DNA of 10,190 bases. Origin: an uncultured delta proteobacterium (GTDB lineage: Bacteria; Desulfobacterota; RBG-13-43-22). How positions within the stretch are numbered: the stretch's first letter is position 1; the number at the start of each line of letters is the position of its first letter. The stretch lies in contig CAWDKY010000040.1 of the NCBI GenBank assembly GCA_963802945.1, positions 1 through 10,190 of the forward strand, written 5' to 3'. The position numbers were made by a program, and so were the translations under genes. The notes beneath the pieces were generated by a model. It saw only the letters and a program-made list of their open reading frames with translations. It did not search any database and was not told the DNA's origin. Shown piece after piece: positions 1-10,190 of the stretch.

Positions 1-1
1 T

Positions 2-1132
2 GGTGTGGAGGCCGAGGTCCTGCCCGATTCGGACCAGGAAACCCTGAGTTACGGCCGGAAATTGACCTCCGGCAAAGAATGTTATCCCTGCATCCTGACC
101 ACCGGAGATATGGTTAAGCTGATCAACCGAAAAAACTTTGATCCTGACCGTTCGGCCTTTTTTATGCCTTCCGGAACCGGTCCCTGCCGATTCGGGCAAT
201 ACCATCGCTTTCACCGCCTGGTCCTGGATGAACTGGGTTTTTCTCAGGTGCCGGTGTATGCACCTGACCAGAGTGAAGCCTTATACCAGGAATTGGGTAT
301 GGTCGGGGGGAGTGATTTTGCCCGTCTGGGCTGGCAGGGGATCGTGGCCATTGATTGTCTGGAAAAGAAACTCCGGGAGACCCGTCCCTATGAAAAAAAC
401 CCAGGGGAAACCAATCAGGTTTACCAGACGTATTTAACTAAGGTTTCGGAGACCATTACCTCCAGAGGGGATTTGGTGGAGGTCCTTAAGGAGGCCAGAG
501 TCGCCTTTGATACCATCCCCGTGGAAAACCCCGGCTCCAAACCGGTCATCGGCATGGTCGGAGAGATCTACACCCGGGCCAACAAATTTGCCAATGAAAA
601 TGTGATCCTCGAGGTCGAGGCCCTGGGGGGAGAGGCCTGGCTGCCTCCGATTGCCGAATGGATCCTCTATACGAATCAAACCTCCATCTGGAGGGCTAGG
701 TGGCTCCGAAAATATTCCAGCCTCTTAGAACTCCTTTTAACCCACCATGTTCAAACCAAATTGGAGCATGAACTGGAGCAGACCTTTAAAGGGTCTTTAC
801 GCAATTTTAGTGAGCCTCCCATCAAGTCCACCTTGAAGAACGCCCATCCTTATCTGCATCCCTCCTTCGAGGGCGAGGCTATCCTGAGTCTGGGCAAGGC
901 CAAGGACTTCTATTCCAGAGGGGCCTGTGGGTTAATCAACATCATGCCTTTCACCTGCATGCCGGGAACCATCGTCAATGCCTTACTGAAACGGTTCCGG
1001 GAAGATCACCAAAATATCCCCTTCCTGAACCTCTCTTACGACGGCCAGGAACAAACCAATACCCGTACCCGTCTGGAGGCCTTTATGTATCAGGTGCAAC
1101 AGGTCCAGGCCGGGAAAGCCAAAGGAAGGTAA
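2..1132 (+). CDS. C-terminal part (5'-truncated by the window) of a CoA-substrate-specific enzyme activase / DUF2229, 2-hydroxyacyl-CoA dehydratase-related multidomain protein
   Basis: Frame is open from base 2 to TAA at 1130-1132. Motifs GKECYPCILTTGD, GPCRFGQY, VGEIY, PFTCMPGT and YDG..TRLEAF are typical of the C-terminal domains of these large anaerobe fusion proteins. The GTG start at 5 in the ORF track is probably an edge artefact. Confidence 0.75.
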   Translation, partial: GVEAEVLPDSDQETLSYGRKLTSGKECYPCILTTGDMVKLINRKNFDPDRSAFFMPSGTGPCRFGQYHRFHRLVLDELGFSQVPVYAPDQSEALYQELGMVGGSDFARLGWQGIVAIDCLEKKLRETRPYEKNPGETNQVYQTYLTKVSETITSRGDLVEVLKEARVAFDTIPVENPGSKPVIGMVGEIYTRANKFANENVILEVEALGGEAWLPPIAEWILYTNQTSIWRARWLRKYSSLLELLLTHHVQTKLEHELEQTFKGSLRNFSEPPIKSTLKNAHPYLHPSFEGEAILSLGKAKDFYSRGACGLINIMPFTCMPGTIVNALLKRFREDHQNIPFLNLSYDGQEQTNTRTRLEAFMYQVQQVQAGKAKGR

Positions 1133-1134
1133 CC

Positions 1135-2682
1135 ATGCCCCCAGTCAAAAAACTCCTGATCAATGCCGTGGATCCGGAAGAATACAGGGTCGCCCTGATC
1201 GAAGATGGCATCCTGGAGGAATTTTATATCGAGACCACGGCCAAAGAGCAGATTCGAAGTAATATTTATAAGGGAGTCGTGGCCCATATCGAACCGGCCC
1301 TGCAAGCCGCCTTTGTGGATTACGGGGGCGAAAAAAATGGATTTCTTCAGGCCGATGAGATTCATCCGGAGTATCACCTCGAATCCGCGGAGCCTTCTGA
1401 TTCGCACAAGCACGGACGAATACCCATCCAGAAAATGATCCGCCGCGGGCAGGAAATTCTGGTTCAAGTGACCAAGGAGGAGTCGGGGACCAAAGGGGTG
1501 GCCCTGACGACCTATATCTCTCTGCCAGGAAGTTTTCTGGTCTTAACGCCCGGCCAACCTGGAGTGGGGATATCCCGAAAGATAGAAGATGAAGCTGAAA
1601 GGGATCGTTTGAAAGCCATTCTGGCCCAATTTAAGGTTCCTGAAGAGATAGGCACGATCGTTCGAACCGCCGGAGCAGGAAAGAAAAAACAGGAACTGGC
1701 CAAAAACTTGGAATCCTTGTTGAAATTATGGGGAGAAATACGTGAGCGGGCCATGAAGCAGCCGGCCCCTTCCTTAGTCTATAAGGAAATGGATCTGGCC
1801 ATCCGGACCATCCGGGATCTTTTTACACCGGACATTCAGGAGATATTGATCGACAATAAAGACATCTATAAACAGGTCCGTGATTTTTTAGCCATTATTG
1901 ATCCCCGTCAAGTTAATCACGTCAAGCTTTATAAAGAAACCCGGCCGATCTTTTCTAAACATCAGATCGAAAATCAGATAGAAACGATCTTTCAAAATCG
2001 AGTTAAATTAAAATCCGGAGGGCAAATTGTCATTGATTCCACCGAAGCGCTGGTGGCGGTGGATGTCAATTCCGGACGTTCAATCAAAGAAAGGCAGGTT
2101 GAGGAAACCGCTTTCAAGACCAATGTGGAAGCCGCCGAAGAGATCGCCCGTCAACTGCGGTTAAGAGATCTGGGGGGATTGATCGTCATTGACTTTATTG
2201 ATATGAAAGGAACCAAAAATCAAAACGAAGTGGTCAAGGTTTTTAAGAACTACCTCAAAAGGGATAAGGCCCGAACCACGGTTTCGCGTATCTCCAAATT
2301 CGGCCTTCTTGAGCTGTCCCGCCAGCGCATCCGGCCACCCATAGAGTTCGGCACCTATTACACCTGTCCGACCTGTCAAGGAAAAGGTTTAGTCCGTTCC
2401 ACAGAAACGCTGGCCCTCATGTATTTGAGAAAGATCTGGCTGGGGATCTCCAAGGGGACCATCACTACGGTGAACGGGGTGCTTCCTTTGGAAGTGGCCA
2501 ATTACCTACTGAATCGGAAACGGGAAGAACTGACCCGTTTGGAGGAACGCCATCGGGTATCCATTTTTCTGGAAGGCCAGCCTAAAATGATGCCGGAAGA
2601 AGGAAAGCTGGAGTTTATCAAGAAAAAAAAGGAAGCCCCTGTTTCACAACCCGAAACAACAACCCAGGAAGAAAACCAATAA
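1135..2682 (+). CDS. rne: Rne/Rng family endoribonuclease, RNase E-like, catalytic region only (515 aa)
   Basis: S1-domain motif NIYKGVVAHIEPALQAAFVDYGGEKNGFL (closer to RNase E than RNase G), VDVNSG, IARQLRLRDLGGLIVIDFIDM, SKFGLLELSRQR and Zn-link CPTC. ATG lies 2 nt after the upstream stop, with AAGGAAGG upstream. Confidence 0.93.
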   Translation: MPPVKKLLINAVDPEEYRVALIEDGILEEFYIETTAKEQIRSNIYKGVVAHIEPALQAAFVDYGGEKNGFLQADEIHPEYHLESAEPSDSHKHGRIPIQKMIRRGQEILVQVTKEESGTKGVALTTYISLPGSFLVLTPGQPGVGISRKIEDEAERDRLKAILAQFKVPEEIGTIVRTAGAGKKKQELAKNLESLLKLWGEIRERAMKQPAPSLVYKEMDLAIRTIRDLFTPDIQEILIDNKDIYKQVRDFLAIIDPRQVNHVKLYKETRPIFSKHQIENQIETIFQNRVKLKSGGQIVIDSTEALVAVDVNSGRSIKERQVEETAFKTNVEAAEEIARQLRLRDLGGLIVIDFIDMKGTKNQNEVVKVFKNYLKRDKARTTVSRISKFGLLELSRQRIRPPIEFGTYYTCPTCQGKGLVRSTETLALMYLRKIWLGISKGTITTVNGVLPLEVANYLLNRKREELTRLEERHRVSIFLEGQPKMMPEEGKLEFIKKKKEAPVSQPETTTQEENQ

Positions 2683-2717
2683 ACCCGTGAGGGTTTCGAG
2701 TTTCGGGTTGTTTTTTT
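2681..2717 (+). terminator. Candidate intrinsic terminator / 3' hairpin after rne
   Basis: AAACCC-GTGA-GGGTTT hairpin (2681-2696, GNRA loop) nested in a 12-bp inverted repeat (2646-2657 / 2700-2711) and followed by a T7 run (2711-2717). Confidence 0.55.
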
Positions 2718-2750
2718 CACTCGTCACTCGTCACTCGTCACTCGTCACTC
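2717..2750. repeat. Heptamer tandem repeat (TCACTCG)x4 + TCACTC
   Basis: Read directly: four perfect units at 2717-2744 and a 6-nt partial unit at 2745-2750, ending 3 nt before the ATG at 2754. Confidence 0.95.
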
Positions 2751-2753
2751 TCA

Positions 2754-3605
2754 ATGATCATCGACATCCATACCCACATCTTCCCTCCTGAAATCTGCCA
2801 AAACCGAGAACGATTTTTCCCTGGAGAGCCAGCTTTTGAGCTTCTGTATCGGGACAAAAAAAAGTCCCCCATGACTAGCGTCGATGGTCTTATTGAAGCC
2901 ATGGACCGAGATGGGATCCAGGCCTCGGTCACCTTCGGATTTCCCTGGAAACAGCCTAAATTGATGCGCCGTTCCAATGACTATGTCTTGGAAGCCATAA
3001 CCATTTATCCGAACCGTCTATTGGGGTTCGTCTGTCTGAATCCGGAAAACCCCGAAGCCCTTGAAGAAGGAGAGCGCTGTTTAAAGGCCGGCCTGAAAGG
3101 GTTGGGGGAGATTGCTCTCTATATGCTCTTGGCCGAGGGCTCCTTTGTTGACCGGATGCGTCCTTTGGTCGAGATGGCCACGAAGTGGAAAGTTCCGGTC
3201 TTGATCCATACCAGCGAACCGGTGGGACATCAGTATCCGGGGAAAGGACACCTGCCATTTACTGAGCTCTATGAATTGATCAAAGCCTTCCCCTCAACTA
3301 TCTTTATCCTGGCCCATTGGGGAGGAGGATTGTGGTGGTATCAATTGATGAAACGGGAAGTTGGGAAGGTTCTGGCCAACACCTATTTTGACACGGCTGC
3401 ATCGCCCTTTCTCTACCGGCCGGAGATCTACGAGCATGCCCTCAAAATAATCGGCGTAGAAAAGATCTTGTATGGAAGCGACTATCCGCTTCTACCACTG
3501 AAGCGGTATTTAAAGGAAATGAATCAGGCCGGGTTGACCAAAAAACAGCAAGCCGCTATCCTGGGTGGGAACAGTCAAAAGGTGTTGGGCTGGCCTGTTT
3601 TTTAG
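2754..3605 (+). CDS. Amidohydrolase family protein (Amidohydro_2-type metal-dependent TIM-barrel hydrolase)
   Basis: N-terminal DIHTH (HxH), GLGE, IHTSE, LAHWGG, YFDTA and GSDYP motifs; 283 aa. Confidence 0.88.
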   Translation: MIIDIHTHIFPPEICQNRERFFPGEPAFELLYRDKKKSPMTSVDGLIEAMDRDGIQASVTFGFPWKQPKLMRRSNDYVLEAITIYPNRLLGFVCLNPENPEALEEGERCLKAGLKGLGEIALYMLLAEGSFVDRMRPLVEMATKWKVPVLIHTSEPVGHQYPGKGHLPFTELYELIKAFPSTIFILAHWGGGLWWYQLMKREVGKVLANTYFDTAASPFLYRPEIYEHALKIIGVEKILYGSDYPLLPLKRYLKEMNQAGLTKKQQAAILGGNSQKVLGWPVF

Positions 3606-3694
3606 CTTATCCCTTCATCAAGGTTACTTCTAAAAAATATTTTTCAGATGGCTTATCGGAACACCGAGGAACGGTAAAACAATAACGGCTGAAA

Positions 3695-4174
3695 ATGAAG
3701 ATTGGCATATTATCCGATACCCACTTGACCCGGGTAACCCCTGAGTTTAAGCGTCTCATCAAAACACACTTTACGGATGTGGATCTTATCCTCCATGCCG
3801 GAGACATGGTCGATCTGCCCGTATATGAATTTCTCCAGTCCCTTAAGGTTGAAGCCGTCCAGGGGAACATGGATTCGGATAATTTAAAGGCCATCCTACC
3901 AGTGAAAAAAACCTTTACCTTCGGCGACTTTAAAATCGGTCTGATTCACGGCTGGGGCTCTGCAGGGGGATTGGAGGATCGGCTCAGGCCTGAATTTTCC
4001 GGCATCAATTGTTTGGTTTATGGGCATTCCCATAAACCGGCCAATCATTGGTCTGATGGGATTCTTTTTTTTAATCCCGGATCGGCCTCGGGGATCGGAT
4101 TCTTCAGAAAACCGACGATAGGATTCATCTATATCGATGATTCGGGATTAAAAGGAGAGCTCATCGAAATTTAA
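3695..4174 (+). CDS. YfcE/MJ0936/Vps29-type metallophosphoesterase
   Basis: Calcineurin-like motifs SDTH, HAGD, GNMD, HG, GHSH and NPGS; 159 aa. Confidence 0.92.
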   Translation: MKIGILSDTHLTRVTPEFKRLIKTHFTDVDLILHAGDMVDLPVYEFLQSLKVEAVQGNMDSDNLKAILPVKKTFTFGDFKIGLIHGWGSAGGLEDRLRPEFSGINCLVYGHSHKPANHWSDGILFFNPGSASGIGFFRKPTIGFIYIDDSGLKGELIEI

Positions 4175-4345
4175 AACAAAAATAGTAGTACGGTAGTCTT
4201 TTGTCTTGGTGTTTTGGCTATCGATGGGTATTGATAGAGTGGGATCGCCTTGACACCTATGCCTGCACGCCTCCACAATAATAGGTGATATCATCAGACC
4301 GAAGGATAACACCACGATAATCGGGTAACGTGTTCTGCTCTATAG

Positions 4346-4819
4346 CTATTTGTTGACTACGGTGATTCTTTTCCGAGTTGTCTCATCCCCTGTGTCAGCA
4401 TACGGTGTCGACTCTTTAGAAGCTTCCTCTTCCCATTCTGATAGCTTGACAGCGGCAGAAGCATTTTTTTCCATGATACAGGAACCATTAAATATTGAAC
4501 CGCTTTCAATAACAATATTGGGTGTCGTGATATTACCAGTATGAACTGCGGTGTTTTTCAATATGACCTGCTCGCTTGCGGTAACATCCCCTTGAACTTC
4601 CCCATGGGATACAAGATTTTTTGTGATAATGGAAGCGGCTACTTTTGCAGTTGGCCCCACTATCAATAAACCTTCCGATATAACCTCACCTTCAAAAATC
4701 CCCTTTATCATTAGAGAACTTTTAAATTTCATGGTGCCGCGAATTTCCAAATCATCGGCAATGACTGTTGTAACTTTTTCTGCGCTGCCTTCGGAAAAAA
4801 ATGGGGGTTTATTACTCAT
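4346..4819 (-). CDS. Bactofilin (polymer-forming cytoskeletal protein, CcmA/BacA family), 157 aa with acidic C-terminal tail
   Basis: Beta-helix repeats TVIADDLEIRG..LMIKGIFEGEV..LIVGPTAKV..HGEVQGDVTA..VIESGSIFNG. Start moved from 4888 to the ATG at 4819 because of the strong RBS AGAGGAGG just upstream and the low-complexity N-rich extension in the longer ORF. Confidence 0.9.
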   Translation of the reverse strand: MSNKPPFFSEGSAEKVTTVIADDLEIRGTMKFKSSLMIKGIFEGEVISEGLLIVGPTAKVAASIITKNLVSHGEVQGDVTASEQVILKNTAVHTGNITTPNIVIESGSIFNGSCIMEKNASAAVKLSEWEEEASKESTPYADTGDETTRKRITVVNK

Positions 4820-4894
4820 GGTTTCCTCCTCTTTATTAATATTGTTATTATTTAAAAATTTTGAAAAAAATTTATTAGATAAGTTCATTGTTTT

Positions 4895-4923
4895 ATTATC
4901 AGGAAATATATTTCCATAGTCAA
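4895..4923 (-). promoter_or_regulatory. Sigma70-type promoter for the minus-strand bactofilin, with a palindromic operator in the spacer
   Basis: TTGACT (4923-4918), 17-nt spacer, GATAAT (4900-4895). The spacer holds the perfect 14-bp palindrome GGAAATATATTTCC (4902-4915). Confidence 0.6.
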
Positions 4924-5179
4924 TAAAAAAAAATTGGACGGCATTTGGTGTTTTATTGAAGCCTGTAAGGGGTGTTTTTTAAACATTTTTAATATAATTA
5001 CAGGTAATCATTAAATGAAAAAAAATAAAGGACTTACCCCCCAAACCTTATACCTTTACCCGAGCAGACCCTTTGAACTCCCTGAATTTTATGATTCGGC
5101 TCCTTTTTCACCCCTAAAAACAACCCATTGAACTTTCCGCCCTTCCTAATCTTAACCTTTGGTTATCCTGCGTTTCTCC

Positions 5180-5209
5180 TTGACTCTAAGATTTCTCTTA
5201 TTCTATATT
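5180..5209 (+). promoter_or_regulatory. Candidate sigma70 promoter P1 for the M23-bactofilin operon
   Basis: TTGACT (5180-5185), 18-nt spacer, TATATT (5204-5209). The region is AT-rich, so a chance match is possible. Confidence 0.4.
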
Positions 5210-5257
5210 ACCATTTTCGCAAGAATAATTTTTATCCAAAACCAAGATCATTTAAAC

Positions 5258-5288
5258 TTGATTTTTACCTGGTATTTGGTAATATAAT
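5258..5288 (+). promoter_or_regulatory. Candidate sigma70 promoter P2 for the M23-bactofilin operon
   Basis: TTGATT (5258-5263) with TGG-TAATAT (extended -10 at 5280-5285, 16-nt spacer) or TATAAT (5283-5288, 19-nt spacer). Confidence 0.4.
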
Positions 5289-5443
5289 ATTATCCGTTCA
5301 CTCTTCAGTCCTAAAAACAACCTACTACTTTCTTTAGCCCGTTAGGAGATATTAACCCATTTATTCATCCGAAAAAAATATTAGGATTCCGTAGTACCAT
5401 TTGAATCTATTCTCCCCTCTCTGGAGCTTGAAAGGATTGAACC

Positions 5444-6280
5444 ATGTACCGGTTAGGAAAGCTTTTTAAAAAGGCCTTTTTGCCTATTACGATTATGCTT
5501 GTACCCCACACCAATCTGAAACAATTCAGCTTTAGGATCCCTCTTTTAGGGATAATTGTTTCCCTGGTCTTGTTTCTATCCACTTCGGTTTATTTGGTGT
5601 CTGTTGCCGTCGAGAAAAATAAATTTCAAAGGATGGAAAAAAGGCTGAATTATTATCAGAACCAGTTTGAGGGATTGAATAATTCCATACGAGAGATAAA
5701 AAATGCGGAAAATGAATTCAGGCAGTTATTTCGTCTAAAGAGCAAAGAAAAGGTCTTGGAGAGTATTCCTTCCCCTCAAAACGGATCGGTGAATATGGCC
5801 GACTTACGAGATCAGATCCAACCTACAGTGGAAACCGTCAAGAAAATAAAGGAATATCTTTATCAAGAGAGAAATATTTATATGGCCACGCCCAAAGGGC
5901 TTCCAGTGAACGGCACCGTATCCTCTCCGTTTGGCATGCGGGTAAACCCCTTTTCCGGAAAAAAGGAATTTCATCCCGCCTTGGACATCAGAGCCGATAT
6001 AGGGACTCCGGTCAAAACCACTGCTGATGGGGTGGTTAGTTTTGCAGGTTGGACCAAAAGCGGCGGTAATATGGTGGCCATAGAACATGGTTTTGGCTAT
6101 TCCACCTACTATGCCCACAATAAAAAACTGGCTGTTGAAGCCGGCCAGCGGGTTAGAAGAGGGACAGTTATAGCCTATGTGGGGGAAACCGGAAGTGCTA
6201 CCGGCCCTCATTCCCATTACGAGGTCAAAGAAAATGGCAAGTCCGTTGATCCAAGGCAATTTATGGAGAAAGGACAATAA
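5444..6280 (+). CDS. M23 family (LytM) peptidoglycan endopeptidase with N-terminal TM helix and coiled coil (Csd1/LmdC-like architecture)
   Basis: Hydrophobic segment IPLLGIIVSLVLFLSTSVYLVSVAV, then a coiled-coil-like region, SSPFGMRVNP, HPALD (HxxxD), YYAHN, G.TG.ATGPHSHYEV (HxH) and VDP. RBS AAGGA upstream. Confidence 0.93.
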   Translation: MYRLGKLFKKAFLPITIMLVPHTNLKQFSFRIPLLGIIVSLVLFLSTSVYLVSVAVEKNKFQRMEKRLNYYQNQFEGLNNSIREIKNAENEFRQLFRLKSKEKVLESIPSPQNGSVNMADLRDQIQPTVETVKKIKEYLYQERNIYMATPKGLPVNGTVSSPFGMRVNPFSGKKEFHPALDIRADIGTPVKTTADGVVSFAGWTKSGGNMVAIEHGFGYSTYYAHNKKLAVEAGQRVRRGTVIAYVGETGSATGPHSHYEVKENGKSVDPRQFMEKGQ

Positions 6281-6284
6281 TAAG

Positions 6285-6659
6285 ATGTTTAAAAACAACA
6301 AGGGAATTGAGTCTATCATAGGCGTCCAAACAGAGACTAAGGGGGATATAAAGACTAAAGGGACCATCCGGATAGATGGAACCGTTGAAGGGACCCTTGA
6401 AGCCGACTGGATTATTTTAGGGGAATCGGGACATTTTAAAGGAGATATCACCACCCGTGGAGTGATCATCGGGGGAAAAGTTGAAGGCCGAATCAACGCC
6501 GATGAGAGCATTGAGATTAAACCCAAAGGACATATTATCGGGGATGTAACGACTTCAAAATTGATTATATCCGAGGGGGGGATACTGGAAGGTCACTCCA
6601 TAATGCATCATGAGAATTCCACGGTAGTTAAATTTCAACAAAAGAAAGAAGACCAGTAA
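6285..6659 (+). CDS. Bactofilin (CcmA/BacA family), 124 aa
   Basis: SIIG..TKGDIKTKGTIRIDGTVEG..ILGESGHFKGDI..IIGGKVEGRI..GDVTTSKLIISEGGILEG. True start is most likely the ATG at 6285 (4 nt after the M23 stop, AAGGA at 6270-6274), not 6177. Confidence 0.93.
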   Translation: MFKNNKGIESIIGVQTETKGDIKTKGTIRIDGTVEGTLEADWIILGESGHFKGDITTRGVIIGGKVEGRINADESIEIKPKGHIIGDVTTSKLIISEGGILEGHSIMHHENSTVVKFQQKKEDQ

Positions 6660-6728
6660 CAAAACTGCCCTGTCGGTGACCGCGAGGCAAAGGTCATAAG
6701 ATTAAAAATTAATTGGAAAGTAAAAAGT

Positions 6729-7022
6729 TTACGATCTTACCATCGCCTTTCCCCTGCAAACCGCCAGGCTGATCGCAGGTAGTGTTACCTTCAATAGTGC
6801 GCCAACTCAACTAGGCCGATTCCTAAATAATCTGTTGCCCAGGAACACAGAATGCTGTGAATCAGGCCTGCTCCAACATTTTTTCAGGTTCTATGTCTAT
6901 TATTTCGGCAACCCACGGTACAATCTTTTATAAATCATACCCTTCCGACAGCATTTGATCCTTCTTTTGGGGCTTTTCTTCTGCTTGAGATAACACATTC
7001 TGAAAAAACATGGTCGTCCCCC
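6729..7022 (-). pseudogene. Decayed C-terminal fragment of a Y1/RAYT-type (IS200-like) transposase with a DnaA domain IV-like HTH tail
   Basis: Pieces in different frames read GDD / FQNVLSQAEEKPQKKDQMLSEGYDL*KIVPWVAEIIDIEPEK (from 7011) / HSILCSWATDYLGIGLVELAHY (6859-6794) / LKVTLPAISLAVCRGKAMVRS* (6794-6729). They resemble, from memory, the C-terminal pattern of deltaproteobacterial RAYT-like transposases (GDxxFV..VL..AEE..GYDL..VAE..RSLLCYWA..LG..ELA..L..PAIS.AV.RG). In-frame stops and frameshifts are present. Confidence 0.6.
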
Positions 7023-7046
7023 TTTTTGAAGAGAAAAATTAATAAA

Positions 7047-7076
7047 TTGACTTTATTGAGTAAAATACAATATATA
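7047..7076 (+). promoter_or_regulatory. Weak candidate promoter for pyrK-pyrD
   Basis: TTGACT at 7047-7052 followed by an AT-rich TATATA at 7071-7076 (18-nt spacer). The -10 is a poor match. Confidence 0.3.
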
Positions 7077-7152
7077 AAAATATCAGGCCAATGGAAAAGT
7101 AATCTTTAACTTAAATTGATTGAAATTTTTATCTGGGTTCTAAGCATTGCCT

Positions 7153-7950
7153 ATGCTTTTTCAGGAATTTCCCATCCGACACATTAAACCCATAGCACCG
7201 GATATTTATCTCCTGAGCTTTACCTCCCGTCCTATTGCCGTGCAGTCCCGTCCTGGGCAGTTCGTCATGGTCCGCCCAACCAAATTTTCAGAGCCTCTCC
7301 TGCCCCGTCCTTTTTCTATCCATCGAGTCCAGGGAAATCAGGTGGAGCTCCTTTTCAAGGTAGTAGGCCAGGGGACCAGACAGTTAGCTGATCTGAAAAA
7401 AGGGGATCTTCTGGAAGTCAGAGGACCCTTGGGACAGGGATTCAATTTTGATATAAACCAGGACCCGATCCTGGTAGCCGGCGGGATAGGCGTGGCCCCT
7501 CTGCTCTTTTTAGCCGAAACCTGGAGGCATTCCCAAAAGAAAAACCCAAAATGGTCTTTCAAGCTTTTTATCGGCGCCAGGAATAAGGCCGAACTTCTTT
7601 TTCTGAAAGAATTTGAACAGGCTGGAGCAGAAGTATTCGCGGCCACGGAAGATGGGTCCTATGGCCGGAAAGGATTAGTGACCCAGTTGTTGGCCATGAC
7701 CATAAAAAGACCTTCTGCCAATCCAACGTTGTTCGTCTGTGGTCCAAATCCTATGTTGAAGACGGTTCGAAACTGGGCCGTTCAAAAAGGGATTCCCTGC
7801 CAACTGTCTTTGGAGACCCATATGGCCTGCGGCCTGGGGGCCTGTCTGGGGTGCGTGGTGGCCAGGAAAGAAGGTTCAGGTTTTTCTTATGTCAGAGTCT
7901 GTCAGGAAGGGCCGGTCTTTGAAGCCCGAGAGGTATTCTGGGATGAATAA
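7153..7950 (+). CDS. pyrK: Dihydroorotate dehydrogenase B electron transfer subunit (FAD/[2Fe-2S])
   Basis: PGQFVM, RPFS, GPLG, VAGGIGVAPL, TEDGSYG, CGPNPM and MACGLGACLGC..VCQEGPVF motifs; directly upstream of pyrD. Start is ATG 7153 or TTG 7147. Confidence 0.95.
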   Translation: MLFQEFPIRHIKPIAPDIYLLSFTSRPIAVQSRPGQFVMVRPTKFSEPLLPRPFSIHRVQGNQVELLFKVVGQGTRQLADLKKGDLLEVRGPLGQGFNFDINQDPILVAGGIGVAPLLFLAETWRHSQKKNPKWSFKLFIGARNKAELLFLKEFEQAGAEVFAATEDGSYGRKGLVTQLLAMTIKRPSANPTLFVCGPNPMLKTVRNWAVQKGIPCQLSLETHMACGLGACLGCVVARKEGSGFSYVRVCQEGPVFEAREVFWDE

Positions 7951-8869
7951 ACCCTTCGCTCCCGATCTCTCCATTACTATCGCCGGGATAAGGATGAAAA
8001 ATCCAGTCATGACCGCTTCCGGGACTTTCGGTTATGGAAAAGAATACGCGGACTTTTTGGATCTGAATCAATTGGGGGCCTTGATCACCAAAGGGATTTC
8101 CTTGAAACCCATGCCCGGCAATCCTCCTCCGAGGATCTGTGAAACCCCTTCGGGGATGCTAAATGCCGTCGGTCTTCAAAATGTGGGAGTGAAGGGTTTT
8201 ATTCAAGACAAACTTCCCTTCCTCTCGAAACTTCGTATCCCGGTAATCGTCAATATTTTAGGTCATTCCATCAGGGAATATCAGGAAGTGGCCAGACATC
8301 TGAATGATCAGCCGGGGATTTCCGCCCTGGAGGTCAATATCTCCTGCCCCAATGTGGCCCGAGGTGGAATGGCTTTCGGGGCACAGCCTCGAACGGCCTT
8401 CAAGGTCATTTCTAAAGTCCGTCAGGCCACCCGTCTGCCTCTGATGGCCAAGTTGACGCCCCAGGTAACCGATATTGCGGTTATAGCCAAAGCCATAGAA
8501 GGGGCCGGAGCAGATGCTGTTTCCTTAATCAACACCATCCCAGCCATGGCCGTGGATATTGACTCCCGGCATTCTAAACTGGGTCGTATCAAAGGTGGTC
8601 TATCCGGACCGGCCGTCAAACCCGTGGCCTTGCGATTGGTCTATCAGGTGGTTCAATCCGTTTCCATACCGGTTATCGGCATAGGAGGGATCCGGACGGC
8701 AGAAGATGCCTTGGAATTTCTCCTGGTCGGGGCTAAGGCCGTCCAGATCGGAACAGCCAATTTTATTCGGCCCACAACGATGTTGGAGGTCATCGAGGGA
8801 ATAAAAAAATATTTCACAAATAAAAAAATTCCCAGAATAACGGATTGGATAGGATCATTTATTTCTTGA
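7943..8869 (+). CDS. pyrD: Dihydroorotate dehydrogenase class 1B catalytic subunit
   Basis: NPVMTASGTFGYG, ITKG, GMLNAVGLQNVG, NISCPN (catalytic Cys), KLTP, INT, GGLSGPAVKP, IGIGGI and VQIGTANF. Start at ATG 7943 overlaps the pyrK end by 8 nt, which suggests translational coupling. Confidence 0.96.
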   Translation: MNKPFAPDLSITIAGIRMKNPVMTASGTFGYGKEYADFLDLNQLGALITKGISLKPMPGNPPPRICETPSGMLNAVGLQNVGVKGFIQDKLPFLSKLRIPVIVNILGHSIREYQEVARHLNDQPGISALEVNISCPNVARGGMAFGAQPRTAFKVISKVRQATRLPLMAKLTPQVTDIAVIAKAIEGAGADAVSLINTIPAMAVDIDSRHSKLGRIKGGLSGPAVKPVALRLVYQVVQSVSIPVIGIGGIRTAEDALEFLLVGAKAVQIGTANFIRPTTMLEVIEGIKKYFTNKKIPRITDWIGSFIS

Positions 8870-8896
8870 CAGCTTTGTCTCTTAAAAAAGCGTTGG

Positions 8897-8963
8897 AAGC
8901 TGAAAGTTCAAAGCTCAAAGTAATCGCTTCCTTGTTTGGACTTTGAGCCTTCAGCTTTGAGTT
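8897..8963. repeat. Inverted array of degenerate heptamers (CTSAAAG)n / (CTTTSAG)n forming a long imperfect hairpin
   Basis: Left arm AAGCTGAAAGTTCAAAGCTCAAAG (8897-8920) and right arm CTTTGAGCCTTCAGCTTTGAGTT (8941-8963). The inner 8 bp are perfect, 18 of 23 positions match overall, and the loop is 20 nt. Confidence 0.8.
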
Positions 8964-8996
8964 AAAGCAAATTTACCTCCCAATGATTTAACAATA

Positions 8997-9779
8997 ATGG
9001 ATTCCTTATTCCATCAAACCATCAACGGTCTTTCCTTCTTTCAGTTCCCGTTGTTTCAATCCATACCGGGATTGACTCATGGAATCTTCACCCGTCATGG
9101 CGGGAAAAGCCAAGGGGCTTACGCCAGTCTTAATTTAAGTTTTTCAGTGGGCGATGACCAACAAAAGGTGGTTGATAACAGGGAACTGCTGCTGAAAACC
9201 TTAGGAATCCCCGGCCTTCAGAGTCTAAAACAGGTGCATGGCAAAGAAACGGTGGAAATTCAAGACCAACCGTCCAAACAGTCACATTCGGCCCCGGAAT
9301 CAACATCCGGAGACATCCTGATGACCCAGGTGCCGAAACAGGGCTTGATGGTTAAACAAGCCGATTGTCAGTCCATTCTGCTCTATGACCCTGTTCACAA
9401 GGCCATTGCCAATGCTCATTGCGGCTGGCGGGGAAACGTGAATAATGTTATCGGGGAAGCCGTCAGAAAAATGAGGAAGGTTTATAAGACCAAACCATCC
9501 AGTCTGTTGGCGGGAATAGGACCCTCTCTGGGACCTTGTTGTGCCCAGTTCATCAATTACAAAAAGGAAATACCGGCCAAATATTGGACCTACCAGGTCC
9601 GCCCCTATTATTTTGATCTCTGGCGTTTAAGTCGGGATCAGTTGATGGCCGCCGGGGTTTTAGAGGACCATATTGAGATTGCCGGTATCTGCACCTCCTG
9701 CCGGACCAAAGACTTTTTTTCCTTTCGGAAGGAAAAGAAAACCGGCCGTTTTGCGACCGTTATTGCTTTAGGTGTATAA
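8997..9779 (+). CDS. pgeF: PgeF/YfiH family protein (peptidoglycan editing factor; laccase-domain, FAMIN-like purine nucleoside enzyme)
   Basis: FTRHGG, SLNL, QVHG, ADC, HCGWRG, IGPSLGPCC, FDL, CTSC, FFSFR and TGR motifs; 260 aa. Confidence 0.92.
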   Translation: MDSLFHQTINGLSFFQFPLFQSIPGLTHGIFTRHGGKSQGAYASLNLSFSVGDDQQKVVDNRELLLKTLGIPGLQSLKQVHGKETVEIQDQPSKQSHSAPESTSGDILMTQVPKQGLMVKQADCQSILLYDPVHKAIANAHCGWRGNVNNVIGEAVRKMRKVYKTKPSSLLAGIGPSLGPCCAQFINYKKEIPAKYWTYQVRPYYFDLWRLSRDQLMAAGVLEDHIEIAGICTSCRTKDFFSFRKEKKTGRFATVIALGV

Positions 9780-9911
9780 GTCAGGATTTGACTATACAGG
9801 CATTGTCAAGTGTGATGAAGACTTCTTCCTTGTTTATTCCAGTCAATAGTTTTTTATCTTTAAAGGCGTTATAGGTTTTGATTTACCAGGGGGGTTCCCC
9901 ATCGCTCTATG

Positions 9912-10096
9912 ACATCCTACCCAACCCTTGTGATTCGAAAGTCGTCTGAGAGACGCTTTGACCTTGCTTAATTGGAGTTAGGATGTTGACGGGGAGTCAT
10001 GAACTCTGTACTGGGAGGTCGCTTAAACGCCTCAATGGAAGAAAACGATGATCTCCCCGCCTGTGTGCTCATCCCTTAGGCCGCCTTTTTGAGCAC
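9912..10096 (-). ncRNA. Candidate bridge RNA / seekRNA
   Basis: 5' hairpin GTGCTCA/TGAGCAC (10096-10065). Stem-loop 1 (10061-9988) has a 14x14-nt internal loop. Stem-loop 2 (9986-9912) has a large internal loop. Both are capped by the same motif: 4 bp, a 3' bulged A, then a CG-started hairpin. Loop segments match the flanking junction. Confidence 0.65.
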
Positions 10097-10189
10097 CCTT
10101 CTTTCGAGGGTTTGATATTGTCCCACATAGTCGGTGTTGTCCCGAACGATGGCATGGATGATAGCAATACGTAATAGTTGTTTGAGTGA
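10076..10189 (-). CDS. C-terminal 37 aa of a probable IS110-family transposase (start outside the window, possibly truncated)
   Basis: Open frame SLKQLLRIAIIHAIVRDNTDYVGQYQTLERRVLKKAA*. It resembles the IS110 C-terminal helix (RKLL.II.A.VRD...Y) and the KKAA-type ending. Too short for the ORF track; no catalytic motifs are visible. Confidence 0.55.
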   Translation of the reverse strand, partial: SLKQLLRIAIIHAIVRDNTDYVGQYQTLERRVLKKAA

Positions 10190-10190
10190 G

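What the first reader, a model, noticed from the sequence alone, without database searches (positions are those of the whole stretch)
9822..9846. RNA loop segments match both sides of a junction 80-220 nt away, defining the element end, core and target
Seen: the element-strand junction reads TTGACT-GGAA-TAAACAA-GG-AAGAAG. The 5' side of loop 2 is UAAGCAAGG (9970-9962), matching TAAACAAGG (9836-9828) at 8 of 9 positions; the one difference is a G:T wobble. The 5' side of loop 1 contains UUCUUCC (10043-10037), complementary to GGAAGAA (9829-9823), extendable by one U:G pair. The two matches overlap only on the GG dinucleotide, as expected for a 2-nt core. A -35 hexamer sits 11 nt inside the core. 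Known: IS110-family circles create a junction promoter, and the order of strand matches is reported to be reversed in IS1111-type versus IS110-type seekRNAs. Inference: loop 2 is donor-binding and loop 1 is target-binding. Caveat: the matches are short, and the 3' loop segments lack an obvious core dinucleotide.
Basis: partly seen in the sequence, partly recalled or inferred. Interest (0 to 1): 0.75.

Follow-up and report, generated by a model that had tools for sequence, protein, structure and literature searches.

The report
Bridge RNA of an IS110-family element

Summary
On the minus strand, window 10190-9831 is the 3' part of an IS110-family element: the transposase C-terminus, a ~245-nt non-coding RNA region and the right end. 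The contig stops inside the transposase. A full sister copy (C32, 421-aa transposase) and 123 related loci let me read the guide code by covariation.

- **Loop 1 binds the target.** Its 5' side (10045-10037) pairs with the right flank. Its 3' side (AGUAC-AG, 10012-10006) matches the left flank plus core.
- **Loop 2 binds the donor.** Its 3' side (ACA-AG, 9931-9927) matches the right end plus core.
- **The core is AG (9830-9829), not GG.** AG flanks both ends in relatives and sits at the junction of about 20 uninterrupted copies of the target repeat in the same genome.
- **A junction promoter would form.** The left end of relatives supplies TATATT at 17-nt spacing from the -35.

Verdict: a new member of a known kind (bridge RNA/seekRNA, IS1111-like layout).

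The parts
10076..10190 (-). C-terminal end of the IS110-family transposase gene, cut by the contig end; stop TAA at 10078-10076
   Evidence: tblastn of the 421-aa C32 transposase hits window 10168-10079 (30 aa, 80% identity). The C32 protein has PF01548 + PF02371 and NF033542 at 199.7 bits against a cutoff of 140.
9988..10061 (-). Stem-loop 1, the target-binding loop: outer stem, internal loop, inner hairpin 10033-10015
   Evidence: MFE fold; consensus structure with compensatory pairs.
10037..10045 (-). Right target guide (UUUUCUUCC) on the 5' side of loop 1. It pairs with the element-sense strand of core G plus right flank GAAGAAG. A at 10036 faces core A unpaired.
   Evidence: core G paired in 86 of 89 non-redundant pairs and RT1-4 in 85-87 of 89. 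Retargeted relatives change guide and flank together (L046 group, L129, L041).
10006..10012 (-). Left target guide AGUAC plus core copy AG on the 3' side of loop 1. It has the same sense as the left flank plus core, so it would pair with the bottom strand.
   Evidence: identical to the flank at 86, 81, 82, 72 and 71 of 91 for positions -1 to -5, against 13 and 21 of 91 at -6 and -7; the three highest ncRNA-target MI values fall at 10009, 10011 and 10012.
9912..9986 (-). Stem-loop 2, the donor-binding loop
9961..9968 (-). Right donor guide AGCAAG (9968-9963), the complement of the first 6 nt of the left end (CTTGCT). G at 9962 faces core G unpaired and U at 9961 faces core A.
   Evidence: AGCAAG with CTTGCT in 77 loci; AGCAGG with CCTGCT in 6 and with CCCGCT in 2, out of 95.
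9927..9931 (-). Left donor guide ACA plus core copy AG on the 3' side of loop 2. It has the same sense as the last 3 nt of the right end plus core.
   Evidence: ACA/ACA 41, ATA/ATA 47, ACC/ACC 8 and GTA/ATA 2 of 98. MI 1.00 with 100% concordance at 9930.
9841..9846 (-). -35 hexamer TTGACT, facing outward, 10 nt from the core
   Evidence: TTGAC is invariant in 87 of 87 aligned relatives. With the left end of relatives the spacer to TATATT is 10+2+5 = 17 nt.
9831..9840 (-). Right end of the element (GGAATAAACA). It is also the right arm of a 10-13-bp inverted repeat whose left arm lies about 64 nt inside the left end in relatives.
9829..9830 (-). Core dinucleotide AG, the crossover site; present at both junctions
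   Evidence: AG at 101 of 101 right junctions and at 90 of 96 left junctions (AA in the other 6). Uninterrupted repeats read ...TTC-AG-GAAGAAGTC.
9778..9828 (-). Right half of the target: the right module of a ~113-nt intergenic repeat of this genome
   Evidence: 20 short matches to window 9830-9780.

Best explanation
Window 10190-9831 (minus strand) is the right-hand portion of an IS110-family RNA-guided insertion sequence of about 1.6 kb. It has the IS1111-like layout: transposase first, then a ~245-nt non-coding RNA, then the right end. The RNA folds into two stem-loops, each with an internal loop. Loop 1 reads the insertion site. Its 5' strand pairs with the element-sense strand of the right flank (G of the core plus GAAGAAG). 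Its 3' strand (AGUAC-AG) has the sense of the left flank plus core, so it would pair with the opposite strand. Loop 2 reads the element's joined ends in the same way. Its 5' strand (AGCAAG) pairs with the first six bases of the left end, and its 3' strand (ACA-AG) has the sense of the last three bases of the right end plus core. Recombination would occur at the AG shared by the circle junction and the target, leaving AG on both sides of the inserted copy. Here the target is the loop of a hairpin inside a ~113-nt intergenic repeat present in dozens of copies. Joining the ends would place the right-end TTGACT 17 nt from a left-end TATATT. Shown: domain content, fold, boundaries, core, and guide/DNA covariation. 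Inferred: the base-pairing itself, the circle, the promoter's activity, and whether the window copy is still active.
For: **Family.** The sister copy C32 is 91.7% identical to window 9778-10162. It encodes a 421-aa protein with PF01548 + PF02371 and NF033542 'IS110 family RNA-guided transposase' at 199.7 bits against a cutoff of 140.

**Boundaries and core.** Homology to about 20 uninterrupted repeats begins at window 9830. An intact site at C45:7203 reproduces the C32 left flank, AG and right flank. Of 125 sequences examined, 109 had the RNA features. AG was found at 101 of 101 right junctions and 90 of 96 left junctions.

**Left target guide.** In 91 non-redundant pairs, the 5 nt before the core are identical at 71-86 of 91, but only 13 and 21 of 91 at -6 and -7. 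The mean paired count is 4.59 of 5 against 3.42 in 2000 shuffles (maximum 3.70). Mismatches lean towards G-for-A and U-for-C, which are wobbles with the bottom strand. An unbiased column-by-position scan puts the three highest MI values (1.05, 0.93, 0.61) exactly at 10009, 10011 and 10012.

**Right target guide.** 67 of 70 flanks of the main guide class read AG-GAAG. Three lineages changed guide and flank together: the L046 group, L129 and L041.

**Donor loop.** 96 of 98 identical trinucleotides in three states, plus 2 wobbles. AGCAGG co-occurs with CCTGCT or CCCGCT in 8 of 8.

**Fold.** 46 consensus pairs, 23 with compensatory changes.

**Free targets.** Three unoccupied perfect sites for the window's own guides exist in its genome, all inside the repeat.

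**Literature.** Two-loop target/donor logic with the core in the guides is described for IS621, and bridge RNAs are predicted in the right end of IS1111-group elements (Durrant 2024, passages). Top-strand match 5' of bottom-strand match is reported for IS1111 seekRNAs (Siddiquee 2024).
Against: - The window copy lacks its left part because the contig ends at 10190 and no other contig holds the rest. Its own left flank, left end and integrity are unknown; the left-side statements rest on C32 and relatives.
- In the window alone the matches are at chance level.
- Covariation of the right target guide rests on only three independent retargeted lineages. Most relatives share one guide, so shuffling has no power beyond RT4.
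- Donor covariation is confounded by clade structure: many columns correlate with the C/T state of the right end at MI 0.4-0.65, and only 9930 reaches 1.00.
- Exceptions exist. L041 needs a 1-nt register shift. L062 pairs only weakly. L058 could not be put in register. L030/L088 (one locus) sits in a flank that does not match its right target guide. Three of 70 main-class flanks lack GAAG.
- The 5' guides each leave one core base unpaired: A opposite core A paired in only 10 of 89, and there is a G opposite core G in loop 2. In IS621 the core is included in all four pairings.
- No RNA, circle or empty-site read was obtained.
Confidence: 0.86

Rival explanations
1. One reading: the core is GG (9829-9828); the 5' side of loop 2 (UAAGCAAGG) is a sense copy of the right end plus core; the left end should be complementary to the 3' side of loop 2.
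For: The 8-of-9 match is real in the window. A-to-G differences in C32 and others would be G:T wobbles.
Against: - The right end varies (ACA, ATA, ACC before AG), yet the 5' side of loop 2 stays AAGCAAGG in all three classes. The 3' side tracks it in 96 of 98.
- The 5' side instead changes with the left end: AGCAGG with CCTGCT or CCCGCT in 8 of 8.
- Left junctions read flank-AG-CTTGC with no GG.
- In intact sites and at both junctions, only AG is shared.
- A 9-mer with at most 1 mismatch arises in 1206 of 2000 shuffles.
Confidence: 0.04
2. Dual reading: because the donor junction is partly palindromic around the core, the 5' side of loop 2 serves both as the complement of the left end and as a weak sense match to the right end, for example during excision from the integrated state.
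For: The right end (..ACAAG) and the reverse complement of the left end (..GCAAG) resemble each other. The sense match holds in the ACA class (41 loci).
Against: In the ATA and ACC classes (55 loci) the sense match gains a C:A or A:C mismatch without any compensating change. No data bear on excision.
Confidence: 0.07
3. The window copy is an inactive remnant or a chimeric contig end: a right-end fragment with its RNA region but no functional transposase.
For: - The contig ends inside the gene.
- The last 22 nt before the contig end (10190-10169) fall outside the tblastn match to C32, and DNA homology to C32 stops at 10162.
- No second transposase copy is in the assembly.
- The genome is reported with 6.72% contamination.
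Against: - The reading frame stays open to the contig end and still resembles the C32 protein with one extra residue (read by eye).
- All four guide segments and both stems are intact.
- Assemblies commonly break inside repeated IS copies (general knowledge).
- This rival concerns activity, not identity.
Confidence: 0.25
4. Site choice is made by the protein alone, and the RNA/DNA matches are coincidence.
For: The in-window matches are at chance level.
Against: Position-specific covariation is confined to the four loop segments. Mismatches show the wobble bias expected of RNA-DNA pairing. The family is experimentally RNA-guided (Durrant 2024; Siddiquee 2024).
Confidence: 0.02

Closest known systems
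IS621 bridge RNA (IS110 group; Durrant et al. 2024, PMC11208160, passages read; PDB 8wt6)
   Same: A DEDD plus Transposase_20 recombinase. One RNA with two internal loops, the first for the target and the second for the donor. The left guides pair the bottom strand and the right guides pair the top strand. A 2-nt core is shared by donor and target. A junction promoter forms in the circle.
   Different: - Here the RNA lies 3' of the gene in the right end, not in the left end.
- The top-strand guides sit on the 5' sides of the loops and the bottom-strand guides on the 3' sides, the reverse of IS621.
- The core is AG.
- The left donor guide is only 3 nt plus core.
- Each 5' guide leaves one core base unpaired.
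- The protein is 421 aa and only distantly related: E 1.3e-9 over residues 258-401.
IS1111-type seekRNAs (ISEc11, ISPa11, ISKpn4; Siddiquee et al. 2024, PMC11187229, abstract and sections 6, 9 and 12 read)
   Same: The non-coding region lies downstream of tnp. The top-strand match is 5' of the bottom-strand match, and the two overlap at the insertion point. The ends abut in a circle to form a promoter.
   Different: - Those transposases are 330-350 aa, against 421 aa here.
- Their subterminal inverted repeats lie near both ends. Here the left arm of the only clear inverted repeat is 64-68 nt inside the left end.
- The short seekRNA described there covers the target loop only. Here a second, donor-reading loop is supported by covariation.
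REP-targeting IS110-family elements (ISPpu9, ISPpu10; seen as the search listing and reference 11, otherwise recalled)
   Same: Insertion into a hairpin of a multi-copy intergenic repeat, in one orientation.
   Different: The repeat here is a ~113-nt two-module element with no Rfam match. Whether it is a REP in the strict sense was not tested.

Membership tests
IS110 family RNA-guided (bridge) recombinase elements | Transposase with an N-terminal DEDD (RuvC-like) domain and a C-terminal Transposase_20 domain | tested here: met
   C32 sister copy: PF01548 98.4 bits, PF02371 73.9 bits; NF033542 199.7 bits against a cutoff of 140. The window itself keeps only the last ~37 codons.
IS110 family RNA-guided (bridge) recombinase elements | Non-coding RNA with two internal loops | tested here: met
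   window RNA; 87 sequences, 23 of 46 pairs with compensatory changes.
IS110 family RNA-guided (bridge) recombinase elements | Loop segments covary with target flanks and with the element ends | tested here: met
IS110 family RNA-guided (bridge) recombinase elements | Core dinucleotide at both junctions and in the intact target, with no other duplication | tested here: met
   AG at 101 of 101 right junctions and 90 of 96 left junctions; intact repeats.
IS110 family RNA-guided (bridge) recombinase elements | Circular intermediate with a junction promoter | not testable with these tools
   The sequence allows it: the -35 is 10 nt from the core in the right end and the -10 is 5 nt from the core in the left end of relatives, giving a 17-nt spacer. 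No circle junction was seen in contigs of four runs.
IS1111 group | Long non-coding region and guide RNA downstream of tnp, with the right end longer than the left end | tested here: met
   About 245 nt from the stop codon to the right end, against about 105 nt from the left end to the ATG in C32.
IS1111 group | Top-strand match 5' of the bottom-strand match in the RNA | tested here: met
   criterion from Siddiquee 2024, sections 9 and 12.
IS1111 group | Subterminal inverted repeats of 7-17 bp near both ends | tested here: inconclusive
   A 10-13-of-14 inverted repeat exists, but its left arm starts 63-69 nt inside the left end in 72 of 88 loci.
IS1111 group | Transposase of 330-350 aa related over its full length to that of IS1111 | tested here: not met
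   The protein is 421 aa. The relation to named IS1111 transposases was not tested. The best plasmid-collection hits are at most 35.8% identical and labelled only 'IS110 family transposase'.

The most novel reading that the evidence does not exclude
This is a separate lineage of bridge recombinases: about 421 aa, found in Thermodesulfobacteriota/Nitrospirota-type metagenome bins. It combines an IS110-sized protein with an IS1111-style 3' RNA and a reversed guide order. Its code is lopsided: a nearly fixed right target guide (GAAG), a freely evolving 5-nt left target guide (18 variants in 91 elements), and a minimal 3-nt left donor guide. The six elements with AA at the left junction but AG at the right would then record that the target's core stays with the left flank and the donor's core with the right end, which would be a natural read-out of strand-exchange polarity.
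Probability: 0.3. Interest if true: 0.5.

Novelty: new member of a known kind. Interest (0 to 1): 0.3.

Why it matters
It adds no new principle, because RNA-guided IS110/IS1111 recombination has been described since 2024. It does provide a fully read natural guide code (four segments, core AG, register and lengths) for an uncharacterised clade with more than 100 natural guide/target pairs. That could serve as a test set for guide-prediction rules or as a candidate orthologue for bridge-recombinase engineering. For the scan, it shows that short loop/junction matches read from a single sequence are at chance level and need comparative support. It also shows that a partly palindromic donor junction can mislead strand assignment.

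Tried and rejected
- **Rfam.** A scan of 9500-10190 at E up to 10 gave only two chance-level hits, PYLIS_6 at E 4.3 and Clostridiales-2 at E 8.9. No Rfam family matched the target repeat.
- **First guess at the C32 left junction.** My note 1 placed it at ...CTTAG|AAAATC. This was wrong and was corrected from the family-wide left end.
- **Rest of the window copy.** I searched the assembly for it and found nothing: the last 28 nt of the contig are unique, and tblastn finds only C32 and a 34%-identical fragment on C53.
- **Sequencing runs.** No RNA holder is listed. The best DNA holder holds 0.22 of the sampled words, and all holders are Logan contigs.
- **Laying four runs on the C32 element.** No circle-junction or empty-site joint appeared. 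Contigs cannot show rare forms, so this says nothing either way.
- **Promoter scan of the C32 element.** It found no separate sigma-70-like promoter ahead of the RNA region, so I infer, without evidence, that the RNA is made from the transposase transcript.
- **Four pairs inside loop 1.** RNAalifold proposed pairs between UUCU of the right guide and AGAA/AGAG after the left guide. They have almost no compensatory support (1-2 sequences each), and I do not count them as structure.
- **L058.** This locus (50% identity, left part missing) could not be put in register and was left out of alignment A2.
- **Supplements.** The supplementary figures and tables of both key papers were not opened. They may already list related elements.

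Full report
**What is in the window.** Read on the minus strand, the last 360 bases of the window hold four things in order. An open frame runs in from the contig end at 10190 and stops at TAA 10078-10076. About 245 nt of non-coding sequence follow. Then come the hexamer TTGACT (9846-9841) and the string GGAATAAACA-AG-GAAGAAGTC (9840-9820). The window is a whole contig, C40.

One sister copy lies on contig C32, 91.7% identical to window 9778-10162. It is complete and encodes a 421-aa protein. That protein has Pfam DEDD_Tnp_IS110 and Transposase_20. It scores 199.7 bits against NCBIfam NF033542, 'IS110 family RNA-guided transposase', whose cutoff is 140. The window keeps only the last ~37 codons (30 aa at 80% identity). 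No other contig carries the rest of the copy.

**The observation itself.** Taken alone, they are not more than chance. I ran 2000 dinucleotide shuffles of the 229-nt non-coding region against the 25-nt junction.
- A 7-nt antisense match arose in 376 of 2000 shuffles.
- Some 9-mer with at most one mismatch arose in 1206 of 2000.

The decision therefore had to come from other copies.

**Boundaries and core.** The sequence from 9830 outward (AGGAAGAAGTC...) is the right part of a repeat with about 20 further copies in this genome. In uninterrupted copies it is preceded by ...GAGGA(C/T)TTC. These copies are empty sites, and homology to them starts at 9830.

The transposase recovered 43 related loci from genome contigs. 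A five-protein alignment recovered the best 80 of 523 relatives from metagenome contigs. Their left ends all read flank-AG-CTTGCTATATT, and their right ends read TTGAC...AAA(C/T)(A/C)-AG-flank.
- Of 125 sequences examined, 109 had the RNA features.
- 101 of 101 right junctions carry AG.
- 90 of 96 left junctions carry AG, and the other 6 carry AA.
- The bases outside AG differ between the two junctions, so the shared core is exactly two bases.

The C32 copy's left flank, AG and right flank are reproduced by an intact site at C45:7203.

**The RNA.** The window RNA folds into two stem-loops, each with an internal loop (z -2.37, with 3 of 200 shuffles folding as well). I aligned 87 RNA regions: the window, C32, and 85 of 90 non-identical relatives. 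I left out L048, L049, L097 and L098 as near-duplicates, and L058 as divergent. RNAalifold returns the same two stem-loops, with 46 pairs of which 23 show compensatory changes.

**Loop 1 reads the target.**

*3' side.* The 3' side reads C-C-AGUAC-AG in the window (10012-10006). In 91 non-redundant element/flank pairs (94 before removing duplicates), the five bases before AG were compared with the five flank bases before the core.
- They are identical at 86, 81, 82, 72 and 71 of 91.
- The next two positions match only 13 and 21 of 91.
- The mean paired count is 4.59 of 5, against 3.42 for shuffled flanks (maximum 3.70 in 2000).
- The commonest mismatches are guide G over flank A and guide U over flank C. 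These are wobble pairs if the RNA binds the strand opposite the flank as written.

An unbiased scan of every RNA column against every target position puts the three highest mutual-information values (1.05, 0.93, 0.61) at 10009, 10011 and 10012. Every other value is 0.38 or lower.

*5' side.* The 5' side (UUUUCUUCC, 10045-10037) is complementary to core G plus GAAGAAG. Pairing holds at 85-87 of 89 for core G and the first four flank bases. Of the 70 flanks of the main guide class, 67 read AG-GAAG. Three lineages changed guide and flank together.
- The L046 group: CACCCUCCCCU with AG-GGGAGG.
- L129: UUUUCAACC with AG-GTTGCA.
- L041: AACCAUGUGA with AG-CGCATG, with a one-base shift.

Core A is faced by an unpaired A (paired in 10 of 89).

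**Loop 2 reads the donor.**

*3' side.* The 3' side ends ACA-AG (9931-9927). Its trinucleotide equals the last three bases of the right end in 96 of 98 loci, across three states: ACA 41, ATA 47 and ACC 8. The other two loci are G:T wobbles. In the unbiased scan, 9930 is the only RNA column with MI 1.00 and full concordance, apart from the right-end base itself.

*5' side.* The 5' side (AGCAAG, 9968-9963) is the complement of the first six bases of the left end (CTTGCT). Where the guide reads AGCAGG, the left end reads CCTGCT (6 loci) or CCCGCT (2 loci).

It fails because the segment stays the same while the right end changes to ATA or ACC. The resemblance arises because the joined ends are partly palindromic around the core.

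**Comparison with known systems.** The strand logic is that of IS621: left guides pair the bottom strand, right guides pair the top strand, the first loop is for the target and the second for the donor (Durrant 2024, passages). The positions within each loop are swapped, however. The RNA lies in the right end, as predicted for the IS1111 group. This also matches the order reported for IS1111 seekRNAs (Siddiquee 2024, sections 9 and 12).

The protein length of 421 aa does not fit the 330-350 aa given for IS1111 transposases (Siddiquee 2024, section 6). The only clear inverted repeat has its left arm 64-68 nt inside the left end. I therefore file the element under the IS110 family with an IS1111-like layout, and leave group membership open.

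**Promoter.** In the right end the -35 lies 10 nt from the core. In the left end of C32 and its relatives, TATATT lies 5 nt from the core. Joined ends would give a 17-nt spacer. TTGAC is invariant in 87 of 87 sequences. The circle itself was not observed.

**Target.** The repeat is about 113 nt long, intergenic, has no Rfam match and is built of two modules. The left module occurs in about 45 places. It ends in a hairpin (GAGGACTTC, loop AGGAA, GAAGTCCTC), and the crossover AG lies in the loop. Three unoccupied sites match the window's guides perfectly.

**Limits.**
- The window copy's left half is missing, so whether it is active cannot be told.
- Support for the right target guide rests on three retargeted lineages.
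- The donor signal is partly confounded by clade structure.
- L062, L058 and L030/L088 do not fit cleanly.
- No expression or circle data could be had.

Noticed in passing
window 9778-9830 and about 45 places in the genome (e.g. L003:1449-1561): A ~113-nt intergenic repeat made of two modules. The left module (about 45 copies) often occurs without the right one (about 20 copies). The two overlap exactly at the IS target, CAGGAAGAAG, which lies in the loop of a 9-bp hairpin. No Rfam match.
   Followed up: partly
L002:459-1439 (+), about 110 nt beyond the right flank of the C32 copy: A 326-aa ORF with a Y1_Tnp (IS200-like) domain fused to a DnaA C-terminal helix-turn-helix. It is a possible mobiliser of the repeat family; this was not tested.
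   Followed up: no
Relatives: right end next to the core, and 64-68 nt inside the left end (e.g. C32, L021-L040): A 10-13-bp inverted repeat between the right end (GGAATAAACA) and a site just upstream of the transposase ribosome-binding site. It partly covaries: right ends with TTGGATAAATA go with TCTTTATTCAAG. It could be an off-set subterminal inverted repeat or an RNA-level pairing.
   Followed up: partly
L033, L096, L097, L098, L124, L126: The left junction carries AA where the right junction and the guide carry AG (6 of 88 loci with both junctions). This would fit target-derived core bases staying with the left flank, with a G:T wobble to the left target guide.
   Followed up: partly
L030 and L088 (same locus in two collections): The right end plus AG is followed by CTTGCTAT, the first 8 bases of a left end, and not by a GAAG flank. 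It may be an insertion into a donor-like site or the remnant of a tandem copy.
   Followed up: no
window 10036 and 9962: Each 5'-side guide leaves one core base unpaired: A faces core A in loop 1, and G faces core G in loop 2. Both are nearly invariant in 87 sequences. In IS621 the core is described as included in all four pairings.
   Followed up: partly
window 7889-8869 and 8997-9779 (+): The neighbouring genes are ordinary: a dihydroorotate dehydrogenase-like protein and a Cu-oxidase_4 (YfiH/PgeF-type) protein. The stop codon of the second lies inside the end of the repeat.
   Followed up: no

What the first reader, a model, noticed from the sequence alone, without database searches (positions are those of the whole stretch)
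9912..10096. Candidate new bridge RNA/seekRNA: twin internal-loop stem-loops downstream of an IS110-like transposase
Seen (minus strand): (i) a 7-bp hairpin GUGCUCA/UGAGCAC enclosing the transposase stop codon. (ii) Stem GGCGGGGAG-a-UCAU / AUGA-CUCCCCGUC, a 14x14 internal loop (CGUUUUCUUCCAUU / CCAGUACAGAGUUC) and cap GAGG-CGU-uuaa-GCG-a-CCUC. (iii) One nt later, stem ACAUCCUA/UAGGAUGU with an imperfect extension, an internal loop (AAGCAAGGUC / CGAAUCACAA) and cap AAAG-CGUCU-cuc-AGACG-a-CUUU. The two domains differ in sequence but share architecture, including the bulged A, as expected for two binding sites of the same protein. Known: IS110-family recombinases use a bispecific ncRNA with target- and donor-binding loops, and in IS1111-type elements the non-coding region lies downstream of the gene. 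Inference: a natural RNA-guided recombination guide from a little-sampled lineage, with a readable and potentially reprogrammable specificity. Whether this subfamily is already described cannot be judged here.
Basis: partly seen in the sequence, partly recalled or inferred. Interest (0 to 1): 0.88.

Follow-up and report, generated by a model that had tools for sequence, protein, structure and literature searches.

The report
Bridge RNA of an IS110-family element
The two stem-loops are a real, conserved guide RNA (bridge RNA or seekRNA) at the right end of an IS110-family insertion sequence, with loops that match its insertion site and its own ends, so this is a new example of a mechanism described in 2024.

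Summary
The window is a whole contig that ends inside an IS110-family transposase gene, so only the last 37 codons are present. A full 423-aa paralogue on contig C32 carries both IS110 Pfam domains. The 245-nt non-coding right end (9831-10075, minus strand) holds both stem-loops exactly as described. Across 25 distinct homologues, 96.7% of pair cells are paired and 22 of 45 pairs show compensatory changes. Copies in multi-copy genomes place the right terminus at 9831, with a shared AG core at 9830-9829. The target is a roughly 110-nt intergenic repeat that reads TTC-AG-GAAGAAG when empty.

- **Stem-loop 1** is the target-binding loop. Its 5' strand pairs with the right flank (six guide classes, cognate 7.2 of 9 against 4.6). 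Its 3' strand copies the left flank plus core and tracks natural flank variants.
- **Stem-loop 2** is the donor-binding loop. Its 3' strand matches the right-end terminus in 27 of 27 loci (three states). Its 5' strand is complementary to the invariant left end.

Bridge RNAs were already predicted in the right ends of 93% of IS1111 elements, so this is a new member of a known kind. Unusual points are the 423-aa recombinase and a covarying alternative pairing that competes with stem-loop 1. Expression and activity are untested.

The parts
10076..10190 (-). 3' end of the IS110-family transposase gene: last 37 codons plus the TAA stop at 10078-10076. The gene is cut by the contig end.
   Evidence: Open frame. 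It is 80% identical over 30 aa to the C-terminus of the full 423-aa copy on C32, which carries PF01548 and PF02371 and NF033542.
10065..10096 (-). 7-bp hairpin enclosing the stop codon (GUGCUCA / UGAGCAC).
   Evidence: Sequence. Moderately conserved: 76.8% of cells paired on 16 homologues against 64.6% shuffled, and 5 of 7 pairs (helix 1) change on both sides. Role unknown; it could be the 5' boundary or a processing site of the RNA.
9988..10061 (-). Stem-loop 1, the target-binding domain (74 nt): lower stem, internal loop and cap.
   Evidence: helix 1 is 93.2% paired and the cap helix 100% paired, with compensatory changes.
10037..10046 (-). Right target guide (5' strand of loop 1, GUUUUCUUCC). 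[quoted passage not shown]
   Evidence: 8 Watson-Crick pairs plus 1 G-U out of 10 with the window's own flank; six guide classes, cognate mean 7.2 of 9 against non-cognate 4.6, and 2 of 720 class permutations as good.
10006..10014 (-). Left target guide plus core (3' strand of loop 1, CCAGUAC-AG). It has the same sense as the left flank plus the AG core, so it pairs with the bottom strand.
   Evidence: The AG sits at a fixed position in the loci with a detected cap, offset by 2 nt in L036. The last 5 nt match the left flank at 3.84 of 5 against 2.39 shuffled (0 of 10000, 25 loci). Natural variants GUAC, UUAC and UUUC match flanks GTAC, TTAC and TTTC.
9912..9986 (-). Stem-loop 2, the donor-binding domain (75 nt).
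   Evidence: helix 4 is 98.1% paired with 8 of 15 pairs compensatory. The cap helix is 100% paired with 4 of 7 pairs compensatory.
9962..9969 (-). Right donor guide (5' strand of loop 2, AAGCAAGG). Its AGCAAG is complementary to CTTGCT at the left end of the element.
   Evidence: The left end starts AG|CTTGCTATATT in all loci where it was found. The guide is near-invariant, so there is complementarity but no covariation. The repeat finder I1 reports this pairing.
9927..9937 (-). Left donor guide plus core (3' strand of loop 2, CGAAUCACA-AG). It has the same sense as the right-end terminus ...ACA plus the AG core.
   Evidence: the 3 nt before the core equal the last 3 nt of the right end in 27 of 27 loci, in three states (ACA 13, ACC 10, ATA 4).
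9886..9904 (-). Segment complementary to the 5' flank plus 5' strand of the stem-loop 1 lower stem (an alternative pairing, or 'anti-stem').
   Evidence: it covaries among 20 close homologues (cognate 8.15 of 10 against 6.7, 0 of 10000 shuffles). It is adopted in the MFE of the C32 copy but not the window copy, which has one mismatch.
9831..9846 (-). Right-end terminus with an outward-facing -35 box (TTGACT 9846-9841, then GGAATAAACA ending at 9831).
   Evidence: TTGAC is invariant in 16 of 16 aligned right ends. The boundary comes from 5 copies in one genome and 7 in another. Joined to the left end, it would give TTGACT-17 nt-TATATT (inference).
9829..9830 (-). AG core dinucleotide shared by target and donor.
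   Evidence: AG stands at both junctions in every locus examined. It also stands in most of the 14 empty repeat copies of the same genome, 8 of which read TTC-AG at the site.
9778..9828 (-). Right half of the target, a roughly 110-nt intergenic repeat.
   Evidence: 21 BLAST hits to the repeat in the genome, including the window's own copy and the C32 copy. A regex pass found 14 unoccupied copies with both halves. The left half is seen upstream of the C32 copy and of copies in a related genome.

Best explanation
Window 9831-10190 (minus strand) is the right part of an insertion sequence of about 1.6 kb from the IS110 family, with the IS1111-like layout. The assembly broke inside the element.

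Its 245-nt non-coding right end encodes a bispecific guide RNA (bridge RNA, or long seekRNA) of about 150 nt.

- **Stem-loop 1** is the target-binding loop. [quoted passage not shown] - **Stem-loop 2** is the donor-binding loop. Its 5' strand pairs with the left end of the element (CTTGCT). Its 3' strand pairs with the complement of the right-end terminus (ACA plus AG).

Bound to the DEDD/serine recombinase, the RNA would bring the circularised element (right end-AG-left end) together with a TTC/TAC-AG-GAAGAAG site inside a roughly 110-nt intergenic repeat. Strands are exchanged at the AG core, and insertion leaves no duplication other than the core.

Circularisation would also assemble a TTGACT-17-TATATT promoter, which would drive the transposase gene and, by read-through, the RNA.

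**Shown here:**
- the conserved structure;
- stem covariation;
- the element boundaries;
- loop-target and loop-donor complementarity and covariation.

**Inferred from the described family:**
- that the strand is transcribed;
- that the RNA binds the recombinase;
- the recombination chemistry;
- the junction promoter.
For: **Recombinase**
- The full paralogue on C32 has PF01548 and PF02371 and NF033542.
- It aligns with the IS621 transposase chains in PDB 8wt6, including the KTD..D and SG motifs.

**Structure**
- MFE z = -3.98.
- 22 of 45 pairs are compensatory.
- 96.7% of cells are paired, 0 of 500 shuffles reach that, and slid controls give 41-45%.
- The covariance model finds it next to the transposase gene in both copies of this genome, and in 8 of 41 related genomes counting this one, with up to 10 copies per genome.

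**Boundaries**
- They come from 5 and 7 copies in two genomes and from 27 right-end junctions.
- 14 empty target copies lie in the same genome.

**Right target guide**
- 8 Watson-Crick pairs plus 1 G-U out of 10 with the window's own flank.
- Cognate 7.2 of 9 against non-cognate 4.6 over six guide classes, with 2 of 720 permutations as good.

**Left target guide**
- 3.84 of 5 against 2.39, 0 of 10000 shuffles.
- Within the closest class, 4.2 against 3.74, 68 of 10000.

**Left donor guide**
- 27 of 27 loci match, in three states.

**Literature**
- The same logic is published for IS621 (left target guide to bottom strand, right target guide to top strand, core included): PMC11208160, passages read.
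- The strand order and the 3' location match IS1111 seekRNAs, whose long forms are 145-170 nt and short forms 70-100 nt (PMC11187229, sections 8, 9, 12 and 14 read). Here the two domains span 150 nt and stem-loop 1 spans 74 nt.
Against: - **No proof of transcription, processing or protein binding.** The only RNA-library evidence is one 247-nt metatranscriptome contig from a relative (28 differences), which may be DNA carry-over.
- **No own promoter.** None was found upstream of the RNA.
- **Incomplete copy.** The window's copy lacks its transposase gene and left end in the assembly, so its integrity and its left flank are unknown.
- **C32 mismatch.** The C32 copy's left target guide mismatches its own left flank at 1 of the last 5 positions.
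- **Single-copy distant homologues.** Three of them pair out of register or weakly: L036 offset by 1, L046 offset by 3, L050 6 of 9.
- **Right donor guide.** It is invariant and does not pair with the core G, so it has no covariation support.
- **Competing pairing.** In 8 of 20 close homologues the predicted MFE of the longer RNA breaks the lower stem of stem-loop 1 in favour of the alternative pairing.
- **No Rfam model matches**.
Confidence: 0.9

Rival explanations
1. The right-end RNA gene is a passenger or selfish small-RNA module that rides on the element and is not needed for transposition. This is reported for Ssr9 downstream of the ISPpu9 transposase gene.
For: The precedent is PMC12288879 (abstract read): Ssr9 lies downstream of an IS110-family transposase gene, is not required for transposition, and also occurs as solo copies. 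In L023 the RNA region is interrupted by about 1.24 kb, which shows that copies with a broken RNA persist.
Against: The loop strands match and covary with the flanks and the element ends, which a passenger has no reason to do. In this genome the model finds only the two transposase-linked copies and no solo copies.
Confidence: 0.03
2. The conserved hairpins act as DNA, as cruciforms or single-strand hairpins at the right end bound by the transposase (like the subterminal repeats or the ends of IS200/IS605 elements), rather than as RNA.
For: Covariation analysis cannot tell DNA hairpins from RNA hairpins. There are also DNA-level inverted repeats between the right-end terminus and the left end.
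Against: G-U pairs are kept in the stems: pairs 99-153 and 100-152 are U-G in 25 and 23 of 25 sequences, and pair 5-81 is G-U in 15. On the opposite DNA strand these would be A-C mismatches. The strand-specific arrangement of the guides equals that of the experimentally shown RNAs (PMC11208160, PMC11187229).
Confidence: 0.03
3. The structures are an ordinary 3' untranslated element of the transposase mRNA (a stabiliser, terminator or translational regulator) with no guide role.
For: They lie directly after the stop codon, and a hairpin encloses the stop. No separate promoter was found.
Against: No U-tract follows either stem-loop. The terminator scan picked up only the stem-loop 2 cap in C32 and nothing at these stem-loops in the window. 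A stabiliser does not explain internal-loop strands that change together with the insertion site.
Confidence: 0.02

Closest known systems
seekRNAs / bridge RNAs of IS1111-group elements (ISEc11, ISPa11, ISKpn4; Siddiquee et al. 2024, PMC11187229; predicted for 93.0% of ISfinder IS1111 elements by Durrant et al. 2024, PMC11208160)
   Same: - Encoded in the longer non-coding region downstream of the transposase gene.
- The top-strand match lies 5' of the bottom-strand match.
- Sizes agree: 150 nt for both domains and 74 nt for the target domain, against reported long forms of 145-170 nt and short forms of 70-100 nt.
- The target is a repeated intergenic element.
- A promoter is expected at the circle junction.
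   Different: - The transposase is 423 aa, against the reported 330-350 aa for IS1111 transposases.
- The inverted repeat pairs the very right-end terminus with a site 65-74 nt inside the left end, rather than two subterminal sites.
- No sequence or Rfam relationship was detected.
- Group phylogeny was not tested.
IS621 bridge RNA (IS110 group; Durrant et al. 2024, Hiraizumi et al. 2024)
   Same: - Two internal loops, one for the target and one for the donor.
[quoted passage not shown]
- The core dinucleotide is repeated in the guides.
- The recombinase has DEDD and Transposase_20 domains (phmmer E = 1.4e-9 to 8wt6).
   Different: - The RNA lies in the right end (3' of the gene), not the left end.
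- The order of the two guide strands in the loop is reversed.
- The core is AG here. IS621's CT core is recalled, not taken from a call.
- The recombinase is about 95 aa longer.
- The right donor guide does not pair with the core.
Ssr9 small RNA downstream of the ISPpu9 transposase gene (PMC12288879, abstract read)
   Same: A small-RNA gene downstream of an IS110-family transposase gene, in an element that inserts into repeated extragenic sequences.
   Different: Ssr9 is dispensable and also occurs as solo modules. Here no solo copies were found and the loops match target and donor.

Membership tests
IS110-family RNA-guided recombination system (bridge RNA / seekRNA) | Adjacent recombinase with an N-terminal DEDD (RuvC-like) domain and a C-terminal Transposase_20 domain | tested here: met
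   PF01548 at 4.7e-28 and PF02371 at 1.4e-20 on the full C32 paralogue. NF033542 at 199.7 bits, cutoff 140. The window itself holds only the last 37 codons.
IS110-family RNA-guided recombination system (bridge RNA / seekRNA) | Structured non-coding RNA in a non-coding end, with two internal loops | tested here: met
   45 pairs, 22 compensatory, 96.7% paired, 0 of 500 shuffles.
IS110-family RNA-guided recombination system (bridge RNA / seekRNA) | One loop complementary to both halves of the target (left half bottom strand, right half top strand), core included, and covarying with it | tested here: met
   right guide cognate 7.2 of 9 against 4.6. Left guide 3.84 of 5 against 2.39, 0 of 10000. 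AG core at a fixed loop position.
IS110-family RNA-guided recombination system (bridge RNA / seekRNA) | Second loop complementary to the joined ends of the element (the donor) | tested here: met
   The left donor guide equals the right-end terminus in 27 of 27 loci, in three states. The right donor guide AGCAAG is complementary to the left end CTTGCT; both are invariant, so there is no covariation.
IS110-family RNA-guided recombination system (bridge RNA / seekRNA) | The RNA is expressed and bound by the recombinase, and is required for recombination | not testable with these tools
   Only one metatranscriptome contig of a relative covers 9921-10162. This is no proof of transcription.
IS1111 group of the IS110 family | Longer non-coding region downstream of the transposase gene | tested here: met
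   C32 copy: 94 nt from the left terminus to the ATG, and 245 nt from the stop to the right terminus.
IS1111 group of the IS110 family | Top-strand match 5' of the bottom-strand match in the RNA | tested here: met
   compared with PMC11187229 sections 9 and 12.
IS1111 group of the IS110 family | Subterminal inverted repeats of 7-17 bp | tested here: inconclusive
   A perfect 10-bp inverted repeat joins the right-end terminus to a site 65-74 nt inside the left end (I15). It covaries with right-end variants. Its position is not the usual one near both termini.
IS1111 group of the IS110 family | Transposase of about 330-350 aa that clusters with IS1111 transposases | tested here: not met
   Length is 423 aa. 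The best full-length relatives in the plasmid collection are long IS110-family proteins: 429 aa at 35.8% identity, and the ISBth13 family at 27.5%. A tree with labelled references was not made.
Any Rfam family | Score at or above a family's gathering threshold | tested here: not met
   No match at gathering score. Only chance-level matches at E up to 10.

The most novel reading that the evidence does not exclude
This clade is a separate lineage: IS110-family recombinases of about 420 aa that use a 3'-encoded bridge RNA in the IS1111 strand order. Its RNA carries a built-in, covarying anti-stem (window 9886-9904) that competes with the lower stem of the target-binding domain. The long co-transcript would then be held in an inactive fold until 3' processing or protein binding frees the target loop. 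That would be an RNA conformational switch coupling guide maturation to recombination.
Probability: 0.15. Interest if true: 0.6.

Novelty: new member of a known kind. Interest (0 to 1): 0.35.

Why it matters
It adds a well-delimited natural family of RNA-guided recombinases from anaerobic soil and sediment lineages (Desulfobacterota-type and Nitrospirota genomes by their record titles). The ends, the AG core, the target and both guide loops are all readable.

The family contains a natural series of retargeted guides. There are six right-guide classes, and single-base left-guide variants are matched by their flanks. This is the kind of data used to derive programming rules for bridge recombinases.

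It does not change the understanding of the mechanism. The long recombinase and the covarying alternative pairing are the only points a specialist might follow up.

Tried and rejected
- **Rfam.** Nothing at gathering score on the window and L002. Only chance-level hits at E up to 10 on 9700-10190 and on an empty repeat copy.
- **Public reads.** All 20 holders carry small shares of the words, 0.14 at most. Four runs were laid. DNA contigs of relatives cover the conserved RNA part. One RNA-library contig (X19, 247 nt, 28 differences) spans 9921-10162, and one contig of a library recorded as RNA but probably DNA (X20, 181 nt) spans 10007-10162. Contigs cannot show transcription, ends or strand.
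- **BLAST of the C32 left flank against the genome.** It gave only low-complexity hits. The left half of the repeat was recognised only after multi-copy genomes fixed the boundary.
- **Core dinucleotide.** My first guess, CA, was dropped. AG fits both junctions in all classes and most of the empty sites, 8 of 14 of which read TTC-AG.
- **Fixed-register pairing of the right guide.** It fails for L036, L046 and L050 at 3-4 of 10. With free offset they reach 7, 8 and 6 of 9. These are single copies whose boundaries rest on a motif.
- **Covariance model R1.** No match at E up to 1 in the nearest plasmid-borne relatives (Lachnospira L054, ISBth13 L055), nor in L051, L028 or L044. The fold of the L054 3' region has z = -0.23.
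- **Empty orthologous site.** In 5 related genomes the locus downstream of the Cu-oxidase_4 gene has neither the repeat nor the element. There is therefore no direct before-and-after pair for this insertion.
- **Constrained folds.** The 'tail blocked' energies are unusable because the block clipped stem-loop 2. Only the unconstrained MFE classes are used.
- **Phylogeny.** No tree against labelled IS110 and IS1111 references was made, because no labelled reference sequences were on hand.
- **Supplements.** Supplementary tables of the two 2024 papers, which may list this clade, could not be seen.

Full report
**What is in the window.**
The window is the whole of contig C40 of its assembly. On the minus strand the contig starts inside an open frame that ends with TAA at 10078-10076. 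Only 37 codons are present. A second copy, about 92% identical in DNA, lies on contig C32 and is complete. It encodes a 423-aa protein with Pfam DEDD_Tnp_IS110 (4.7e-28) and Transposase_20 (1.4e-20). It scores 199.7 bits on NCBIfam NF033542 'IS110 family RNA-guided transposase', cutoff 140. It aligns with the IS621 transposase of PDB 8wt6 (E = 1.4e-9), including the KTD..D and SG motifs. The rest of the window carries ordinary chromosomal genes: RNase E/G, an amidohydrolase, two bactofilins, an M23 peptidase, both subunits of dihydroorotate dehydrogenase B and a Cu-oxidase_4 protein.

**The observation.**
The fold of 9899-10063(-) reproduces both domains, with z = -3.98 and 0 of 200 shuffles as stable.

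**Related copies.**
A scan of one genome per species returned 43 loci whose transposases are 32-91% identical to the C32 protein. By their titles they come from Desulfobacterota-type, Nitrospirota, Terriglobia and Bacillota assemblies. 25 distinct 165-nt stretches downstream of the gene were found. I aligned 23 of them plus the two copies of this genome. I left out L023, whose second domain is replaced, and L031, which is nearly identical to L030.

RNAalifold returns the two domains with 45 pairs, 22 of them with compensatory changes. In one search, 96.7% of cells are paired against 88.8% in shuffles (0 of 500) and 41-45% when partners are slid. The stop-codon hairpin is kept less well, at 76.8% against 64.6% on 16 sequences. 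A covariance model of the two domains finds only the two transposase-linked copies in this genome. It finds the RNA in 8 of 41 related genomes counting this one: 7 of 20 genomes of the same family and 0 of 20 of other families in the phylum. Some genomes carry up to 10 copies.

**Ends, core and target.**
Five copies in one related genome and seven in another show where identity stops. The element begins CTTGCTATATT and ends ...TTGAC(N)GGAATAAACA. AG stands at both junctions. In the window the last base of the right end is 9831 and the AG is 9830-9829.

What follows (9828-9778) is the right half of a roughly 110-nt intergenic repeat. The repeat gives 21 BLAST hits in the genome, counting the window's own copy and the C32 copy. 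A regex pass found 14 unoccupied copies with both halves, and 8 of them read TTC-AG-G(A/C)AAG at the site. The left half of the repeat stands upstream of the C32 copy and of the copies in the related genome. The element therefore inserts at an AG inside this repeat. Apart from that AG, nothing at the two junctions is duplicated.

**The loops read target and donor.**

*Loop 1, 5' strand.* The strand at 10046-10037 forms 8 Watson-Crick pairs plus 1 G-U out of 10 with core-G plus the window's own right flank. The homologues fall into six classes of this strand. With free offset, each class matches its own right flank at a mean of 7.2 of 9 and other classes' flanks at 4.6. Only 2 of 720 class permutations are as good. 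The clearest case is the seven-copy genome, where ACCCUCCCC faces GGGGAGGG(T).

*Loop 1, 3' strand.* In the loci with a detected cap it carries AG at a fixed position, offset by 2 nt in L036. The five bases before the AG equal the left flank at 3.84 of 5 against 2.39 for shuffled pairings (0 of 10000, 25 loci). Within the closest class the figures are 4.2 against 3.74 (68 of 10000). Natural single-base variants agree:
- GUAC with GTAC in L011 and L026;
- UUAC with TTAC in L009, L010, L012-L015, L038 and L040;
- UUUC with TTTC in L017.

The misses are C32 (one mismatch), L019, L023 and L035.

*Loop 2, 3' strand.* It ends in AG. The three bases before the AG equal the last three bases of the right end in 27 of 27 loci, in three states: ACA 13, ACC 10, ATA 4.

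*Loop 2, 5' strand.* It contains AGCAAG, complementary to the invariant CTTGCT of the left end. Being invariant, this pairing has no covariation support, and it does not include the core G.

**How it most likely works.**
The arrangement is that of the published bridge RNA. [quoted passage not shown] Here the strand that pairs with the top strand comes first. That is the order reported for IS1111-type seekRNAs and the reverse of IS110-type ones (PMC11187229, sections 9 and 12).

The two domains span 150 nt and the first alone 74 nt. The reported long forms are 145-170 nt and the short forms 70-100 nt (same paper, sections 8 and 14). Joining the ends would place the invariant TTGAC(T) of the right end 17 nt from the TATATT of the left end. 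Such junction promoters are described for these elements (same paper, sections 8 and 12).

No separate promoter for the RNA was found. Co-transcription with the transposase gene followed by processing is therefore the likely route. This step, protein binding and the chemistry are all inferred, not shown.

**Comparison and novelty.**
The kind is known. Bridge RNAs were predicted in the right ends of 93.0% of ISfinder IS1111 elements (PMC11208160). NCBI already names the protein family 'RNA-guided transposase'.

This clade differs from the textbook IS1111 group in three ways:
- **Transposase length.** It is 423 aa, against the reported 330-350 aa.
- **Nearest relatives.** The closest plasmid-borne relatives are long IS110-family proteins at 36% identity or less.
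- **Inverted repeat.** It joins the very right-end terminus to a site 65-74 nt inside the left end, and it covaries.

I could not place the clade on a labelled tree or see the papers' supplements. Whether this exact clade is listed somewhere therefore remains open. No Rfam model matches.

**An unexplained feature.**
In the 20 closest homologues a segment 17-19 nt after the second domain (window 9886-9904) is complementary to the 5' flank plus 5' strand of the first domain's lower stem. It covaries with that region through five variant groups of the 5' segment: cognate 8.15 of 10 against 6.7, 0 of 10000 shuffles.

The predicted MFE of the longer RNA takes this alternative pairing in 8 of 20 sequences, the canonical one in 8 and mixed forms in 4. 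The C32 copy takes the alternative. The window copy, with one mismatch, stays canonical. The more distant classes lack the segment. It may be an anti-stem that keeps the long transcript inactive, but nothing here tests that.

**Limits.**
- There is no evidence of expression beyond one relative's contig in an RNA library.
- The window's copy is incomplete in the assembly.
- Three single-copy distant homologues pair out of register.
- Related genomes have neither the repeat nor the element at the orthologous locus, so this particular insertion has no empty-site control.

Noticed in passing
window 9778-9830, and G000 contigs C12, C13, C15, C27, C32, C33, C34, C39, C53, C66: A roughly 110-nt intergenic repeat family with a variable left half and a conserved right half; 14 unoccupied copies with both halves were found. 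It has no Rfam match. At the orthologous locus of 5 related genomes the repeat is absent, so the repeat itself looks mobile or recently spread. Its right half can pair GAAGAAGUC with GACUUUC about 45 nt downstream.
   Followed up: partly
window 9886-9904 (minus strand): A covarying segment complementary to the 5' strand of the lower stem of stem-loop 1. It gives an alternative fold of nearly equal predicted stability in the close homologues.
   Followed up: partly
L002 3092-3101 and 1555-1564 (C32 copy): A perfect 10-bp inverted repeat joins the right-end terminus (GGAATAAACA) to a site 65-74 nt inside the left end, just upstream of the ribosome-binding site. It covaries with right-end variants in L016, L040 and L035.
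   Followed up: partly
L002 3070-3080 and 3111-3121 (C32 copy, left end): An inverted repeat (ATCTCCTCCTT / AAGGAGGATAT, 91%) whose transcript could pair the ribosome-binding site of the transposase gene with an upstream CCUCCUU. This suggests translational control (I20).
   Followed up: no
L023 2782-2887 and 4127-4227: In this homologue the model matches in two pieces about 1.24 kb apart. The RNA gene is split between the two domains by an insertion.
   Followed up: no
L016 about 3018-3040; L046 about 2504-2520: In L016 the right end plus AG is followed by CTTGCTAT, the start of a left end. This looks like a right end-left end junction or the remnant of a tandem copy. L046's right flank also starts CTTG, and its guide match is offset by 3 nt.
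   Followed up: no
G000 contig C33, about 58705 (minus strand): An unoccupied repeat copy reads AGTAC-AG-GAAGAAGTC. This fits both target guides of the window's RNA without a mismatch in the last 5 left-flank bases, so it is a predicted free target in the same genome.
   Followed up: no
G000 contig C53, 48791-49195: A second, distant IS110-family C-terminal match, 34% identical over 135 aa to the C32 transposase. It has no match to the RNA model.
   Followed up: no
L065 (G005:C45), just downstream of the Cu-oxidase_4 gene: The closest relative has ATAAACAAGG 6 nt from the point where homology with the window resumes. These 10 bases are identical to the window's right-end terminus plus core. 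It could be chance or a remnant of an element.
   Followed up: no
window 4346-4888(-), 5444-6280(+), 6177-6659(+): Two bactofilin genes flank an M23 peptidase gene. The peptidase and the second bactofilin open frames overlap by about 100 nt as listed, so one start is probably further downstream.
   Followed up: no
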